64,000 nt of DNA, taken from assembly GCA_023898465.1 (NCBI GenBank), contig CP060223.1, positions 256,001-320,000 of the forward strand, in the 5' to 3' direction. Positions 1 through 64,000 of this stretch are shown piece after piece. The notes below the pieces were generated by a model. It saw only the letters and a list, made by a program, of their open reading frames with translations, had not been told where the DNA came from and did not search any database. Positions within the stretch are counted from its first letter, which is position 1. Every line of letters begins with the position of its first letter. The stretch is from Candidatus Nomurabacteria bacterium. Lineage in GTDB: Bacteria > Patescibacteriota > Patescibacteriia > HK-STAS-PATE-3. The translations under genes and the position numbers were made by a program.

Positions 1-5
1 TAGTT

Positions 6-365
6 ATGAGCACACATTTAATGCACAAACAAGCAAAATTACAGCGACGAAAGCGCCGAGTTCGCGCGCGAGTTTCTGGCACTGCTGAACGACCTCGTTT
101 AAGCGTCAGCCGCAGCGTGAAACACGTGCTTGTTCAGTTAATTGATGACACTACGCATCGCACACTTTTAACTATGACTGATCGTGGAGCAAAAGATATC
201 ACCGGTACGAAGACCGAACGAGCTCGCGAATTAGGAAAGCGTTTTGCCAAGGCCGCCCAAGAAAAGGGTCTTACCCAAGCAGTTTTTGATCGAGGCGGAC
301 GACTTTATCACGGCCGTGTCCAAGCAATCGCTGAAGGCGCCCGAGAAGCCGGACTTAAATTATAA
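6..365 (+). CDS. rplR: 50S ribosomal protein L18 (uL18)
   Basis: 119 aa ORF, basic N-terminus (KQAKLQRRKRRVRAR) and the conserved uL18 core; lies in the L18-S5-L15-SecY order. Confidence 0.9.
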   Translation: MSTHLMHKQAKLQRRKRRVRARVSGTAERPRLSVSRSVKHVLVQLIDDTTHRTLLTMTDRGAKDITGTKTERARELGKRFAKAAQEKGLTQAVFDRGGRLYHGRVQAIAEGAREAGLKL

Positions 366-369
366 GACT

Positions 370-885
370 ATGAGCAATCAGCAACGACGATCTCGACGAG
401 ATGTAGAACAAAAAGACCGCGAATTTGAGCAGCGGGTTGTAGAAATTAGTCGTGTTACCCGTGTGGTAGCCGGCGGTAAGCGCATGCGATTTCGTGCTAC
501 GGTTGTGTTGGGTGATGCCAAGGGTCGGGTTGGTTACGGTACTCGGAAAGGTCTCGATGTCAGTGGTGCAGTCAGTAAGGCTTCTGCGGCAGCGCGTAAA
601 ACCATGATGCGAGTTCCGATGCAAGAGACTACCATTCCTCATGAAGTAAATACGCATTACGGTGCCGCTCATGTGCTTTTGAAGCCAGCTCCAGCCGGTC
701 GTGGTGTTATTGCTGGTGGTGCGGTCCGCATTGTCATGGAATTAGCAGGCGTTAAGGATGTGGTGGCAAAAATGTTTGGCTCACGTAATAAATTGAACAA
801 CATTAAGGCTACGTTCCGTGCCTTAGAGCAACTCCGTCCACCAAAGCCAAAGAAGACGGAAGAGAAGGAGAAGTCACATGACTAA
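370..885 (+). CDS. rpsE: 30S ribosomal protein S5 (uS5)
   Basis: ATG at 370 (the ORF-track 5' extension from 244 overlaps rplR and is not credible). Motifs RVTRVVAGGKRMRFRATVVLGD and GRGVIAGGAVR are typical of uS5. Confidence 0.9.
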   Translation: MSNQQRRSRRDVEQKDREFEQRVVEISRVTRVVAGGKRMRFRATVVLGDAKGRVGYGTRKGLDVSGAVSKASAAARKTMMRVPMQETTIPHEVNTHYGAAHVLLKPAPAGRGVIAGGAVRIVMELAGVKDVVAKMFGSRNKLNNIKATFRALEQLRPPKPKKTEEKEKSHD

Positions 886-1357
886 AGGTTTGCACACACT
901 TCGCCAACCAAAAGGTGCTAAGTCTGGCAAGCGACGAGGTCGCGGTCATGGCAGCGGTTTAGGTACCTATTCCGGACGCGGTATGAAGGGTCAGCGAGCT
1001 CGTACTGGTGGACGCCAAGGAACCCTGCGACGTACCATGAAGCAGTTGATTGCTCGCATACCAAAGACGCGAGGTTTTTCCAGCGGCAAAAAAGCAGCAA
1101 CTGAAGTATACCTCAGTCAGCTCAATGTTTTTCCTGAGGGCAGTGAAGTATATCCTGGCTTATTGAAGAAACAGGGGATTATTCAGAGTGATCGACTCGT
1201 GAAGGTGATCGGCAACGCTGGATTGGAAAAAAGGCTTGATGTGAAGGCACATCGCTTTTCTGAAGGTGCTCGACGTGCTATAACTGAAAAAGGTGGCAAA
1301 GTTGTTCTCCTTCCTTTACCAATCGGTCCGCAACCAAAGCGACATCAAAGCTCATAG
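878..1357 (+). CDS. rplO: 50S ribosomal protein L15 (uL15); no uL30 gene between S5 and L15
   Basis: Gly/Arg-rich N-terminus GKRRGRGHGSGLGTYSGRGMKGQ. Directly abuts and overlaps the rpsE stop with no room for rpmD. Confidence 0.9.
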   Translation: MTKGLHTLRQPKGAKSGKRRGRGHGSGLGTYSGRGMKGQRARTGGRQGTLRRTMKQLIARIPKTRGFSSGKKAATEVYLSQLNVFPEGSEVYPGLLKKQGIIQSDRLVKVIGNAGLEKRLDVKAHRFSEGARRAITEKGGKVVLLPLPIGPQPKRHQSS

Positions 1358-1360
1358 CCC

Positions 1361-2638
1361 ATGTGGGAAAAAATCTCACTCATCTGGCGAATTCCTGAAA
1401 TACGAAAAAAGATTCTGATTGTACTCGGACTCTTAGTTGTTTTTCGTGTCGCCGCACACATTCCAATTCCTGGCGTGAACACCTCTGAGTTGCAGAGTTT
1501 TTTTAATTCAAACCAATTCCTCGGACTCCTCAATATTTTTTCTGGAGGAGCCTTAGAGAATTTCTCCATTGTCATGTTGGGCGTAGGTCCATACATTACA
1601 GCTTCAATTATTTTCCAATTGTTGGTGATGATTATCCCTCGCTTAGAAGAGTTGCAAAAAGAAGGCGAGCGTGGACAGCAAAAAATCAACCAATGGACGC
1701 GTCTGCTTACTGTGCCGCTGGCCGTGTTGCAGGGCTATGCCACTATTACTTTTTTGAAACAGCAGCAGGGTGCCCAACTCATTGGCACACTCAGTAGCTT
1801 TGATCTCGTTGTTGCGCTTGTTACCGTTACTGCTGGTACTATTTTCTTAATGTGGATTGGTGAATTGATTTCTGAGCAGAAAGTAGGCAACGGTATTTCC
1901 TTACTTATTTTTGCCGGTATTGTTGCGCAAATTCCATTACAAATTCAACAACTCGCTGCCACCTTTGATGCAACCCAGATACTCAATGTTGGTGTCTTTG
2001 TCCTCATTGGACTTATCACCATCGCTGGGGTGGTCTATGTGACTGAAGCGCAACGAAACATTCCGGTGTCCTACGCTCGCCGCATTCGTGGTAATCGTAT
2101 GTTTGGTGGCGTCAATACCCATTTGCCTTTGCGCGTGAACCAGGCTGGTGTGATTCCAATCATCTTCGCAGTTTCGCTTGTGCTTTTTCCATCCTTGATT
2201 GCGCAGTTTTTTGTGAATTCAACTAATGCTACGGTGGCGGGTATTGCGCAATGGGTGACAACCGCTTTTCAAGGTGGATGGCTCTATGGCACTCTTTATT
2301 TCATCCTCGTGTTTGCCTTTACCTACTTCTACACCTCAGTAGTTTTCCATCCCAATCAGGTTGCAGAGAATTTGCAGAAGCAAGGCGGCTTTATTCCCGG
2401 CATCCGGCCTGGTCGACATACCGAAGAGTACCTAGGCTATGTTTCTAATCGCATCATTTTAGCCGGTGCGCTTTTCCTAGGTATCGTGGCAGTATTACCA
2501 ATTGCCCTCCAATCAGCCGCTCCATCTCAATCCCTCGTGATTGGTGGCACTAGCTTGCTGATTGTGGTAAGCGTGGTCATCGAAACCGTGCGACAAATTG
2601 AGTCCCAGTTGATTGTCCGGGACTACGAAGGATTTTAA
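1361..2638 (+). CDS. secY: Preprotein translocase subunit SecY
   Basis: 425 aa, about 10 TM segments, conserved SecY motifs (GVGPYITASIIFQLL; LIFAGIVAQIP); canonical position after rplO. Confidence 0.92.
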   Translation: MWEKISLIWRIPEIRKKILIVLGLLVVFRVAAHIPIPGVNTSELQSFFNSNQFLGLLNIFSGGALENFSIVMLGVGPYITASIIFQLLVMIIPRLEELQKEGERGQQKINQWTRLLTVPLAVLQGYATITFLKQQQGAQLIGTLSSFDLVVALVTVTAGTIFLMWIGELISEQKVGNGISLLIFAGIVAQIPLQIQQLAATFDATQILNVGVFVLIGLITIAGVVYVTEAQRNIPVSYARRIRGNRMFGGVNTHLPLRVNQAGVIPIIFAVSLVLFPSLIAQFFVNSTNATVAGIAQWVTTAFQGGWLYGTLYFILVFAFTYFYTSVVFHPNQVAENLQKQGGFIPGIRPGRHTEEYLGYVSNRIILAGALFLGIVAVLPIALQSAAPSQSLVIGGTSLLIVVSVVIETVRQIESQLIVRDYEGF

Positions 2639-2646
2639 CTACGCCT

Positions 2647-3246
2647 ATGGACACTACTTCAACGAGTGCGTCGTCTGAGCAGTCGAGTGCTTTGCATATT
2701 ATCATTTTAGGGCCGCAAGGTTCTGGCAAGGGCACCCAGGCTGAGGTGTTGGCGCAAAAGTATAACCTTTTTCACTTAGAAACAGGTAAATTAATGCGAG
2801 CAGCTGCTCAGGAAGAGAGCGACTTAGGTCGTCAGGTGAATGAATACATCAACGTGAAGGGAGAACTTGTGCCCTTCGATATTGTGATGGAAATTTTCCG
2901 GCGAGAAGTTGAACGTGTACCGCTCACTCAAGGAATTGTTTTTGATGGTACACCACGGCGAATGCCAGAAGTGGCATATTGGGATAAAGAGCTGCCCAAG
3001 TTGGGCCGGCGATTTACGCACATCTTTTCGCTGAGTTTATCCGAAGAGAAAACCATGGAGCGACTCATGCTGCGGAAACGAGAAGACGATACTGAGGAAA
3101 CTATTCGCAAGCGCTTGGATGAATACTATCGACAAACTGCTCCAGTATTAGCGCACTATAAAGAGGCAGGGGAGTTGATTGAAATTAACGGCGATCAAAG
3201 TATTGAAGAGGTATTTCGCGACCTTGAAAAGCATTTTCAAGTATGA
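2647..3246 (+). CDS. adk: Adenylate kinase (short form, no zinc lid)
   Basis: P-loop GPQGSGKGTQAE; canonical position after secY; 199 aa. Confidence 0.88.
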   Translation: MDTTSTSASSEQSSALHIIILGPQGSGKGTQAEVLAQKYNLFHLETGKLMRAAAQEESDLGRQVNEYINVKGELVPFDIVMEIFRREVERVPLTQGIVFDGTPRRMPEVAYWDKELPKLGRRFTHIFSLSLSEEKTMERLMLRKREDDTEETIRKRLDEYYRQTAPVLAHYKEAGELIEINGDQSIEEVFRDLEKHFQV

Positions 3247-4016
3247 GTCAATTGAAGCAGCCAAATGAAATAAAGAAAATGGCTGCGTCTGGTCGTCAGC
3301 TGGCTGAGATATTAGACGAAGTCAAAAAGCATGTGCGGGTTGGGATAAGCACAGGCGAGCTTGATCGGATTGCCGCAAAACTGATGCAAGATGCCGGCGT
3401 GAAGCCAGCCTTCTTGGGATATCGCGGTTACCCCGGCGTATTGTGTACCTCACGCAATGAACAGGTGGTGCATGGAATTCCTTCAAACGATGAAATATTA
3501 CAGAACGGTGACTTACTGAGTATCGATATCGGCATAGTGAAAGAAGGTTGGTATGCTGACATGGCTGAAACGGTCGCAGTTGGGAACATAAGCTATGCGG
3601 CAGAGCGTTTAATGAGTACCACTCGCGAAGCGCTGCAACGTGGTATTGCCGCTTTAAAAATCGGTGAGCCATTAGGCAGGGTTGGTGCTGCGGTACAGAG
3701 CTTTAGCGAATCGCGTGGTTACGGAGTTGTGCGAGATCTTTGCGGACACGGCATTGGCCGAGCTATGCACGAGGATCCCATGGTGCCGAACTACGGTAGT
3801 GCGGAGAGTGGTCCTATTGTGCAGCCGGGTCTAGTTATTGCGATTGAGCCAATGATCACGGCAGGAAAATGGCAGGTAAAAACTTTAGCCGATGGATGGA
3901 CAGTGGTCACTGCCGATGGAGGCTTAAGCGCCCATTTTGAAAAAACAGTAGCGGTGACCGAACACGGTGTGGAGATATTAACCGGACTCAGCCATGGCAA
4001 GAATTCTCGCGCTTGA
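3243..4016 (+). CDS. map: Methionine aminopeptidase type I
   Basis: 257 aa with metal-binding motifs (DIGIVKEGWYADM; HGIGRAMHEDP; IAIEPM); follows adk as in the spc operon. Confidence 0.9.
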   Translation: MSQLKQPNEIKKMAASGRQLAEILDEVKKHVRVGISTGELDRIAAKLMQDAGVKPAFLGYRGYPGVLCTSRNEQVVHGIPSNDEILQNGDLLSIDIGIVKEGWYADMAETVAVGNISYAAERLMSTTREALQRGIAALKIGEPLGRVGAAVQSFSESRGYGVVRDLCGHGIGRAMHEDPMVPNYGSAESGPIVQPGLVIAIEPMITAGKWQVKTLADGWTVVTADGGLSAHFEKTVAVTEHGVEILTGLSHGKNSRA

Positions 4017-4398
4017 TCTAGGTAAACAAAAGACCGGTCTTGCTTTATCAGACCCTGATCAGCGCTGGGCCTTTGGACGTGGTATCGTCAAGGGCAGTAT
4101 TGAAGATGTAGTAAAGGCGATTACTGACATTCGGACTACTGATGAGATTGAGCGCGTGGTAATTGGCTTACCGCTTTCTCTGCAAGGTACGGGTATAGGG
4201 GAGCAAGAGCAGTGGGTCCGCGAACAGGCTGAAAAGATTCGCCAAGGTGTGCAATTGCCCGTAGAGTTTATGGAAGAACGTTTTAGCAGCGAGATGGGGA
4301 GGCGTTTGCAGCAAGAGGCGGGCAAAAAAGGGGACGATGATGAGGCGGCAGCGAAAATTATTTTGCAGTCTTATTTAGATCAGCGTTTTCGCACATGA
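3994..4398 (+). CDS. ruvX: YqgF/RuvX-like Holliday-junction resolvase family protein (putative pre-16S rRNA nuclease)
   Basis: N-terminal ILALDLGKQKTGLALSD resembles the RNase H-fold YqgF signature; 134 aa. Confidence 0.75.
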   Translation: MARILALDLGKQKTGLALSDPDQRWAFGRGIVKGSIEDVVKAITDIRTTDEIERVVIGLPLSLQGTGIGEQEQWVREQAEKIRQGVQLPVEFMEERFSSEMGRRLQQEAGKKGDDDEAAAKIILQSYLDQRFRT

Positions 4399-5495
4399 GT
4401 TTTTGGCTTGTCAACGGTATTTTTTTCCTAAGCAGTTTTGTGCTGGCTGCCTTGAGCACGCCGCTTTTTCGCCGGATCGCATATCGATTTCATTTACTTG
4501 ACACCCCGGCCAGCGCACCAGAACGAAAACTGCAGACTCAGCCAATTCCTTTACTTGGAGGTTGGGCGATTTTCTTTTCCTTTACCATGGTTATTCTTTT
4601 GGGTGCGTGGCTCGGCTGGTTTCAGGATGGAGTCATAAGCGCAAAAGCCTTGTATGGTGTGCTCCTCGGTGGTGGACTCATTATGGTTGGCGGTACAATA
4701 GATGATAAGTGGGGAGTAGGCCCGGCTAAGCAACTTATTTGGTCCTTCCTCGCTTGTGCTATTGTTGTGGTTTCAGGAATTGGCATCAGCTTCATTACCA
4801 ATCCATTTGGGGGTGAGTTACGCTTAGACACGCTTTCCTGGTCCGTGTTCACCATGAATGATATTTCTTATCAATTTGTGGTGTGGGCTGATCTGCTCAC
4901 TTTAGCTTGGCTCATGGGCATGATGTATACGACCAAGCTGCTTGATGGTTTAGATGGACTAGTGTCCGGAGTTGGTGCAATTGCCAGCCTTATTCTTTTT
5001 GGCGTCACCCAACTGCAAGATGTGCAGCAAGCGACCACGGGATATATTGCGCTCGCGCTGGCCGGGGCTTGTCTGGGTTTCCTTATATATAATTTTTCGC
5101 CAGCGAAGATATATTTGGGACAAGGTGGAAGTTTGCTTATCGGATTTTTCTTAGGTGTGCTTTCCATCGTGAGTGGAGGAAAAATTGCTACCGCACTTCT
5201 GGTGATGGGGATTCCGATACTGGATGTGGCGTGGGTGATTCTTCGTCGAGTGATTATCGAAAAGCGTTCGCCGCTCTCGGCAGATCGTAAGCATTTGCAT
5301 TTTCGTTTACTCGATGTTGGCTTTAGTCATCGCGGCGCCGTTCTTTTTCTCTATCTGCTCACAGCATTATTCGGTAGTGCGACATTATTCTTCCGAGGAG
5401 TGGCCAAGCTATACGCGCTCGGAGCGCTTCTCTTGGTTATGTGTGCCTTGGGTATCTGGCTCGTACGTCGATATCAAGGTTTCAATAAATCGTAG
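4395..5495 (+). CDS. Glycosyltransferase family 4, MraY/WecA-like polyprenyl-phosphate sugar-1-phosphate transferase
   Basis: Polytopic membrane protein with DDKWGVGP and DGLDGLVSGV motifs, diagnostic of the MraY/WecA superfamily. Confidence 0.75.
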   Translation: MSFWLVNGIFFLSSFVLAALSTPLFRRIAYRFHLLDTPASAPERKLQTQPIPLLGGWAIFFSFTMVILLGAWLGWFQDGVISAKALYGVLLGGGLIMVGGTIDDKWGVGPAKQLIWSFLACAIVVVSGIGISFITNPFGGELRLDTLSWSVFTMNDISYQFVVWADLLTLAWLMGMMYTTKLLDGLDGLVSGVGAIASLILFGVTQLQDVQQATTGYIALALAGACLGFLIYNFSPAKIYLGQGGSLLIGFFLGVLSIVSGGKIATALLVMGIPILDVAWVILRRVIIEKRSPLSADRKHLHFRLLDVGFSHRGAVLFLYLLTALFGSATLFFRGVAKLYALGALLLVMCALGIWLVRRYQGFNKS

Positions 5496-5498
5496 TCT

Positions 5499-5993
5499 AT
5501 GCAGCGACGTTTTTTCATTGGCCTCATTGTCGTGCTGCTAGGGCTGGCGGCCGGCATAGTTTGGTGGCTTTGGTTCGCGCCAGTGAGCACAAGCGGTACG
5601 CCGACGAGTGGCGATGGTCAGGCAAAGCTGACTATTCATGAACATGAGTTCCTTGTTGATCTAGCTATTCGATCAGAAACGCAAGCTACTGGCTTAGCCT
5701 ATCGTGATGATTTGGCGAGTGACAGGGGAATGTTGTTCCTTTTTACCGAGCCGCAGAGATTGAGTTTTTGGATGAAAGGTATGCGTTTTCCTCTTGATAT
5801 TATTTGGATACGAGATCAGCGGGTCATCGCTATTAGCCCTGAGGTCCCGCTAGCGCCTCGACGGGGCATTTTGCCAACCTATGCACCAAAAAGCCCAGCC
5901 GATGCCGTGCTTGAGGTCAGAGCGGGATTAGCAAAAAACCTAGGAATTTCGGTCGGTGACACAGTTTCTTGGGAGATATTGACGTCAGAGTGA
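5499..5993 (+). CDS. DUF192-family secreted/membrane-anchored protein
   Basis: N-terminal TM segment. Core GMLFLF...FWMKGMRFPLDIIWI...VLEVRAG matches the DUF192 (COG1430) pattern. Confidence 0.6.
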   Translation: MQRRFFIGLIVVLLGLAAGIVWWLWFAPVSTSGTPTSGDGQAKLTIHEHEFLVDLAIRSETQATGLAYRDDLASDRGMLFLFTEPQRLSFWMKGMRFPLDIIWIRDQRVIAISPEVPLAPRRGILPTYAPKSPADAVLEVRAGLAKNLGISVGDTVSWEILTSE

Positions 5994-6016
5994 GTGCGTG
6001 CTAGCATACTGCCGTT

Positions 6017-6346
6017 ATGCCTAAAGAAGAAAACAAGCAACTCGCGGTTATTGCCCAGGGCGGACGTCAATATGTAGTTCGGCCAAACGCAAAAATTACG
6101 GTCAATTCTTTCACCCATGAAGGCGACACTGTCACGCTCGATAATGTGCTTTTAGTGCATGATGGAAAAACCACCAAGGTTGGTAAGCCTCAAGTGGAGG
6201 GTGCCACGGTTACCGCAAAAGTGCTGAAAGTAGGCAAAGGTAAAAAAGTAGTTATTCAAAAGTACAAGCCAAAGGTACGATACCGTCGCAAGACCGGTCA
6301 TCGCCAAGGTATTGTTGAATTGCAGATACAGGATATTCATTCCTAA
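6017..6346 (+). CDS. rplU: 50S ribosomal protein L21 (bL21)
   Basis: AVIAQGGRQYVV...KVGKGKKVVIQKYKPKVRYRRKTGHRQ is a typical bL21. Confidence 0.88.
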   Translation: MPKEENKQLAVIAQGGRQYVVRPNAKITVNSFTHEGDTVTLDNVLLVHDGKTTKVGKPQVEGATVTAKVLKVGKGKKVVIQKYKPKVRYRRKTGHRQGIVELQIQDIHS

Positions 6347-6382
6347 GCACGAAGTTCGAATTTCGAAACAATATTAAAACAC

Positions 6383-6407
6383 GAATGTTTCAAACATTCT
6401 GTTTTTT
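6383..6407 (+). terminator. Rho-independent terminator after rplU (convergent with recR)
   Basis: Stem gaatgtt/aacattc with a 3-nt loop, followed by a TGTTTTTT run. Confidence 0.6.
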
Positions 6408-6434
6408 GTAATAAAGCTTGTTAGTATTTCGAGA

Positions 6435-7058
6435 TTAGGAATTTTGAGTTTGGTCAGCCTGCATGGCACTTCTCCCTTTTATCGCATTGGAGAGCGTTAC
6501 CTCGTCAGTGTATTCCAAATCGCTTCCCATTGGTAAGCCACGGGCCAGGCGGGTGACTTTTACATGCAGGGGTTTTAACTGCTGATGAAGATATAAGCCG
6601 GTTGCCTCACCCTCCATATCGGGGTTTGTAGCGATAATAAGTTCCTCGATAGATTCTTTCTGCACTCGATCAAGGAGTTGAGTCACGCGCAGTTGCTCAG
6701 GACCGATGCCGTCAATTGGATTGAGTACGCCGCCTAAAACATGATAGCGTCCCTGATACTCACCAGTACTCTCAATAGCCAGCATGTCAGCGCTGGTTGC
6801 TACTACACAGAGGGTATGCAAATCGCGTTGCGTGTCACGGCAAATGCGACAGGGAGAGGATTCAGTATAGGTTCCACAGATCTCGCAGCTGCGCACCTGC
6901 TCTTTAAGCACGCGCAAACTATCCACCAGATGTTCAATCTGTTCCGGGGGCCGAGTGAGGAGATAGAGCACATAGCGCTCGGCGGTTTTACGACCAACAC
7001 CGGGCAGACGAGCAAAATCCTCGATCAAATCATGAATCGGGGCGGGGAATTGCGTCAT
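6435..7058 (-). CDS. recR: Recombination protein RecR
   Basis: HhH motif LPGVGRKTAERY, C4 zinc finger CEICGTYTESSPCRICRD, Toprim region. Confidence 0.9.
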   Translation of the reverse strand: MTQFPAPIHDLIEDFARLPGVGRKTAERYVLYLLTRPPEQIEHLVDSLRVLKEQVRSCEICGTYTESSPCRICRDTQRDLHTLCVVATSADMLAIESTGEYQGRYHVLGGVLNPIDGIGPEQLRVTQLLDRVQKESIEELIIATNPDMEGEATGLYLHQQLKPLHVKVTRLARGLPMGSDLEYTDEVTLSNAIKGRSAMQADQTQNS

Positions 7059-7067
7059 ACACGTACG

Positions 7068-7364
7068 CTAGCCTAAGCCAGGGATCTGCATGCCTGAGGA
7101 ACGCATTTTCATTGCTACAGCTTTTTGTACTTTTTTTGTAGCCTCAGAAAAAAGTTCCTTGAGAGCCTTTTCCAGTTCATCCTTTTTCTCAGGATTGAGA
7201 AATTCCGGATCAATGGATAGGGAGAGCACTTCTTGATTTCCATCCATGACCAGGGAGATTTTTCCACCCTTTACGTCGTGGTGGATAGTTTCTTGTGCCA
7301 GCATATTTTGCAGCACTTTTGCTTGGTCTCGGAGGTCTTTGATTTGCTTGAGTTTGTTGAACAT
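7068..7364 (-). CDS. ybaB: Nucleoid-associated protein YbaB/EbfC
   Basis: 98 aa; conserved recR-ybaB pairing; MQIPGLG C-terminal motif. Confidence 0.85.
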   Translation of the reverse strand: MFNKLKQIKDLRDQAKVLQNMLAQETIHHDVKGGKISLVMDGNQEVLSLSIDPEFLNPEKKDELEKALKELFSEATKKVQKAVAMKMRSSGMQIPGLG

Positions 7365-7436
7365 AGTATGGGAAGTTTAGCAAAAATACCCAATTCTGTC
7401 ACTCTGAAACAAGTTCAGGGTGACAACTGCTTGTGT

Positions 7437-8786
7437 TTAAAATGGTTCCTGAACTCGGGTTTCGAGGTTTTTGAAACTCACCGTGTTCTCATCGAAGAAC
7501 ATTTGCACGATGCCGGTAGGGCCATTACGGTGCTTGGCAATGTGAATTTCAGCCACATTGCGTCGGTCGGTCTCGGGCTTATAGAGTGCTTCACGATAGA
7601 TAAACATCACCACGTCGGCATCTTGCTCAATAGAACCGGATTCGCGCAGGTCGGCCAGCTTTGGTATCGGAGGAGTGCGGGATTCCACTGCACGAGAAAG
7701 CTGAGAAAGTGCTAAGACCGGCACATCGAGCTCTTTTGCAATACCCTTGAGTCCACGCGTGATTTCCGCAACCTGCTGCACACGGCTCTCTGAATCAACA
7801 CGTCCTTCCATTAACTGGAGGTAGTCGACAACAAGTAAGCCGAGGCCGTGTTCAGTTTTGAGGCGACGGGCCTTGGTGCGCATTTCCATGACCGAGGTCA
7901 CTGCTGAGTCATCGATGAAAATTTGTGCTTCGGATAGCGTACCAATCGCGTGGCCAATGCGAGGGAAGTCATCATCCTGTTCATCAGATGAGAGTTTACC
8001 AGTACGCATTTTCCAAAGGCTAACACCAGCTTCAGCACAGATCATACGATCGACCAATTGCTCCTTGGACATTTCTAAGCTGAAAATGCCAACCGGTTGC
8101 TTGCTCTTAATCGCCACATTACGGGCCAGGTCCATTGCCAGCGAAGTTTTACCAACTGATGGACGGGCAGCTAAAATAATGAGGTCAGAACGTTGTAAGC
8201 CCGCCAGGATATTATCAAGATCAGTGTAGCCAGTTGGTAAACCGCGCAGAGTACCACTTTGCTTATGCAGCTCGTCGATGCGTTCAAAAGCATCTGATAG
8301 GGCGCTTTGCAGACTGATAAACTGCTGGCGCATGTATTTTTGCGAGACCTCGAAGAGTCGCTGTTCAGCTTGGTCCAGCAGAATATCAACCTCGTCGGTT
8401 TCTTTATAGCCCAGCGCATTAATTTCCTGAGAAGCACCAATCAAGCGACGCAGCGTAGCCTTGCGTTGCACAATATTGGAATGATGCACGATATTTGAGG
8501 CAGTTGCTACGGCGTTAGAAAGTTCCGCCAAATAACTACGTCCGCCAATCATCTCGAGCTGTTTTCGCTCATTCAGGCGATTGGTGAGCGAGAGGATGTC
8601 GATAGGCTCCTGCTTGGCATAGAGCTCCAACATAGCCTCAAAAATCATTCGATGCGTGTCCTTATAAAAGTCCTCTGGCCGCAGCTGGTCCGCAATCTTA
8701 ATAATGGCGTCTTTATCTATAAGTAGACTGCCAAGAGTGGCCTGCTCTGCTTCGATATTCTGGGGTGGGATGATTTCCTGTGGCAT
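7437..8786 (-). CDS. dnaB: Replicative DNA helicase DnaB
   Basis: 449 aa; Walker A ARPSVGKTSLAMD, Walker B LLVVDYLQLM, N-terminal DnaB domain. Confidence 0.92.
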   Translation of the reverse strand: MPQEIIPPQNIEAEQATLGSLLIDKDAIIKIADQLRPEDFYKDTHRMIFEAMLELYAKQEPIDILSLTNRLNERKQLEMIGGRSYLAELSNAVATASNIVHHSNIVQRKATLRRLIGASQEINALGYKETDEVDILLDQAEQRLFEVSQKYMRQQFISLQSALSDAFERIDELHKQSGTLRGLPTGYTDLDNILAGLQRSDLIILAARPSVGKTSLAMDLARNVAIKSKQPVGIFSLEMSKEQLVDRMICAEAGVSLWKMRTGKLSSDEQDDDFPRIGHAIGTLSEAQIFIDDSAVTSVMEMRTKARRLKTEHGLGLLVVDYLQLMEGRVDSESRVQQVAEITRGLKGIAKELDVPVLALSQLSRAVESRTPPIPKLADLRESGSIEQDADVVMFIYREALYKPETDRRNVAEIHIAKHRNGPTGIVQMFFDENTVSFKNLETRVQEPF

Positions 8787-8884
8787 AGGCGTGGGTTGAT
8801 TGTAGGCTGAGCCGGCGGCAAAGGCAAGTCAGCGCTCCACAGCTTTTTCCCCATAATTTTCCCCTGTTTCTCCTGCTTGAAAAG

Positions 8885-9442
8885 GTGGGAGCTCTTCAGT
8901 ATAATGATCCGGTTATGGGGCAAAATAATCTTGAACTCGTCGTCCTGGATGTAGAAACATCAGGCATGCGGCCAGAAGATGGTCATTGCGTGATTGAATT
9001 GGGCGCCCAACGCTTACGGGGCACCGAAATATTGGCGTCTTTTGATTATCTTATCAAGCCCTCACGTCCATTAGACCCTGAGTCGCAGGCCGTGCACGGT
9101 ATTACCGAAGCGGAATTGCTAGAAAAGGGGAGAGAGCCGGCCGAGGTCTTTGCAGAGTTTCGGGAATTTAGCAAGGATGCAGTTTTAGTGGGACACAATG
9201 TAGGTTTTGATCTTGCCTTCATAAATGCTGAATATCGCCGTTTAGGGCAGGAAGCCTTAACAAACGAAATTCTCGATACTATTGCCTTAGCACGACGTTA
9301 TCTTATTTTACCAAGCTACAGCTTAAAAAACGTCGCAGCATATTTGAAAGTGCCTCAACCAAGCGCCCACCGAGCCTTAGCCGACGTGCAAACAACAACC
9401 GAAGTGCTACTCAAATTGATTGAGCGGGCGAAGCAGCGTTGA
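8885..9442 (+). CDS. DnaQ-like 3'-5' exonuclease (DNA polymerase III epsilon-like, DEDDh)
   Basis: Exo I VLDVETSG, Exo II GHNVGFDLAFI, Exo III HRALADV; start may instead be Met at 8915. Confidence 0.8.
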   Translation: MGALQYNDPVMGQNNLELVVLDVETSGMRPEDGHCVIELGAQRLRGTEILASFDYLIKPSRPLDPESQAVHGITEAELLEKGREPAEVFAEFREFSKDAVLVGHNVGFDLAFINAEYRRLGQEALTNEILDTIALARRYLILPSYSLKNVAAYLKVPQPSAHRALADVQTTTEVLLKLIERAKQR

Positions 9443-9523
9443 GAGAGGTTTCCCTTGCTAGGACTTGAAAAAATATCAGCATTTTGCTATGTTCCCTACG
9501 ATTTAAGGGAAACATAAGAATCT

Positions 9524-9598
9524 GGGTCCATAGCTCAATGGTAGAGCAACTGCCTTTTAAGCAGTGGGTTGGTGGTTCGAGCCCACCTGGACCCACCA
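9524..9598 (+). tRNA. tRNA-Lys (anticodon UUU), CCA encoded
   Basis: Cloverleaf read by eye: acceptor GGGTCCA/TGGACCC, anticodon stem ACTGC/GCAGT with loop CTTTTAA, T-loop GGTTCGAGCC, terminal ACCA. Confidence 0.85.
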
Positions 9599-9662
9599 GT
9601 CATATCGCGCTTTTTGCATACCCAAGAAGCGAGACCCAGCATAGCGTGGGTCTCGTGTGAGT

Positions 9663-10079
9663 TCAGACGCCTTTGCGGGCGTGGGGATTGTGGCGATAGA
9701 TCGCCATTCCCGGCTTTGCGGTACTGGGAACCTCGATCAGGATATCTCCGCTAGCACCGAAGACGTTTCGCGTCGTTGCCCCGAGGTCAACACGCAGGGT
9801 TGTCAGAGGCGCTGCTCCGAGCGGATCCCCGAGACAAATAATGTCTCGATCATGCAGCGTCACTCCTTGTTTGAGGCTGGCCGTATGCGTTCGTTGGAAC
9901 TGCACACTGCCGAGTACGCCAATCTTGATCCAGTCGGTCTGCGTAGCCGCTTGCGTCGACATAGTACCCCCATTCTTCCAGTGAAAGGCACGCACGGATC
10001 TCATCCTGAGAATGTGCAAATCTTGCCACGGAGTGTAGCGCTGTGGATTTTCTTTGTCAAGCAAAACGGACACACTCAA
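9663..10079 (-). CDS. Hypothetical protein (high-GC island, first gene after tRNA-Lys)
   Basis: 138 aa ORF on the opposite strand immediately downstream of the tRNA; about 58% GC; no family recognised. Confidence 0.4.
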   Translation of the reverse strand: MSVSVLLDKENPQRYTPWQDLHILRMRSVRAFHWKNGGTMSTQAATQTDWIKIGVLGSVQFQRTHTASLKQGVTLHDRDIICLGDPLGAAPLTTLRVDLGATTRNVFGASGDILIEVPSTAKPGMAIYRHNPHARKGV

Positions 10080-10100
10080 GTGAGGTGTCCGTAGTTGGGG

Positions 10101-10898
10101 TTAGTTGACGGAGGCGATCTCTTCATCAGGGATTGCGGCTATCAAGCGTCCGAGCGCCTTTTGCAGCGAAAGATTAGAGCGGGCTAAGCGTTCATCATAT
10201 CGGAAGAAGTGAAAGGGGATAGCAGAGGGGTCGGTCAACGCCATTTGTCCAAGCGCTCCAAGCTGCTGGAATACTGCCCCAAGATCGAGTTCGAGGTCGA
10301 ACAGGAGCTCCCAATCAATGCAAGATCGAAGCGCTTCCCAGGGTAGTGGCTCTTCCATGCAGCATGAGCGCCCGGCCAGCATTCTGACAAAGTGGCAGAG
10401 CCCAGGGTTGAAGAAGCTTTTTCTCCTTTGATCAGTCAGCAAGGTGCTTCTTGGGTCAAAGGGGTACACGGTGTCGTCCTCTCCCTGCATGAGCCATCCC
10501 TTGAGCAGCTCAAGATCAACCACGCTGGTGACCAAATCTTGGGTGGCGAGGGCCTTGCGATCAAAGCTCACGATGTCGCCCCAGGGGATCGGCAGACAGA
10601 TTGAGGCAACAAGTTCCACCCAAGCACCTAGTGTGTCTTGGCGATCCTCTGGGACAACCAAGAGAAAAGAATCAAGAGTTCTGGGAAGTGCCATAGCACC
10701 AAGGGCGGAGAGAAAGTTCCCGGCTTTTTTTCCTACAGCGTCGATGATGAGGCTTCGTATAGGCTCACCATCAGTATCTTCCAAGATGCTTTGAGAATCC
10801 TCAAGACTTGAGCAGACGGTGATGGTGTGGCAGTTGATCCGAGCTGCCAAATGGCGGGCTCGTTTCTGACTACCAGAAAAAACCAAGAGGTGTGCCAT
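10101..10898 (-). CDS. Hypothetical protein (high-GC island)
   Basis: 265 aa ORF contiguous with the previous gene; no recognisable motifs. Confidence 0.45.
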   Translation of the reverse strand: MAHLLVFSGSQKRARHLAARINCHTITVCSSLEDSQSILEDTDGEPIRSLIIDAVGKKAGNFLSALGAMALPRTLDSFLLVVPEDRQDTLGAWVELVASICLPIPWGDIVSFDRKALATQDLVTSVVDLELLKGWLMQGEDDTVYPFDPRSTLLTDQRRKSFFNPGLCHFVRMLAGRSCCMEEPLPWEALRSCIDWELLFDLELDLGAVFQQLGALGQMALTDPSAIPFHFFRYDERLARSNLSLQKALGRLIAAIPDEEIASVN

Positions 10899-10975
10899 AC
10901 TCAGACCTCCGTTGAGTTATGAAGGTGCTTCCTCCTATAGAGAAGTGTAGACGCATTGCGCATCTTCGACAATAC

Positions 10976-11003
10976 TTGACAACCCACTTCACAGGAGTAC
11001 ACT
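10976..11003 (+). promoter_or_regulatory. Sigma70-like promoter inside duplicated leader module (copy 1)
   Basis: TTGACA, 16-nt spacer, TACACT; the identical element recurs at 14573-14600. Confidence 0.5.
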
Positions 11004-11225
11004 AAATGCACAATTGGTGGCGATCTCTGCCTGGCACTGACCAGGTTGTCCGGAGACGCCATGTTTTTGTATGCGCGTGTTCTTCCTCCTTGCCGCAGGG
11101 TGTAGCTCGGCTCCGCTCGCTACCCATTTCTCGGCATCGGTCTCTTTGCGATGATCGAAACGAAGAGCGTCTTTTTCTACTCTCCTGCAGGGGCGGTGCG
11201 GGAGCGCGGAATAGTTCCGGGCTTC

Positions 11226-11243
11226 ATTTCCTCACATGAGGAA
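11226..11243 (+). promoter_or_regulatory. Conserved 8-bp inverted repeat TTTCCTCA-CA-TGAGGAAA in leader (copy 1): candidate operator or RNA hairpin
   Basis: Perfect 8+8 inverted repeat with 2-nt spacer; identical copy at 14730-14747 upstream of the paralogous lipoprotein gene. Confidence 0.45.
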
Positions 11244-11290
11244 AGCGGCTTTGTTGCCGTTTTGCACCTTGAAATGCATGGAGGTTCGCC

Positions 11291-12028
11291 ATGACTTGGC
11301 GTTTCCGACTCTTCCTGCTCATGGCCATCGCGTTGACCATGACACCCCTCGCTTTCATGACCGGCTGCCAGGAGCTGCCGACGGAGGGGGATTCACAGGA
11401 TCAAGTGGTTGAGAGTCCGGAAGCTCAACCCGGTCCAGCGATTCAGTCTACTGGGCCCGAATGGTATAATCAGGTCGTAAGTGAAGCAAAGTACACATTG
11501 TGCCAGCTTCGAAACGGCACATCGCATGAGGTCTATCAGGGTAAGGCTATGGGTGATTGGCCCTACCCACATCAAGGGGATTGTTGTAACGCCCTTGGTG
11601 TAGTCCGTCAATATATGTACGGTGGTGGCTCTCCAGGACCGCTTGGCGAATGGAATGGCTTCCAGCAAGGCGGTTGGTGCAAGTTCTTTGTCAACTTGGT
11701 GCTCTACCGCTCTAGCTATGGCTACCCGGGCGGACATTTGCTCTTGCCCACTTCTACGTATCGTTACAATAATCCACGCCCGGTTTCCGAAGCACAACCT
11801 GGATGGATCTTGCAGTCAGAAACACTACCTCATACTGCGATCGTAGTAGAACGACTAGGCGGTGGCTTGGATGTAATCGATTCAAACTGGATCGGAACTT
11901 ACAAGCGTCCGGACGGAAGTTATTACTACTCATATGCCATCGCAAGGCATGAAATCACAAATACGGAGTTGGATCGCTACGATTTCATGGCATATCGTCC
12001 GCATGAGGCGTGCGTGCTGCATAACTAG
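11291..12028 (+). CDS. Secreted lipoprotein with CHAP-domain peptidoglycan amidase/endopeptidase
   Basis: Signal peptide plus lipobox (LAFMTGC). CHAP catalytic Cys motif GGWCKFFV and His motif LPHTAIVVERLGGGLDVIDSNW. Confidence 0.7.
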   Translation: MTWRFRLFLLMAIALTMTPLAFMTGCQELPTEGDSQDQVVESPEAQPGPAIQSTGPEWYNQVVSEAKYTLCQLRNGTSHEVYQGKAMGDWPYPHQGDCCNALGVVRQYMYGGGSPGPLGEWNGFQQGGWCKFFVNLVLYRSSYGYPGGHLLLPTSTYRYNNPRPVSEAQPGWILQSETLPHTAIVVERLGGGLDVIDSNWIGTYKRPDGSYYYSYAIARHEITNTELDRYDFMAYRPHEACVLHN

Positions 12029-12101
12029 ATAGTGGGGGGTGCTGGAAAGTTTTTCAGTTCCCCCCACCTCCCACAAAGTCAATTATTTACTTCATAAGTA
12101 T

Positions 12102-12617
12102 ATGAAAAAAATCCAAATAGTCTTTCTCTTATTTTCAAGCATTGTTCTTGCGTCGGTGATTTTTTATTCCGGACATGCTATTTCATATAAAAATACAACC
12201 TACGGATATTCTTTTAGTACAATAAAAAAGTCTAATATTAAAGTTCTTGATCCAGCGCTTGTTCAAGTTTCAATTATAGGAGAAGAGGTTATTGAGGAGA
12301 GTCCAATAATAAACATATATGCTATTAAGTTGGAGCAAGATTCTTTGTCTGCAACCCAAGAACTTGAAACGTGGGTAGGGGAAGATCTTAATGGTTTCTC
12401 TGATATTAATATTCAGAGTACAACGACCGAAACAGAAAAAATAATTAACGTTACTTATACGGGAGGGGGGATGTCTGGAAGTATTAAATACGTCGGATTT
12501 TATGTTTTCAATCAGGAAGAAAAAACAATAATTAAGGTAGTAGCTTCTCAGTATAATGATAATATGGAATTGTTTGAGGCCTACAAAAAAATTCTTTCTT
12601 CCTTTCAGTTAATATAA
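12102..12617 (+). CDS. Hypothetical membrane-anchored protein (low-GC insert)
   Basis: Start taken at MKKIQIVFLLF (single N-terminal TM); about 33% GC against about 57% for the neighbours; no known domain. Confidence 0.45.
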   Translation: MKKIQIVFLLFSSIVLASVIFYSGHAISYKNTTYGYSFSTIKKSNIKVLDPALVQVSIIGEEVIEESPIINIYAIKLEQDSLSATQELETWVGEDLNGFSDINIQSTTTETEKIINVTYTGGGMSGSIKYVGFYVFNQEEKTIIKVVASQYNDNMELFEAYKKILSSFQLI

Positions 12618-13255
12618 TGACCACCACTCATCGTCTCCTCATATTACTCATTGTCGTAGTTGCCGCAGGCTTTCTCTATCTTGGATTAAGATCAGATTCC
12701 TCCGATGTAACAACGACGAACAAAACAGTCAACAAAGATTTCCGTGAACTTGAAATGCTCAGTTCAGCTGGTCACAAGGTGTTTCAATCAGAGAATTATG
12801 ATTTCACCTATACGATTGATCATGGTGTTGACTGGAGCGTTAGCGAGGCTGCAGAGCCGACTTTGCTCACCACTTGGTTTTCTTTACCAAATCCAAATAG
12901 TGAAGAGGAAGAAAGAGATGATATTCCGAATGGGTTTAATACCTTTGAAAAAAATAGTTTTCGACTTGATGTATATCCTAACTCAGGTTCAGTAAGTCCA
13001 AATGGAGAAGCGGAGCTAAAAGATTGGTTAAAAAATGATCTTAATAGTGAGTATATTCCTGGAAGCTTTTTAACCTTATCCATTGCAAGAAACCGTTTAT
13101 TCAAAGTAGTTGATTTTCAGGGGATTGATGTGCGAGAGGCGCATTATTATCTATTTGGCTCTGCATTTGTATATGTCTTTTCAAGCGGTGATTTCACTGA
13201 GCAAGAAATGCGCGAGTTTATTAGCGGTTTTACCTACGAAAGAGCGCCTTTATAA
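12617..13255 (+). CDS. Hypothetical membrane-anchored protein (low-GC insert)
   Basis: N-terminal TM LLILLIVVVAAGFLYLGL; overlaps the previous stop by 1 nt (co-transcribed); no known domain. Confidence 0.45.
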   Translation: MTTTHRLLILLIVVVAAGFLYLGLRSDSSDVTTTNKTVNKDFRELEMLSSAGHKVFQSENYDFTYTIDHGVDWSVSEAAEPTLLTTWFSLPNPNSEEEERDDIPNGFNTFEKNSFRLDVYPNSGSVSPNGEAELKDWLKNDLNSEYIPGSFLTLSIARNRLFKVVDFQGIDVREAHYYLFGSAFVYVFSSGDFTEQEMREFISGFTYERAPL

Positions 13256-13462
13256 GCGCTTCATCTCATCTTTATTTCTTTACTTGACGCATCTCAGTAG
13301 TCCGAGCATAATCATTTTTGGGTAGTAACCCACGTTTTGATAAGCAGGAGAAGTACGGTAGATTCGATGGATGCGCCATGCGCACCCCATCTGCGTTGGA
13401 TTGTCACACTGAACCTCGGGTCAGGATAGCACCCTGACAAATCTGGAAAGAAAGGAGGCGTC

Positions 13463-14470
13463 ATGAACCGCCTGTTTGTCGTACTCGCGCTGATCACCAT
13501 CGGGGCTCTGGGTTTTGTTGGCTGCGGCGGTAAGGACGCCGCTACGAAGCCGGAAGAAATCCGCAGTCCAGATCAGATCGTGCAGTCTGAGATTGTCTAT
13601 ACCGTGAACCCAGACTACTCAGGGGTGAATGTTTCGTGGAAAACAAACATCCCGACAGTTGGAAGGGTGTACTATGGTAGGACTCCTCAACCAACTGACT
13701 ACGTCATCGAGGAGGTGAGCACTACTCAACATTTGTTGTGTGCACCTCGACTCAGGGGAGATGCGCTCTTCTACTTCCAAGTGCAATCATCCTTTTCCGA
13801 GGAAGTGATTAGCGCTCGGGAACCGAGCGAAGGCGATACACTTCGCACCCCACGATGGGTTGATTGGTCTCCACCTACCGTAAGATGGGTCGATCCTCGA
13901 GAAGGCGCAATAAAGGGCGGGACGATTGATCTCACTGTTTCGGCAAACGAATACGTTGTCAACGGGGTGGTAGAGGTGAAATTCTTTATCGATGGCAGGG
14001 TCATCGCTGTAGTGACTGAACCCGATGACGGTGATAAGATCTTCGTCGTGCATGACTTCAATACTACCCAGCTCACCGATGGCTTGCATAGCTTTCACGC
14101 GTTGGCAACAGATGTAAACGGTAACAGAGAGTCAAGGGGAATTACGGTCGACATCGACAACTCGAAGCCGGTCATCTATCGATGGGATGCTCCGAGAAAT
14201 CAGCGGGAGATCGGGAATTCTATCAATTTGCGAGTGGTGGCTCAGGACTTTCGTGGTGAACACGTCGATGATGTGTACATCACCCTCGATGGTCAACCAT
14301 TTGCGAGGCTTGAGGTGTGTGAACTGCGAGCTAGCGGCGTAGGAGATGTGTGGTGTAGAGACGTTGATACGTCGACGCTGTCACCCGGTCAGCACTACTT
14401 CGGTGCCGTTTCAGTAGATCATGCTGGCAACGAGTCAGATCCGGTCTACATCGGCGTCATCAAGCAGTAG
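13463..14470 (+). CDS. Secreted lipoprotein with tandem Ig-like (Big/FN3-like) domains
   Basis: Lipobox LGFVGCGG; repeated beta-rich segments ending in DNSKPVI and VDHAGNESDPVYIGV, typical of bacterial Ig-like domains. Own promoter TTGACG-17-CATAAT at about 13287-13315 and RBS AAGGAGG. Confidence 0.6.
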   Translation: MNRLFVVLALITIGALGFVGCGGKDAATKPEEIRSPDQIVQSEIVYTVNPDYSGVNVSWKTNIPTVGRVYYGRTPQPTDYVIEEVSTTQHLLCAPRLRGDALFYFQVQSSFSEEVISAREPSEGDTLRTPRWVDWSPPTVRWVDPREGAIKGGTIDLTVSANEYVVNGVVEVKFFIDGRVIAVVTEPDDGDKIFVVHDFNTTQLTDGLHSFHALATDVNGNRESRGITVDIDNSKPVIYRWDAPRNQREIGNSINLRVVAQDFRGEHVDDVYITLDGQPFARLEVCELRASGVGDVWCRDVDTSTLSPGQHYFGAVSVDHAGNESDPVYIGVIKQ

Positions 14471-14572
14471 CCTTTCCAGTCCGTCAGGAATCCAACAGAG
14501 CCTGGGATCATCGATCTCGGGCTCTTCTCTTTTTGATACGCTCCAGAATGAAAAAGTGAAGTTTACTATTAC

Positions 14573-14600
14573 TTGACAACCCACTTCACAGGAGTACACT
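14573..14600 (+). promoter_or_regulatory. Sigma70-like promoter inside duplicated leader module (copy 2)
   Basis: Identical TTGACA-16-TACACT as at 10976-11003. Confidence 0.5.
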
Positions 14601-14793
14601 AAATGCACAATTGGTGGCGATCTCTGCCTGGCACTGACCAGGATGTCTGGAGACGCCATGTTTTTGTATAGGCGTATTCCACCCTCCCTTGCCGTGGCGT
14701 TGGGGAGCGCGGAATAGTTCCGGGCTTCATTTCCTCACATGAGGAAAGCGGCTTTGTTGCCGTTTTGCACTTTGAAATGCATGGAGGTTCGCC

Positions 14794-15492
14794 ATGACTT
14801 GGCGTTTCCGACTCTTCCTGCTCATGGCCATCGCGTTGACCATGACACCCCTCGCTTTCATGACCGGCTGTCAGGAGCTGCCGACGGAGGGGGAGACTTC
14901 GGTGATCTCTGATGAGTTGCCGGATGCTTCACCCTCAGCTCAGTCAAGCCCGATGACTTGGCCCTCTTCGATCCAGGATTTCAAACTCCCTTATGATGGG
15001 ATCCGGGATGCATGCGGGGGTCAGATTTGGAAGGTTGTTTGCGGGTACGGATGTGGTTATCATCACAACACAAACTACATGGCCGCCGCGTACCATTCGA
15101 TTGATCTTGTACGGCAGGATGCGCCGACCACTCATAGCGCAGTACTCGCTCCGGCGCGTGGCATCGTTTCGTTTGTCGGATGGAGGAATGGGTACGGTTG
15201 GTGCGTGGAGATGGATCATCGAAACGGCTGGAAGTCGCTTGTGGCCCATCTCGAAACGGATCCTTGGGAATTCGTCCATACCTATGACGACCTGCGGCAG
15301 GGGACTTTCCTGGGCTATGCAGGGAACAGCGGAGCGAGTACGACACCCCACATTCACTTCTCGGTGTGGCGGAACAACGTCACTCATACGCTCGATGGCG
15401 TATCGTTGATCAACCCGCGTCTAAATGGGCGATACAATTCCGGCAATGATTATGTTGCGCCACCGACGGGAAATCCGAACCCGATTCCTTAA
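14794..15492 (+). CDS. Secreted lipoprotein with M23 (LytM) family metallopeptidase domain
   Basis: N-terminal 33 aa are identical to the CHAP lipoprotein (MTWRFRLFLLMAIALTMTPLAFMTGCQELPTEG). M23 motifs HSIDL (HxxxD) and GNSGASTTPHIHFSV (HxH). Confidence 0.75.
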   Translation: MTWRFRLFLLMAIALTMTPLAFMTGCQELPTEGETSVISDELPDASPSAQSSPMTWPSSIQDFKLPYDGIRDACGGQIWKVVCGYGCGYHHNTNYMAAAYHSIDLVRQDAPTTHSAVLAPARGIVSFVGWRNGYGWCVEMDHRNGWKSLVAHLETDPWEFVHTYDDLRQGTFLGYAGNSGASTTPHIHFSVWRNNVTHTLDGVSLINPRLNGRYNSGNDYVAPPTGNPNPIP

Positions 15493-15668
15493 CACGATAG
15501 CGGAGAAGGTTTTTCATTAGAAAGCCTTCTCCGCTGTCTCTCCTCTCTATGAATAGTCATGTTGCTATTCTTTCTGTTAGCGATCACCATCCTTTTAGTT
15601 GATTTAGGATTAAAACTATAATTACGTTATTCTGGAGCATTTTCTCATAATATCGTAATCTTACTACT

Positions 15669-16682
15669 ATGAATCGTTTTTCTATCTTCATCGCAGTGTT
15701 CGTTCTTATCAGCGCAGTGGTTTATGCTTTCTTTTTTGCTACATTATTTGGGGAAAAGAAAGCTATTGAAGGAGTGCAGGGACCTGCTTTTATGTTTGCA
15801 ACCCTGCCTGACTCAGATGCATCTGCCGCGATAAGCATTTTTGAGATTCCTACAATGTCGAAGCGAAAGGCTGAAGACACATCTTTGCCAATGCATTTTC
15901 TTAAAAAACTAGGAGATCCGAGAGAGTATTTTGATCCCATACTTTCTTCAAGTGGTGCATATTTGGCTTTTAATCGTAATATTGGGGAGCCGAAACAGGA
16001 TAAGACAAATTTAGTAATACTTGCAGCTGACGGAAAAGAAAGGAGCGTGGAGAGCGGCTCTGCTGGAGATATAGGAATAGGAATGCTCACGCCCTTGCAG
16101 TGGAGTGCTGATGAAAAAACGCTCTACGCTTTTTATACACACGCAACTGAAGGTAATATCGTAGGCCTGGTGGCAATTGATGTGGCAACTTTAAGCCAAC
16201 AACGAATTGAAAAAATTGATGATCTACGTGTAAGTAACTACGTCTTTGATGAAGTCGGAAATACCTACGGTTTTGAACCGCACTATCGATTCCGCCCTGA
16301 AGACGAGGCTCAAACAACCTTTTATCGAATTTCTTTGACTAGTGGCGAAACAAAAAGCTTTACACTCCAGCAATCGAGTTTGGACGATCTCTTGACCGTA
16401 GATCCAAGCGGGAGATACCTCGTGTACGCAAACGGAGATGATTTTAATTCTCGTAACATTTGGATGTATGACATGGAAACCGGTGAGGAGCGCGCGTTGA
16501 CTGAAAATGCTGTTGTTAATGAAATTTTGCCCTGGAAAGATGGATATTTGGTATTTCTGGAGGAAAGTGTAAACACCCCCGCAGAAAAAACACTTGTATC
16601 ATACGATGTAAATTCTGGCATTCGCAAAGTTCTTTTAGAAAATGTTACAGGGACGTTCCGGCTTCTTGGTTGGTATCCCTAA
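15669..16682 (+). CDS. Membrane-anchored TolB-like beta-propeller (PD40/WD40-like repeat) protein
   Basis: N-terminal TM; repeated D-x-S/D-G-x-x-LxF motifs (DPSGRYLVYANGDD, SADEKTLYAF) typical of PD40 propeller blades. Confidence 0.5.
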   Translation: MNRFSIFIAVFVLISAVVYAFFFATLFGEKKAIEGVQGPAFMFATLPDSDASAAISIFEIPTMSKRKAEDTSLPMHFLKKLGDPREYFDPILSSSGAYLAFNRNIGEPKQDKTNLVILAADGKERSVESGSAGDIGIGMLTPLQWSADEKTLYAFYTHATEGNIVGLVAIDVATLSQQRIEKIDDLRVSNYVFDEVGNTYGFEPHYRFRPEDEAQTTFYRISLTSGETKSFTLQQSSLDDLLTVDPSGRYLVYANGDDFNSRNIWMYDMETGEERALTENAVVNEILPWKDGYLVFLEESVNTPAEKTLVSYDVNSGIRKVLLENVTGTFRLLGWYP

Positions 16683-16940
16683 TTTCATATATCAGTTGGG
16701 AGGTTTTTATTAAACCTTGCCCCTCCCCTTAAAAAGTGGTATAGTCATTGAGCTATTCTGAATATCTCAATATTCTAGCAACCGCGTGAAAATGTCAGCA
16801 AAAACAGACATCGCGGAGGGGGAAATCACTCAAGAGCAGCACATACTCTTGTATACTCAAGCGTCCCTAGTAAAAAGGGATGTTTTTTGTGTGCAAAGTA
16901 GCCTCGTAGCTGCCACAAGTTCTGAAAGGAGCGAAGGCGC

Positions 16941-17600
16941 ATGTTAGGTTATCTTTTGCTCATTATATCGGTTGTAGAGTTTTTTATTGGCCTGTACCTT
17001 ATTTTTCGCTATGAAAAAAGCCAGGCAACAACATATTACGGTCTCTTTGCAATAAGTGTTGCGATCTATGTTGCCGCGAACGGTTTCGGATTTACCCGAG
17101 CTTCTGATAACGAGTTTATTTTTGAGCAACTTGCTTGGTTTGGCGGCTTACTTAGCGCCCCATTTATCCTTGGCTTCAGTTATAGCTTTCCTAGCCCTAA
17201 AAAATATCCCACTGAGCTATTTCCGTGGGTAATTTGGCCAGTAGTGTTATTTGGCGCAGGAATTTTTACTTCAAATATTTTCCTGGAGAAAACGTATATT
17301 TATTCCTTTGCCGAAGGCTACACTGCGCCAATCGGTGTCTTTTTCTGGTTCGCCATTGCAGTATTTGCGATGTATTGGATATGGGCAATACGAAACCTGC
17401 TGTATACGAGATTGCACACAAGCGGTTTTTATAGGAATTTTCTTACCATTGTGCTCATAGGGCTTTTTTCATCACTGCTTATTTCAGCAATTTTTGATAT
17501 TTACATTCCCTTAGTTTCAGTCACGCGCTACGGATATATTGGAGCATTATTCTCGTCTATTTGGCTGTTTACTACCGCGTATTTAATGGTGAGGAAGTAA
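16941..17600 (+). CDS. Stand-alone histidine-kinase N-terminal 7TM sensor-domain paralog 1 (HisKA_7TM-like)
   Basis: 219 aa, 6-7 TM. Alignable to the N-terminus of the HK at 22990: RY.KS.AT.YYGLFA...LAWFGG...PFILGFSYSFP.PKK versus R.ENTSSRLFGATV...FLLFSWYFPKK. Ends exactly where the kinase linker would begin. Confidence 0.65.
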   Translation: MLGYLLLIISVVEFFIGLYLIFRYEKSQATTYYGLFAISVAIYVAANGFGFTRASDNEFIFEQLAWFGGLLSAPFILGFSYSFPSPKKYPTELFPWVIWPVVLFGAGIFTSNIFLEKTYIYSFAEGYTAPIGVFFWFAIAVFAMYWIWAIRNLLYTRLHTSGFYRNFLTIVLIGLFSSLLISAIFDIYIPLVSVTRYGYIGALFSSIWLFTTAYLMVRK

Positions 17601-17601
17601 G

Positions 17602-18261
17602 ATGATTGGATATATATTACTCATTATCTCAGTTGTTGAAGTAATACTCGGTTTTTATTTGATTTTTCGATATGTAAAAAGTCCAGCAACTATATATTAC
17701 GGCCTATTCGCGCTAAGTGTAGCACTCTATGTAGGTGCAAACGGGTATGGTTTTAGTCCGTTTTCAGAAAATGATATATGGCTGGAAATAATTGCCTGGA
17801 TTGGCGGGACCTTTACCGCTCCTTTTATTCTTGGCTTCAGTTACTCATTCCCTTATCCACGTAAGTCCAATAAGGAAATACTGTCTTTAGTTCTTAGTCC
17901 ACTCGTTTTTTTCTTCGTCGTAATACTTTTTTCTAATACTTTTGTAGATCATAATAGTGTTATCAGCTTTGATGAAGGATTTCAAAGACCTGTCGGGGAG
18001 TTACACTGGTTTGTATTATCAGTATTCTTTTTCTATTGGGTTTGGTCTTTTATTGAACTAGTAAAGAGTCGAAAAAAATCCGACGGCTTTAATAAGAATT
18101 TTCTTCTTATTTTAATTATAGGCTTAGTTTTTTCTTTGTTGGTTTCGGTATTTACTAACATCATTCATCCACTTGTCGATGTTTCAAAGTTAGGTTATAT
18201 GGGCCCCTTAGCCTCTTCAATCTGGCTATTTATTACTGGGTACTTGATATTGAGGAAGTAA
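17602..18261 (+). CDS. 7TM sensor-domain paralog 2
   Basis: About 50% identical to paralog 1; 1-nt intergenic gap. Confidence 0.65.
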   Translation: MIGYILLIISVVEVILGFYLIFRYVKSPATIYYGLFALSVALYVGANGYGFSPFSENDIWLEIIAWIGGTFTAPFILGFSYSFPYPRKSNKEILSLVLSPLVFFFVVILFSNTFVDHNSVISFDEGFQRPVGELHWFVLSVFFFYWVWSFIELVKSRKKSDGFNKNFLLILIIGLVFSLLVSVFTNIIHPLVDVSKLGYMGPLASSIWLFITGYLILRK

Positions 18262-18932
18262 TGAACACCTTTCATTTAGTTTTACTTTTTACACTTTTCT
18301 TTATTCACGCGACTCTCGCAATATGGATGTTGCGTAGATATGTGCAGACGCTATCCATTCGTTATTACTCAGGCTTTTTATTTGGACTAGCACTTATTGC
18401 ACTATTAAATGGTTTATTGCTGTTATTTGGCGGTCAGGAGAGTCAAACAGTCCTTCATAAGATCGGCTTTATCTCAGGCACCTTCACTTTTGTGATGTTC
18501 TTTATGTTTAGTAAGTACTTTCCAATTTCTACTGCAAGACCAAACTCCCGCGACATTCTTTTTTGGGTAATTCCGATTACATTTTTTATTCCATTCATAC
18601 TTTTTAATCAGCAGTTTATCCAGTCTGTGATTATAGAAAATGGAATAAGTAAGCCTACATTTGGAGTCTGGTATACACCATTTATGTTAGTTTTGGCCAC
18701 CTTTGTTCTGGGGGCTATCTATAATCTCATACAGAAATATAAAATAACCACTGAACTTGAAATTAGGAAGAACATTAGAGACATTACGGCAGTATTTTTC
18801 GTATCAGGACTCCTTGGCTTTTTGTTGGACGTTGTGTTGCCAAGGTTTAATGTTTATACGGCACATTACTTTGCCATTGAATCTTCACTTTTTGTTGCGC
18901 TAACTACTGCAATTATTATTGCAAAGAAGTAA
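18261..18932 (+). CDS. 7TM sensor-domain paralog 3
   Basis: Same length class and topology; overlaps the previous stop. Confidence 0.6.
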   Translation: MNTFHLVLLFTLFFIHATLAIWMLRRYVQTLSIRYYSGFLFGLALIALLNGLLLLFGGQESQTVLHKIGFISGTFTFVMFFMFSKYFPISTARPNSRDILFWVIPITFFIPFILFNQQFIQSVIIENGISKPTFGVWYTPFMLVLATFVLGAIYNLIQKYKITTELEIRKNIRDITAVFFVSGLLGFLLDVVLPRFNVYTAHYFAIESSLFVALTTAIIIAKK

Positions 18933-18933
18933 G

Positions 18934-27045: not shown

Positions 27046-29721
27046 ATGACAGGGGGGCAAACCTGGCACAAATACAGCACAAAAGACACAATACAAAAAC
27101 TGCGGGGGAGCCGACAGGGTCTTCGTTCTAAGCAAGCGCAGCAACGGCTCAAGCAGTACGGACCAAATGTGTTACCCGCGGCAGCTGGACGTACCGCGCT
27201 GCAAATTTGGGGTAGGCAATTTGCCAGTCCATTGATGTTGTTATTGATCGCGGCAGCTGGAGTGAGCTTTGCCCTGCGCGATACCATCGATGCACAAGTA
27301 ATTCTCGCCGCAGTTGTTTTAAATGTGGTGGTAGGATTTATCCAGGAGTATCGAGCCGAACGTACTTTGGAATCTTTGCGCAAGGTGGTTACTTTTGATG
27401 CGCTGGTGTTGCGCGATGGAGTAGAGCGGAGCGTGGCGGCGCAGGATATTGTGCCCGGTGATGTTTTGGTAGTGCGGGCCGGGATGCGAGTGGTGGCTGA
27501 TGCGCGTCTTCTCGAAGTAAATGATTTGCAGGTAAATGAAGCAAGTCTCACCGGTGAAAGCACGCCAGTAGAGAAAATACATAGTGCCCTCGACGGACAT
27601 TTGGGTTTAGGCGACCAGCACAACATGCTTTTTAACGGAACAACGGTTATTGCCGGTTCAGGTCAGGCAATAGTCGTAGCGACCGGCACCTCGACCGAGT
27701 TCGGTCAAATTGCTCAAACCGTGCAGAATGTAAAAGAGGATGCGACACCCTGGCAGCAGCGTTTGCAACGATTTAGCCGTTTTATTACCCTGGTCGTCCT
27801 GGGCGTTGCGGCAGCAATTTTCATATTAGGTGCTTTTACTGGCCGTTCCTTGCCTGAAATGTTTGCTGTGTCGGTAGCCATCGCTGTTGCCGCAATTCCG
27901 GAGGGTTTGGCTATTGGGGTAACTGTGGTGCTGGTGATTGGCATGCGACGTATTTTGCAGCAGCAAGCGCTGACTCGACAGCTGGTCGCCGTGGAAACGC
28001 TCGGTGCAATCAGTGTGCTGTGCTTTGATAAGACAGGCACGGTGACTGAAGGCAACATGGCTGTAGTGCGCGTGGTAACCGAAAACCATGATCTGCACGC
28101 CTCCTCCGACGAGCTGCACGCGCATAGTAAAGATGTGGCTTCAACCAAGAGCACTGTCCGACTTTTCAAAATCGCTCTGCTCTGCAATGACGCGCATATT
28201 GAAAATGAAGATAAAGCGCTGGAGCATCGCCTGGTCACGGGTAATCCCACTGAGCGCGCGCTCGTAAATGCAGCCCACGCTCTAGGATTGACTCGACATG
28301 CCCTCGAATCTGACGCGCCTCGAGTCGCCAGCATACCCTTTAGCTCAAATCGTAAATTCATGCTAACCGTGCATCATGATGCGCAAGGCGATGTGGCCTA
28401 TGCAAAAGGCGCGCCAGAGGTAATTTTACAGGCCACGCATGCTATAGATTTGGATGGGAAGGAAGTAAAGATACACAATGATCGTCGTCGTGAGCTTCTC
28501 CAACGCGCTGAGACTTTGAGTCGCGAAGGCCTCCGCGTCCTCGCTTTTGCCTATGCACGCTTGCCTGATCATAAGAATGACGAGCCAAGTGCGCTGCCGC
28601 AACTCACCTTTGTCGGATTTGCCGGCTTAAAAGATCCACTCCGCGCTGAGGCAAAAACAGCTGTGCAGGCGCTCCAACACGCTGGCATTCACGCTGCCAT
28701 GATTACCGGTGATCACAAATTTACTGCTCAGGCAATTGCGAAAGAGTTAGGCTTACCCATTGCGGCAAAACACATCCTAACTGGCCAGGACCTAGAGCGA
28801 CTCAGCGATGCGGACCTGCAAAAGAAAATTCGCGGCATCCATGTGTACGCTCGCGTGTCGGCAAAAGACAAGATACGCATTGTAAAAGCCTGGAAAGCCT
28901 TAGGCGAGGTGGTGGCTATGACCGGCGATGGTATCAACGACGCCGCAGCCTTGAAAGCAGCTGACGTTGGCATTGGTTTAGGGTCAGGTACTGAGGTAGC
29001 CAAAGAAGCTGCTAAGGTAATTCTGCTCAACGATAATATTCAAACGATTGAGTCAGCAGTGGAGCAGGGGAGGATAATTTTTGAAAATATTAAAAAGGTG
29101 ACGCTGTATTTACTTTCCGATGCCTTTTCCGCAGTTATTTTAGTCGCACTCAGTTTACTTGGCGGTTTACCACTGGCGCTTTCAGCTGCGCAGATACTCT
29201 GGATAAACCTTGTTACCGACGGCCTGCCAAACATGGCCCTGACTATTGAGCCAAAGGAGCGTAATGTGATGGCAGAAAAACCGCGTCCACGCAGCGAGCC
29301 ACTGCTTGATCAGACCGGTAAAATCTTTGTCGCCAGTATCAGTGCAGTTACGGGCGTGTTGTCTTTCATACTCTTCTTCATTGTGTTGCGGGAAAGTGGC
29401 AATGAAATTCTGGCTCGCTCGGTTGCCTATGCCGCCTTAGGCACTACGACTTTGCTATACGCCTTTAGCCTGCGTCATATCCGACAAGGCTTATTTAGTG
29501 GTAATCCATTTCAGAATCGTTGGCTCAATCTCGCGGTCGGTGTTGGACTCATTCTCCAAATCGGCGTGTTGTATTGGGCTCCTTTGCAGCATTTCCTTGG
29601 CACAACTGCGATTGACTGGACGCATTGGAAGTTAATTTTTGTTATGAATATCACGGTCTTGCTCTTTATTGAAGCGTTGAAGCTTTTTGTCCACAGTGGA
29701 AAGAAAAAGGCAGCTGCGTAG
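27046..29721 (+). CDS. P-type ATPase, type II cation (Ca2+/Mg2+-like) transporter
   Basis: DKTGTVT phosphorylation site, TGDHKFTA and GDGINDAAALK motifs, about 10 TM; 891 aa. Confidence 0.88.
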   Translation: MTGGQTWHKYSTKDTIQKLRGSRQGLRSKQAQQRLKQYGPNVLPAAAGRTALQIWGRQFASPLMLLLIAAAGVSFALRDTIDAQVILAAVVLNVVVGFIQEYRAERTLESLRKVVTFDALVLRDGVERSVAAQDIVPGDVLVVRAGMRVVADARLLEVNDLQVNEASLTGESTPVEKIHSALDGHLGLGDQHNMLFNGTTVIAGSGQAIVVATGTSTEFGQIAQTVQNVKEDATPWQQRLQRFSRFITLVVLGVAAAIFILGAFTGRSLPEMFAVSVAIAVAAIPEGLAIGVTVVLVIGMRRILQQQALTRQLVAVETLGAISVLCFDKTGTVTEGNMAVVRVVTENHDLHASSDELHAHSKDVASTKSTVRLFKIALLCNDAHIENEDKALEHRLVTGNPTERALVNAAHALGLTRHALESDAPRVASIPFSSNRKFMLTVHHDAQGDVAYAKGAPEVILQATHAIDLDGKEVKIHNDRRRELLQRAETLSREGLRVLAFAYARLPDHKNDEPSALPQLTFVGFAGLKDPLRAEAKTAVQALQHAGIHAAMITGDHKFTAQAIAKELGLPIAAKHILTGQDLERLSDADLQKKIRGIHVYARVSAKDKIRIVKAWKALGEVVAMTGDGINDAAALKAADVGIGLGSGTEVAKEAAKVILLNDNIQTIESAVEQGRIIFENIKKVTLYLLSDAFSAVILVALSLLGGLPLALSAAQILWINLVTDGLPNMALTIEPKERNVMAEKPRPRSEPLLDQTGKIFVASISAVTGVLSFILFFIVLRESGNEILARSVAYAALGTTTLLYAFSLRHIRQGLFSGNPFQNRWLNLAVGVGLILQIGVLYWAPLQHFLGTTAIDWTHWKLIFVMNITVLLFIEALKLFVHSGKKKAAA

Positions 29722-29784
29722 TCATTAGGGTAAAGTTGACGTTTCGCTTCAGAATAAGTACAATTTTAAGGTATTTACTGAACT

Positions 29785-31077
29785 ATGCCGACACTTCGGA
29801 TATCGGATATTGCTGAGCGTACCGGAGAGGAAATCACGCTCAAGGGTTGGGTAGCGAACCTGCGTTCCTCAGGTTCCATACTTTTTGTGCAGTTTCGTGA
29901 CGGAAGCGGCTTATTGCAGGCAATAGTGAGCAAAGACGCAGTTGGCGAGGAGCTTTTTCAGCAGGCAAAAACACTTACCATAGAGTCGTCCCTTAGCTTA
30001 ACCGGCGTCGTGCAGCAGGATGATCGCGCTCCGGGCGGCTATGAAATGCAGGTAAGTGCCTTGCACATCGTGCAGGTAGGTCAGGAATACCCCATAGGTA
30101 AAAAGGAGCACGGCGTTGATTTCCTCATGGATCATCGCCATTTGTGGCTGCGTTCACCGCGTCAGACTGCGATTTTGCGTATTCGCGACGAGATTATTTG
30201 GCAGTTGCGCAAATGGATGAAGGAAAACGGTTTTGTGTTAACTGATACGCCGATTCTCACTCCAACCTCTTGCGAAGGAACTACTACGCTTTTTGAAACT
30301 GATTACTTTGGCGAACCAGCGTATCTCGCACAGTCAGGTCAACTCTATTTAGAGGCAACCACTGCGGCCTTTGGGCGCGCCTATGACTTTGGACCGACCT
30401 TCCGGGCAGAAAAATCCAAAACCCGTCGCCATTTAACCGAATTCTGGATGCTCGATGCTGAAGCGGCTTTTGTGGACTTTGCCGGCAACATGGAAATTCA
30501 AGAGCAAATGATTTCGGCGGTCGTGCAAAATGTGTTACGGGAGCGTCAAAGTGATTTTGCCTTACTTGAACGCGATACCAGCTTCCTCGAAAAAGTAAAA
30601 GCGCCATTTCCACGACTCCGTTACGACGATGCCGTGAAAAAACTTCAGGAATTAGGAAATCCCATTAAAGTTGGTGACGATATTGGGGCTGACGAGGAAA
30701 TGCTTTTAACTAAGGAGTACGACACACCTTTCTTCCTCACGCATTTCCCCGCAGCGATTAAGGGATTTTATTTCCAGCCTGAGGAGGGGAACCCAGAGCG
30801 CGTCTTGGGCAGTGATTTACTCGCTCCTGAGGGTTATGGAGAGATTATTGGCGGCGCCCAGCGTATTCATGATCTCGCTTTACTCGAACAAAAAATGAAG
30901 GAATATAAGTTGCCGGTCAAAGACTACCAATGGTATCTCGACCTGCGTCGCTATGGTTCTTTCCCACATTCCGGTTTTGGACTCGGCTTGGAGCGAGTTG
31001 TGGCCTGGATGTGTGGATTGGATCACGTGCGAGAGAGTATTCCTTTTCCTCGACTCTTAACCAGACTACGCCCATGA
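29785..31077 (+). CDS. asnS: Asparaginyl-tRNA synthetase (class IIb)
   Basis: 430 aa; OB-fold N-terminus; motif 2 [21 protein letters not shown]; motif 3 [13 protein letters not shown]. Confidence 0.75.
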
Positions 31078-31487
31078 ACAAACAATGGATCATCTCCATC
31101 GTGAGTATTGCAGTTCTTTCTTTTGCTGCTGGCGTTTTCTTACTTGCTCGCGAGCAAAATAACTCTATCGATGCAGAAGTGCGCGGAGCAACCGATACGC
31201 GCGGTGTGTACAGTGTCTTAGTGCAAGCACATAGCCAAACAAGCGCTGATTTAAGCGGAATTCAGATTGAGGCGAGTCAATTAGGGACTGTGCAAGGTGA
31301 AAATCCTTTTTCTCAAATCTTAGCGATTGATACACAAAACGAGATTGTTTTTTCTCTTCCTGAAGGCAAATATTTACTGCATCCGGTGGATCAGGAATCC
31401 TATGCCGGTAGCACAGTTGTCGAGTTAAAGGGAAATACTACGGTTGATTTACGACTTGTTATGAAAACCCAAGAGGAAGCGCAATGA
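31074..31487 (+). CDS. Hypothetical membrane-anchored protein
   Basis: Met at 31074 overlapping the asnS stop; single N-terminal TM ([20 protein letters not shown]); 137 aa. Confidence 0.4.
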
Positions 31488-32893
31488 ATCGACGATTAAC
31501 TCGGGAAACGCCGGAACTTGTTGGCGAGGAAATAGTCTTAAAAGGATGGGTACATGCTCGCCGAAACATGGGTAAGCTTGTGTTTGTAGATTTGCGCGAC
31601 CGCTCTGGACTTGTACAGCTGGTTTTTTCGCAGGAAAACGCTGAGGTATACGCGATTGGTAAAAGTTTCCGCTCTGAGTTTGTGGTGAGCGTGCAAGGCA
31701 AGGTAGTGGAAAGAGAGGCAAATCGCGTTTCTGATGCGCCAAATGGTAAAGTTGAGGTGCTAGTGGAAAAAGCCGAGATTATCAGCCAATCTGAAACGCC
31801 TCCCTTTGAAATCGTGAATGAGGATCGCCAGGCAAATGACGAGCTGCGCTTGCAATATCGCTATCTAGATTTGCGACATGAACGCATGCAGCGAAATATC
31901 AAGAAGCGACATCAGATGGCACAGTTTGTTCGCCGCTATTTAAGCGAGCAGGATTTCACTGAAATTCACACGCCGATTTTATCGAAATCGACTCCAGAAG
32001 GCGCTCGTGACTTCCTGGTGCCGTCGCGATTACAAGCTGGTAAATTTTTTGCCCTACCGCAGTCTCCTCAACAGTATAAGCAGCTTTTGATGGTAGCCGG
32101 CTTTGAGCGCTATTTCCAAATCGCTCCATGCTTCCGCGATGAAGATGCTCGAGTCGATCGAGCGCCGGGCGACTTTTATCAAATTGATATGGAGTTGTCG
32201 TTTGTGACCCAGGATGAAATCCTTCGCTTGACTGAGGAAATGTTCACCAAGCTAATCGCTGAAGTATTTCCAGAAAAGAAAATCCTGCAATCGCCCTGGC
32301 CGCGGCTCACACACGCTGAGGTGATGGAGAAATACGGCACGGACAAACCTGATTTGCGTAAGAATAAAGACGACGATAATGAGCTGGCTTTTGCCTGGGT
32401 GCTTGATTTCCCGCTTTTTGTCACGCAGTCTGAGGAAGATTTCTTTCACGGTTCTGGGAAATCTCGTTACGCGCCTTCGCACCACATGTTCACCGCGCCC
32501 AAGGAAGAGGATATTCCTATGCTCGACAGCGATCCTGGCAAAGTGCGCTCATACCAGCATGATTTAGTGCTGAATGGCTTTGAAGTCGGTGGGGGAAGTA
32601 TGCGTATTCATCAACCAGAGATTCAGGAAAAAGTGTTTGACATCATTGGTTTTACCAAGGAGCAAAAAAAAGAATTCCGTCACTTACTCACTGCGTTTAA
32701 ATACGGCGTGCCTCCGCACGGTGGTATTGCTCCAGGCTTTGATCGCTTACTTTTCCGTTTATTGGGCGAGACAAGCATTCGGGAAATTATTCCTTTCCCG
32801 CTCACGTCAGATGGCCGTGATCCAATGATGGGATCGCCTTCAAAAGTCGCTCCAAATCAACTTCGCGATTTACATATTCGTGTAGAGAAGTAA
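31484..32893 (+). CDS. aspS: Aspartyl-tRNA synthetase, bacterial type but lacking the GAD insertion domain
   Basis: FFALPQSPQQYKQLLMVAGFERYFQIAPCFRDEDARVDR (motif 1/2 region). 469 aa versus about 590 for GAD-containing AspRS. Confidence 0.85.
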   Translation: MNRRLTRETPELVGEEIVLKGWVHARRNMGKLVFVDLRDRSGLVQLVFSQENAEVYAIGKSFRSEFVVSVQGKVVEREANRVSDAPNGKVEVLVEKAEIISQSETPPFEIVNEDRQANDELRLQYRYLDLRHERMQRNIKKRHQMAQFVRRYLSEQDFTEIHTPILSKSTPEGARDFLVPSRLQAGKFFALPQSPQQYKQLLMVAGFERYFQIAPCFRDEDARVDRAPGDFYQIDMELSFVTQDEILRLTEEMFTKLIAEVFPEKKILQSPWPRLTHAEVMEKYGTDKPDLRKNKDDDNELAFAWVLDFPLFVTQSEEDFFHGSGKSRYAPSHHMFTAPKEEDIPMLDSDPGKVRSYQHDLVLNGFEVGGGSMRIHQPEIQEKVFDIIGFTKEQKKEFRHLLTAFKYGVPPHGGIAPGFDRLLFRLLGETSIREIIPFPLTSDGRDPMMGSPSKVAPNQLRDLHIRVEK

Positions 32894-32895
32894 GT

Positions 32896-33228
32896 ATGGG
32901 CCTCTCGCGCCTGCAGAAATATATCCTGAGGGAATTGGCGCAGACTCGACAAAAACAGGTGCCGAGCCAGCAGTTTCGTAAGTATTACACGAAGCAGTCA
33001 GCCAAGCCCAAGCAGAACGACATCGTTTCCATTGTCAGCACTTCCATTGAGCGTTTAATTGAGAGGGGGCTAGTCGTTGGCTACGGACGTCGCACCAAAG
33101 AGAAGTGGTTTATTGAAACGATTAGTCTGACTCCGAACGGTCGACATATCGCCAGAGCCTTACTCGGTCAACAACAGCGCTTGCCGCTCTTCCGCAGAAA
33201 AAAACATTCATCATCTTCCCATGCCTAA
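32896..33228 (+). CDS. Hypothetical basic protein
   Basis: 110 aa, lysine/arginine-rich, no recognised motifs. Confidence 0.35.
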   Translation: MGLSRLQKYILRELAQTRQKQVPSQQFRKYYTKQSAKPKQNDIVSIVSTSIERLIERGLVVGYGRRTKEKWFIETISLTPNGRHIARALLGQQQRLPLFRRKKHSSSSHA

Positions 33229-33814
33229 AAAAACTCCAAAGATTCCTCCCAAAGTAGATCGTTACCTTAGCCAAGCTGAATATCGCTTCGAGGCTTTTGT
33301 ACACCGAACGGTTTTTACGGCCTATGATTTAGCGCAGACCCTGAAATTTCCTTTAGAGAAAATCGCGAAAGTATTGCTGGTGCGGGCTGATAAGGACTTC
33401 GCGCTTATTGTGGTGGCAGCTAAGCGACGCCTGGACATGGCCAAAATCAAGAAGGCGCTCAAAGTAAAAAGCGTGAAAATTGCCAGCGAGAAAGATATGG
33501 TGAAGTACTTTAAGGTAAAAGCCGGTGCGATGACTGCCTTTGCCAAACTGCACGGCATTACCATGGCGCTGGATCGCGGATTAGCCAAAGAGTCGCAGGT
33601 GCTTTTCCCCAGTGGTGATTTTCAAATCGCCTTGCGGCTTTCTCCTAAGCAAGTGGTGAAGAATGAAGAGGCTATCCTGGCTGATTTGAGCGTTGCCACT
33701 AATCTGAAACTGCAGACACCCAAAAAGCCTCAGAAGAAATCCCGCCCAAAGAAAAAGGCGCGTCCCAGCAAAAAGAAAGTTTCATCGCCTAAACGGAAGA
33801 AGGGGAAGCGCTAG
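33221..33814 (+). CDS. YbaK/ProX-like aminoacyl-tRNA deacylase domain protein with lysine-rich C-terminal tail
   Basis: Central region (KVLLVRADKDFALIVVAAKRRLDMAKIKKAL...AGAMTAF) resembles the YbaK/EbsC editing fold. Last about 35 aa are about 50% Lys/Arg. Confidence 0.45.
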   Translation: MPKKTPKIPPKVDRYLSQAEYRFEAFVHRTVFTAYDLAQTLKFPLEKIAKVLLVRADKDFALIVVAAKRRLDMAKIKKALKVKSVKIASEKDMVKYFKVKAGAMTAFAKLHGITMALDRGLAKESQVLFPSGDFQIALRLSPKQVVKNEEAILADLSVATNLKLQTPKKPQKKSRPKKKARPSKKKVSSPKRKKGKR

Positions 33815-34533
33815 TGTATCAAATCAAGCTGCAGCAATTTGAAGGGCCGCTTGATCTGCTTTTGCGTTTGATTGAGCAGAATCAGCTGGATATTTCTCAA
33901 TTAGCCCTGGCGGAAGTCACCGAGCAGTTTATTGCAGAGATTGAAGCGGCTGAGTATATGAGTCCGGAGGAGCTGGCTGACTTCTTAGTCGTGGCTGCTA
34001 AACTGCTCTACATCAAGTCAAAAATACTCTTACCGCGTGATGAAGAGGATGAGGAAGAAGACCCGGGCATTTCCTTAGAGCAGCAGCTACGTCTTTACCG
34101 AGCCTACATTGATGCAGCCAAGCATATTGCCGAGCGCTGGCAAAAAGGCGATCGTATGTTTGTGCGCGAGCAGGCTAGTTTGCCTGAATCAATTTTCTTA
34201 CCACCACCGGGTGTGACACCAACCTTGCTCCAAGAGTTACTCTTGCACGTGATTGCCGGTATTGAGCCGATTGTGAATGTGAACGAAGGTGTGGTGCGCG
34301 CCACCGTAAACATCCGCGAAAAAATTACGCAAATTCGCGACATGCTGACTGCACAGCCCGACATTCGCTTCAATTCCTTGCTCGAAAAAATTACCACCAA
34401 GACTGAACTCGTTGTTACCTTCTTAGCCATGCTGGAGTTGGTCAAGCAGCGTTCAGTATTGCTGCACCAAGAAGATAATTTTTCCGACATTGTTATTTCC
34501 AGTTATAATGAAAGTCCTAACGAAAACGTATGA
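33814..34533 (+). CDS. scpA: Segregation and condensation protein A
   Basis: N-terminal FEGPLDLLLRLIEQNQLDISQLALAEVTEQF; paired with scpB downstream. Confidence 0.85.
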   Translation: MYQIKLQQFEGPLDLLLRLIEQNQLDISQLALAEVTEQFIAEIEAAEYMSPEELADFLVVAAKLLYIKSKILLPRDEEDEEEDPGISLEQQLRLYRAYIDAAKHIAERWQKGDRMFVREQASLPESIFLPPPGVTPTLLQELLLHVIAGIEPIVNVNEGVVRATVNIREKITQIRDMLTAQPDIRFNSLLEKITTKTELVVTFLAMLELVKQRSVLLHQEDNFSDIVISSYNESPNENV

Positions 34534-35237
34534 CACTTGAAGCCCAAATCGAAGCATTACTTTTTGCCAGCGCCCGATCTATCAGCCTGAAAAAAATCAG
34601 CGAGCTTACGCAGCAAGACACTGAGAAGGTGCAAAGCGCGGTAGAGCAGCTTATTGAAAAATATCGCAGCGAAGAGCGAGGGATTCGACTTATTCGTCAG
34701 GCGCAATCCGTCCAAATGGCCACCAGCGCTGAGGCCAGCGACATTGTCACCGCTCTGGTAAAGGATGATCAGCGGGCTGAGCTGACCAAACCGGCCCTGG
34801 AAACACTCACCATCATTGCTTACCGTGGACCGATTACCAAGGCAGAGCTCGACACTATCCGTGGTGTGAACTGCAGTTTGATTCTCCGCAACCTGATGAT
34901 TAAGGGCTTGGTGGAAACAGCGGAACGCGGACAAAAAATAATGACGAGCTATCAAGTGACCAATGATTTTCTGAGCTTCCTTGGATTGGAAAATATTGAT
35001 CAACTGCCTGACTATGCTACCTTGCATAGTGAAGAGCACATGAATAAGCTCCTGGAAAACGACGCAAAAGCCGCTACAGAAGCAGAAAAGACTGCTGAGG
35101 AAGGCGAGGACAAGCCTCAGGAGCAGTCTGAAGAGCCGACTCAAGCTATAGAGGACGAGACAAGCTCCAGTGAACATGCTTCATCAGATGGAAACGATGA
35201 GGCGAGCGAAGGGGAACATGATCAAAACACCAACTGA
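34530..35237 (+). CDS. scpB: Segregation and condensation protein B (with acidic C-terminal tail)
   Basis: EAQIEALLFASARSISLKKI winged-helix start; ATGA overlap with scpA. Confidence 0.85.
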   Translation: MTLEAQIEALLFASARSISLKKISELTQQDTEKVQSAVEQLIEKYRSEERGIRLIRQAQSVQMATSAEASDIVTALVKDDQRAELTKPALETLTIIAYRGPITKAELDTIRGVNCSLILRNLMIKGLVETAERGQKIMTSYQVTNDFLSFLGLENIDQLPDYATLHSEEHMNKLLENDAKAATEAEKTAEEGEDKPQEQSEEPTQAIEDETSSSEHASSDGNDEASEGEHDQNTN

Positions 35238-36051
35238 ATTTACCAAGCGCAATGAGCCCTTCTTTGTGTTGGGCAATTGGAAAATGCATTTACGCGCCAG
35301 TGAGAGTGCGCGCATAGCCAAGGGTTTGGTGAGCACGGCCAAGCGCGTGCAGGGCAAGGTGACGACGGTGGTCTTCCCTAGCTTTCCCGCATTAGAGAAG
35401 GTCCACACCCAGGTAAAAAAGAGCGCGGTGCAGCTGGGAGCGCAAAATATGTCTTGGGAACTAGATGCCAGTGATACTGGTGAGGTTTCGGCTGAGCAGA
35501 TTAAGGAATTTGGTGCGTCCTGGGTTATTATTGGCCATTCTGAACGGCGCTTAAAACTGGCTGAGTCAGATGAAATGATAGAGCGTAAATTGGCTGCAGC
35601 GCTTTTGCGCGGGTTGCAGCCGGTCTTATGCGTGGGCGAGTCTGCACTTGAGCGTAACCAAGGCAGGGGATTATTGCATATCATGCATCAAGTTGAATCA
35701 GCCATGCGTTACGTGCAGCCGCAAAAAGATCAGGTGATTACCATTGCCTATGAGCCAATCTGGGCTATTTCACCTGGTAAACCCTGCGAGCCGGCTGATG
35801 CTGATGAAATGACGCAAAATATCCGACAAGTTCTCATTGACCGCTACGGGGTAAAACCAGCCTACCAACATTTCCGGATTCTCTATGGCGGGAGCGTCGA
35901 TGCCAACAATATTGCCTCGTATTTACGCTTAGATGAAGTTTCCGGCGTACTTGTCGGCAGCGCCTCGCTGAAAATTCCTTCATTTCGTGCTATGCTAGTG
36001 AAAGCTGCTCAGCTTCGGCAGTCGTTAGTAAAGAAGCGCACTCATTCCTAA
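35218..36051 (+). CDS. tpiA: Triose-phosphate isomerase
   Basis: GNWKMH, IIGHSERR and YEPIWAI catalytic motifs; start taken at MIKTPTEF. Confidence 0.9.
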   Translation: MIKTPTEFTKRNEPFFVLGNWKMHLRASESARIAKGLVSTAKRVQGKVTTVVFPSFPALEKVHTQVKKSAVQLGAQNMSWELDASDTGEVSAEQIKEFGASWVIIGHSERRLKLAESDEMIERKLAAALLRGLQPVLCVGESALERNQGRGLLHIMHQVESAMRYVQPQKDQVITIAYEPIWAISPGKPCEPADADEMTQNIRQVLIDRYGVKPAYQHFRILYGGSVDANNIASYLRLDEVSGVLVGSASLKIPSFRAMLVKAAQLRQSLVKKRTHS

Positions 36052-36064
36052 TACTCCCGTATCC

Positions 36065-37090
36065 ATGCCACGTAAGACTTCTGCAAAACGACGACTCGCC
36101 ATTAACGGATTTGGCCGAATTGGACGAGCTGCTTTTAAAATTGCTTTAGAAAGTAAAAAGTTTGATATTGTCGCGATTAACGACCTGACTGATACCGAAA
36201 GTCTGGCCATGCTCCTGAAGCATGATTCGGTGTATCGCAACTTCAATCACAAGGTTGGCTTTACCAAGGATTCCCTTATTGTGGATGGTAAAAAAATTCG
36301 CATTCTGGCTGAAAAAGATCCGGCTATGTTGCCTTGGAAGCGTCTGAAGATTGACGTGGTGCTCGAATGTACTGGCCGCTTTGTGAAGGATGGCGCTGCC
36401 CGGGCCCATATCAAAGCAGGTGCCAAAGCAGCTGTCGTTTCTGCGCCAACCAAGGGCGGAGACATCCCAACAGCCTTACTCGGTGTGCGTCAACCAAAGC
36501 CCGGCGAGCAGGTCGTTTCTAACGCTTCTTGCACTACGAATAACGTCGCACCGGTCACTCGAGTGATTATGGAGAATTTCGGCGTGTTGCGAGCAGCCAT
36601 GACCACGATTCACTCCTACACGGCTGAGCAAAACTTGGTTGACGGCCCACCGCCACCATTGCACCGCGATTTACGACGTATGCGAGCTGCTGCGGTTAAC
36701 CTCGTACCAACCACTTCTGGCGCGGCTATTGCCACGACCGAGGTGATTCCTGAGCTTAAGGGCTCCTTTGATGGTTTTGCTATTCGCGTGCCAACACCAG
36801 TGGTGTCCTTGTCTGACTTCACTTTCCTGGTAAAGAAAAAGACCACTATCGAAGAAGTAAACCGAGCCATGAAAAAGGCGGCTGAGGATCCTTCCTACAA
36901 AAATGTGCTGGCCGTAAATGAAGAACCACGCGTCTCTAGCGACTTTATTGGCGACCCACATTCTGCAATAGTTGACTTACCGCTCACGAATGTGATAGGT
37001 GGCGACCTTGTCAAAATCGTGGCTTGGTATGATAATGAATGGGGATATTCAACGCGGCTGGTAGAGATGGCACAGAAAGTGCATATCTAA
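36065..37090 (+). CDS. gap: Glyceraldehyde-3-phosphate dehydrogenase
   Basis: INGFGRIGR NAD-binding; active-site SCTTN; 341 aa. Confidence 0.92.
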   Translation: MPRKTSAKRRLAINGFGRIGRAAFKIALESKKFDIVAINDLTDTESLAMLLKHDSVYRNFNHKVGFTKDSLIVDGKKIRILAEKDPAMLPWKRLKIDVVLECTGRFVKDGAARAHIKAGAKAAVVSAPTKGGDIPTALLGVRQPKPGEQVVSNASCTTNNVAPVTRVIMENFGVLRAAMTTIHSYTAEQNLVDGPPPPLHRDLRRMRAAAVNLVPTTSGAAIATTEVIPELKGSFDGFAIRVPTPVVSLSDFTFLVKKKTTIEEVNRAMKKAAEDPSYKNVLAVNEEPRVSSDFIGDPHSAIVDLPLTNVIGGDLVKIVAWYDNEWGYSTRLVEMAQKVHI

Positions 37091-37126
37091 AAGCACGCAA
37101 AAAACGAAAGGGGGTGTATTCCGTAC

Positions 37127-37312
37127 ATGTTACAGCTTAATTCATCAATGCTCGCCAGAGCCTTTCTCTGGTTCGGCCTCGTTTGTGGGTTGTTTGCCGT
37201 ATTAACCCAGCTGTCTGGTAAGACTTTCTTTGCCAGCTCGTTTTTCTATCTACAGGCCGGTATTTTAGGCGTCTTAGCCAGCATTGCCGTCCGAATGGAT
37301 AAGAATAAGTAG
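37127..37312 (+). CDS. Small two-TM membrane protein (hypothetical)
   Basis: 61 aa, two hydrophobic segments; weak. Confidence 0.3.
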   Translation: MLQLNSSMLARAFLWFGLVCGLFAVLTQLSGKTFFASSFFYLQAGILGVLASIAVRMDKNK

Positions 37313-37381
37313 TTTGAGCAGGGCCATAATGAAGGGCTTGGCGAATTGCGTAGTTTTTGTTACCCTACGCTGGTATTTCGG

Positions 37382-37456
37382 GGCCCTATCGTCTAGTGGC
37401 TAGGACGCATGGTTCTCATCCATGTAACAGGGGTTCGATTCCCCTTAGGGCTACCA
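37382..37456 (+). tRNA. tRNA-Glu (anticodon CUC), CCA encoded
   Basis: Strong similarity to canonical tRNA-Glu (TCGTCTAGTGGCTAGGAC D-arm; anticodon loop TTCTCAT; T-arm GGGGTTCGATTCCCC; acceptor GGCCCTA/TAGGGCT with G1-U72). Confidence 0.85.
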
Positions 37457-37610
37457 GCCCGCTTAGCGGGCTCTGCTGATAAGGATAGAAGAAAGTAAAA
37501 GTGGAATGTTTAGCATGTTGTTTTATAAGTTAAGGAATCGAACGGGCGAGGACGTCTGCCAGCGGCAGGCGACCGCAAGCCCCGGCCTGAAGTCCCGATA
37601 GGGACGGAAT

Positions 37611-37634
37611 GGTCGATTCCCCTTAGGGCTACCA
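37611..37634 (+). repeat. Direct repeat of the 3' 24-25 nt of tRNA-Glu (candidate att scar, or a tRNA-like RNA 3' end)
   Basis: GGTCGATTCCCCTTAGGGCTACCA matches tRNA positions 37432-37456 apart from a 1-nt deletion, and lies 155 bp downstream. Confidence 0.7.
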
Positions 37635-37927
37635 CGGGCCATTGCGCCGTGCGGACTGCGTCCGACCAGGTCGGACTCCGCCCTTACGGCGCATGTCCCT
37701 TTCCCCATTGCAAACAGTCCCTCTCGGCAGCCTCGAGGTCCTTGGTTTGCAACGGGGGCCCCGATAAGAGTGCGGGCCCAAGTGCTCGGCATTACAAAGC
37801 GTCCCAGAAAAAATGCCAGACACAAGTCTTCGGCATTTAATGAGAAGAAGACGTAGGTCAACTTCAGAGTGAGTCACCACAAACATCGTCGCTGCGCTAG
37901 AGGCAGCATAATTCAGGAGGAAAAAAT

Positions 37928-38467
37928 ATGTCACGTAGCGTACTCATTTTCATCGTACTCCTCGTTATCCTCGCAGTAGGCGGTGGAATTGTTTGGTGGA
38001 TGGTCACCAACCCAAGCGAAAATAGCAACACAAATAATGCCGTTGTCGCGAATACCAACACTGAGGTGAATGCAAATGCTGCACCGAATATTGATGTACA
38101 GGCCGGTGCGGTGGATGTAGGACGAGAAGCCTTGCTGACCAGTGCGAACTTCCGCGCCAGCTCAGCTTCATTGCTCAGCGAATTTGACGGCCTAAGCGCC
38201 GCTGAAGATAAAAGCTACCTGGTTGTCTATTACATGTTGACGCCTTACGAAGGATCAAGCGAAAACGTGCCAAATCTGAACGATCAAAACGTTTCAGTCA
38301 GCAGCGGTGACACTTCCTATACACTGCAAGCAATTGGCACCACCCAGAGCGAAACTGATGGCGAAGAACTTGGCTATCTGCGTTTCGAAGTGCCTGTTGA
38401 CGCAAGCGGATTTGTCCTAACGATTTTAGACGGCGACATAGAGCAGACGATTGATCTGGGCTTTTAA
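37928..38467 (+). CDS. Hypothetical secreted/membrane-anchored protein
   Basis: Strong RBS AGGAGGA; N-terminal TM; Asn/Thr-rich linker; no family recognised. Confidence 0.5.
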   Translation: MSRSVLIFIVLLVILAVGGGIVWWMVTNPSENSNTNNAVVANTNTEVNANAAPNIDVQAGAVDVGREALLTSANFRASSASLLSEFDGLSAAEDKSYLVVYYMLTPYEGSSENVPNLNDQNVSVSSGDTSYTLQAIGTTQSETDGEELGYLRFEVPVDASGFVLTILDGDIEQTIDLGF

Positions 38468-38520
38468 CCTATTGAGTGCCGGGTGAGTAACGGGGGATTG
38501 GCATTAGCGCAGGAGATGGC

Positions 38521-39633
38521 ATGAAGATTGGCATAGTTACGCAGAGCTTTTTCCCCATTCGCGGAGGTGTCGCAGAACACGTCTATCATACAGCGCATGC
38601 TTTAGAGCGGCGCGGACACGAGGTCGTTATTATTACGGCCAATTTTAGTCGTTTTGATGAGGATAGGGGATGTCGGGTCGAGCGCATCGGCCGCGATTTA
38701 ACCATTCCCTTTAATCAGGCTTTTGTAAACCTGACCATTAGCTGGAATATCCCGCAGGAGTTACGCCACCTAGAGCGCAAGTACGGCTTCGACGTGGTGC
38801 ATATTCACGGACCCTACGAACCATTTTTACCTGCCCTGGCGCTGAAGAATATCGAGTGCCCAAAGGTTGGCACTTTTCATGCCTTTAACGCGCATCCCTC
38901 GTTGGGCTATCGCGTGTTTGAAAATTACATCCGAACCTTTAAGGATCGTTTGTCAGCCCGCATCGCGGTTTCGCAAGCCGCTAAGGACTTTATCTCGCAT
39001 CATTTCCCGGATGATTATGAAATCATCCCAAACGGCGTGGATGTGCAGCGCTTTAGTCCGCAGGTCAAACCCTTCCCTTGGTATAACCCAGAGAAATTCA
39101 CCATCCTCTTTGTCGGTCGTATGGATCCGCGCAAAGGTTTGAAATATCTCTTACGCGCCTTCACCATGATCGCGTCCGAGTTCCCGCAGGCCGAGGTGGT
39201 GGTTGTCGGCAATGGTATATTGCGTCGCTATTACGAAACCTTTTTAGAGCCGAGCCTGAAAGATCGCGTGCGTTTCGAGGGCTTTGTCTCGGCTGCAGAT
39301 TTACCGCGCTACTATGCCTCCAGCGATGTGTATGTGTCGCCAGCCACCGGCAATGAGAGTTTCGGCATTGTCTTGCTCGAGGGTATGGCCAGCGGCAAGC
39401 CGGTGATTGCGTCGGATATTGACGGGTATCGGGATGTGATTCGCCATGGCCAGGATGGGATTTTGGTGCCAAAATCTGACCCAGCCGCCCTAGCCCAGGC
39501 TCTCCGCACCCTGGCCCGTGACCCGCAAGAAAGAGCAAAATACCAGCAGGCCGGCCGTCAGCGGGCTGAGGAATTCTCCTGGGAGTCTATTACTGACCGC
39601 TTGGAGGAGGTGTATAGGAGGGTGGTGTATTGA
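38521..39633 (+). CDS. Glycosyltransferase family 4 (GT-B, retaining)
   Basis: C-terminal E-x7-E region FGIVLLEGMASGKPVIASDIDGYRDVI; N-terminal GGV motif. Confidence 0.85.
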   Translation: MKIGIVTQSFFPIRGGVAEHVYHTAHALERRGHEVVIITANFSRFDEDRGCRVERIGRDLTIPFNQAFVNLTISWNIPQELRHLERKYGFDVVHIHGPYEPFLPALALKNIECPKVGTFHAFNAHPSLGYRVFENYIRTFKDRLSARIAVSQAAKDFISHHFPDDYEIIPNGVDVQRFSPQVKPFPWYNPEKFTILFVGRMDPRKGLKYLLRAFTMIASEFPQAEVVVVGNGILRRYYETFLEPSLKDRVRFEGFVSAADLPRYYASSDVYVSPATGNESFGIVLLEGMASGKPVIASDIDGYRDVIRHGQDGILVPKSDPAALAQALRTLARDPQERAKYQQAGRQRAEEFSWESITDRLEEVYRRVVY

Positions 39634-39666
39634 ACGTAGCAATGGAAGAATTATTAAAGTAAAAGA

Positions 39667-42600
39667 ATGGACTCTGCCCCATTAACACTACAAACGAAGA
39701 CACTGCAGAGGTCTTCCGATCTAAATAATTACAGACTCTATCGCGCAGCTCTTGAATGGGAGTTGATTGATCCTATTGTCATAGAAGACCGGGATGACAT
39801 GCATTCCGAAAGTAGTTGGCGTGATCGTCTTGAGCCGTATCATCATCAAGTAACTAACCTAATAACTTTTTGTCGTCGCCTACCTGTTACTTTACTGGCG
39901 GATGATGTCGGGTTAGGAAAAACAATTAGTGCTGGCCTAGTTTTAAGCGAGTTAATTTCGCGCGGGAGAATTTCAAAAATATTAATAGTTTGCCCAAAAA
40001 TACTTCGAGATCAGTGGAAAGAAGAATTGGAAATAAAGTTCCGAATTCCGTCCACAATTGTGACAGGAAGAGAATTAATTACGGCAAAGCCTCCTGAAGA
40101 ACCAGGAGCGGTAATTACCACATACAATACGGCCAGACTGTATTTAGATAGAATTGACCAGAATGGTTTTGAAATATTGATACTTGATGAGGCGCATAAA
40201 TTGCGGAATCTATATGGTGTTGACCCAACACCTCAAGTTGCAATTAAATTCCGTAAAGCTCTGGCTGACCGGATGTTTAAGTACGTATTAATGTTAACTG
40301 CAACGCCGATCCAGAACAGACTATGGGATCTCTACTCGTTGGTTGACTTATTAACCGTTGCACGCGGCCATGAAAATCCCTTTGGAACGCCAGGTATTTT
40401 TGCGAGAAAATTTATTGCAGATAGTCGCACACAAGCGCGTCAGCTTAATCCGGAGATGCGGGATGAGTTTCGCTCAATTATTTACGGTTATATGTCTCGG
40501 GTTCGTCGTGGAGATGCAAAACTCCACTTCCCAGAGCGGGTAGTACAGTTGCATAAAGTTGACCCAACACCAGAAGAATTGCAGTTGATCGGTGTGGTCG
40601 GAAAATCTATACAACAACTGAATGCGCTTACACAAATTGTAATCCTCCAAGCTTTGGTGAGTAGTCCAGAAGCGCTAATAAAGATGTTAGAAGGAATGGC
40701 TAAAAAAGGAACCGTACCGCGTGAGGTGTTGGCGAACGTTAAGGAATCAGCCAAAGAAATTCAAATCACTACAAAACTAAAAGGTTTGGGCGCGTTAGTT
40801 GAAAAACTTAGAAAGGAGCAACCCAATACTTGGCGGGTGGTAGTTTTTACAAGATGGCGAGAAACTCAAACAACTATCGAAACTTTTCTTGAAAAGCAAG
40901 GAGTAAAATGCGGCTTGATAAATGGCGATTCAAGTAAGCGAAATCAGGAAACAATCCAAAGATTTAAAAAAGACTTACCAGACATTAATGTAATTATTTC
41001 TACTGAAGCAGGTTCGGAGGGCGTTAACCTTCAGGCCGCTAATGTTTTGGTTAATTACGATCTCCCCTGGAATCCAATGATAGTGGAACAAAGAATAGGT
41101 CGTATTCAAAGACTTGCTTCTAATTATGCAAATGTTTCTATTTTTAATATTGTTTTGCAAAATACCTTTGAAGAATATATTGTAGGGCGCTTGATGGAAA
41201 AGTTGCAGATGGCTTCTCATGCAATTGGGGATATTGAAGCACTATTGGAAGCATCCGGCATTGATGAAGGTGAAGAAAATGGCTCAAGTGGTTTTGAAGA
41301 AAAAATTCGCCAGTTAGTAGTTGCATCTTTAGCTGGAAAAGATGTTGAGCAGGCAACTCGTAAAGCTGAACAGAGTATTTCAGAAGCTAAAACAGAATTA
41401 GACCATGAAGAAAAGAACATTAATGCTTTACTTGGGGGGATGAGTGATTCTCTAGATTCTGGTCCAAGATGTCCGAAGCTTCCTCAAACTACTAAGTCGA
41501 TGGATGTCCGTGATTTTACTACGGCTGCTCTTATGAGCTTAGGCGCGGAACTACATCCAAAAAAGGATGGTTTATTAGTTTCACAACTTGCTGGGAAAAA
41601 AGAATTAATCCGATTTGATAATAACACTCTGAGCAGTGAAGAGGAGAGTGTCTTATATGCACCGGGAACTTCAACTTTTGAACGCTTAGTCCATAAAGTT
41701 GCAAATGTAGGAAAACACATTGTTGAAGACCTTGATAAAAACCCCCAACAGCAAATTGAGAAAGTAAGTCGTCAATGGGTCGAAAGTTTTGGCGGAGACT
41801 TCGAAAATGTAACGGTAGAGGACGTTTCTCGATGTTTTGCAGGAGTAGCAATAATTCGTGCAAGATCAACAGTAGCTCACGATAGTTATGAGCGTCTCAT
41901 TGAGGTTTCGTGCGCTCCCACTGAGCATTTCAGTTTTGTGACAAGAACGGGATTGGAACCCATCGGAGACTATATTGAAAATCCGACATCTGTTGGTGCG
42001 CTTTCAGAAAAATTAATTGAAAAAGCCAGCCAAGACTCGAGTATTCTTGAGTTCTGTAGATTTTATTTAGAACGAAGATCTCAAGAAATTGCCTCCGCAG
42101 GAAATGACGAAAGAAAAAAGAAAAAGCTTGAGGATGAGTTTACGCCCCGTCTTGAATTTTCCCTAGTCGGTCTTGAGGGCAAGGTTCATCGGATAGTTAA
42201 AAATCAGGTCTCTTATAGAATTGAACGTGAGGGCCAATACAAAAGTACCCTCATGATAACCCCCTCTTCTGGGCAAGTTGATATGCCGGGGATGGGACAA
42301 TGCATGAAAACAGGTAAGACTGTACCGAGCGATTGCTTAGCAAAGTGCGAAATAAGCGGACTTATAGTATTGCGGCATTTTCTTGATCAATCAGAGATCA
42401 GTAATCGACTGGCGCTCCCTGAGCACATCGTTTTATGTACGTTAAGCAACAAGCGAGTGCTAGCGGACGAAGCTATAAAATCAGATGTTACGGGCAAACT
42501 AGTCGCAAAGAAGTTTTTAAAAACATCTTCTCTGAGTGGCAAATTCGCTGAACCACAGTTCATTAACACTTGTGAGTTTACAAAAACAGAAGTTCTGGAA

Positions 42601-43194
42601 AGCGAAATTGCGGTCAGCCAGATTTCAGGAAAAAGATATCGCATTGATGAGCAACTTAAATCCGCAGTTTCAGGAAAACTAGGCCATCGACAAGAATTTG
42701 TAGCAAGTAGTATTTCATCAGCCCCACTTCTTGAAGAAGAAGCCATTCGTTCGGTCACTGGAAAATTTTGTGCACCAATGGAAGCGAGGCCCTGCACTTG
42801 GAGTGGTCGAAAGTGTCACCCCGAAGACCTTAGGACTTGCGAGTTGACCGGAGTCCAAATTCATTCAGAGTACGTAACGCTCGAACCACCAATTCGTTTA
42901 GAAACCCTAAATAATCTTTTGAATGGCACGAGGAGCAAATCTGACAAATTGGAAGTATGGCCTTCACTTTCAAATAGCGTTACAGCTTTATTAAAAGCAA
43001 AACGTTGTAAAATTGAAACAGCAGAAGTTTCACCTAGTGACGATATTTTGGCCGCTTCTATAGAGCTTCGAACTTTTCTAGGCCTGCGCGTGAGTCACAT
43101 TGGCGTACTTTATTCAATAAAGGATGGATCCGTAGTCGGGCGTGTTGCTAGAGGCAAGCGTGGTGATAAGGGCTGGAATCAAACTAAGAACTAA
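39667..43194 (+). CDS. SNF2-family helicase with about 600-aa repeat-containing C-terminal extension
   Basis: Motif I DDVGLGKTISAG, motif II LILDEAHKLRN, motif III LTATPIQNRLWDL, motif VI QRIGRIQR. C-terminal half has no known domain but contains about 8 short S/T-G-K repeats. Confidence 0.85.
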   Translation: MDSAPLTLQTKTLQRSSDLNNYRLYRAALEWELIDPIVIEDRDDMHSESSWRDRLEPYHHQVTNLITFCRRLPVTLLADDVGLGKTISAGLVLSELISRGRISKILIVCPKILRDQWKEELEIKFRIPSTIVTGRELITAKPPEEPGAVITTYNTARLYLDRIDQNGFEILILDEAHKLRNLYGVDPTPQVAIKFRKALADRMFKYVLMLTATPIQNRLWDLYSLVDLLTVARGHENPFGTPGIFARKFIADSRTQARQLNPEMRDEFRSIIYGYMSRVRRGDAKLHFPERVVQLHKVDPTPEELQLIGVVGKSIQQLNALTQIVILQALVSSPEALIKMLEGMAKKGTVPREVLANVKESAKEIQITTKLKGLGALVEKLRKEQPNTWRVVVFTRWRETQTTIETFLEKQGVKCGLINGDSSKRNQETIQRFKKDLPDINVIISTEAGSEGVNLQAANVLVNYDLPWNPMIVEQRIGRIQRLASNYANVSIFNIVLQNTFEEYIVGRLMEKLQMASHAIGDIEALLEASGIDEGEENGSSGFEEKIRQLVVASLAGKDVEQATRKAEQSISEAKTELDHEEKNINALLGGMSDSLDSGPRCPKLPQTTKSMDVRDFTTAALMSLGAELHPKKDGLLVSQLAGKKELIRFDNNTLSSEEESVLYAPGTSTFERLVHKVANVGKHIVEDLDKNPQQQIEKVSRQWVESFGGDFENVTVEDVSRCFAGVAIIRARSTVAHDSYERLIEVSCAPTEHFSFVTRTGLEPIGDYIENPTSVGALSEKLIEKASQDSSILEFCRFYLERRSQEIASAGNDERKKKKLEDEFTPRLEFSLVGLEGKVHRIVKNQVSYRIEREGQYKSTLMITPSSGQVDMPGMGQCMKTGKTVPSDCLAKCEISGLIVLRHFLDQSEISNRLALPEHIVLCTLSNKRVLADEAIKSDVTGKLVAKKFLKTSSLSGKFAEPQFINTCEFTKTEVLESEIAVSQISGKRYRIDEQLKSAVSGKLGHRQEFVASSISSAPLLEEEAIRSVTGKFCAPMEARPCTWSGRKCHPEDLRTCELTGVQIHSEYVTLEPPIRLETLNNLLNGTRSKSDKLEVWPSLSNSVTALLKAKRCKIETAEVSPSDDILAASIELRTFLGLRVSHIGVLYSIKDGSVVGRVARGKRGDKGWNQTKN

Positions 43195-43195
43195 T

Positions 43196-44686
43196 ATGAA
43201 CCCTCTACTTACAAAAACCGATTATCTTCTTTACCGGGAATGCCCAAAGAATGTTTGGTATAAAATCCAAAAACCTGAATTGTATGCTACATCGGAGCTA
43301 ACAGAGTTTGAAAAATCGATAATGGAAACAGGTAATGAGGTTGAAAAGATTGCAAGGCAACTTTTTCCAAACGGGGTGTTAGTAACTTATCGTGATGCGC
43401 GCGGTCAAGCTGAGACACAAAAGCTATTGGCGGAGAACAAGGATGTGATTTTTCAGCCAGTTTTTGTCAAAAATAACTTTTTGGCTGCTATTGATGTTCT
43501 ACAAAAAGAAAAGAATGGCAAGGGCTACAATGTTTACGAAATAAAATCGACTAGTGATGTAGATAAGAAAACACATTTTCACGACCTAGCATTTCAAGTA
43601 AACGTTCTCAGAATGACAGGCCTGGGAATTAATAAATCATTTGTCATTCATCTAAACTCTGAATATATTCGAAAGGGAGAAATTGAGCTGGATCAGTTAT
43701 TTAAAGTATCAGATGTGACGGATGAAGTAGAAAGTCTTTTACCGGATGTTGCGACTGAGGCGGAAGAAGCATTGAAGTATATTAGCCAAACTTCTGAACC
43801 AGAGGGGTACTGCTGCTGTATTTATAAAGGTCGATCAAGGCATTGTTCAACCTTTCAGCTAGCGAACCCCGAAGTACCCGAATATAGTGTCCACGATATT
43901 TCTAGGATAGGGGTAAGCAAGGCTAAATTAAAAGAGCTAATTGACGGAAGTATTTTTCACCTGGACAAGATTCCGCCACACATTAAATTAAGCGAAATTC
44001 AACAAGGTCAAGTTGAAACCTATAAATTGAATAAGGTATTAGTAGATAAGGAAAGAATTGCGGAAGAATTTAGTGGTCTCACATTCCCACTTTATTTTCT
44101 TGATTATGAAACATTTCCATCAGCAATACCAAGATATGATGGCTTTTCACCATATAAACAAATTCCGTTCCAGTATTCTGTTTACAAACTAGATTCAGTC
44201 GAGAGTGAGCCAACTCATTTTGATTTTTTGTACTCTGGTCCCGAAGACCCCAGCAAGCACTTTGCCGAGTCTTTAAGGGAACATATCGGGGATAAAGGCT
44301 CGATCATCGTTTGGCATAAAGACTTCGAGTGTGGCAGAAATAATGAAATAGGTAGTCGAATTCCTACTTCGAAGGCTTTTTTTGACTCTGTTAATCAGCG
44401 AGTATACGATCTCGAAGACATTTTCAAGAAACAATACCACGTTCATCGAGATTATAAGGGAAGCACATCTATTAAAAACGTATTGCCTGTTTTAGTGCCA
44501 GAATTAACGTATAAAGACCTTGAAATTCGTGATGGTGGCAGTGCAGCGGATAGTTGGGACAAAATAATTAGTGGTGTATATAACGAGACAGAGAAAGAAA
44601 AGGTAATAAAAGATTTAAAGATTTATTGTGGTCTTGATACATTTGCAATGTATGCTATTTGGAATTGCTTGAACAAGCTACTCTAA
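43196..44686 (+). CDS. Cas4/RecB-like PD-(D/E)xK nuclease domain protein with probable Fe-S cluster, plus a C-terminal domain of unknown function
   Basis: N-terminal Cys (YRECPKNVWY); motif II IDVL; motif III YEIKS; Cys cluster EGYCCCIYKGRSRHC. Start taken at MNPLLTK (ATG 43196), overlapping the SNF2 stop region. Confidence 0.6.
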   Translation: MNPLLTKTDYLLYRECPKNVWYKIQKPELYATSELTEFEKSIMETGNEVEKIARQLFPNGVLVTYRDARGQAETQKLLAENKDVIFQPVFVKNNFLAAIDVLQKEKNGKGYNVYEIKSTSDVDKKTHFHDLAFQVNVLRMTGLGINKSFVIHLNSEYIRKGEIELDQLFKVSDVTDEVESLLPDVATEAEEALKYISQTSEPEGYCCCIYKGRSRHCSTFQLANPEVPEYSVHDISRIGVSKAKLKELIDGSIFHLDKIPPHIKLSEIQQGQVETYKLNKVLVDKERIAEEFSGLTFPLYFLDYETFPSAIPRYDGFSPYKQIPFQYSVYKLDSVESEPTHFDFLYSGPEDPSKHFAESLREHIGDKGSIIVWHKDFECGRNNEIGSRIPTSKAFFDSVNQRVYDLEDIFKKQYHVHRDYKGSTSIKNVLPVLVPELTYKDLEIRDGGSAADSWDKIISGVYNETEKEKVIKDLKIYCGLDTFAMYAIWNCLNKLL

Positions 44687-44690
44687 ACCT

Positions 44691-45392
44691 ATGAGCTTTC
44701 TTAAGATTTTTAGTGATGATTCTAAAGACAAGCCAAAAGAAAATGATAGTCGGAAACCTGAATGTCCATACTGTCAGGGCGTTTTAGTTAAAATTCCTGC
44801 TAGAAAAACAAAATGTTTTCACTGTGGGAAATATATTTTTGTACGAACACAGACAAAGGACAGAAAGCTCGTTTTGGTTACTGAAGAAAATTCGGCCGCG
44901 ATAGACTCTGAATGGGAGTCAAAACAAGCCGCTACGATCACTTCATTGGTGGAGAAAGTAGATTTTACAAAGAAAAAAGAAGGTCTGCGCGAAGGGTTTG
45001 GGGACAAGGAACCCTCCGTTAGTGACATAAAGTGGGGCTTGTGGAACAAGAGGCTTCAGGAAGCAATGAAACGCAATGATTTTTCAGAACTTTCAGGAAT
45101 ATATTTTCAAATGGCTCTGCGCTTGCACGAAAGTGGAAAAGACAGCTTTAAACTTCAGGGCCAGGCTCAAAAAATGTTTTTGTTTAAAGAAAAGCAAAGC
45201 GGTGTTGTTTCTAGCGTAGAGGTTTTTTCTAGAGATGGCTGTGAAGAATGTAAGAAAATAAACGGAAAGAAATTTGTTATTTTTGAAGCACTAAAACTCA
45301 TGCCACTACCCGTTCAATCCTGCACAAACAAACTGAATAAGAATGCGCCCAATGGTTGGTGTCGATGCACTTTTCTTCCTTTTATAGATTAA
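44691..45392 (+). CDS. Zn-ribbon-containing hypothetical protein
   Basis: CPYCQG...CFHCGK N-terminal C4 ribbon; C-terminal Cys pairs (CEEC; CRC); 4-nt gap after the nuclease gene. Confidence 0.5.
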   Translation: MSFLKIFSDDSKDKPKENDSRKPECPYCQGVLVKIPARKTKCFHCGKYIFVRTQTKDRKLVLVTEENSAAIDSEWESKQAATITSLVEKVDFTKKKEGLREGFGDKEPSVSDIKWGLWNKRLQEAMKRNDFSELSGIYFQMALRLHESGKDSFKLQGQAQKMFLFKEKQSGVVSSVEVFSRDGCEECKKINGKKFVIFEALKLMPLPVQSCTNKLNKNAPNGWCRCTFLPFID

Positions 45393-45547
45393 GACTTTGC
45401 CACCAATACTTTTGTTTCGGTCGCTGAGCATCCACCCTTTTTATCCCCCTCTGCCGATCTTCTAAAAAGAAACGGGAATTTAATCACGTAAAAAATAAAG
45501 AGGACCCATTATAACCCCTTGCCTCCGTCATTCGCGAACGACGGGGT

Positions 45548-45576
45548 TGACAGGGCTTTTTTGTTATACTATTCTT
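45548..45576 (+). promoter_or_regulatory. Sigma70-like promoter of hrcA operon
   Basis: TTGACA, 17-nt spacer, TATTCT, immediately upstream of CIRCE. Confidence 0.6.
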
Positions 45577-45579
45577 GTT

Positions 45580-45606
45580 TTAGCACTCAAATATTGAGAG
45601 TGCTAA
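45580..45606 (+). promoter_or_regulatory. CIRCE operator (HrcA binding site)
   Basis: Perfect TTAGCACTC-N9-GAGTGCTAA inverted repeat 10 nt upstream of the hrcA start. Confidence 0.9.
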
Positions 45607-45615
45607 TTCAAGCCC

Positions 45616-46341
45616 ATGAAGCTCTCAGAACGACAACAACACATATTACAGGCCGTGATTCAAGAACACCTGGTGCAGGGGAAGCCGGTTGGTTCGCAGC
45701 AACTGGTGACGGCCGGTGGATTCGACGTGTCGAGCGCGACTATGCGCAATGAAATGGCTGAATTAGAGGAAAAGGGCTTTTTAACGCATCCCCACACCTC
45801 AGCCGGTCGGATTCCGACGGAGCAGGGTTGGCGCTACTACCTCGACCATATCATTGAAAAAAAAGAGCTAAGTAAAAAGGAAGAAAGCTATCTGCAGCAG
45901 CAAGTGAAAAGCAGCGAGCCAGCTGGTCCGCAAAAAGTGAAAACCTTAGCCAAAGCACTGGCTGAGCTGTCAGAAGAAGCCATCATGATCGGTTTCGCGC
46001 CAAATGATGTGTACTACACCGGCTTGCGTAACCTTTTCTCTAAACCGGAATTCCAGGATTTTGCCGTGGTGACGCAGTTGTCTGAAGTGATTGACCATTT
46101 GGACGAGGCCTTGTCTCGCTTATTTCTACGAAAAGAAAAGTCCCAGCAGGATGTAACAGTATTAGTGGGACAGGAGCATCCTTTTGGCGCTGACTGCAGT
46201 GTCATTATGACGCAGATTCCGGTGGCCAAGGGGAATGCGACCGGTATACTCGGTATCCTGGGCCCGATGCGGCAGCAATATGCAGACAACATTGCTCGAT
46301 TAGATTATTCTCGTCATTTACTTACTGAATTATTTTCCTAA
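45616..46341 (+). CDS. hrcA: Heat-inducible transcription repressor HrcA (short form, 241 aa)
   Basis: N-terminal winged helix ILQAVIQEHLVQGKPVGSQQL...SSATMRNEMAELEEKGFL; preceded by CIRCE and followed by grpE. Confidence 0.85.
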   Translation: MKLSERQQHILQAVIQEHLVQGKPVGSQQLVTAGGFDVSSATMRNEMAELEEKGFLTHPHTSAGRIPTEQGWRYYLDHIIEKKELSKKEESYLQQQVKSSEPAGPQKVKTLAKALAELSEEAIMIGFAPNDVYYTGLRNLFSKPEFQDFAVVTQLSEVIDHLDEALSRLFLRKEKSQQDVTVLVGQEHPFGADCSVIMTQIPVAKGNATGILGILGPMRQQYADNIARLDYSRHLLTELFS

Positions 46342-46344
46342 AGC

Positions 46345-46848
46345 ATGAGCACGAACGAAAACGAAGTCCAAGAAGACACTTCACCTGAAATGAGCACCCT
46401 GCAAAAGAAGGCGGAAGAGTACCTAGCCGGCTGGCAGCGCGCCAAGGCAGACTATCAAAACCTGAAGCGTCAGAATGAAAAAGAGCGCGAAGAGCTCATG
46501 AGTATGACCACTGGTGCGCTCATCCTCGACCTCCTGCCCGTGAAAACCAACTTTGACCTAGCCTGGCAACATCTGCCAGAGGATCTGAAAGACCACGCCT
46601 GGGTAAAGGGCATGGAACACGTGCAAAAGCAGTTTACCGAATTTTTACAAACCCTGGGTATTAGTTCCTATCAACCATCACATGAAGCCTTTGACCCCAG
46701 TAGCATGGAAGCGATCGAGCACACGGCTGACGCAGAAGTGCCCGAGGGTCAGGTGATCCGCACCACTGAGCCAGGCTATCGGATGCGCGACAAAGTCATC
46801 CGTCCGGCCAAAGTGGTGGTCAGCTCAGGTCCTAGTCAAGAATCGTAA
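46345..46848 (+). CDS. grpE: Nucleotide exchange factor GrpE
   Basis: Coiled-coil N-terminus (YQNLKRQNEKEREEL) and C-terminal beta domain; canonical position. Confidence 0.85.
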   Translation: MSTNENEVQEDTSPEMSTLQKKAEEYLAGWQRAKADYQNLKRQNEKEREELMSMTTGALILDLLPVKTNFDLAWQHLPEDLKDHAWVKGMEHVQKQFTEFLQTLGISSYQPSHEAFDPSSMEAIEHTADAEVPEGQVIRTTEPGYRMRDKVIRPAKVVVSSGPSQES

Positions 46849-46883
46849 TCTTCTCTCAACATTAACCCTTAAGGAGAAACACT

Positions 46884-47294
46884 ATGGCAATTATCAAATG
46901 GAGTCCTTTTGCAGACATGCTTGGCGAAGATTTCTTCGAAGACATGCCGCTGGCTCGTAATTATCGCTTTGTCCCGGCCCTCGACATTTATGAGGATAAG
47001 GACAACATCGTAGTAGAAACCCCACTCTCGGGCATTGATCCAAACAAAGTAAATATTGAGATCGAGGACAACATCCTCAAAATCTCTGGATCAACCGAAA
47101 AGAAATCCGAAGTGGATGAAAAAAACTACTACCGCAAAGAAGTCCGCAGTGGACAATTCTTCCGCTCGGTTGCCCTGCCAAAAGCAGTGGATGCAGATAA
47201 GGCTGATGCGCAATATCACGACGGTATCCTGAAAATCACCGTGCCAAAGCGCGAAGAAGCCAAGCCAAAGACTATTTCCGTTCAAGTAAAGTAA
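46884..47294 (+). CDS. Hsp20/alpha-crystallin family small heat-shock protein
   Basis: ACD core (PALDIYEDKDNIVVETPLSGIDPNKVNIEIEDNILKISG...AQYHDGILKITVPK). Confidence 0.88.
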   Translation: MAIIKWSPFADMLGEDFFEDMPLARNYRFVPALDIYEDKDNIVVETPLSGIDPNKVNIEIEDNILKISGSTEKKSEVDEKNYYRKEVRSGQFFRSVALPKAVDADKADAQYHDGILKITVPKREEAKPKTISVQVK

Positions 47295-47358
47295 ATTCGC
47301 CGTTTGAGCAGCCCCGCCTACGCTAAAAGCTTTGGCGGGGAACTGAGACGAGGAACCT

Positions 47359-47715
47359 ATGTCACAACAACGTATACCAGCCCCGCAATTTAATAACCCG
47401 CTCCTGCGGATGAATGGTCGCTGTCCGGTCTGCAATAGTTTGTACGACGTTCAGCAGCTGCGCATCCTGGCTGAAAAAGAGCAGTCTATCCTGGCGCACC
47501 TCGAGTGCAGCAACTGCTCAACCGCGGTGCTGTCTTATCTGCAGTTGAGCGGCATGGGCTTATCCAATCACGCATTGATTACGGATTTAACTCCGGATGA
47601 GGTGCACGATCGGATGGGAAGCTCGCCGCCTATTTCCAGCGATGACATCATTCTCTTCCACAGCTATCTGGAGAATGAGGTCAAGGCGACTGATCTCTAC
47701 AGTGAAGATAGCTAA
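47359..47715 (+). CDS. Hypothetical Zn-ribbon protein inside the heat-shock operon
   Basis: CPVCNS...CSNCST; 118 aa. Confidence 0.45.
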   Translation: MSQQRIPAPQFNNPLLRMNGRCPVCNSLYDVQQLRILAEKEQSILAHLECSNCSTAVLSYLQLSGMGLSNHALITDLTPDEVHDRMGSSPPISSDDIILFHSYLENEVKATDLYSEDS

Positions 47716-47751
47716 CACTTATTTGTAAATCTCTTTAATCTCAACACACCT

Positions 47752-49686
47752 ATGGCAAAAATTCTCGGAATCGATCTCGGTACGACCAACTCAGCAATGG
47801 CTGTAGTGGAGGGTGGTGAACCGAAAATCATTGAAAACAACGAAGGCAATCGCACGACACCTTCTATGGTGGCGATGGCCAAAAACGGCGAGCGCTTAGC
47901 TGGACAGCTGGCCAAGCGACAAGCGGTTACCAATCCAGAAAACACAATTTTCTCGGTCAAGCGTTTAATTGGACGCCACTGGGATGATGCAGAAGTGCAG
48001 CGTGATGTAAAAACCATGCCCTACAAGATTACTCAGGGCGGTGAAGGCGTGAAAGTGAAGCTGGGTGATAAGGAATACACCCCGCAGGAAATTTCCGCCA
48101 TGATCCTGCAGAAGTTAAAGGCAGACGCTGAGGAGCGCTTGGGCGAAAAAATCACTGAAGCGGTCATTACGGTTCCAGCCTACTTTGATGACAGTCAGCG
48201 CCAAGCTACCAAAGACGCGGGTCGCATTGCCGGCTTTGACGTGAAGCGCATTATTAACGAGCCAACTGCTGCAGCCTTGGCCTATGGCTTTAACAAGAAA
48301 AAGGATGAGAAGATCGCCGTGTATGACCTTGGCGGCGGTACTTTTGACATCTCTATTCTCGAAGTGTCAGCTGACACGGTGGAAGTGAAATCCACCAATG
48401 GTGACACGCACTTGGGCGGTGATGACTTTGACCAAGTGATTATTCACTGGATCATTGATGAGTTTAAGAAACTGGAAGGCATTGATCTGTCTAAGGACAC
48501 CCAAGCGCTCCAACGCTTAAAGGATTCAGCAGAAAAAGCCAAGCATGAGCTTTCCACTGCTATGGAAACAGAAATCAGTCAGCCTTTCATCACCACTGAT
48601 GCCAGCGGTCCAAAGCACTTGAGCTTGAAATTGACCCGGGCCAAACTCGAAGGCCTGGTAGGCGAGCTGGTTGAAAAAACCCTGGTGCCGGTCAAGCAGG
48701 CGCTGAAGGATGCCGGCCTAGAAGCCAGCGATATCAATGAAGTCATTATGGTTGGTGGACAGACACGCATGCCTTTGGTGCAAAAAACCGTTGAGCAATT
48801 CTTTGGCAAGAAACCACACCTGGGCGTGAACCCTGACGAAGTGGTCGCCCTCGGTGCTGCAGTGCAGGCCGGCGTGCTCCAAGGTGATGTGAAAGACGTG
48901 CTGCTACTCGACGTCACACCTTTGACCCTTGGCTTAGAAACCCTGGGCGGTGTAGCGACTCCTTTAATCGAGCGTAACACGACTGTGCCGACCTCGAAGT
49001 CGCAAACCTTCTCCACCGCAGCTGATAATCAGACCTCAGTGGAAATCCATGTGCTGCAGGGTGAGCGACCAATGGCCAGCGATAACAAGACCTTAGGCAA
49101 ATTTATCCTCTCTGGTATTCCACCAGCTCCTCGAGGTGTGCCGCAGGTTGAAGTGACCTTTGATATTGACGCCAATGGTATCCTGAACGTGAAGGCAAAA
49201 GATAAGGCCTCGGGCAAAGAGCAGTCGATTACCATTACTGCTTCCACGCAGCTCTCCAAAGATGAAATTGAGCGCATGCGTACCGAAGCTGAGTCACATG
49301 CGGAAGAGGATAAGAAAAAGCGCGAGTCAATTGAGCTGAAGAACCAGGCTGAAACCCTTATCTACACGGCTGAGAAAGCGCTCAAAGACGCTGGCGATAA
49401 AGTTACTGATGATGTGAAAAAAGAAGTGCAAGAGAAGATTGATGCCCTGAAGAAGGCGCAAGAAAGTGATGACGCCGCGCAAATCCAGCCAGCCCTTGAT
49501 GTGCTCAATCAAAGCATGCAAAAAATCGGCCAAGCCATGTACGGCCAGCAGCAGCCAGGTCAGCCCGGCGCTGAACAAGCTGGTCAAGATGCTGGAGCAG
49601 CCGGTCAGGCCTCTGAAGAACCCAAAACTGATAACGCCAAAGATAGCGATACGGTAGAGGGGAACTACGAGGAAGTAAAAAAATAA
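47752..49686 (+). CDS. dnaK: Molecular chaperone DnaK (Hsp70)
   Basis: [26 protein letters not shown] signatures; 644 aa. Confidence 0.95.
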
Positions 49687-49755
49687 GCGCACTAACCCCG
49701 CCGTGTCTGCAAAGGCACGGCGGGATCGCAAATAATCTTCATAACTAGGAATACT

Positions 49756-50085
49756 ATGGCCAACAATTACAATATGCCCCCACAACAACAACGCCCGCAG
49801 ATTCAGATTAAGATTGCTGATGAGCAATTAAAAGGTGCTTACACCAACTCGGTGGCAGTTTTTCACTCCAAAGAGGAGTTTGTGCTTGATTTCATGAACG
49901 TGTATCCACCGCAAGGCATGGGCACGGTTGTCAGTCGCGTGATCACCAGCCCGGGACACATGAAGCGCCTCCTGGCAGCTCTGCAGGACAATATTGCCAA
50001 ATATGAGAAGCAACATGGTAAAATAGAAGAGGCAAAAACGCCTGACGCATCATTTGGCTTTAATACCGAAGAAAAGGATAAATAA
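49756..50085 (+). CDS. DUF3467-like small protein
   Basis: Q-rich N-terminus then NSVAVFHSKEEFVLDF, as in DUF3467 proteins often found near chaperone genes. Confidence 0.5.
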   Translation: MANNYNMPPQQQRPQIQIKIADEQLKGAYTNSVAVFHSKEEFVLDFMNVYPPQGMGTVVSRVITSPGHMKRLLAALQDNIAKYEKQHGKIEEAKTPDASFGFNTEEKDK

Positions 50086-50337
50086 ATGGAAGAAGATAGT
50101 GAAAATAAATTAGTAAGCTGGAAAATAAAATTTATTTTTGGAGCCGTGATCGTGTCACTTTTTGCGGTTGAGGTAGGTGCTTTGTATGAACATGCGCCGA
50201 TGAATGATCATACAGGACCATGTAAGGTTATTGATTGCCATCAGGATCATACTGAAGAGTCTATATTTAACGGGGCAGTAAGTGGTATTTCTCCGTCAGG
50301 AACCATGGATTATACTGACCTTAACATTCCAAGCTAG
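50086..50337 (+). CDS. Small membrane-anchored protein with His/Cys-rich ectodomain (hypothetical)
   Basis: TAAATG junction with the previous gene; one TM; HxxxxxCxxxDCHQDH. Confidence 0.35.
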   Translation: MEEDSENKLVSWKIKFIFGAVIVSLFAVEVGALYEHAPMNDHTGPCKVIDCHQDHTEESIFNGAVSGISPSGTMDYTDLNIPS

Positions 50338-50351
50338 TAGTTATAGTTATT

Positions 50352-51419
50352 ATGGCCTCGAAGCAAAACAAAAAAAAGAAAGAAGAGCCAGTCGCGCCTT
50401 TGCAATACCATCAGCGTAATCGTTTGATAGGGATATACGCCTTTGCGATTCTTGCTTGGGCAGGCTTTTGGTGGCTCATCCGGACGGCCTTTGCTGCAGA
50501 GATGCTACTTAGCGCAGAAACGCTTTGGCTCGTCAGTGGTGCTTTTGTGCTGTTTGGGCTTTCCCTTGGACTCTTTGGCTTGATGGCGGCAGTTGTTCGC
50601 ATACCGCGTTGGGGCGTTCTCTATGCCGCCGGAGCTGGGCTATTGCCGATCGCGTTTTTCCCTTTGAACCTTTTTACTTTGGCCGGAGCTTTACTGCTCA
50701 TGGCAGTGTGGTTTCGCTATTGGGCCATGGTAACGGAGGAGTCTGAGCATCGCATTCGCTTCAATCTAGTAAAAAGTGTTACCCACGGACTTGGTACGAT
50801 AATTTACCTGACCGTATTAAGTGTGGCCGTGTTTTATCTGGCCGTGACCAGTCAGTCGAATCAAACAAGCACGACATTTATTGATAACGTAACAAACTCC
50901 GCCTCTGATGCCGTCTTAGCAGTGCTGGATAATCAGCTGCCGGAATTTGATGCACAAATGACTTTGGATGCATTTATTACGCAGTATAGCGACCAGGATA
51001 TCACCGCCCTTTTACCTGAAAACTTTTTACCGGAAGACGTAAATAAATCCTTATTGGAAGAAAACACGCAGCAGAATATTGAAAACCTGGACGAAACCGC
51101 GCGGCAAGCAGCTATTGAAGAAGCGCGTACGCAGTTATTGCAAGCCTTGAATATTCACGCTGAGGGTAGTGACAGTATGGAAACGGTGGTGCGTCGCTTA
51201 GTGGAAGATAAACTGCAGCCGTTACTTGAGCGTTATGATACTGTTATCCCGCCAGTGCTCGCCTTAGCACTTTTCTCAGTCCTTTCCATCCTGGGCCTGG
51301 TGTATTTCTGGTGGATCGTGTTGTGGGCTTTCATTTGCTATGGTATCCTGCGAATTCTTCGCTGGGTGGAATTTGTTGAACATACGCAGACCGTCACCCG
51401 CGCGGAAATAAAGAACTGA
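50352..51419 (+). CDS. Hypothetical polytopic membrane protein
   Basis: 355 aa, about 5 TM flanking a long acidic loop; no family recognised. Confidence 0.45.
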
Positions 51420-51423
51420 AGCT

Positions 51424-52530
51424 ATGGCTAGAGATTATTACGAAATCCTCGGCGTCAGCCGCAACGCCTCGCAGGATGATATTAAAAAAGCATATCGCAA
51501 ATTAGCGCATCAACACCACCCAGATAAAAAGGGCGGGGATGAGGCAAAGTTTAAAGAGGTAAACGAGGCCTACCAGGTATTAGGCAACGCGGACAAACGG
51601 GCCAAGTACGATCAATTTGGCAGTGCTGTGTTCCAAGGTGGCGGAGCAGGCCCGGGCGGCGCCCAGTGGTCTGATTTCGCGCGCGGTGGTGGTTTCGGCG
51701 GCGGACAAGCCTATGGCAATGTTGATTTTGGTGACCTGGGAGATATTTTTGGCGACATTTTTGGTTTTGGTGGGCAGCGAGGCGGCCGCGGGAGTCGTCA
51801 GCAGCGCGGGAATGACGTGGAAACTGAAGTCCATATCTCCTTGAAAGACGCTGCTTTTGGTGTAAGTAAGTCTTTAGAGCTGACACAAGATTTGCCTTGC
51901 AGCACCTGTAAAGGAAACGGCGCTAAGCCAGGCTCAAAAGTGGATACCTGCTCGACCTGCGGAGGCAGCGGGCAAGTCGCTCAAGTGCGTAACACCTTAT
52001 TCGGTGCTATGCAGACCGTGGGTGCCTGTCCAAATTGCCAGGGCGAGGGGACTATCGTGAAAGAAGCCTGTACCACCTGCCGAGGCAGTGGAGTTGAGCG
52101 ACGGAAGCGCACACTAAAAGTACAGATCCCGGCCGGAATCGCTGATGGGCAGAGTATACGTTTGAACGGCGAAGGACAGGCAGGCAAGCGGGGAGTCGCA
52201 CCTGGAGATTTATATGTCCGAGTACGCGTTGATATGGATGCGAGTTTCGAGCGACAAGGCGATGATCTCTACATGCGCGTTCCCGTGTCGGTTTCCCAAG
52301 CTGCCTTAGGCGATAGCATTCAGATTGCCACCATCGATGGAGAAGTGAAGCTTGATATCCCGTCCGGTACGCAGCCAAATAGCAAGATACGCCTGAAGGG
52401 TAAGGGTATGACTCATCTGCGCTCCCGCGGCCGCGGCGATCTTTACGTTGTGGTGAAAGTGGAGATTCCAAAGAAGCTGAGCAAGGAAGCGAAAAAGGCG
52501 CTGGAGGTGTTGCGCGGCGAGGGGGTTTAG
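51424..52530 (+). CDS. dnaJ: Molecular chaperone DnaJ
   Basis: J-domain HPD, Gly/Phe-rich linker, four CxxCxGxG zinc-finger repeats. Confidence 0.93.
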
Positions 52531-52537
52531 TTTCATA

Positions 52538-52570
52538 GACAAGGCGTCCCGGCCTTGTCGTAGTTTTTTG
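52538..52570 (+). terminator. Rho-independent terminator after dnaJ
   Basis: 8-bp stem GACAAGGC/GCCTTGTC with 6-nt loop, followed by a T-run. Confidence 0.65.
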
Positions 52571-52757
52571 TTATTCCATCCCGCCCTCACCGTGTTGTTA
52601 TAAGTAACTGCTCAAAGTACCACCTTTGAGCAGTAGTAGCGCTCCTCCCTGAACGTGGTAGTTCATGGAGTTGGGTAGTTCTTGCGTGAAGGTATGCGCT
52701 CTGCTACCATACGGGCGTTTTCACGTTCCTTAGGAGTGAATCAAGAGGAGGGAGCAC

Positions 52758-53081
52758 ATGTCCTGCACTTTTACCTTTCCCGTACCCAAGGGCGTCACGG
52801 AGTTTCGGATCACCACACCCAATTCTGAGAAACTGGCCGGCACCGGACCTCGCTGGGTGGAGGTCAAGGAAGGCTGGACCAGATCCTACAAGCCGATCGA
52901 GGGTGGGCCTGGTACCATCAGAGTGACCAAGGTTGGTCAGGTGCGAGGCGGACACCGTATGGTGACCGTCGAGCTGGTCGACATGACCGCCACCTACGAG
53001 GCGGTGCTGCACTGCAAGCCGGCACCGAGCCAGGCAGTGCAGGAGGCCAGACAGGAGGTCCCGGTCGCCCAAGCATCCTAG
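52758..53081 (+). CDS. Hypothetical small protein in a high-GC (about 63%) islet
   Basis: RBS GAGGAGGGAG 6 nt upstream; terminator hairpin at 53104-53137; no family recognised. Confidence 0.5.
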   Translation: MSCTFTFPVPKGVTEFRITTPNSEKLAGTGPRWVEVKEGWTRSYKPIEGGPGTIRVTKVGQVRGGHRMVTVELVDMTATYEAVLHCKPAPSQAVQEARQEVPVAQAS

Positions 53082-53199
53082 CTTCTCGACGCGCATAGTC
53101 CACAACGGCCTAGTATTGCACTGGGCCGTTTTCTTTTACGCGTTCATTGCAGCAGATTCGCGATTGTGGTATAATGCAAATAGATAAACACATACACAC

Positions 53200-53745
53200 A
53201 TGGGGGAAGCACAACAATTTGTCGCAAATATTGACTGGGCCACGCCTACTTGGGATTTATTCATCATCCTCTTCTTTGTGGTGGCTGGTTTGCTCTATGG
53301 TTTGAGTCTTGGTCGCGATCGCATTGTGGTTATCTTGGTGTCGATTTATATGGCTATGGCAGTGGCAACTACCGCGCCCTATATTGGCGAGTTAAATGCG
53401 CAAATCGGCATTCAGAATGTGTTTGTGTTCCAAATCTCCGCCTTCCTCGTTGCCTTTATTGCGCTTTTTCTGCTCTTGTCGCGCTCAGCCTTGCTCAAAA
53501 CAATTGCTGTTGGTGATGCGCAAGGCAGCTGGTGGCAGGTGCTGGTCTTCAGCATTCTCCATGTTGGCTTATTGGTGAGCATTACTTTGTCCTTTTTGCC
53601 GCCTGAAGCAGCTGAGGGTCTGTCACCACTCACACGTCAAATGTTTGCCTCCGAGGGCGCTCGCTTTGGCTGGATTATTGCGCCGATTATCTTAATGGTG
53701 CTCTTGCGCACGGATAACAAAAAGAAGTTTAAGTACGATATGTAG
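53200..53745 (+). CDS. Hypothetical polytopic membrane protein
   Basis: 181 aa, 5 TM, no motifs. Confidence 0.45.
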   Translation: MGEAQQFVANIDWATPTWDLFIILFFVVAGLLYGLSLGRDRIVVILVSIYMAMAVATTAPYIGELNAQIGIQNVFVFQISAFLVAFIALFLLLSRSALLKTIAVGDAQGSWWQVLVFSILHVGLLVSITLSFLPPEAAEGLSPLTRQMFASEGARFGWIIAPIILMVLLRTDNKKKFKYDM

Positions 53746-53829
53746 GAGAAATTCGAAATACTAATTTCGAAAATCAAAACAAATACTAAATCCGAATAAT
53801 ACAGAAGGAGGAATTGAGTCCCTAGAAAT

Positions 53830-54828
53830 TTATTTTTCCACTGCTGTGACCTCCTGCGGGAGGATTTTTTCTATTTGCTCAACTGATTCCACTTGTACGA
53901 GTTTTTGACGCAAGGCAGAGGCGCCTTCGATTCCGCGGATGTACCAGGTGAGATGCTTGCGAATTTCAAACATGCCGCGGCGTCCTTTTCGTTCATAGAG
54001 TAGTTCAGCATGTCGGAGCATGAGCGCGCGGATTTCCGGCCAGCTGATTGGATCGTAGGATCCACTTTCTAAATACTGACGCGTTTGACGGAAAATCCAC
54101 GCCTGTCCCTGGCTGCCACGGGCAATACCCACTCCATCAGCACCAGTTTGCTCGAGCATGCGTTTTGTATCCTCAGGTGTTTTAATACCCCCGTTCGCGA
54201 GTACTAATCCTTTGAAACGCTGCTTCACTGCTTGAATCATTTCAGTGTCTACTTCGCCACTATGACCCATTTCATATGAACGTCCGTGGATCATGATAGT
54301 GCTGACCGGGAGATCTTCAATTGCCTCGACGAGATCTAGGGCAGTATAACGCTCTTGGCATCCCGGGTCTTCTTCCTTACTTCGCTTGCGTATACTCGAA
54401 CGCACTTTAATAGAGAGGGGGATGGATACGCTGCCTAAAACAGATTCAATAAGCGCACGACAATAGGCTGGTTTGCGAAGCAGTGCCGCGCCAGAGCCGT
54501 GGCCCACCACCTTACGAGCCGGGCAGCCAAAGTTAATATCAATGCCGGAAAATCCGCGCGCCTCCACCTCTTTAGCTGCTTTTGCAAAAGCCTCGATGTC
54601 GTGTCCAAAGATTTGACAGACCACCGGTTGCTCAGCCGGATCAAAATCCATTTTCGCCAAAGCGGTGCGACCGCGATGTGCGATTGCGTCAGAAGAAATA
54701 AATTCGGTATATGCAACGGCAGCTCCTTGTTCGCGACAAAGCTGACGAAATGCCGAATCAGTCACGCCCTCCATGGGTGCCAGGGCGATAATCGGCTGCT
54801 TGAGTTGTGTCCAAAAGTTAGTAGCCAT
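53830..54828 (-). CDS. dus: tRNA-dihydrouridine synthase
   Basis: ALAPMEGVTDSAFRQLCR FMN-binding start; catalytic Cys region INFGCPARKV. Confidence 0.88.
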   Translation of the reverse strand: MATNFWTQLKQPIIALAPMEGVTDSAFRQLCREQGAAVAYTEFISSDAIAHRGRTALAKMDFDPAEQPVVCQIFGHDIEAFAKAAKEVEARGFSGIDINFGCPARKVVGHGSGAALLRKPAYCRALIESVLGSVSIPLSIKVRSSIRKRSKEEDPGCQERYTALDLVEAIEDLPVSTIMIHGRSYEMGHSGEVDTEMIQAVKQRFKGLVLANGGIKTPEDTKRMLEQTGADGVGIARGSQGQAWIFRQTRQYLESGSYDPISWPEIRALMLRHAELLYERKGRRGMFEIRKHLTWYIRGIEGASALRQKLVQVESVEQIEKILPQEVTAVEK

Positions 54829-54949
54829 ACGCAGATGCCCACTTTTCCTACCACGTTTTTGCTCTGCCGGTCAATACAAAGCGTGTGTGTCATTGACTTT
54901 TCGCTTGAGGCGAGTTAGCGTTTTGTTAGACCTTTACAGGGAGGGAAGT

Positions 54950-55216
54950 ATGGCTTCACTGCAGGTTTTTGTGCAAGAGGGCTCCAGGAAGCTCGTGCCT
55001 TTGGAAATCGTACTGGACGGAGGGCGTTTGACCTTCCGGGTGATTACCTCGCTCGGAGAAATGGGGGATACTGAGGCGCGCAGTGTGCTTGCCTCCTTGG
55101 TGGAGACCTGCCAAGGCGAGGGCTTGGCGTATACTCCAGAGTGCATTCGGGATGGAGATCGGCATGTGATCGACATGCTCTTTTTTACCCTGAATGCAAA
55201 GCCCACCACCTCGTGA
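54950..55216 (+). CDS. Hypothetical small protein
   Basis: RBS GGGAGGGAAG before ATG at 54950; 88 aa; no family. Confidence 0.4.
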   Translation: MASLQVFVQEGSRKLVPLEIVLDGGRLTFRVITSLGEMGDTEARSVLASLVETCQGEGLAYTPECIRDGDRHVIDMLFFTLNAKPTTS

Positions 55217-55264
55217 GTGGAGGAGATGATCAGAAACGTCTCGGTTATACCGGGGCGTTTTCCT

Positions 55265-56362
55265 TTAGACGTCGCGTACTCGGAATGACTTCCAGGCCAG
55301 TAAGAAGGACAGGAGAATCCAGCCACCCAGGATGCTGAACTCATAACCGAAGTCACTTATTGGGCTGCCATTTACTGCTACGCCACGTAAGACCTTGAGC
55401 AGTGAAGTGAGTGGCAAGAAGTCAACAATCCGTTCCACAGCTGGTGGTAACATGTCAGGCGAGAAAAAGACGCCAGACAAGAACATCATCGGCGTGGTGA
55501 AAGCATTAGACATTGCCTCAGCAGTATTCACTGTTTTTGCTTGTCCAGCCACAAAGAATCCGATGTTGAGGAAGACGATTGTGCCAATAAGTGTAACCAG
55601 AGTAAGCAGTAACAAGCTGCCGTGAATTTCGACACCAAAGACTAAGCGGGCCACGCTGAGAATTACCGTGATCTGCATTAAAGACAGCACGAGATAAGAT
55701 CCAACCTCAGCCACTAAGAAATTTCGTACCTTAATCGGCGTAGCTAATAAACGCTTGAGGATTTTTCGTTCACGATAGCGCGTAATGCCCACAGCAATAC
55801 CAATGATGGCCGAGAACATGATAGCCATGCCCAGGATGCCCGGGGTAAGGAAATCGAGGTATTTCACATCTTGACCCTGCACACCCTCGGTTGCCACGGT
55901 GAAAATAGGTTGGGCGCCCGCGATTTGCAGATTTACCTTATTTAAAAAGTCATTAAGCACGCTGACGATAATACCGCTCTGCTGATTTGTTTCATCCAGT
56001 ATAACGGTGAAGTTGAGCGGCTCAGTTACTTCATTTTGGGGGACTTGGCCATAGGCGTCTGGGATAACAATAATCCCATCGAGCTCACCATCTTTCATGC
56101 TTTGCACCGCCTCATCCTTATTCGTAATATCGGATTCAGTGAAAATTTCTAAGGAGAACATTTGCTCGCGCAGCATTTGAGAGGATTCAGTTTGTGCCTC
56201 ATCAATCACTGCAATATCAAAGGAGGCTGGAGCATCAAAATTAAATAAGCCAAAAATAACTAGGAAGAGCAGGGGAAAGACCAGCGACCAAAAGAGAGAC
56301 TGCCGGTCGCGAAACAGCATTTTGAGGTTGGAAAGGAAAAGCCTCCAGGTAGGGTTATTCAC
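55265..56362 (-). CDS. ABC-2 type transporter permease
   Basis: 365 aa; N-terminal TM plus large extracytoplasmic loop and 5 C-terminal TM typical of ABC-2 exporters; overlaps the ATPase gene. Confidence 0.8.
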   Translation of the reverse strand: MNNPTWRLFLSNLKMLFRDRQSLFWSLVFPLLFLVIFGLFNFDAPASFDIAVIDEAQTESSQMLREQMFSLEIFTESDITNKDEAVQSMKDGELDGIIVIPDAYGQVPQNEVTEPLNFTVILDETNQQSGIIVSVLNDFLNKVNLQIAGAQPIFTVATEGVQGQDVKYLDFLTPGILGMAIMFSAIIGIAVGITRYRERKILKRLLATPIKVRNFLVAEVGSYLVLSLMQITVILSVARLVFGVEIHGSLLLLTLVTLIGTIVFLNIGFFVAGQAKTVNTAEAMSNAFTTPMMFLSGVFFSPDMLPPAVERIVDFLPLTSLLKVLRGVAVNGSPISDFGYEFSILGGWILLSFLLAWKSFRVRDV

Positions 56363-57320
56363 GGAGTTTGCTCCCGGTTAAGTGCAAGAAGACATCCTCC
56401 AAGGTTGCTCGAGTGACTTCAATATCTTCCAAGTGCATTTGATGCTGCTCAGCCCAACGGATGAGTGGAGGGAGTACGGCTGAGGCGTGAGTTATTTGTA
56501 ATCGGTATGAGTTTGGCTCACCGTTCATTTCAGCTTTGATGACACCTTCCATGTTAGTGAATTCACTCACTTCTACAGCCTGCGGTGTTTTAAAAGCAAG
56601 ATGGGCAGACGCGTCCAGCTGATCAATCAGTGCCTTAGGCGTATCCAAAGCTACAATCTTACCGTGATCTATGACGCCAATACGATCACAAAGCTCCTCA
56701 GCTTCTTCCATATAGTGGGTGGTGAGGACGACGGTCTTGCCTTGTTCCTTAATCTTGCGAATGAATTGCCACATATGCCGACGCGCCTGTGGGTCCAGAC
56801 CAGTGGTCGGCTCATCCAAGAATACAATCTCCGGATCATTCACTAGGCTAACGGCAATTGAGAAACGTTGCTGCTGACCGCCGGATAATTCCTTTACCAG
56901 TGCTTTTCGCTTTTCGTAGAGGTCAACAATCTTCAGTAGCTCCTCAGCATTTTTTTGCTTTGGGTAAAAAGTGCCAAACAGTTTCAAAATTTCTTCCAGT
57001 GACAGGTAATCGTAAAAAGATGATGACTGTAGTTGGATACCAATGCGTTGCTTTACTTTTTCTACCTCGTGATGAGAATCAAAGCCAAGCACCTTGGCTG
57101 AGCCTCGGGTGGGTACTTGCAGGCCTTCAATTATTTCCAGTGTGGTGGTTTTCCCGGCGCCATTAGGACCCAGGAAGCCAAAAATTTCACCTTGGGCCAC
57201 TTGGAAACTAATGCCGTCCACTGCAGTAAGTTTGCCTGAGCCTTTACCCGGGAGAGGAAATTCTTTGACTAGTTCTTGTACTTCGATGACAGACATAAAG
57301 CAAAGGGGAGTGTAGTACAT
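56355..57320 (-). CDS. ABC transporter ATP-binding protein
   Basis: Walker A GPNGAGKTT, signature LSGGQQQRFSIA, Walker B VFLDEPTTGLD. Confidence 0.9.
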   Translation of the reverse strand: MYYTPLCFMSVIEVQELVKEFPLPGKGSGKLTAVDGISFQVAQGEIFGFLGPNGAGKTTTLEIIEGLQVPTRGSAKVLGFDSHHEVEKVKQRIGIQLQSSSFYDYLSLEEILKLFGTFYPKQKNAEELLKIVDLYEKRKALVKELSGGQQQRFSIAVSLVNDPEIVFLDEPTTGLDPQARRHMWQFIRKIKEQGKTVVLTTHYMEEAEELCDRIGVIDHGKIVALDTPKALIDQLDASAHLAFKTPQAVEVSEFTNMEGVIKAEMNGEPNSYRLQITHASAVLPPLIRWAEQHQMHLEDIEVTRATLEDVFLHLTGSKLRE

Positions 57321-57871
57321 TCAAATGTGGGTGTAAAGGGAGCATTTGACATATTTTCATATTGTTTTATCCTTAGTCAGGATCTTTCGAAGAAATCAAT
57401 AGAGATGGCCTAACCCGCTCTTGGGGTTGAAGTCAACGTTGTTGCATTTCTCGGGTCCCTTTGGGACTCATGCAACCGATCGACAAACTGTTCTTCGGAA
57501 CAGGGGTCTGAGCCAAAACCAGTGTCGTGTACGTTGTACGACGTTGCGACTCTGGGGTTGTGGGGCATGCAGTAGAGTTCCGTACAGAAACTCATCGAGT
57601 AAGAAAATCGAGGGTTGAGAAGCCCCACGATCTCGACTAGCATGTACCCTGGACTTCGGTCCGCTGGGTGTTCGTCCCTTCGTGGTATATCGGCCTTCAT
57701 GGTCGAGCGCACATCCATGGCTAAACAATAGAAAGATCCTTTTGACCAGGACCTAGTCCTGTGCTCTCGAGGGGTGACACCACGTGTGCTCACCCCTCTC
57801 TTTCTTGCTTGTTTTCTGCTTCTCGCCTAGACTGACCATAGCTCTTTTGTTTCGTCGATCGAGGAGGGACC

Positions 57872-58051
57872 ATGAGGTTGTTTCTTCTTTGTGTCACCAT
57901 CGTCGCCCTGCCAAGCATGTTTGGCTATGCGGTGCTATGGGCGAGTGCTCGAGGAGCAAAGGCCATCGAGGATGAGCTCCCTGACGACAGGGAAGGGCGG
58001 CGGGCAGCTCATTTGGCCAGATCGCTTGATCCACCTTTTCCTGACTACTAA
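57872..58051 (+). CDS. Small (59 aa) membrane-anchored protein, not in the ORF track
   Basis: RBS GAGGAGGGAC then ATG at 57872; hydrophobic N-terminus; followed by two hairpins, the second a T-tailed terminator (58071-58097). Confidence 0.4.
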   Translation: MRLFLLCVTIVALPSMFGYAVLWASARGAKAIEDELPDDREGRRAAHLARSLDPPFPDY

Positions 58052-58070
58052 GTCAGGTGCATTCCATTGA

Positions 58071-58097
58071 GACGACTTTGCCCGGAGTCGTCTTTTC
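58071..58097 (+). terminator. Rho-independent terminator
   Basis: GACGAC-loop-GTCGTC stem followed by TTTT. Confidence 0.55.
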
Positions 58098-58147
58098 ATA
58101 GCGTCTTTTCGAGAAAATTGCTATAGTGGAAGCTGAATTACGGGGGT

Positions 58148-59980
58148 ATGACGCAAAAATTTTCTTCATTAGAAAAAATAGCTGCCCAGCTTCGTTATGA
58201 TGTGCTCACCATGACGTCGCGGGCCGGATCAGGTCATCCATCATCTTGCTTATCCGCAGTCGAGATAATGACTGCTTTGTTTTTTGGAGGAGTATTTCAC
58301 GCTGATCTGACGAAGCCGGAGTATGCGAATAACGACCGACTTATTTTTTCAAAAGGTCATGCTGCTCCATTGCTCTATGCGCTCTACGCAAGTGCAGGTC
58401 AAGTAACGGAAAAAGAGCTGCTGAGTTTGCGTGCGTTCCAAAGTCCGCTGGAGGGGCACCCTAGTCGCGCTTTTCCTTACACTGAGGTGCCGACCGGATC
58501 GCTAGGACAAGGTTTATCCAATGGCATAGGTATGGCTGAGTACGCACACCGTCATCGTTTGTCGTATCACACCTATGTGCTTCTTGGTGACAGTGAAATG
58601 AGTGAAGGTTCAAACTGGGAGGCAATGGAGTATGCGGCCTCGCATAAGTTGAGTGCACTCGTGGCGCTTATTGACCTGAATGATTTAGGTCAAAGCATGC
58701 GCACTCTGCCACTCGCTAAGGCGGAACAATTAGCTGCTCGGATAAAGTCATTTGGATGGCAAGTCTATGTTGTTGATGGGCATACTATCCCACAACTCTT
58801 GTCCGTGTTGAGTAAGGCAAAAAAGAGTCTCCAAAAACCCGTAGCGATTATTGCTCGGACGGTAAAAGGGAAAGGCGTCTCTTTTATCGAGGGGCGTCAA
58901 GGCTGGCATGGAAAAGCGCTGAGCAATGAAGAGCTGGAAAAAGCTTTAAAAGAAATTCCGTATCCAAAAAATAGAGTGCGAGGAAAGCTAGCCCAGCCGC
59001 AGAAAAAATCCCTGCCAGAATCAACAGCACGTCCAGTGCCGAATTGCCAGTACCGTAAGAGCACTTCAGTTTCCACTCGACGGGCGGCTGCCCATGCACT
59101 TGTCCGATTGGCGCCAAAGTATCCGGAGCTGCTTGTCCTAGACACTGAGGTAGGAAACTCAACGCATACGGAAGACTTTGCCGAAGTGTATCCTGAGCGT
59201 TTTTTGCAGTGTGGCATAGCTGAACAAAATGCCGTTGGCATGGTTAATGGCTTAGCGCGTCGCGGCGCTTTACCAGTCTACGCTACCTTTAGCGCCTTTC
59301 TCACACGAGCCTTTGATCAGCTGCGCATGAATCAATACAGCGACACGCGTCAGGTGTATATTGGTACGCATTCGGGTGTTTCTATTGGCGCGGATGGTCC
59401 ATCGCAAATGGGTCTGCAGGACATTGCCATGTTTCGTTCGCTGGAAAAAAGCGTGGTGCTTTATCCATCTGATGCCTTTGCAGCTGAGCGCTTAGTTGAG
59501 GAGGCTATGAAGCAGAGCGGTATGGTCTATATCCGCGCGACCCGGCCTCGAGTACCTATACTGTACAGCGCAGGGACAAAGTTTATTGTCGGCGGCAGTC
59601 AGACTTTGCGTCAAAGTACAAATGATAAACTCACCATTCTCGCCGCTGGCATCACTGTGTTTGAGGCATTAAAAGCTGCTGATGCATTAGCTGGCAGGGG
59701 CGTTAAGGTGCGAGTGATCGACCTCTATAGTGTGAAGCCGCTTGATGTGTCAACCTTACGCAAGGCGGCTAAGCAAACGAAAGCCTTCATCGTTGTAGAG
59801 GATCATAACCCTGAGGGCGGTATTGCCGAAGCAGTGCGTAGTGCTTTTATCCAATGCCCAGTACCCATCTATAGCCTAGCGGTGCAAAAACGACCCAAGA
59901 GCGGAACGCCAGAAGAACTTTTAAAATATTGCAATATTGATGCCAGTGCCATACTTCGTAAAGCGCAGACACTCATATGA
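58148..59980 (+). CDS. tkt: Transketolase (single-chain)
   Basis: TPP-binding GHPSSCLSAVEIM and GDSEMSEGSNWEA; 610 aa. Confidence 0.9.
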   Translation: MTQKFSSLEKIAAQLRYDVLTMTSRAGSGHPSSCLSAVEIMTALFFGGVFHADLTKPEYANNDRLIFSKGHAAPLLYALYASAGQVTEKELLSLRAFQSPLEGHPSRAFPYTEVPTGSLGQGLSNGIGMAEYAHRHRLSYHTYVLLGDSEMSEGSNWEAMEYAASHKLSALVALIDLNDLGQSMRTLPLAKAEQLAARIKSFGWQVYVVDGHTIPQLLSVLSKAKKSLQKPVAIIARTVKGKGVSFIEGRQGWHGKALSNEELEKALKEIPYPKNRVRGKLAQPQKKSLPESTARPVPNCQYRKSTSVSTRRAAAHALVRLAPKYPELLVLDTEVGNSTHTEDFAEVYPERFLQCGIAEQNAVGMVNGLARRGALPVYATFSAFLTRAFDQLRMNQYSDTRQVYIGTHSGVSIGADGPSQMGLQDIAMFRSLEKSVVLYPSDAFAAERLVEEAMKQSGMVYIRATRPRVPILYSAGTKFIVGGSQTLRQSTNDKLTILAAGITVFEALKAADALAGRGVKVRVIDLYSVKPLDVSTLRKAAKQTKAFIVVEDHNPEGGIAEAVRSAFIQCPVPIYSLAVQKRPKSGTPEELLKYCNIDASAILRKAQTLI

Positions 59981-60807
59981 ATATAGTTTTTGACATTGGT
60001 GGTACAAACATTCGCATTGCGCGAGTAAAAGGCACTCGCCTTGATCGAATTGAGAAATTTTCCACTCCCTCAAAGCCACAAGCTGCATTTACCTTGATGG
60101 TAAAGCACATTGATGCGCTTCGAGGTGAGGAAAAAGTCACACGGATTATCGGTGGCGTACCCGGGTCAGTGGATAGTACACGTCAACAGTTAGTCCGGGC
60201 AGCTAATTTAACGCAATGGAAAAAATTCGCCCTGGGAAAAAAACTTGCCCAGCATTATTCCGCTCGTGTACAACTTTATAATGATGCTGATCTCGCAGGA
60301 TTAGGTGAAGCATATTATGGCGCGGGAAAAGGCAAAGAAGTGTTTGCTTACCTTACCCTGAGCACCGGCATCGGCGGCACGAGAATCGTGAAAGGGAAAA
60401 TTGACCAGGCAAGTGGAACATTTGAACCTGGACACCACGTGATAGATGCTGCAACTGTCCTTCGGAAGGGCCCACGGTCAGAAGGCTATTGGGAAAAATT
60501 CGTTTCTGGTTCAGCTCTGCAGCGCCGCTTCCATAACCCAGCTGAAAAAATACATGATGCCAAAGTGTGGCAGGAATTTCATGCATATATTGCCCTGGGT
60601 TTGGTCAACGTCAGTATTTTTTGGTCACCGGAGGCCATAGTCTTAGGTGGCGCGCTTATGCAGAATACGCACGTTTCCATATCCCGTTTGCAAAAACTTT
60701 TACAAAAGTATTATTACATTTCCAGTCCTACACCCAAGCTCATCCGAGGCAAGTTAGGGGATAGAGCGGGCTTGTATGGCGCAATGAGTTTACTTCGTCA
60801 TATTTAA
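59977..60807 (+). CDS. ROK/BadF-type sugar kinase (glucokinase-like)
   Basis: N-terminal VFDIGGTNIRIA ATPase fold motif; LSTGIGG second phosphate loop. Confidence 0.6.
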   Translation: MNIVFDIGGTNIRIARVKGTRLDRIEKFSTPSKPQAAFTLMVKHIDALRGEEKVTRIIGGVPGSVDSTRQQLVRAANLTQWKKFALGKKLAQHYSARVQLYNDADLAGLGEAYYGAGKGKEVFAYLTLSTGIGGTRIVKGKIDQASGTFEPGHHVIDAATVLRKGPRSEGYWEKFVSGSALQRRFHNPAEKIHDAKVWQEFHAYIALGLVNVSIFWSPEAIVLGGALMQNTHVSISRLQKLLQKYYYISSPTPKLIRGKLGDRAGLYGAMSLLRHI

Positions 60808-60816
60808 GGAGCGTAT

Positions 60817-61251
60817 ATGCTTTATCTCGCATCCGACCACGGTGGATATCAACTCAAAGAGAAGTTAAAAAAACAATTAGGCAAGGCAAATATTTCTTTT
60901 GTCGACTTGGGTGCAAAAACAGTGAAGCCGGATGATGATTATCCCATCATTACCAAGCAGCTGGCCGAGGCGGTGGCAAAGTCCTCGAAGCATCAGGGCA
61001 TACTGGTCTGTCGATCTGGTACTGGGGTGTGCATTGCCGCGAATAAGATGAAAAAGATTCGAGCAGTGGCAGCGGGCGATGCGTGGACAGCCAGACGCGG
61101 CAAACGCGATGAAAATGCAAACGTGCTTTGTCTAGGATCTGAGCATCCTAATGCGGCCCAGAGCTGGAGCATTGTCCAGGCTTGGTTAAAGCAAGCATTT
61201 CGTAATAGCACTCGGGATAAGCGTCGCCTCATTCAGATAAGTACTTTGTAA
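60817..61251 (+). CDS. rpiB: Ribose-5-phosphate isomerase B (RpiB/LacAB family)
   Basis: ASDHGGYQLK...GILVCRSGTGVCIAANK active-site region. Confidence 0.88.
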   Translation: MLYLASDHGGYQLKEKLKKQLGKANISFVDLGAKTVKPDDDYPIITKQLAEAVAKSSKHQGILVCRSGTGVCIAANKMKKIRAVAAGDAWTARRGKRDENANVLCLGSEHPNAAQSWSIVQAWLKQAFRNSTRDKRRLIQISTL

Positions 61252-61890
61252 ATGGCGAAGGTCCTGCTTACTCCATCAATTCTCACTGCCTCGATCGCGG
61301 TTGCGCAAAAGCAAGTAAAACTTTTTCATAGCTTTTGCCCTCGACTGCACTTGGATTTAATGGACGGCGTCTTTGTTGCGCAGCGATCATTCAGTCCGAA
61401 GCAGCTCATGAAGCTGCGTTTGCCGCGGCAGACAAGTGCGCATTTAATGGTGCATGATCCCAGCGAATGGATGAGCCAAGGGGTGCAGGCGGGGATTCGT
61501 AGTTTTATCTTACATACCAGCTCTGACTTCACTCCAGTCTTGTTACGCGAGTTGTCTGCGCAATATACATTGCGTCTGGCTGTCCGGCCGGGCGTTTCCT
61601 TGAGCGAGGTGAAGAAGCTGGCCAAGTATGCAAAAGGTCTACATGTGATGACAGTTGAGCCGGGCCGTCAGGGTGGACCCTTTTTGCCTGCTCAGATAAG
61701 CGTGCTGAGGCGTTTGCGTAAGCTTTATCCGCGCATGTCGATCAGCGTAGATGGACACATGAATGCTGATACCATACCACTCGCCGTTGAGGCAGGGGCA
61801 AACGAGATCATTTTAGGTTCAGTATTGACTCGGTCTCGTGAGCCAAAGAAAGTGTTTCACGCTTTGCAAAAAATAGCCCAGGCAGTTTAG
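61252..61890 (+). CDS. rpe: Ribulose-phosphate 3-epimerase
   Basis: PSILTAS...HLDLMDG...HLMVHDP parallels the RPE SILSAD / HVDVMDG / HLMV motifs. Confidence 0.75.
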   Translation: MAKVLLTPSILTASIAVAQKQVKLFHSFCPRLHLDLMDGVFVAQRSFSPKQLMKLRLPRQTSAHLMVHDPSEWMSQGVQAGIRSFILHTSSDFTPVLLRELSAQYTLRLAVRPGVSLSEVKKLAKYAKGLHVMTVEPGRQGGPFLPAQISVLRRLRKLYPRMSISVDGHMNADTIPLAVEAGANEIILGSVLTRSREPKKVFHALQKIAQAV

Positions 61891-61932
61891 GAGATTGCGC
61901 CGCCGGCAGACTTCCAGTATAGTAGCCACTGT

Positions 61933-63807
61933 ATGAACGCCCAGTCTATTCGTAAGGAATTTCTAGAATATTTTGCGTCCAAAGGTCACGCGGTAGTGCC
62001 CTCATCTTCGCTCATACCAGATAATGATGCGTCAGTATTGCTGACCACGGCTGGAATGCAACAGTTTAAGCCATACTTCTTAGGGCAGCGTGATCCTAAA
62101 GAAGACTTTGGTGCGAATCGTCTTTGCTCGGTACAGAAGTGTTATCGCACGAGTGATATTGAGCCGGTCGGCGATGCCTCGCATCACACCTTTTTTGAAA
62201 TGCTGGGTAACTTCGCCATGCATGATTATTTTAAACCCGAAGCAATTGCTTTTGCCTGGGAGTTTCTGACCAAGAAAATGCACCTCCACAAGGATCGACT
62301 TTGGGCAACCTATTATGCCGGAGACGAGTTGGTGGGTGAGGATAGTGAGGCGGCAAAGCTATGGGAAGAGTATTTACCAAAAGAACGCATCCAGGGCTTT
62401 GGTCGCGATGCCAACTGGTGGGGTCCACCAGGTAATACCGGGTCTTGCGGTCCTTGCGCTGAGCTGCACTATGACATGACGGAAAAGGCCTGTGCCCTGG
62501 GAGAACAGTGTAAGCCAAACTGTGCCTGCGGTCGTTTCGTAGAGCTCTGGAATCTTGTGTTCACGGAGTACGAAAAAAATGAGAAAGGCGAATTCACTCC
62601 TTTGCCAACCAAGAATATTGATACCGGCATGGGTTTAGAGCGCCTGGCGACCGTTGTCCAAAAAAAGCAGAGCAACTACGAAACAGATTTATTTGCACCA
62701 ATTTTCGAGTTTCTAGAAAAAGACGAACACTTTGGTCAATTGGAATTTGCTTCAGAGAATTTGAAGCGCATGCGTATTGTGGCTGATCATATTCGAGGCG
62801 CGGTTTTCTTATTAGCTGATGGTGTGCGCTTTAGTAATAAGGATCGGGGATATGTGTTGCGTCGTGTGGTCCGTCGAGCAATTGATCAGTATGCATCGCT
62901 TGAACTTACTTTTGCCGGCATTGTTGAAACGATAGTGAGCATGTACGAAATGCCATATCCGTACTTGCGAGAGCATCAGTCAGAAATAGTGAGCTTGTTG
63001 GAAAAAGAGCTCGAAGGCTACCGTCGAGTATTAAAAGCTGATGTCACGGTGGTGTATAAGAAAGTGCAGAAGCAGCTTGGGTCGCAAGAGCTTGAAGAAA
63101 TGACAGAGCGGACACCGAGCGAACGGGACATAAGTGCTGAAGAAGCTTTTCGACTATTTACTAGCTACGGCTTTTCACCTGATCGATTAAAGAAAGAGGG
63201 CTATCGTTTTGATGAGGCAGCCTTCCAAGAGTTTCTCAAGCAGCATCAGGATGTTTCACGATCGCAGTCAGGGAAGGTGACTGGATTCCATGGAGGTTTA
63301 GCAGACACCAAGCCAAACACTGTGCGCGGGCATACTGCAACACACTTACTCCAAGCGGCTTTGCGTGAAGTGCTGGGGAATCATGTGGCACAAAAGGGAA
63401 GTAATATCACTACTGAACGCGTGCGTTTTGACTTCCTGCATCCTGATAAAATGACACCTGAGCAGATTCAGCAAGTTGAGCAGATTGTGAATGAAAAGAT
63501 CAAGGCGGATTTACCGGTCTATAAGAAGTGGTACACGGTAGCTGAAGCCAAAGAGATTGGCGCCTTAGGTTTATTTGAAGAGCGCTACGGCGATAAGGTG
63601 TCAGTATATTTAATGGGAAGTGAAGATCCGGCAAAAGTTTTTTCAAAAGAGTTTTGTGGAGGCCCTCACGTTGCGCACACCGGCTTAATCGGCAGCTTTA
63701 AAATAAGCAAGGAAGAATCTTCTAGTGCTGGGGTGCGCCGTATTAAAGCCTTGGTGGGGGAGAGTCTTGACCCTTCTTTGGCTGGAAAAGAAATCGAAAC
63801 GCTCTAA
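61933..63807 (+). CDS. alaS: Alanyl-tRNA synthetase, truncated form lacking the C-Ala domain
   Basis: N-terminal catalytic motifs (FKPYFLG; SVQKCYR), editing-site HTATHLL...; 624 aa versus about 870 for the full-length enzyme. Confidence 0.85.
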   Translation: MNAQSIRKEFLEYFASKGHAVVPSSSLIPDNDASVLLTTAGMQQFKPYFLGQRDPKEDFGANRLCSVQKCYRTSDIEPVGDASHHTFFEMLGNFAMHDYFKPEAIAFAWEFLTKKMHLHKDRLWATYYAGDELVGEDSEAAKLWEEYLPKERIQGFGRDANWWGPPGNTGSCGPCAELHYDMTEKACALGEQCKPNCACGRFVELWNLVFTEYEKNEKGEFTPLPTKNIDTGMGLERLATVVQKKQSNYETDLFAPIFEFLEKDEHFGQLEFASENLKRMRIVADHIRGAVFLLADGVRFSNKDRGYVLRRVVRRAIDQYASLELTFAGIVETIVSMYEMPYPYLREHQSEIVSLLEKELEGYRRVLKADVTVVYKKVQKQLGSQELEEMTERTPSERDISAEEAFRLFTSYGFSPDRLKKEGYRFDEAAFQEFLKQHQDVSRSQSGKVTGFHGGLADTKPNTVRGHTATHLLQAALREVLGNHVAQKGSNITTERVRFDFLHPDKMTPEQIQQVEQIVNEKIKADLPVYKKWYTVAEAKEIGALGLFEERYGDKVSVYLMGSEDPAKVFSKEFCGGPHVAHTGLIGSFKISKEESSSAGVRRIKALVGESLDPSLAGKEIETL

Positions 63808-63828
63808 ATTTTTTCTTAAGAAAAAGTA

Positions 63829-63849
63829 AGCCCTCCCAAGGGCTTTTTT
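63829..63849 (+). terminator. Rho-independent terminator after alaS
   Basis: AGCCCT-CCCA-AGGGCT hairpin followed by TTTTT. Confidence 0.7.
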
Positions 63850-64000
63850 GTATTGACGAAACCATTTTAAGTGATAAAATACTTGCGTAATAAGCCGTCG
63901 CATATAAAGCGCGACGGCGCACAAAAAAGAAATATTCGCTCTCTTACAAAGTTCTCAAAACATTTATTACAAAATCCGCGCCGTCGCAATGTGAGCGCCG

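What the first reader, a model, noticed from the sequence alone, without database searches (positions are those of the whole stretch)
39667..45392. Candidate undescribed defence cassette: SNF2 helicase with novel C-terminal half + Cas4-like Fe-S PD-(D/E)xK nuclease + Zn-ribbon protein
Three same-strand, tightly packed genes (stop/start overlap, 4-nt gap) form a 5.7-kb low-GC (about 38%) block between a GT4 glycosyltransferase (about 55% GC) and hrcA. Gene 1 has all SNF2 ATPase motifs in its first about 570 aa, then about 600 aa with no recognisable domain. Gene 2 has the N-terminal Cys, PD-(D/E)xK core (IDVL; YEIKS) and a C-terminal Cys cluster (CCC-x8-C), as in Cas4/AddB-type Fe-S nucleases. 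Gene 3 has an N-terminal C4 zinc ribbon. Helicase + nuclease + small partner in a compositionally foreign block is the hallmark of phage-defence systems. It resembles SNF2-containing systems such as DISARM DrmD in spirit but lacks methyltransferase and PLD partners, and does not match DISARM, BREX, Hachiman or Gabija layouts as far as can be judged by eye.
Basis: partly seen in the sequence, partly recalled or inferred. Interest (0 to 1): 0.85.

Follow-up and report, generated by a model that had tools for sequence, protein, structure and literature searches.

The report
Inserted helicase plus double-nuclease cassette
A 5.8-kb foreign DNA block in a tiny uncultured bacterium carries a motor protein with an unknown, repeat-rich tail, a two-headed DNA-chewing enzyme and a small zinc-binding protein; the first two travel together in many unrelated bacteria and look like an undescribed anti-virus module, though no experiment has tested this.

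Summary
Three tightly packed + strand genes (39667-43194, 43196-44686, 44691-45392) form a 38-42% GC block inserted between a GT4 glycosyltransferase and hrcA. A related Patescibacteria genome has the same synteny without the block.

- Gene 1 is an intact SNF2 ATPase. Its conserved 600-aa C-terminal domain (CTD) has no Pfam, PADLOC, NCBIfam or PDB counterpart and includes thirteen 15-residue repeats.
- Gene 3 has an N-terminal zinc ribbon, a helical middle and a Cys-rich C-terminus. It belongs to a large unnamed family.

In 80 loci from diverse phyla that carry the CTD, a Cas4+DEDD nuclease lies next to the SNF2-CTD gene in about 40% (odds ratio 33, p = 3e-15). Two different nuclease families fill this position, in both gene orders, and one locus has a single fused ORF. 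Gene 3 is only an occasional partner, and gene 2 + gene 3 also move as a unit without gene 1.

DUF2779 genes also sit directly beside Gabija, GmrSD, an R-M system and a Hhe-like gene. No named system matches.

Verdict: a real, uncharacterised helicase-nuclease pair, probably defensive, with a facultative third gene. The defensive function is inferred, not shown.

The parts
39634..45448 (+). Inserted low-GC block. The left edge is right after the GT4 stop codon. The right edge lies between 45448 and about 45540.
   Evidence: GC is 0.38-0.42 against 0.49-0.53 in the flanks. The syntenic empty site in L174 has GT4 followed by 263 nt and then hrcA. Homology to L006 continues to 45448. No flanking direct repeats and no integrase were found.
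39667..41388 (+). Gene 1, residues 1-574: SNF2-family ATPase/translocase core.
   Evidence: Pfam SNF2-rel_dom (E = 3.4e-26) and Helicase_C (E = 4e-21). Motifs I, II, III and VI are intact. The best NCBIfam hit is DrmD at 215 bits against a cut-off of 610.
41389..43194 (+). Gene 1, residues 575-1175: conserved C-terminal domain (CTD) with no known family.
42298..42882 (+). Array of thirteen 15-residue beta-hairpin repeats, motif (C/S)xx(S/T)G(K), at gene 1 residues ~878-1072. Other family members carry about four more units.
   Evidence: BLOSUM autocorrelation peaks at 15, 30 and 45 residues, and motif positions are spaced by 15. The AF2 secondary structure shows the same period. The window copy has a 60-residue gap in alignment A1.
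43196..43885 (+). Gene 2 N-terminal half: Cas4-like PD-(D/E)xK nuclease with a 4-Cys (Fe-S type) signature.
   Evidence: C16, D100, E115, K117 and C217 are invariant; C206 and C208 are nearly invariant. PADLOC Cas4 E = 4.8e-7. HHpred assignments for the family are published in PMC13621843.
44078..44686 (+). Gene 2 C-terminal half: DUF2779, an RNase H-like DEDDy 3'-5' exonuclease domain.
   Evidence: Pfam PF11074 E = 8.6e-36 at residues 318-443 of the GTG-start ORF. D303, E305, D405, Y477 and D481 are invariant. The family is classified in the 3'-5' exonuclease clade in PMC3985635.
44691..45392 (+). Gene 3: N-terminal C4 zinc ribbon, TPR-like helical middle, and a C-terminal CxxC...C...CRC domain. 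Facultative partner.
45396..45448 (+). Non-coding stretch downstream of gene 3 that is conserved with L006. It travels with the gene 2 + gene 3 block.
   Evidence: blastn: 85% identity over 53 nt, up to the end of the L006 contig.

Best explanation
The block is a horizontally acquired helicase-nuclease module, most likely used against invading DNA.

Proposed working:
- Gene 1 uses its SNF2 ATPase to load on and translocate along double-stranded DNA.
- Its 600-residue C-terminal domain acts as the target-recognition, regulatory or docking part. This domain has two or three helix-on-sheet subdomains plus a Cys-rich array of 15-residue hairpins.
- Gene 2 is the effector. It combines a Cas4-type Fe-S PD-(D/E)xK nuclease, which threads single strands from an end, with a DEDDy 3'-5' exonuclease. 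Together they can degrade both strands of DNA presented by the motor.
- Gene 3 is an optional adaptor or sensor that associates with the nuclease rather than with the helicase.

Shown here:
- The domain content and the conservation of catalytic residues.
- The insertion.
- The recurrent adjacency of helicase and nuclease, including one fusion.
- The defence-island neighbourhoods of the nuclease family.

Inferred:
- That the proteins form a complex.
- The substrate and polarity of cleavage.
- Any self/non-self discrimination.
- The role of the CTD and of gene 3.
- The anti-phage or anti-plasmid outcome.
For: 1. Insertion: a related genome has the same synteny without the block, and the block has low GC.

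2. Pairing: among 80 SNF2-CTD loci from Patescibacteria, Nitrospirota, Acidobacteriota, Bradyrhizobium, Rhodopseudomonas, Planctomycetes and others, a Cas4+DEDD nuclease occupies 28 of 292 gene slots within two genes. Farther away it occupies 3 of 934 (odds ratio 33, p = 3e-15). About 32-34 loci qualify in total once tblastn-only cases are included.

3. Two non-orthologous nuclease families fill this position, upstream or downstream: DUF2779 and RNase_H_2/PDDEXK_1.

4. L028 encodes PDDEXK + RNase_H_2 + SNF2 + Helicase_C + CTD in a single 1758-aa ORF.

5. The catalytic residues of both nuclease domains and the ATPase motifs are intact.

6. DUF2779 genes lie within a few bases of known defence genes:
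- GmrSD (L095, L096).
- GajA + GajB (L104).
- A Type III Res protein plus a PIF1 helicase (L097).
- An AAA+ and subtilase pair (L094).
- A PDC-S37/Hhe-like gene (L133).

7. SNF2-CTD neighbourhoods often contain serine recombinases or integrases. The serine recombinase family F1 occurs in 15 loci, and 9 of 146 scanned neighbours are recombinases or integrases.

8. The family is rare and patchy, in 131 of 185,579 species genomes, yet it is 40-66% identical across phyla.

9. Precedents from the literature:
- Cas4-family ACE1 is an accessory nuclease that needs single-stranded ends (PMC12094033).
- A DrmD-like SNF2 helicase is an essential add-on to IetAS (PMC13069673).
Against: - No experiment exists for any of the three families.
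- About 60% of SNF2-CTD genes have no nuclease next to them, and their neighbourhoods are often ordinary metabolic genes.
- The window itself has no other defence gene, integrase or methyltransferase nearby.
- A DUF2779 member is quasi-essential in the minimal Mycoplasma JCVI-syn3.0, which suggests a housekeeping DNA-processing role for at least part of the family (PMC13621843).
- No means of discriminating self from non-self is visible.
- The fusion is a single case in one metagenome-assembled genome and could be an assembly artefact.
- Gene 3 relatives below 45% identity show no conserved partner.
Confidence: 0.55

Rival explanations
1. DNA repair or recombination end-processing module. The SNF2 motor remodels or exposes damaged or stalled DNA, and the Cas4+DEDDy enzyme resects ends of both polarities. 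This would substitute for RecBCD/AddAB or act like MrfAB, in lineages with reduced repair gene sets.
For: - DUF2779 member MMSYN1_0389 is quasi-essential in JCVI-syn3.0, and its DEDD half best matches the repair exonuclease MrfB (PMC13621843).
- Cas4 folds are homologous to the AddB/RecB nuclease domains.
- RmuC and SbcD-like genes occur beside some SNF2-CTD genes.
- Many SNF2-CTD genes sit among housekeeping genes.
Against: - The family is present in only 131 of 185,579 species genomes, with a patchy distribution across phyla.
- In this lineage it was acquired by insertion as a low-GC block.
- The nuclease family is tightly linked to Gabija, GmrSD, R-M and Hhe-like genes.
- Recombinases and integrases are frequent neighbours.
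Confidence: 0.2
2. Cargo that serves a mobile element rather than the host. Possible roles are processing of the element's own DNA, competition with other elements, or anti-defence. Gene 3 would be a phage-derived MuF-like DNA- or portal-binding protein.
For: - DUF2779 and gene 3 relatives occur on contigs that IMG/VR classes as viral.
- Gene 3 sits next to an Ltp superinfection-exclusion lipoprotein and a serine recombinase in L002.
- Gene 3 has weak MuF-like signals.
- A terminase and recombinases occur near some loci.
Against: - The SNF2-CTD was not found on any of 2.9 million viral contigs.
- The window block carries no recombinase, replication gene or structural gene.
- Viral-contig DUF2779 genes sit among host-type defence genes, which is typical of prophage defence cargo.
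Confidence: 0.12
3. The genes are not one unit. Gene 1 works alone, as most of its family does. Gene 2 is an independent stand-alone nuclease that tends to land in variable regions. Gene 3 is an unrelated passenger.
For: - About 60% of SNF2-CTD genes are solitary.
- DUF2779 appears beside many unrelated systems.
- Most gene 3 relatives have no conserved neighbour.
Against: - The odds ratio for adjacency is 33.
- Two analogous nuclease families converge on the same partner.
- Spacers of 1-10 nt or overlaps are found in many loci.
- L028 is a fusion.
- Gene 1 and gene 2 have diverged in parallel in L007 and L009 (66% and 68-69% identity).
Confidence: 0.1

Closest known systems
Hachiman (HamA nuclease + HamB helicase) and other two-gene helicase-nuclease defence systems such as Gabija
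   Same: A two-gene logic: an SF1/SF2 NTP-driven DNA motor encoded next to a PD-(D/E)xK-type or other DNase, carried in variable regions. This resemblance is from my own knowledge of these systems.
   Different: - The motor here is SNF2-type with a unique 600-aa CTD.
- The nuclease is a Cas4 (4-Cys) + DEDDy fusion, not DUF1837 or OLD.
- No HamA/HamB or GajA/GajB models match.
- The function is untested.
DrmD (DISARM), BrxH (BREX), DpdE, ZorD and ietH: the defence-associated bacterial SNF2 helicases
   Same: These give the best HMM similarity of the gene 1 ATPase core. ietH shows that a DrmD-like SNF2 can be a modular, essential add-on to a defence system (PMC13069673).
   Different: - Scores are far below the family cut-offs: 215 against 610 for DrmD, 171 against 500 for DpdE, and 73 against 1500 for ZorD.
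- None of the obligatory partners (DrmABC/MTase, PglX/PglZ, ZorABC, DpdA-K) is in the window.
- The CTD is absent from all PADLOC models.
DUF2779 / PF11074 family, e.g. MMSYN1_0389 of JCVI-syn3.0 (RNase H-like superfamily family F.17)
   Same: Gene 2 is a member (E = 8.6e-36). It has the same Cas4-like N-terminal half and DEDD(y) C-terminal half as described in PMC13621843 and PMC3985635.
   Different: - Gene 2 keeps all four Cas4-type cysteines, whereas the Mycoplasma protein has only two.
- It lies in an inserted cassette next to an SNF2 helicase, not at a quasi-essential housekeeping locus.
COG2251 / TM0106-type proteins (PDDEXK + RNase_H_2, often fused to an SF1 AAA_11/AAA_12 helicase)
   Same: The same dual-nuclease architecture. 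It is found next to SNF2-CTD genes in about 15 loci and fused to the SNF2-CTD in L028.
   Different: - It is a different sequence family from gene 2 (Pfam PF13482, not PF11074).
- In L023, L075 and L068 it carries its own SF1 helicase.
Cas4 of CRISPR adaptation and ACE1 of cyanobacterial pAgo systems
   Same: A PD-(D/E)xK core with a 4-Cys Fe-S cluster. ACE1 is an accessory that boosts another immune effector and requires single-stranded DNA ends (PMC12094033).
   Different: - There are no cas genes, CRISPR array or Argonaute in the window.
- Gene 2 has an extra DEDDy exonuclease domain.
- Similarity to Cas4 models is weak (E = 4.8e-7).
AddAB / RecBCD / AdnAB and MrfAB
   Same: A motor plus nucleases that attack DNA ends. 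The Cas4 fold is homologous to the AddB/RecB nuclease domains, and the DEDD half resembles MrfB.
   Different: - The SNF2 motor is not known to unwind DNA.
- Neither gene 1 nor gene 2 has sequence similarity to UvrD-type motors.
- The taxonomic distribution is patchy and driven by horizontal transfer.

Membership tests
SNF2 family ATPase (Pfam PF00176 + PF00271) | SNF2-related N-lobe and Helicase_C lobe above the gathering scores, with motifs I, II, III and VI | tested here: met
   92.5 bits against a cut-off of 24.9, and 75.8 against 23.5. GLGKT82, DEAH174, TATP211 and QRIGR475 are present.
DISARM (DrmD) | DrmD equivalog score at or above the NCBIfam cut-off | tested here: not met
   NF038317 scores 215.5 bits against a cut-off of 610. 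NF038318 scores 184.3 against 950.
DISARM (DrmD) | Co-located DrmA/DrmB (DUF1998 helicase pair) with DrmC (PLD) and/or a methyltransferase | tested here: not met
   The neighbours are GAPDH, a 179-aa ORF, GT4, HrcA, GrpE, HSP20 and DnaK.
BREX (BrxHI/BrxHII) | PglX methyltransferase, PglZ phosphatase and BrxC ATPase in the same locus | tested here: not met
   None is present in the block or its flanks. The PADLOC BrxH hit covers only the helicase core, residues 353-643.
Zorya (ZorD) | ZorD equivalog score at or above the cut-off, with ZorA/ZorB/ZorC adjacent | tested here: not met
   NF041790 scores 72.9 bits against a cut-off of 1500. There are no ZorABC genes.
Dpd (DpdE) | DpdE equivalog score at or above the cut-off, within a dpdA-K cluster | tested here: not met
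   NF041062 scores 171 bits against a cut-off of 500. There is no dpd cluster.
Hachiman / Gabija | HamA (DUF1837) + HamB, or GajA (ATPase + OLD TOPRIM) + GajB (UvrD) | tested here: not met
   Genes 2 and 3 have no PADLOC hit except a weak Cas4 hit. The 25 best of gene 1's 57 PADLOC hits shown are all SNF2-type or helicase-core models, and none is HamB or GajB.
DUF2779 (PF11074), Cas4+DEDD dual nuclease | PF11074 above the gathering score | tested here: met
   123.4 bits against a cut-off of 23.3.
DUF2779 (PF11074), Cas4+DEDD dual nuclease | Conserved D...ExK triad in the N-terminal half and DEDD(y/h) residues in the C-terminal half | tested here: met
   D100, E115, K117, D303, E305, D405, Y477 and D481 are invariant in 18 sequences.
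CRISPR-associated Cas4 | Cas4 model match and four Fe-S cysteines | tested here: inconclusive
   PADLOC Cas4 E = 4.8e-7, 28 bits, partial. Pfam Cas_Cas4 was not reported for gene 2. Four conserved Cys residues are present. Fe-S binding cannot be tested with these tools.
CRISPR-associated Cas4 | Location in a cas operon with cas1/cas2 and a CRISPR array | tested here: not met
   None of the flanking genes scanned against Pfam is a cas gene. No repeat array was found in 38000-47000.
Phage Mu F / SPP1 gp7 head-morphogenesis domain (gene 3 C-terminus) | PF04233 above the gathering score, or a significant fold match | tested here: inconclusive
   4 of 9 family members give sub-threshold hits, best E = 0.0056. 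BFVD Foldseek best E = 4e-3 with TM about 0.2, although many 'head morphogenesis/minor capsid' targets appear among the top hits.
Functional anti-phage defence system | Protection against phage or plasmid on heterologous or native expression | not testable with these tools
   Only genomic context is available.

The most novel reading that the evidence does not exclude
The Cas4+DEDDy dual nucleases (DUF2779 and its RNase_H_2-type analogue) may be a general plug-in effector or 'clean-up' module. Many different immune motors and sensors would recruit it: SNF2-CTD, SF1 helicases, Gabija, GmrSD, IetAS-like pairs, R-M systems and Hhe-like proteins. Its job would be to destroy or process invader DNA from its ends, standing in for RecBCD/AddAB in lineages that lack them. 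The SNF2-CTD protein would be a new kind of DNA sensor-motor. Its Cys-rich array of 15-residue hairpins would read a DNA feature or a phage protein and hand the DNA to the nuclease.
Probability: 0.2. Interest if true: 0.8.

Novelty: new variant of a known kind. Interest (0 to 1): 0.6.

Why it matters
If confirmed, this would add a helicase-nuclease immune module with three unusual features: an unexplored protein domain, a double exonuclease effector, and a presence in candidate-phyla-radiation bacteria, whose defences are poorly known.

It would also give a first functional context for two sizeable unnamed protein families, DUF2779 and the gene 3 family. DUF2779 includes a quasi-essential gene of the minimal synthetic cell.

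The nuclease sits next to at least six different kinds of defence genes. This raises a testable idea: some nucleases may be shared accessories of many immune systems, much as ACE1 is for Argonautes.

Cultured carriers (Bradyrhizobium, Rhodopseudomonas, Bosea) make experiments feasible.

Tried and rejected
- PDB sequence searches with profiles of the CTD (A1) and of DUF2779 (A2) gave nothing useful. There was one pentapeptide-repeat hit at E = 0.03.
- The AFDB Foldseek library was not available.
It was rerun with A4.
- The viral-contig scan for the CTD found nothing.
- I tested whether the L004 SF1 helicase shares the gene 1 CTD. It does not.
- The search for att-like direct repeats or inverted repeats bounding the block found only short chance matches.
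- The promoter and terminator scan found no more sites than in shuffled sequence, and no promoter in the 33-nt gap between GT4 and gene 1.
- One literature search (TM0106/COG2251/RNase_H_2) was swamped by human RNASEH2 papers. Searches for DUF2779/PF11074 and for Cas4-like + SNF2 found no paper naming such a system.
- PHROGs gave only helicase-core hits for gene 1 and nothing meaningful for genes 2 and 3.
- The locus from Gracilibacteria (L050) could not be interpreted with translation table 11 because the ORFs are fragmented.
- Membership in DISARM, BREX, Zorya, Dpd, Hachiman, Gabija or a CRISPR adaptation module was considered and rejected (see the membership table).

Full report
**1. What is in the window**

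Three + strand ORFs occupy 39667-43194 (gene 1, 1175 aa), 43142/43196-44686 (gene 2) and 44691-45392 (gene 3, 233 aa).

The gene 1 stop codon (TAA, 43192-43194) is followed by one base and then ATG at 43196. All homologues of gene 2 align from this ATG, so it is the likely start. Gene 2 and gene 3 are separated by 4 nt.

GC content is 0.416, 0.376 and 0.387 for genes 1-3. It is 0.53 for the upstream GT4 glycosyltransferase, 0.49 for hrcA and 0.465 for the whole window.

The exact gene 3 protein is on record from a Candidatus Nomurabacteria metagenome-assembled genome (locus tag H6760_01435, 1.08-Mb contig).

**2. The block is an insertion**

The flanking genes are housekeeping: GAPDH, a 61-aa ORF, a 179-aa ORF and GT4 upstream, then hrcA, grpE, HSP20, a 118-aa ORF and dnaK downstream.

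A related Patescibacteria genome (L174, GCA_043800725.1) has the same order: TIM, GAPDH, 60 aa, 172 aa, GT4 (63% identical), hrcA, grpE, HSP20, 116 aa, dnaK. There, only 263 nt separate GT4 from hrcA. The hrcA promoter and CIRCE region align between the two genomes, but the sequence just downstream of gene 3 does not.

The cassette therefore entered right after the GT4 stop codon. Its right edge lies between 45448 and about 45540. No integrase, tRNA-type target or bounding repeat was found.

**3. Gene 1**

Residues 75-307 and 381-483 match SNF2-rel_dom and Helicase_C. ATPase motifs I, II, III and VI are intact.

PADLOC and NCBIfam rank DrmD, BrxH, HmaA, DpdE and ZorD models first. The matches cover only the helicase core and lie far below the curated cut-offs, for example DrmD at 215 bits against 610.

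Residues 575-1175 match nothing in Pfam, NCBIfam, PADLOC or the PDB sequence set. They are nevertheless a well-conserved domain:
- More than 244 proteins share 40-66% identity over the full 600 residues.
- A 24-sequence alignment has 57% mean column identity and many invariant cysteines.

The hairpin run is a 15-residue repeat with motif (C/S)xx(S/T)G(K). The window protein has thirteen units at residues ~878-1072. Autocorrelation peaks at 15, 30 and 45 residues. Other family members have about four more units.

It defines a family rather than an orphan sequence.

**4. Gene 2**

Pfam assigns residues 318-443 (GTG-start numbering) to DUF2779 (E = 8.6e-36).

This family has been described in silico. 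Majorek et al. placed it in the 3'-5' exonuclease clade of the RNase H-like superfamily and noted a fused DUF83/PD-(D/E)xK part (PMC3985635). A 2026 analysis of JCVI-syn3.0 described MMSYN1_0389 as a Cas4-like domain plus a DEDD(y) domain, both probably active, in a quasi-essential gene (PMC13621843).

In an alignment of 18 relatives, the following residues are conserved (numbering from ATG 43196):
- D100, E115 and K117, the PD-(D/E)xK triad, are invariant.
- C16 and C217 are invariant, and C206 and C208 are nearly so. This is the Cas4-type 4-Cys set.
- D303, E305, D405, Y477 and D481, the DEDDy set, are invariant.

**5. Gene 3**

The N-terminal CxxC...CxxC motif is invariant. A second cluster, CxxC...C...CRC, closes the protein.

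The word-indexed search found 7 relatives. A full profile search found 2,453 cluster representatives at E ≤ 1e-3 and 1,495 at E ≤ 1e-10, mostly 210-260 aa long. Gene 3 therefore belongs to a large unnamed family.

Similarity to the Phage_Mu_F head-morphogenesis domain is weak. Four of nine members hit it, with best E = 0.0056. Head-morphogenesis and minor-capsid proteins are enriched among non-significant BFVD matches. I treat this as a lead only.

**6. Do the genes travel together?**

*Gene 1 with a nuclease: yes.* A scan of one genome per species found the CTD in 131 of 185,579 species. The 80 loci kept come from Patescibacteria, Nitrospirota, Acidobacteriota, Bradyrhizobium, Rhodopseudomonas, Bosea, Planctomycetes, Verrucomicrobiota, Gammaproteobacteria and others.

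- A DUF2779 gene lies immediately downstream of the SNF2-CTD gene in L007, L009, L012, L018, L043, L060, L065 and L078.
- It lies immediately upstream in L034, L062, L066, L074, L077, L079 and L085.
- It is divergent in L061.
- In about 15 further loci the neighbour belongs to a different family with the same architecture, PDDEXK_1/Cas_Cas4 + RNase_H_2.
- In L023, L075 and L068 that nuclease is itself fused to an SF1 helicase.
- In L028 the nuclease and the SNF2-CTD form a single 1758-aa ORF.

Nuclease genes fill 28 of 292 gene slots within two genes of the SNF2-CTD gene, against 3 of 934 slots farther away (odds ratio 33, p = 3e-15).

No other neighbour is conserved. Among 146 neighbours, the commonest families are serine recombinases (6), DUF2130 (4) and tyrosine integrases (3). 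About 60% of SNF2-CTD genes have no nuclease beside them.

*Gene 3: only sometimes.*
- In L004 a relative lies between an SF1 helicase and a DUF2779 gene.
- In L002/L003 a relative lies next to an Ltp lipoprotein and a serine recombinase, with no nuclease.
- In L031, L044 and L071 a relative lies beside an SNF2-CTD gene and an RNase_H_2-type nuclease.
- Among 69 loci with more distant relatives, only L121 and L133 have a DUF2779 gene nearby. The other neighbours are not conserved.

*The cassette is a mosaic at the DNA level.*
- Window positions 43206-45394 (gene 2 + gene 3) are 86% identical to L006, and homology continues for 53 nt past gene 3.
- Window positions 39739-44662 (gene 1 + gene 2) are about 69% identical to L007 and L009, which lack gene 3.

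**7. Context of the nuclease family**

On contigs that IMG/VR classes as viral, DUF2779 genes lie within a few bases of:
- GmrSD (L095, L096).
- GajA + GajB (L104, confirmed with PADLOC).
- A Type III Res protein plus a PIF1 helicase (L097).
- An SNF2 helicase without the CTD (L098).
- An AAA+ and subtilase pair (L094).

In L133 the neighbour is a full-length PDC-S37/Hhe-like protein. In L006 it is a 'Helicase_II' R-M protein with a Dcm methylase.

The SNF2-CTD itself was not found on viral contigs.

**8. Most likely working, and its limits**

The evidence fits a helicase-nuclease module acquired by horizontal transfer. An SNF2 translocase engages DNA. Its CTD recognises a target, regulates the motor or docks a partner. 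The Cas4 + DEDDy enzyme then degrades strands of both polarities. Gene 3 is a facultative adaptor tied more to the nuclease than to the motor.

Published work gives precedents:
- The Cas4-family enzyme ACE1 threads single-stranded ends and boosts Argonaute immunity (PMC12094033).
- A DrmD-like SNF2 helicase is an essential add-on to IetAS (PMC13069673).

The following are inferred, not shown: complex formation, substrate, how self DNA is spared, and the protective outcome.

The main rival is a repair or end-processing role. It is supported by the quasi-essential Mycoplasma homologue and the MrfB-like exonuclease half. It is weakened by the rarity of the family, its patchy distribution, the insertion and the defence-island contexts.

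**9. Comparison and novelty**

The cassette works like the two-gene helicase-nuclease systems (Hachiman, Gabija). Its motor is closest to the defence-associated SNF2 clade (DrmD, BrxH, DpdE, ZorD, ietH). It fails the membership tests for all of these systems. No paper in the searchable library names such a pairing.

I rate it a new variant of a known kind. The parts that are new are the CTD fold with its 15-residue repeats, the SNF2-CTD + Cas4/DEDD pairing, and the link between the nuclease and the gene 3 family.

Interest is moderate to high (0.6). The module is a solid candidate that can be tested in cultured carriers, but it is one of many uncharacterised helicase-nuclease pairs and has no functional data.

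Noticed in passing
window 45547-45606: The native hrcA control region is intact just downstream of the insertion. A sigma-70-like promoter (TTGACA, 17 nt, TATTCT) lies at 45547-45575. A perfect CIRCE operator (TTAGCACTC, 9 nt, GAGTGCTAA) lies at 45580-45606 and is conserved in L173 and L174.
   Followed up: partly
L028:6707-11980 (Pyrinomonadaceae MAG, DATNBH010000024.1): A single 1758-aa ORF fuses PDDEXK_1 + RNase_H_2 nuclease domains to the SNF2 core and the CTD. This is a Rosetta-stone-type fusion of the two partner genes. There is only one instance and it has not been checked against reads.
   Followed up: partly
L104:3798-9500 (also L107, judged by ORF sizes only); L095:952-4154; L096:5832-9470; L094:7995-13254: DUF2779 genes sit directly after GajA + GajB (Gabija), directly after GmrSD, and directly before an AAA+ and subtilase (IetAS-like) pair, on contigs that IMG/VR classes as viral. 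This suggests the nuclease is a shared accessory of several defence systems.
   Followed up: partly
window 44691-45392 and proteins P0128-P0275: Gene 3 belongs to an unnamed family with 2,453 cluster representatives (E ≤ 1e-3) in 1.84 billion. Most members are 210-260 aa and stand alone among small phage-like or mobile-element-like ORFs. Some members are longer, up to 832 aa, which suggests fusions that were not examined.
   Followed up: partly
window 42700-42760 (gene 1 around residue 1010-1030) against alignment A1 columns 552-611: The window SNF2-CTD protein lacks about 60 residues (four 15-residue repeat units) that all the other aligned family members have. The closest relatives by locus size (L007-L009, 1172-1175 aa) probably lack them too.
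   Followed up: no
window 45396-45448 and L006:5936-5988: A 53-nt non-coding stretch after gene 3 is 85% identical between two otherwise different loci. It may be a terminator or the end of the unit that moves gene 2 + gene 3.
   Followed up: no
L050 (Candidatus Gracilibacteria MAG): The SNF2-CTD gene appears shattered into short ORFs under translation table 11. This is as expected for the alternative genetic code (UGA read as a sense codon) of that lineage. The locus was left out of the counts.
   Followed up: no
L002:9275-10717: A gene 3 relative lies directly after a lipoprotein with three Ltp repeats (a phage superinfection-exclusion family) and an HTH gene, and next to a serine recombinase. 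L002 also has an uncalled 2.2-kb gap at 6678-8881 that was not examined.
   Followed up: no
proteins P0016, P0068, P0069: Several database gene calls for CTD homologues on long contigs start at an internal Met inside helicase motif VI (MIVEQRIGR...). The six-frame ORFs in the genome loci are mostly full length (~1230 aa), though L024, the locus on P0016's contig, has a truncated 843-aa ORF. Some copies (L015, L037, L063, L067) do look split and may be pseudogenes.
   Followed up: partly

What the first reader, a model, noticed from the sequence alone, without database searches (positions are those of the whole stretch)
42300..42870. Array of about 8 short S/T-G-K-centred peptide repeats inside the SNF2 protein's C-terminal extension
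Between about residues 880 and 1070 the protein reads ...CEISGLIVL / SDVTGKLVAKKF / SSLSGKFAEPQF / CEFTKTEVLESE / SQISGKRYRIDE / SAVSGKLGHRQEF / RSVTGKFCAPME / CELTGVQIHSEY... These are 12-17-aa units with a conserved (S/C)-x-(I/L/V)-(S/T)-G-(K)-h pattern. No standard repeat family is recognisable. They may form a solenoid, or serve as recognition or modification sites (Ser/Thr-Gly-Lys).
Basis: seen in the sequence. Interest (0 to 1): 0.5.

Follow-up and report, generated by a model that had tools for sequence, protein, structure and literature searches.

The report
Zinc-free knuckle-hairpin rod in SNF2 ATPase
The flagged peptide repeats are real: 13 back-to-back 15-residue units predicted to stack into a rod of zinc-finger-like hairpins that lack the zinc ligands, in a widespread and undescribed family of bacterial SNF2 DNA motors where the same rod runs from 13 to about 86 units.

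Summary
Residues 879-1072 of the 1175-aa SNF2 protein (nt 42301-42882) hold 13 units, not about 8. The period is strictly 15 residues (one unit has 14), not 12-17. The lag-15 autocorrelation has z = 9.2, and no shuffle out of 2000 reached it. The consensus is [C/S]-x-h-[T/S]-G-[K/R]-x-h-L-P-[D/S]-[E/L]-L-x-x.

The zinc ligands are absent: position 4 is essentially never Cys (0.00 of 2170 units). Positions 1 and 4 are structural. Cys pairs with Thr and Ser with Ser, and a Ser at position 1 is followed by Glu at position 12 of the next unit in about 98% of cases. This argues against modification sites and against metal sites.

No Pfam or NCBIfam model covers the array. The family has 734 clusters at 50% identity and always reads SNF2 core, middle domain, array, cap. 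It is often operon-linked to a Cas4-like plus RNase H-like nuclease, on islands or mobile elements.

I read the array as a length-variable structural arm. Its function remains inferred.

The parts
39667..43194 (+). Gene for the 1175-aa SNF2-family ATPase (public record USN53812.1, 'DEAD/DEAH box helicase', Candidatus Nomurabacteria).
   Evidence: ORF. Pfam SNF2-rel_dom 3.4e-26 and Helicase_C 4e-21. Exact-sequence look-up. Motifs GLGKT, DEAH, TATP and QRIGRIQR can be read in the translation.
39817..41241 (+). SNF2 motor core (residues 51-525).
   Evidence: Pfam. PDB sequence matches cover only about residues 52-525, for example Sulfolobus Rad54-like 1z63 and RapA. The N-terminal 600 residues that contain this core are 59-82% identical to homologues across phyla.
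41242..42300 (+). Middle domain (residues 526-878). It is family-specific and its last roughly 45 residues are beta-hairpins leading into the array.
   Evidence: Found in 88 of 90 family members of at least 1100 aa. No Pfam hit. The first roughly 130 residues are covered by the DrmD/BrxH-type PADLOC and NCBIfam models. Strands E11-45 of the model.
42301..42882 (+). The finding: 13 tandem 15-residue knuckle-hairpin units (residues 879-1072). Unit starts are at nt 42301, 42346, 42391, 42436, 42481, 42526, 42571, 42616, 42661, 42706, 42751, 42793 and 42838.
   Evidence: Autocorrelation z = 9.2 at lag 15. AF2 pLDDT 96-98 with one repeated secondary-structure pattern. Units are orthologously conserved in homologues.
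42883..43191 (+). C-terminal cap domain (residues 1073-1175): two helices followed by a four-strand antiparallel sheet plus one short terminal strand, with a cystatin/NTF2-like fold.
43196..44686 (+). DUF2779 protein (Cas4-like PD-(D/E)XK N-terminus plus RNase H-like exonuclease domain). Its start lies 1 nt after the SNF2 stop.
   Evidence: Pfam DUF2779 7.9e-36. PADLOC Cas4 4.5e-07. Domain reading from PMC3985635 and PMC13621843. Adjacent to the SNF2 gene in L002, L003, L005, L018, L033 and L040.
44691..45392 (+). 233-aa protein with an N-terminal CxxC...CxxC zinc-ribbon-like motif. It starts 4 nt after the DUF2779 stop and is the last gene of the low-GC island.
   Evidence: ORF. Only sub-threshold Pfam hits. 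Relatives lie next to the SNF2 gene in L008, L022 and L031. GC is 0.41 over 40-46 kb against about 0.49 in the flanks.

Best explanation
The repeats form a structural arm. Thirteen 15-residue units each fold into a zinc-knuckle-type beta-hairpin. Positions 1-6, [C/S]xx[T/S]G[K/R], make the knuckle turn. Positions 7-9 are a strand, 10-12 (P-D/S-E/L) a 3-10 turn, and 13-15 a strand. The units stack head to tail into an elongated rod that links the SNF2 motor and middle domain to a C-terminal cystatin/NTF2-like cap.

The place that a CxxC knuckle would give to zinc is filled by side-chain interlocks of two kinds. One is polar: Ser1, Ser4 and Glu12 of the next unit. The other is apolar: Cys1, Thr4 and Leu or an aromatic at position 12 of the next unit. 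Acid-base pairs between neighbouring units add to this. The rod is therefore metal-free, and its conserved Ser/Thr-Gly-Lys residues are architectural.

Across the family the rod changes length in register, from 13 to about 86 units, by deletion or duplication of blocks of units. The motor, middle domain and order of parts stay fixed.

Inferred function: the arm holds the cap, and unit-specific binding surfaces, at a set distance from a dsDNA-translocating motor. The motor works with an operon-linked Cas4-like/RNase H-like nuclease as a mobile module, probably anti-invader.

Shown here: the repeat, its register, the covariation rules, the absence of ligand sets, the family architecture and the gene linkage. 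Predicted: the fold. Inferred: the arm or spacer role, partner docking and the defence role.
For: - Periodicity: z = 9.2 at lag 15.
- Fold: AF2 gives pLDDT 94.5 for residues 834-1175 and 96.0 for 873-1075, with an identical pattern in every unit.
- JGI's pipeline labels a long-array homologue 'ribosomal protein S27E', which is a zinc ribbon.
- No ligand sets: in 2170 units, position 1 is C 64% / S 35%, and position 4 is S 57% / T 42% / C 0.00.
- Structural coupling: pos1-pos4 odds ratio 17, p about 5e-112. K/R at pos6 against D/E at pos2 of the preceding unit, odds ratio 4.5.
- The strongest corrected mutual information is between pos1 of unit i and pos12 of unit i+1. Next come pos8-pos13 within a unit, pos8(i)-pos9(i+1), pos1-pos4 within a unit and pos14(i)-pos13(i+1), then 15(i)-7(i+1) across the knuckle.
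- A Ser at pos1 is followed by Glu at pos12 of the next unit in 539 of about 550 cases. A Cys is followed by Leu in 398 and Glu in 141.
- The array is charge-neutral: +2 here, -7 and -9 in two arrays of about 1000 aa.
- Length variation: spacing is 15 in 1507 of about 2060 successive unit pairs and mostly a multiple of 15 in the rest. Arrays run to about 86 units. Higher-order repeats of 180/181 aa occur. The query lacks units 10-13 of the 17-unit orthologues.
- Fixed architecture: 90 of 90 long members have the SNF2 core and 88 of 90 the middle domain.
- Unit-specific conservation: 61% against 24%.
- Context: a nuclease is adjacent in about 16 of 42 loci, DUF2779 in 7 and the PF13482 type in 9. 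A serine recombinase is present in 7. One homologue lies among MmeI-like RM, RES, GmrSD, MZB and PLD genes. Others sit beside integrases and toxin-antitoxin genes. In the window the genes form a low-GC three-gene island.
Against: - The covariation counts come from related proteins and internally duplicated units, so the p-values are inflated. A 98% against roughly 15% contrast is hard to explain that way, however.
- A pure spacer would not need 61% unit-by-unit conservation across phyla, so the arm must also bind something, and nothing here identifies what.
- The nuclease partner is absent from more than half of the loci.
- No defence model in PADLOC (2023) matches the cassette beyond generic SNF2 and Cas4 similarity.
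- No relative was found in the phage, plasmid or IMG/VR collections.
Confidence: 0.55

Rival explanations
1. The array is a nucleic-acid-binding surface. Each knuckle presents K/R at positions 6-7, and the row of units tracks along DNA or RNA, so that array length sets the footprint.
For: Basic residues occupy position 6 in 57% of units and position 7 in about 38%. Zinc-ribbon and knuckle modules commonly bind nucleic acids (general knowledge). The host protein is a DNA translocase. Unit-specific conservation implies a specific ligand.
Against: The array is electrically neutral or slightly acidic: +2 over 194 aa here, -7 and -9 over about 1000 aa elsewhere. The basic residues covary with acidic residues of neighbouring units, as expected for internal salt bridges. 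There is no sequence or fold match to a known DNA-binding repeat.
Confidence: 0.2
2. The array is a chain of real metal sites. The Cys at position 1 of several units, plus His, would together coordinate zinc or iron.
For: Local fold similarity to two-zinc fingers. Cys is at position 1 in 64% of units. In the 13- to 17-unit subfamily C1035, C1043, H1051 and C1058 are invariant near the distal end, as are C879, C890 and C894 at the proximal end. One or two true sites at the ends cannot be excluded.
Against: Position 4, the second ligand of a CxxC knuckle, is Ser or Thr in 99% of units and Cys in 0.00. Cys and Ser interchange freely at position 1, and Ser-units use a Glu partner instead. Cys-units recur every third unit and are anticorrelated at distances 1 and 2, so Cys residues are not brought together pairwise. 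The end-cysteines are not conserved in long-array members such as P0056.
Confidence: 0.05
3. The S/T-G-K motifs are acceptor sites for phosphorylation, glycosylation, acylation or similar, or recognition motifs for a partner enzyme.
For: The motif recurs regularly with a hydroxyl residue and a lysine. A GT4 glycosyltransferase gene lies immediately upstream at 38521-39633.
Against: The hydroxyl residue covaries with position 1 as a packed pair, and AF2 places it inside a knuckle turn with very high confidence. The GT4 gene has host-like GC and is not found next to the SNF2 gene in any of the 38 loci then held. Repeat acceptor sites are usually in disordered regions, whereas this region is predicted to be fully ordered.
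Confidence: 0.03
4. The repeat is an evolutionary relic or filler without function of its own, and the confident AF2 model reflects only its regularity.
For: The number of units varies about 6-fold among homologues. The CPR clade has lost four units without losing the gene.
Against: Each unit is individually conserved across phyla at 61% identity. The strict register is maintained: deletions and duplications are multiples of units. Specific covariation rules hold over more than 1500 unit pairs. The family spans 734 clusters at 50% identity.
Confidence: 0.04

Closest known systems
Zinc-knuckle / zinc-ribbon hairpins, as in cross-braced two-zinc fingers (FYVE, Slp/rabphilin, PHD, LIM, RING, C1)
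Zinc-less ('C-minus') forms of zinc-ribbon ribosomal proteins (from my own knowledge: Makarova, Ponomarev and Koonin 2001; not read here)
   Same: They give a precedent for a zinc-ribbon fold retained after the cysteines are replaced. JGI's annotation labels a long-array homologue 'ribosomal protein S27E'.
   Different: Those are single small domains. Here the zinc-free knuckle is iterated as a regular 15-residue tandem repeat with its own replacement rules, Ser-Ser-Glu or Cys-Thr-Leu.
Beta-hairpin tandem-repeat rods and solenoids (choline-binding repeats, clostridial toxin CROPs, MORN). Recalled from memory, not tested.
   Same: An elongated structure built from many short beta-hairpin units, with unit number varying among homologues.
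   Different: Those have periods of about 20-23 residues, different motifs and no Pfam cross-hit. They are extracellular or membrane-associated, whereas this one is fused to a cytoplasmic SNF2 motor.
RapA / DISARM DrmD / BREX BrxHII-type bacterial SNF2 ATPases
   Same: The motor core and about 130 residues after it match these best. PADLOC gives BrxHI|BrxHII 2.1e-57 and DrmD 2.1e-54, NCBIfam gives DrmD 1.5e-63, and the PDB search finds RapA and Sulfolobus Rad54-like.
   Different: Scores are far below the family cut-offs: 215 bits against 610 for DrmD, and 125 against 576 for RapA. No DISARM or BREX partner genes are nearby. None of these models reaches past about residue 663, so none covers the array or the cap.
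Pentapeptide-repeat proteins (MfpA)
   Same: This is the only PDB sequence-profile hit (E = 0.059), and 15 is 3 x 5.
   Different: The hit is not significant. There is no lag-5 or lag-10 periodicity. AF2 gives hairpins, not a four-sided beta-helix.

Membership tests
SNF2 / Swi2-Snf2 family ATPase (whole protein) | SNF2-related N-lobe and Helicase_C lobe above the Pfam gathering scores, with motifs I, II (DEAH), III and VI intact. | tested here: met
   SNF2-rel_dom scores 92.5 bits (cut-off 24.9) and Helicase_C 75.8 bits (cut-off 23.5). GLGKT, DEAH, TATP and QRIGRIQR are readable in the translation.
DISARM DrmD | Score above the NCBIfam equivalog cut-off, and DrmA/DrmB/DrmC or a methylase in the neighbourhood. 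| tested here: not met
   NF038317 scores 215.5 bits against a cut-off of 610, and NF038318 184 against 950. The neighbours are a GT4 glycosyltransferase, DUF2779, a 233-aa protein and hrcA-grpE.
BREX BrxHII / RapA-like helicase | Full-length match including the C-terminal alpha+beta domains, plus BREX genes (PglZ, PglX, BrxC) or RapA-equivalog score. | tested here: not met
   The best-scoring matched stretch of the top PADLOC model covers only residues 353-643, and no listed stretch of any SNF2 model reaches past about residue 663. RapA NF003426 scores 124.6 bits against 576. No BREX genes lie nearby.
Zinc ribbon / rubredoxin-type zinc knuckle | Two CxxC (or CxxH) knuckles supplying four metal ligands. 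| tested here: not met
   Position 4 is Cys in 0.00 of 2170 units, and position 1 is Ser in 35%. Ser-units pair with Glu instead.
Zinc ribbon / rubredoxin-type zinc knuckle | Hairpin with a knuckle turn (C-x-x-C-G geometry). | tested here: inconclusive
FYVE domain | Eight Cys binding two zinc ions, plus the WxxD, R(R/K)HHCR and RVC motifs. | not tested
   I did not search for the motifs; none is visible in the units by eye. The Cys count is one or fewer per unit. Pfam FYVE does not hit the array.
Any curated repeat or domain family (Pfam-A 2025, NCBIfam 20.0) | A profile match to the array or to the C-terminal 342 residues. | tested here: not met
   No family at E <= 10 for residues 879-1072 or 1073-1175. 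None for the C-terminal 342 aa in NCBIfam. None on homologues with about 70 units. The PDB profile search found nothing significant.
Pentapeptide repeat | Period 5 with A(D/N)LXX, forming a right-handed quadrilateral beta-helix. | tested here: not met
   Lags 5 and 10 are below z = 2.5. The MfpA hit has E = 0.059. AF2 shows a hairpin pattern.
Known anti-phage defence system (PADLOC-DB 2.0) | The cassette's proteins match the models of one described system. | tested here: not met
   Only generic SNF2 models hit the helicase. DUF2779 hits only Cas4, at 4.5e-07. The 233-aa protein and the PF13482-type partner hit nothing.

The most novel reading that the evidence does not exclude
The array is a previously undescribed protein building block: a metal-free, polymerised zinc-finger knuckle held together by a simple two-state interlock code (Ser-Ser-Glu or Cys-Thr-Leu). 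It forms a rigid arm whose length evolution tunes from 13 to about 86 units by adding or removing blocks. The arm acts as a ruler or tether between an SNF2 DNA motor and a distal docking domain, in a new two-gene anti-invader module made of an SNF2 arm protein and a Cas4-like/RNase H-like nuclease.
Probability: 0.3. Interest if true: 0.8.

Novelty: new variant of a known kind. Interest (0 to 1): 0.6.

Why it matters
Three reasons.

1. Structure. This would be a regular tandem-repeat architecture with no counterpart among solved structures and no entry in Pfam or NCBIfam. It appears to be built by iterating a zinc-finger knuckle that has lost its metal. The replacement rules are explicit: Cys-Thr with Leu, or Ser-Ser with Glu. 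They can be tested by mutation and could be useful for repeat-protein design.

2. SNF2 biology. The family is large (734 clusters at 50% identity) and conserved across phyla. A DNA motor carries an arm whose length varies about 6-fold in strict register. That points to a distance-setting or tethering role that has not been described for bacterial SNF2 proteins.

3. Mobile-element and defence biology. The gene is repeatedly operon-linked to a dual nuclease of the DUF2779 or PF13482 type and sits on islands and mobile elements. No catalogued defence system matches, so it is a candidate new system.

The window's copy, from a CPR bacterium, is one of the shortest forms seen here. That makes it a convenient construct for structural work.

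Tried and rejected
**Searches that found nothing**
- Pfam, NCBIfam and PADLOC scans of the array, the cap, the middle domain and long-array homologues gave no repeat or domain family.
- Foldseek against the PDB with the 342-residue model gave nothing at E <= 0.001; the top weak hit was the LMO2 LIM domains.
- The afdb50 fold library was not available, so I could not see whether AFDB holds other families with this fold.
- A PDB sequence-profile search returned only MfpA at E = 0.059, which I rejected.
- Tandem Repeats Finder found no repeat at the DNA level.
- tblastn against plasmids and phages, and a scan of IMG/VR, found no relatives.
- Literature searches (DUF2779 with SNF2; SNF2 with zinc ribbon, tandem repeats and Cas4; SNF2 with C-terminal repeats and beta-hairpin; COG2251 with helicase and defense) found no description of this family or repeat.
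- A second word-based homologue search, using 400 aa of a long array to look for non-SNF2 architectures, returned only fragments of the same family. P0222 proved to be one piece of a split SNF2 gene.
- No flanking direct repeats (att sites) were found around the 39.7-45.4 kb island.

**Technical failures**
- The first genome scan with the 54-sequence alignment failed for lack of conserved stretches. It worked with 9 sequences.
- The first autocorrelation script timed out.

**Considered and set aside**
- The antisense ORF 42387..42797 is a shadow of the conserved coding frame. Similar antisense ORFs cluster across loci only because the sense gene is conserved.


Full report
**1. What is in the sequence**

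The finding lies in ORF 39667..43194 (+), which encodes a 1175-aa protein. Pfam places an SNF2-related domain at residues 75-307 and Helicase_C at 381-483. The exact protein is public as USN53812.1, 'DEAD/DEAH box helicase', from a Candidatus Nomurabacteria (CPR) genome.

Written in register, residues 879-1072 (nt 42301-42882) form 13 consecutive units of exactly 15 residues. Only unit 11 differs, with 14 residues:

CMKTGKTVPSDCLAK / CEISGLIVLRHFLDQ / SEISNRLALPEHIVL / CTLSNKRVLADEAIK / SDVTGKLVAKKFLKT / SSLSGKFAEPQFINT / CEFTKTEVLESEIAV / SQISGKRYRIDEQLK / SAVSGKLGHRQEFVA / SSISSAPLLEEEAIR / SVTGKFCAPMEARP / CTWSGRKCHPEDLRT / CELTGVQIHSEYVTL.

The BLOSUM62 autocorrelation has z = 9.2 at lag 15, with harmonics at 30, 45 and 60 and nothing at neighbouring lags. 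None of 2000 shuffles came near it at any lag. There is no repeat at the DNA level.

**2. The array is ancient and conserved unit by unit**

The C-terminal 342 residues find 55 homologues at up to 1e-124. Most are contig-truncated C-terminal pieces of the same kind of protein. They carry the same units in the same order. Most have 17 units, and the window's protein and its closest CPR relatives lack units 10-13, an in-register loss of 60 residues.

Orthologous units are 61% identical across proteins. Different units within one protein are 24% identical. Each unit therefore has its own conserved identity.

**3. The family**

A profile search of 1.84 billion representative proteins finds 734 clusters at E <= 1e-3, and 320 at E <= 1e-30. 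All 90 listed members of at least 1100 aa have the SNF2 core, and 88 also have the middle domain.

Among them I counted 2170 units. Successive units are 15 residues apart in 1507 of about 2060 cases, and mostly a multiple of 15 apart in the rest. Array spans correspond to as many as 86 units. Long arrays contain higher-order repeats of 180/181 residues, equal to 12 units, so they grew by block duplication.

Genome hits span Patescibacteria, Nitrospirota, Acidobacteriota, Planctomycetota, Verrucomicrobiota, and Alpha-, Gamma- and Deltaproteobacteria, including cultured Bradyrhizobium, Rhodopseudomonas and Granulicella. The N-terminal 600 residues, which contain the motor, are 59-82% identical across all of these.

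**4. Predicted structure**

AlphaFold2 was run with the homologue alignment. It gives mean pLDDT 94.5 for residues 834-1175 and 96.0 for the array alone, with 97-98 across almost all of the array. Every unit has the same DSSP pattern:
- positions 1-6: an irregular turn;
- positions 7-9: a strand;
- positions 10-12: a 3-10 turn;
- positions 13-15: a strand.

Strand 13-15 of one unit and strand 7-9 of the next thus form a hairpin closed by the [C/S]xx[T/S]G[K/R] turn.

I could not access coordinates. The rod shape and its dimensions are therefore inferred, not measured.

**5. Not metal sites and not modification sites**

In 2170 units, position 1 is Cys 64% / Ser 35%. Position 4 is Ser 57% / Thr 42%, and Cys 0.00. 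Position 5 is Gly 75%. There is no CxxC and no four-ligand set.

Positions 1 and 4 are tightly coupled: Cys goes with Thr or Ser, and Ser goes with Ser in 92% of cases (odds ratio 17).

After redundancy filtering and APC correction, the strongest mutual information in the whole four-unit window is between position 1 of unit i and position 12 of unit i+1. Other top pairs are 8-13 and 1-4 within a unit, and 8(i)-9(i+1), 14(i)-13(i+1), 15(i)-7(i+1), 2(i)-6(i+1) and 3(i)-8(i+1) between neighbours.

The rule behind the top pair is simple. After a Ser at position 1, position 12 of the next unit is Glu in 539 of about 550 cases. After a Cys it is Leu in 398, Glu in 141, or His, Gln, Phe or Tyr. In the window's own array, six of the seven Ser-units are followed by Glu or Asp at that position (my reading).

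Acidic position 2 pairs with basic position 6 of the next unit, with an odds ratio of 4.5. The array as a whole is uncharged. Cys-type and Ser-type units also alternate with a period of three units, which explains the strong lag-45 signal.

These patterns are those of a packed, self-supporting repeat. The space a zinc ion would occupy is filled by a polar (Ser-Ser-Glu) or an apolar (Cys-Thr-Leu) interlock. They are not the patterns expected for exposed acceptor motifs.

One caveat remains. In the short-array subfamily, C1035, C1043, H1051 and C1058 near the distal end are invariant, as are C879, C890 and C894 at the proximal end. A single real metal site at an end cannot be excluded. These residues are not conserved in long-array members.

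**6. Gene context**

In the window, the SNF2 gene, a DUF2779 gene (start 1 nt after the SNF2 stop) and a 233-aa gene with a CxxC...CxxC motif (start 4 nt further on) form a block of GC 0.41. The block sits between host-like genes of GC about 0.49. Upstream are TIM, GAPDH, tRNA-Glu and a GT4 glycosyltransferase. Downstream are hrcA, grpE, hsp20, dnaK and dnaJ.

DUF2779 proteins are read in the literature as a Cas4-like PD-(D/E)XK nuclease fused to an RNase H-like 3'-5' exonuclease domain. The PF13482/COG2251 proteins are their closest analogues (PMC3985635 and PMC13621843).

Across the 42 loci I collected:
- DUF2779 is adjacent to the SNF2 gene in 7, on either side and tightly spaced;
- a 624-aa PF13482-type protein is adjacent in 9;
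- a serine recombinase is present in 7;
- the 233-aa protein is present in 4;
- a ParB-methylase is present in 3.

One long-array member lies among MmeI-like RM, RES, GmrSD, helicase+MZB and PLD genes. Others lie beside integrases and toxin-antitoxin pairs. No PADLOC system matches beyond generic SNF2 and Cas4 similarity. No relative was found in the plasmid, phage or IMG/VR collections.

**7. Most likely mechanism**

The motor motifs are intact, and its nearest relatives are dsDNA translocases: Sulfolobus Rad54-like, RapA, DrmD and BrxHII.

I read the array as a rigid, metal-free arm that projects the cystatin/NTF2-like cap away from the motor. Three observations fit an architectural element whose length matters: the strict in-register evolution, the 6-fold range in length, and the fixed order of parts.

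The 61% unit-specific conservation in the short subfamily says that the arm also presents specific binding surfaces. The operon-linked nuclease is the obvious candidate partner, but nothing here shows it.

The island and mobile-element context makes an anti-invader role, or a role serving the mobile element itself, the best guess. The structure-level reading is well supported. The functional steps are inference.

**8. Comparison with known families, and novelty**

The protein is a member of the SNF2 family. It is not DrmD, RapA or BrxHII by their curated thresholds or by its neighbours.

The repeat works like a chain of zinc knuckles but fails the defining test of a zinc ribbon or FYVE finger, since it has no ligand sets. 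It matches no curated repeat family, and I found no paper describing it.

I file it as a new variant of a known kind: a zinc-knuckle hairpin turned into a metal-free tandem repeat. The family as a whole has not been described.

Noticed in passing
window 37435-37456 and 37613-37634: The last 22 nt of tRNA-Glu (37382-37456) are repeated exactly 178 nt downstream. This looks like an att-type scar from an integration or excision at the tRNA.
   Followed up: no
window 16941-25785: A low-GC stretch (GC 0.33-0.41) carries a run of tandem open reading frames of about 220-230 aa. Three of them hit the HisKA_7TM model but have no kinase domain. They are followed by a FeeM/autoinducer-synthase-like GNAT (20967-21641), a ThiF-family protein (22239-23021) and a 931-aa 7TM-GAF histidine kinase (22990-25785). 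This is a signalling or quorum-sensing-like cluster, which is unusual for a CPR genome.
   Followed up: partly
window 39667-45392: The SNF2, DUF2779 and 233-aa genes form a block of GC 0.41 between host-like genes of GC about 0.49. The intergenic gaps are 1 and 4 nt. No flanking direct repeats were found. The closest relatives in other CPR genomes are not flanked by a homologue of the window's upstream GT4 gene, which fits horizontal transfer.
   Followed up: partly
window 44691-45392; L008 7836-8624, L022 11224-11835, L031 8334-8945: The 233-aa protein with an N-terminal CPYC...CFHC motif has no family assignment. Relatives at about 36% identity lie next to the SNF2 gene in three other genomes, so it may be an optional third component.
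   Followed up: partly
L039 (JGI 3300071644 contig), genes 1-22297: The 2098-aa homologue with about 72 units lies in a dense defence island: a second SNF2 protein, an MmeI-like type IIL RM enzyme, a RES-domain protein, GmrSD, a helicase plus MZB, and a PLD nuclease.
   Followed up: no
P0056 residues 896-1985; also P0058, P0062, P0075: Long arrays contain higher-order repeats of 180/181 residues, equal to 12 units, with 42% identity at lag 181 in P0056. P0075 has repeats of 59/118 residues. Arrays therefore grow by duplication of multi-unit blocks.
   Followed up: partly
L001 1700-5469, L002 7209-10903, L043 3556-6801: In three metagenomic contigs the SNF2 gene is split into 2-4 consecutive ORFs. 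These are either true pseudogenes or frameshift errors of long-read assemblies.
   Followed up: no
window 42387-42797 (- strand): A 136-aa antisense ORF lies inside the repeat region. Similar antisense ORFs appear in many homologous loci only because the sense frame is conserved, so I treat it as a shadow ORF.
   Followed up: partly
window residues 1035-1058 of the SNF2 protein (nt 42769-42840): C1035, C1043, W1045, H1051, D1054 and C1058 are invariant in the 13- to 17-unit subfamily. This could be a single CCHC metal site capping the distal end of the array. They are not conserved in long-array members.
   Followed up: partly

What the first reader, a model, noticed from the sequence alone, without database searches (positions are those of the whole stretch)
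57321..58100. GC-rich, hairpin-dense 550-nt intergenic region plus unannotated 59-aa ORF upstream of tkt
Between the divergently oriented ABC ATPase gene (ends 57320, minus strand) and tkt lies about 800 bp with about 58% GC. It contains multiple perfect stems (TTGCAT...ATGCAA; GAGGGGTGA-N13-TCACCCCTC; GTCGT-N9-ACGAC). The only ORF-track entry here is a reverse-strand ORF lacking an RBS. A small ORF (57872-58051, RBS GAGGAGG, hydrophobic N-terminus) is followed by two hairpins including a T-tailed terminator. This looks like a structured RNA (riboswitch or sRNA) controlling a small membrane peptide, or an independent ncRNA gene.
Basis: seen in the sequence. Interest (0 to 1): 0.5.

Follow-up and report, generated by a model that had tools for sequence, protein, structure and literature searches.

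The report
Orphan structured RNA leader with small ORF
The longest non-coding gap in this window, from a candidate-phyla-radiation bacterium, folds on the + strand into a very stable ~430-nt RNA ending in a terminator hairpin just upstream of a 59-codon membrane-peptide ORF, but it matches no known RNA or protein family, no relative could be found, and so it stays a single-genome candidate.

Summary
The GC figure is wrong: 50-52%, not 58%, against 46.5% for the window.

The + strand of 57376-57746 folds into a multi-helix domain closed by a 9-bp terminal helix (z = -5.0; - strand -3.0). It holds two of the four cUUCGg hairpins on the + strand of the 64 kb. A promoter-like site precedes it and a -20 kcal/mol terminator-like hairpin with a U-rich tail follows it. 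It is the most stable 431-nt window of 848 after GC correction.

Rfam 15 gives no match, even at E<=10. There is no intron-containing tRNA. No protein similarity appears in any of the six frames against 5.8 billion proteins. The 59-aa ORF has no relatives, and its coding score is borderline.

The organism has no close relatives (nearest transketolase 59% identical). Four tkt relatives have no long gap upstream of tkt and 80 ABC-ATPase relatives show no similar sequence, so covariation cannot be tested. Other long gaps in this window are also strongly structured and precede SD-led genes for exported proteins.

Best reading: a lineage-specific structured leader or attenuator RNA for a small exported peptide. 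Interest is modest.

The parts
57346..57373 (+). Promoter-like site, TTGACA-16 nt-TATCCT (10 of 12 matches). The predicted start is near 57380.
   Evidence: The scan found 3 sites in 1.4 kb against 1.3 expected, so this is weak on its own. The predicted start coincides with the 5' end of the closing helix.
57376..57746 (+). Multi-helix RNA domain closed by a terminal helix. It comprises about 12 helices.
   Evidence: MFE -142.2 kcal/mol, z -5.02. The - strand gives -118.4 kcal/mol and z -3.01. 15 of 146 pairs are G-U, which explains the strand asymmetry.
57380..57388 (+). 5' strand of the closing helix P1 (GGAUCUUUC). It pairs with 57731-57739 (GAAAGAUCC). GUCA 57376-57379 and UGAC 57743-57746 extend the helix.
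   Evidence: 9 perfect pairs with mean pair probability 0.97.
57731..57739 (+). 3' strand of the closing helix P1.
57488..57503 (+). cUUCGg tetraloop hairpin with a 6-bp stem (CUGUUC UUCG GAACAG).
   Evidence: dG -7.6, z -3.7.
57612..57625 (+). GNRA (GAGA) tetraloop hairpin, GGGUU GAGA AGCCC.
57650..57663 (+). Second cUUCGg tetraloop hairpin.
57747..57761 (+). Short linker hairpin, CAGGAC CUA GUCCUG.
   Evidence: pair probability 0.99.
57769..57807 (+). Intrinsic-terminator-like hairpin (9+3 bp, dG -20.3 kcal/mol) followed by UCUUUCUU.
   Evidence: z -4.5. The consensus terminator scan did not list it, for reasons I did not examine.
57805..57833 (+). Weak promoter-like site, TTGCTT-17 nt-TAGACT (8 of 12). 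It could give the ORF its own start.
   Evidence: Read from the sequence. It falls below the scan threshold, so this is inference only.
57861..57867 (+). Shine-Dalgarno sequence GAGGAGG, 4 nt before the ATG.
   Evidence: Only 10 of 54 genes in the window have an SD of 5 nt or more, at spacings of 4-9 nt.
57872..58051 (+). 59-aa ORF with a hydrophobic N-terminus (residues 2-25, then ASA-RG) and a charged tail. It has no relatives.
   Evidence: only its own identical sequence turns up, called by Prodigal and by NCBI as H6760_01515. The codon score of -0.009 is borderline. The region 57835-58100 has z -1.07, so it folds like ordinary mRNA.
58040..58057 (+). Hairpin across the stop codon, CCUGACU ACUA AGUCAGG.
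   Evidence: dG -9.8, z -3.6.
58069..58097 (+). Terminator-like hairpin (AGACGACU/AGUCGUCU core) followed by UUUUC.
   Evidence: dG -13.6, z -3.5.
57410..57793 (-). 127-aa reverse-strand ORF, judged spurious.
   Evidence: It has no Pfam, NCBIfam, PHROG or PADLOC match. A full HMMER search of 1.8 billion representatives gave only multi-stretch hits to long proteins of 641-1665 aa, which I read as compositional bias. Gene callers did not call it. The SD-like GAGGG sits directly against the GTG start.

Best explanation
The + strand of about 57380-57810 encodes a genuine, lineage-specific structured RNA. It matches no described family, and it most likely acts as a long cis-acting leader of the 59-aa ORF.

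Proposed mechanism:
1. Transcription starts near 57380 from the TTGACA/TATCCT site.
2. The first ~360 nt fold into a multi-helix domain closed by the 9-bp helix 57380-57388/57731-57739.
3. A short hairpin follows, then a strong terminator-like hairpin with a U-rich tail (57769-57807).
4. Transcripts that stop there give a stable ~430-nt RNA. Transcripts that read through carry the GAGGAGG site and the small ORF for an exported or membrane peptide, and end at the second terminator (58069-58097).
5. tkt then has its own extended -10 promoter (TGCTATAGT, 58119-58127).

Shown: the fold statistics, the strand bias, the tetraloops, the hairpins, the ORF and its SD, and the lack of any protein or Rfam match.

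Inferred: the transcription start, termination and read-through, translation of the ORF, and any signal sensed by the domain.

I put about 0.6 on 'a real structured RNA element' and about 0.4 on the specific leader/attenuator reading.
For: - Rfam-independent folding signal: z -5.02 on the + strand against -3.01 on the - strand for 57376-57746, and rank 1 of 848 for GC-corrected MFE against rank 124 for the - strand.
- Closing helix with pair probability 0.97, starting exactly at the promoter-predicted start.
- Two cUUCGg hairpins and one GNRA hairpin. About 0.03 UUCG hairpins would be expected in 430 nt.
- Terminator hairpin of -20.3 kcal/mol with 6 U in the 8 bases after the stem.
- No coding signal: the six-frame search found nothing at E<=10, and the reverse ORF has no real homologs.
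- This is the largest non-coding gap in a densely packed window.
- The ORF lies 65 nt downstream on the same strand, has one of the strongest SDs in the window, and its region is not unusually structured (z -1.07).
- Genome context: five of the ten other strong-SD genes (11291, 13463, 14794, 16941, 37928) also sit behind non-coding gaps longer than 200 nt, most of them structured, and all five encode exported or membrane proteins.
Against: - There is no conservation or covariation evidence at all. The RNA and the ORF are seen only in identical copies of one organism.
- No antiterminator alternative to the terminator hairpin was found by inspection.
- A 360-nt sensing domain would be larger than any described riboswitch aptamer I know of.
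- The -10 element TATCCT is unlike the TATAGT boxes seen near many genes here.
- The ORF's codon score is borderline, and chance ORFs abound in that stop-poor stretch.
- Other intergenic gaps of this genome are comparably structured, so a low z-score is not specific.
- A weak promoter-like site between the terminator and the ORF could uncouple the two.
Confidence: 0.4

Rival explanations
1. A stand-alone, trans-acting or scaffold ncRNA gene of about 430 nt with its own promoter and terminator. The 59-aa ORF would be a separate unit, driven from the weak TTGCTT/TAGACT site, or a chance ORF.
For: It shares the structural evidence of the best explanation. The terminator is strong, no antiterminator is evident, and the domain is larger than known riboswitch aptamers. 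The ORF has no relatives and a borderline codon score.
Against: No homolog turned up in Rfam, phage or plasmid records, IMG/VR, or 460 kb of related loci. A housekeeping-type ncRNA would be expected in relatives. The co-oriented SD-led ORF only 65 nt away fits a leader better.
Confidence: 0.25
2. Non-functional spacer: a remnant of acquired or decayed DNA whose higher GC and hairpins have no role beyond promoters and terminators.
For: The sequence is restricted to a single lineage. GC is 52% against 46.5% for the window. Other gaps in the window are also structured. A second GC-rich non-coding stretch, next to tRNA-Glu, carries an att-like repeat.
Against: The six-frame search shows no trace of a decayed protein gene. 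The + over - stability difference (24 kcal/mol for 57376-57746), the cUUCGg loops only on the + strand and the closing helix at the predicted start are not expected of junk. The genome is otherwise tightly packed.
Confidence: 0.22
3. A type I toxin-antitoxin-like module: the 59-aa hydrophobic peptide is a membrane toxin whose mRNA carries a long structured 5' region that limits translation.
For: The peptide is small with one hydrophobic helix and a charged tail. Its upstream RNA is highly structured. It has no relatives, as is common for such toxins.
Against: No antisense promoter or antitoxin candidate was found on the - strand. There is no match to any toxin family in Pfam, NCBIfam or PADLOC. 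The SD is not sequestered in a stable local fold (57850-57905 has z -0.66). A terminator separates the structure from the ORF. The only 8-nt complementarity, 57773-57780 with 57891-57898, is at chance level.
Confidence: 0.07
4. A highly divergent member of a known RNA class: RNase P RNA, tmRNA, 6S, SRP, a group I intron (common in Patescibacteria tRNA genes), or a known large ornate RNA.
For: The size and helix density are in the range of RNase P RNA, tmRNA and group I introns. PMC13011429 reports divergent Patescibacteria group I introns that RF00028 misses.
Against: No hit to any of 4227 Rfam families even at E<=10 with permissive filters. ARAGORN finds no tmRNA and, with introns allowed, no tRNA exons at default stringency. 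I saw no RNase P P4 motif (GGAAAGUCC) and no T-arm when reading the sequence. There is no host gene for an intron, because the ABC promoter abuts the 5' side.
Confidence: 0.03
5. The 127-aa reverse-strand ORF (57410-57793) is a real protein gene.
For: It is an uninterrupted ORF spanning most of the GC-rich stretch.
Against: It has no family match and no true homolog among 1.8 billion representatives. Prodigal and NCBI did not call it. It has a GTG start with no spaced SD and a codon score of -0.086. Its composition, rich in R, S, T, P and C, is odd.
Confidence: 0.03

Closest known systems
Transcription-attenuating riboswitch or leader RNAs (for example cobalamin or T-box leaders)
   Same: A helix-closed structured domain at the 5' end of a transcript, then a terminator hairpin with a U-tract, then an SD and ORF on the same strand.
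   Different: No match to any Rfam riboswitch or leader model. The domain is about 360 nt, larger than described aptamers. No antiterminator was identified, the controlled gene is a 59-aa ORF without relatives, and the RNA is not seen in any other genome.
Large 'ornate' bacterial ncRNAs of unknown function (OLE, ROOL, GOLLD, raiA; PMC12286853)
   Same: Several hundred nucleotides with many helices and stable tetraloops, found as a long, relatively GC-rich intergenic region. From my own knowledge, OLE sits next to a gene for a membrane protein partner (oapA).
   Different: None of these models hit. Those families are defined by wide conservation and covariation, and here there is a single sequence. 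At 430 nt it is shorter than OLE (about 600 nt, my recollection), and, as far as I recall, than ROOL and GOLLD.
Type I toxin mRNAs with long structured 5' UTRs (tisB, hok, txpA/ratA; established knowledge)
   Same: A small one-helix hydrophobic peptide of 60 aa or fewer, encoded behind a highly folded RNA.
   Different: No antitoxin RNA was found, the SD is not sequestered, there is a terminator between the structure and the ORF, and no toxin family matches.
Group I introns in Patescibacteria tRNA genes (PMC13011429)
   Same: The same phylum, and some escape standard tools. Group I introns are structured RNAs of broadly similar size (my own knowledge).
   Different: There are no flanking tRNA exons and no RF00028 hit. 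The element is bounded by a promoter and a terminator, not by exons.

Membership tests
Any Rfam 15 family (riboswitches, RNase P, tmRNA, 6S, SRP, group I/II introns, OLE/ROOL/GOLLD/raiA/HEARO) | Covariance-model score at or above the family's gathering threshold | tested here: not met
   (whole window) found only two tRNAs elsewhere. One search (57200-58250, E<=10, permissive filters) gave only a 10.5-bit chance hit to a snoRNA, inside tkt.
Intron-containing tRNA gene (Patescibacteria group I intron) | tRNA 5' and 3' exons flanking the structured insert, with the anticodon loop interrupted | tested here: not met
   ARAGORN with introns of up to 1200 nt allowed found nothing at default or 90% stringency. 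Only implausible hits appeared at 80%.
Intron-containing tRNA gene (Patescibacteria group I intron) | Group I catalytic core (P3-P9, G-binding site) detectable by RF00028 or gpI_bact_tRNA | tested here: inconclusive
   RF00028 gave no hit at E<=10. The gpI_bact_tRNA model used in PMC13011429 was not available.
Riboswitch / attenuator leader (generic) | Helix-closed structured domain directly upstream of an expression platform and a co-oriented ORF | tested here: met
   P1 57380-57388/57731-57739, the terminator at 57769-57807, and the SD plus ORF at 57861-58051. All are predictions from a single sequence.
Riboswitch / attenuator leader (generic) | Mutually exclusive terminator and antiterminator pairing | tested here: inconclusive
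   Inspection of the folds showed no convincing alternative to the terminator stem. No systematic search was run.
Riboswitch / attenuator leader (generic) | Aptamer conserved across species with covariation | not testable with these tools
   No homologous sequence could be retrieved.
Type I toxin-antitoxin | Small hydrophobic toxin peptide | tested here: met
   The ORF is 59 aa with a hydrophobic stretch at residues 2-25.
Type I toxin-antitoxin | Antisense or divergent antitoxin sRNA complementary to the toxin mRNA | tested here: not met
   There is no - strand promoter-like site within 57340-58400 apart from the ABC promoter, and only chance-level complementarity.
Protein-coding gene or pseudogene in 57297-57871 | Similarity of some reading frame to a known protein | tested here: not met
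   Six-frame query against 5.8 billion proteins: none at E<=10. Reverse ORF against 1.8 billion representatives: only multi-stretch hits to long proteins, which I read as compositional bias. Pfam, NCBIfam, PHROGs and PADLOC: none.
Rho-independent terminator | GC-rich stem followed by a U-tract | tested here: met
   57769-57798 has dG -20.3 and the tail UCUUUCUU. 58069-58094 has dG -13.6 and the tail UUUUC. The strict consensus scan listed neither.

The most novel reading that the evidence does not exclude
A new class of large (~360-430 nt), helix-closed structured RNA, so far seen only in one deep-branching Patescibacteria lineage. It would act as a sensor or attenuator (or as a ribonucleoprotein scaffold) linked to a small exported peptide. 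It may be one of a wider set of long structured leaders that this organism places in front of genes for envelope proteins.
Probability: 0.2. Interest if true: 0.6.

Novelty: new member of a known kind. Interest (0 to 1): 0.3.

Why it matters
Patescibacteria have tiny, tightly packed genomes and few known regulators, so an 850-nt non-coding gap holding a 430-nt folded RNA is costly and probably kept for a reason. If it is real, it would add an RNA-based control element or an ncRNA to a phylum where, as far as I know, few RNAs beyond rRNA, tRNA, the usual housekeeping RNAs and group I introns have been described. It would also point to a habit of this organism: long structured leaders in front of SD-led genes for exported proteins. 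As it stands, it is a single-sequence candidate and cannot be ranked with validated RNA families.

Tried and rejected
- **Rfam.** Searched at the gathering threshold and at E<=10: nothing.
- **tRNA and tmRNA.** ARAGORN, with and without introns, found nothing. The idea came from PMC13011429.
- **Protein coding.** Pfam, NCBIfam, PHROGs and PADLOC on all local ORFs found nothing. Full HMMER of the 127-aa reverse ORF gave only hits I read as compositional bias. A concatenated six-frame query gave no hit.
- **Relatives through synteny.** Two GTDB Kerfeldbacteria loci (L007, L008) and two contigs of the best tkt homologs (L020, L021) have no long gap upstream of tkt. Eighty metagenome loci with ABC-ATPase relatives were mostly high-GC, suggesting distant organisms. 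nhmmer found nothing and blastn gave only one chance-level match (E 0.15).
- **Relatives of the 59-aa ORF.** None in the 5.8-billion-protein set, in JGI metagenomes or in IMG/VR.
- **DNA similarity.** One chance-level hit (E 0.8) in phage records, none in plasmid records. Three exact 19-21-mers from the RNA were absent from IMG/VR.
- **Strain variation.** Six other assemblies carry the locus. They are identical except for one SNP at 57342, outside the RNA.
- **Paralogs in the window.** None.
- **sRNA target scan.** RNAduplex against all translation-initiation regions gave long, bulged, unrealistic duplexes and was uninformative.
- **431-nt shuffle-based z-score scan.** A whole-window scan timed out twice. 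I replaced it with a 200-nt scan and a GC-regressed MFE ranking.
- **Covariance model.** I did not build one from the single sequence. The full domain exceeds the practical size limit, and there was no relevant sequence set to search.

Full report
**Source and setting**

The window comes from a candidate-phyla-radiation (Patescibacteria) genome. The 59-aa ORF is NCBI protein 'H6760_01515, MAG: Candidatus Nomurabacteria bacterium', on a contig of 1,082,586 bp. The nearest GTDB relatives by transketolase are Candidatus Kerfeldbacteria at 56-57% identity. The best transketolase homolog among 5.8 billion proteins is only 59% identical, so the organism has no close sequenced relatives.

The finding lies between a divergently transcribed DrrA-like ABC-2 exporter (ATPase 56355-57296, permease 55265-56362) and an operon of pentose-phosphate-type genes (tkt, ROK kinase, rpiB, rpe). 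The window is densely coding. The stretch 57297-58147 (851 nt) is by far its largest gap without a credible long gene.

**Checking the observation**

- TTGCAT 57442-57447 with ATGCAA 57470-57475.
- GAGGGGTGA 57769-57777 with TCACCCCTC 57790-57798, 12 nt apart.
- GTCGT, nine bases, then ACGAC at 57524-57542.

The 59-aa ORF (57872-58051), its GAGGAGG site 4 nt before the ATG, and the two hairpins after the stop codon are also there.

Two points need correction:
- GC is 50.4% over the whole gap, 52.0% over 57380-57810 and 55.6% over the ORF. No 200-nt window exceeds 56.5%, and the window mean is 46.5%. The stated 58% is too high.
- Gene callers start the ATPase at 57296, not 57320. A TTTACA-17-TACACT site puts that gene's transcription start about 57302.

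**Is the structure more than chance?**

Yes.
- The 431 nt 57400-57830 fold with z = -4.05 on the + strand and -2.73 on the - strand.
- With the 5' boundary moved to 57375, the fold gains a perfect 9-bp closing helix, GGAUCUUUC 57380-57388 with GAAAGAUCC 57731-57739 (pair probability 0.97). GUCA/UGAC extend it. It encloses about a dozen helices.
- This closed domain (57376-57746) has MFE -142.2 kcal/mol and z = -5.02 on the + strand, against -118.4 and -3.01 on the - strand. Fifteen of its 146 pairs are G-U, which accounts for the asymmetry.
- Among 848 windows of 431 nt across the 64 kb, 57380-57810 on the + strand has the most negative GC-corrected MFE. The - strand ranks 124. I added this window to the grid by hand.
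- Two of the four + strand hairpins with stems of at least 4 bp capped by UUCG lie here (57488-57503 and 57650-57663). Both have the classic C-G closing pair, and none is on the - strand of the region. A GAGA-capped hairpin sits at 57612-57625. About 0.03 UUCG hairpins would be expected in 430 nt.
- By contrast, the ORF segment 57835-58100 has z = -1.07 and a poorly defined ensemble. The structured element ends before the ORF.

**Flanking signals**

- A TTGACA-16-TATCCT site (57346-57373, 10 of 12 matches) predicts a start near 57380. That is the first base of the closing helix.
- After the domain come a short hairpin (57747-57761) and then the GAGGGGUGA/UCACCCCUC hairpin. It has dG -20.3 kcal/mol and z -4.5, and is followed by UCUUUCUU. 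The consensus terminator scan did not list it.
- A weak TTGCTT-17-TAGACT site (57805-57833, 8 of 12, read from the sequence) overlaps the tail.
- Next come the SD and the ORF, a stop-codon hairpin, and a second terminator-like hairpin (58069-58094 plus UUUUC, dG -13.6).
- tkt appears to have its own extended -10 element, TGCTATAGT, at 58119-58127.

**What it is not**

- It matches none of the 4227 Rfam families, either at the gathering threshold or at E<=10 with permissive filters. That covers all described riboswitches, RNase P, tmRNA, 6S, SRP, group I and II introns, and OLE, ROOL, GOLLD, raiA and HEARO.
- Prompted by a 2026 paper on group I introns hidden in Patescibacteria tRNA genes (PMC13011429), I ran ARAGORN with introns allowed. 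No tRNA exons flank the element.
- It is not detectably protein-coding. The 127-aa reverse ORF has no family match. A full HMMER search of 1.8 billion representatives gave only multi-stretch hits to long proteins, which I read as compositional bias.
- A concatenated six-frame translation of 57297-57871 found nothing at E<=10 among 5.8 billion proteins. A decayed known gene is therefore unlikely.
- There are no internal repeats of note, no copy elsewhere in the window, only a chance-level similarity (E 0.8) in phage records and none in plasmid records, and no exact core 19-21-mers in IMG/VR.

**The small ORF**

The sequence is MRLFLLCVTIVALPSMFGYAVLWASA|RGAKAIEDELPDDREGRRAAHLARSLDPPFPDY. It has an N-terminal hydrophobic helix ending in an ASA motif, so it could be a signal peptide or a membrane anchor. 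A charged tail follows.
- Prodigal and NCBI call it, but it has no relative in the protein database, in JGI metagenomes or in IMG/VR.
- It has no family match.
- Its codon-usage score (-0.009) falls between the 5th percentile of true coding chunks (0.007) and the 95th percentile of off-frame chunks (-0.037).
- The same stop-poor stretch carries four other ORFs of 46-63 codons, so an open frame alone means little.
- In its favour, only 10 of 54 genes in the window have an SD of 5 nt or more, at spacings of 4-9 nt. GAGGAGG at spacing 4 is among the strongest.

**Genome context that shapes the interpretation**

- Many genes here have no SD and a TATAGT box a few bases upstream of the start codon, which suggests short or absent leaders.
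- Strong-SD genes tend to sit behind long gaps. Five of the ten (11291, 13463, 14794, 16941, 37928) have more than 200 nt of non-coding sequence upstream, against about 5 of 44 other genes.
- Most of those gaps are themselves structured on the gene's strand, with z from -2.9 to -4.2; the gap before 13463 is the exception at -0.24.
- The downstream proteins are all exported or membrane proteins: lipoproteins, an M23 peptidase, a Big_7 protein, a 7TM protein and a membrane-anchored protein.

The locus under study fits this pattern as its largest example. That raises the odds that the ORF is real and that the RNA is its leader. It also lowers the claim that the region is a unique outlier.

**Comparative evidence could not be obtained**

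- Six other assemblies carry the locus, identical but for one SNP at 57342, upstream of the -35 element.
- Relatives with 56-59% identical tkt have only short gaps upstream of tkt.
- Eighty metagenome loci with ABC-ATPase relatives are mostly high-GC, suggesting distant organisms. nhmmer found no similarity and blastn only one chance-level match.
- The one AT-rich locus with a long upstream gap (L087) is also structured (z -4.16) but unrelated in sequence.

**Interpretation**

I put about 0.6 on a genuine + strand structured RNA element. Within that, I commit to the leader/attenuator reading (0.4). In this reading, transcription from about 57380 yields a helix-closed ~360-nt domain. Termination at 57769-57807 gives a ~430-nt RNA, and read-through expresses the small exported peptide.

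| Rival reading | Confidence |
|---|---|
| Stand-alone ncRNA with an unrelated neighbour ORF | 0.25 |
| Non-functional acquired or decayed spacer | 0.22 |
| Type I toxin-like module | 0.07 |
| Divergent member of a known RNA class | 0.03 |
| Real reverse-strand protein gene | 0.03 |

Shown: sequence features, fold statistics, strand bias, and the absence of matches. Inferred: transcript ends, termination and read-through, translation, and any ligand or partner.

**Novelty and interest**

The element belongs to no described family. Its general kind, an unclassified long structured intergenic RNA or leader found as a long, relatively GC-rich gap, is well known. With one sequence and no expression or covariation data, it is a reasonable candidate rather than a discovery. 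I score interest at 0.3. The most novel reading not excluded is a new large sensor or scaffold RNA class in Patescibacteria. I give that a probability of 0.2 and an interest of 0.6 if true.

Noticed in passing
window 37382-37900: tRNA-Glu(CTC) at 37382-37456 is followed at 37613-37634 by a 22-nt direct repeat of its 3' end (TCGATTCCCCTTAGGGCTACCA). After that comes a GC-rich (about 55%) non-coding stretch that is among the most stable folds of the window on both strands (z -4.2 and -3.1). It has no Rfam hit beyond the tRNA. It looks like an att-site duplication left by an integrated element, or a long leader of the membrane-anchored protein gene at 37928.
   Followed up: partly
window 10973-11391 and 14570-14894: Two near-identical copies (95% and 99%) of a promoter-like site, a ~280-nt structured leader, a GGAGG site and a lipoprotein signal peptide (MTWRFRLFLLMAIALTMTPLAFMTGC). 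They head two different genes: an unknown 245-aa protein and an M23 peptidase. This looks like a duplicated expression and export cassette.
   Followed up: partly
window 15493-15668: A short AT-rich gap (36% GC) has the most extreme fold score of the window: z -5.4 on the + strand and -4.0 on the - strand. The 200-nt window 15401-15600 has z -6.4. It is probably a strong terminator or a long inverted repeat between two genes.
   Followed up: no
whole window (gene starts): Only about a third of the genes have any SD-like motif. Many have a TATAGT box 7-20 nt upstream of the start codon, which suggests leaderless or very short-leader mRNAs. Strong-SD genes are enriched behind long structured gaps and encode exported or membrane proteins.
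   Followed up: partly
window 57296-57337: Gene callers start the ABC ATPase at the ATG at 57296 (313 aa), not at 57320. A TTTACA-17-TACACT site on the - strand would put its transcription start about 57302, giving a near-leaderless mRNA.
   Followed up: partly
window 54950-55216: An 88-aa ORF with no Pfam, NCBIfam or PADLOC match and only a weak PHROG hit (E 0.03), called by Prodigal, overlaps a strongly structured stretch (55001-55200 + strand, z -4.5; GC about 55%) just downstream of the ABC permease gene.
   Followed up: no
L087 1872-2337 (JGI contig Ga0180007_10003076): In an unrelated AT-rich metagenome contig, the 466-nt gap upstream of an ABC-ATPase relative (57% identical over residues 3-224) is also strongly structured on the divergent strand (z -4.16). 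It shares no sequence with the window's element.
   Followed up: no
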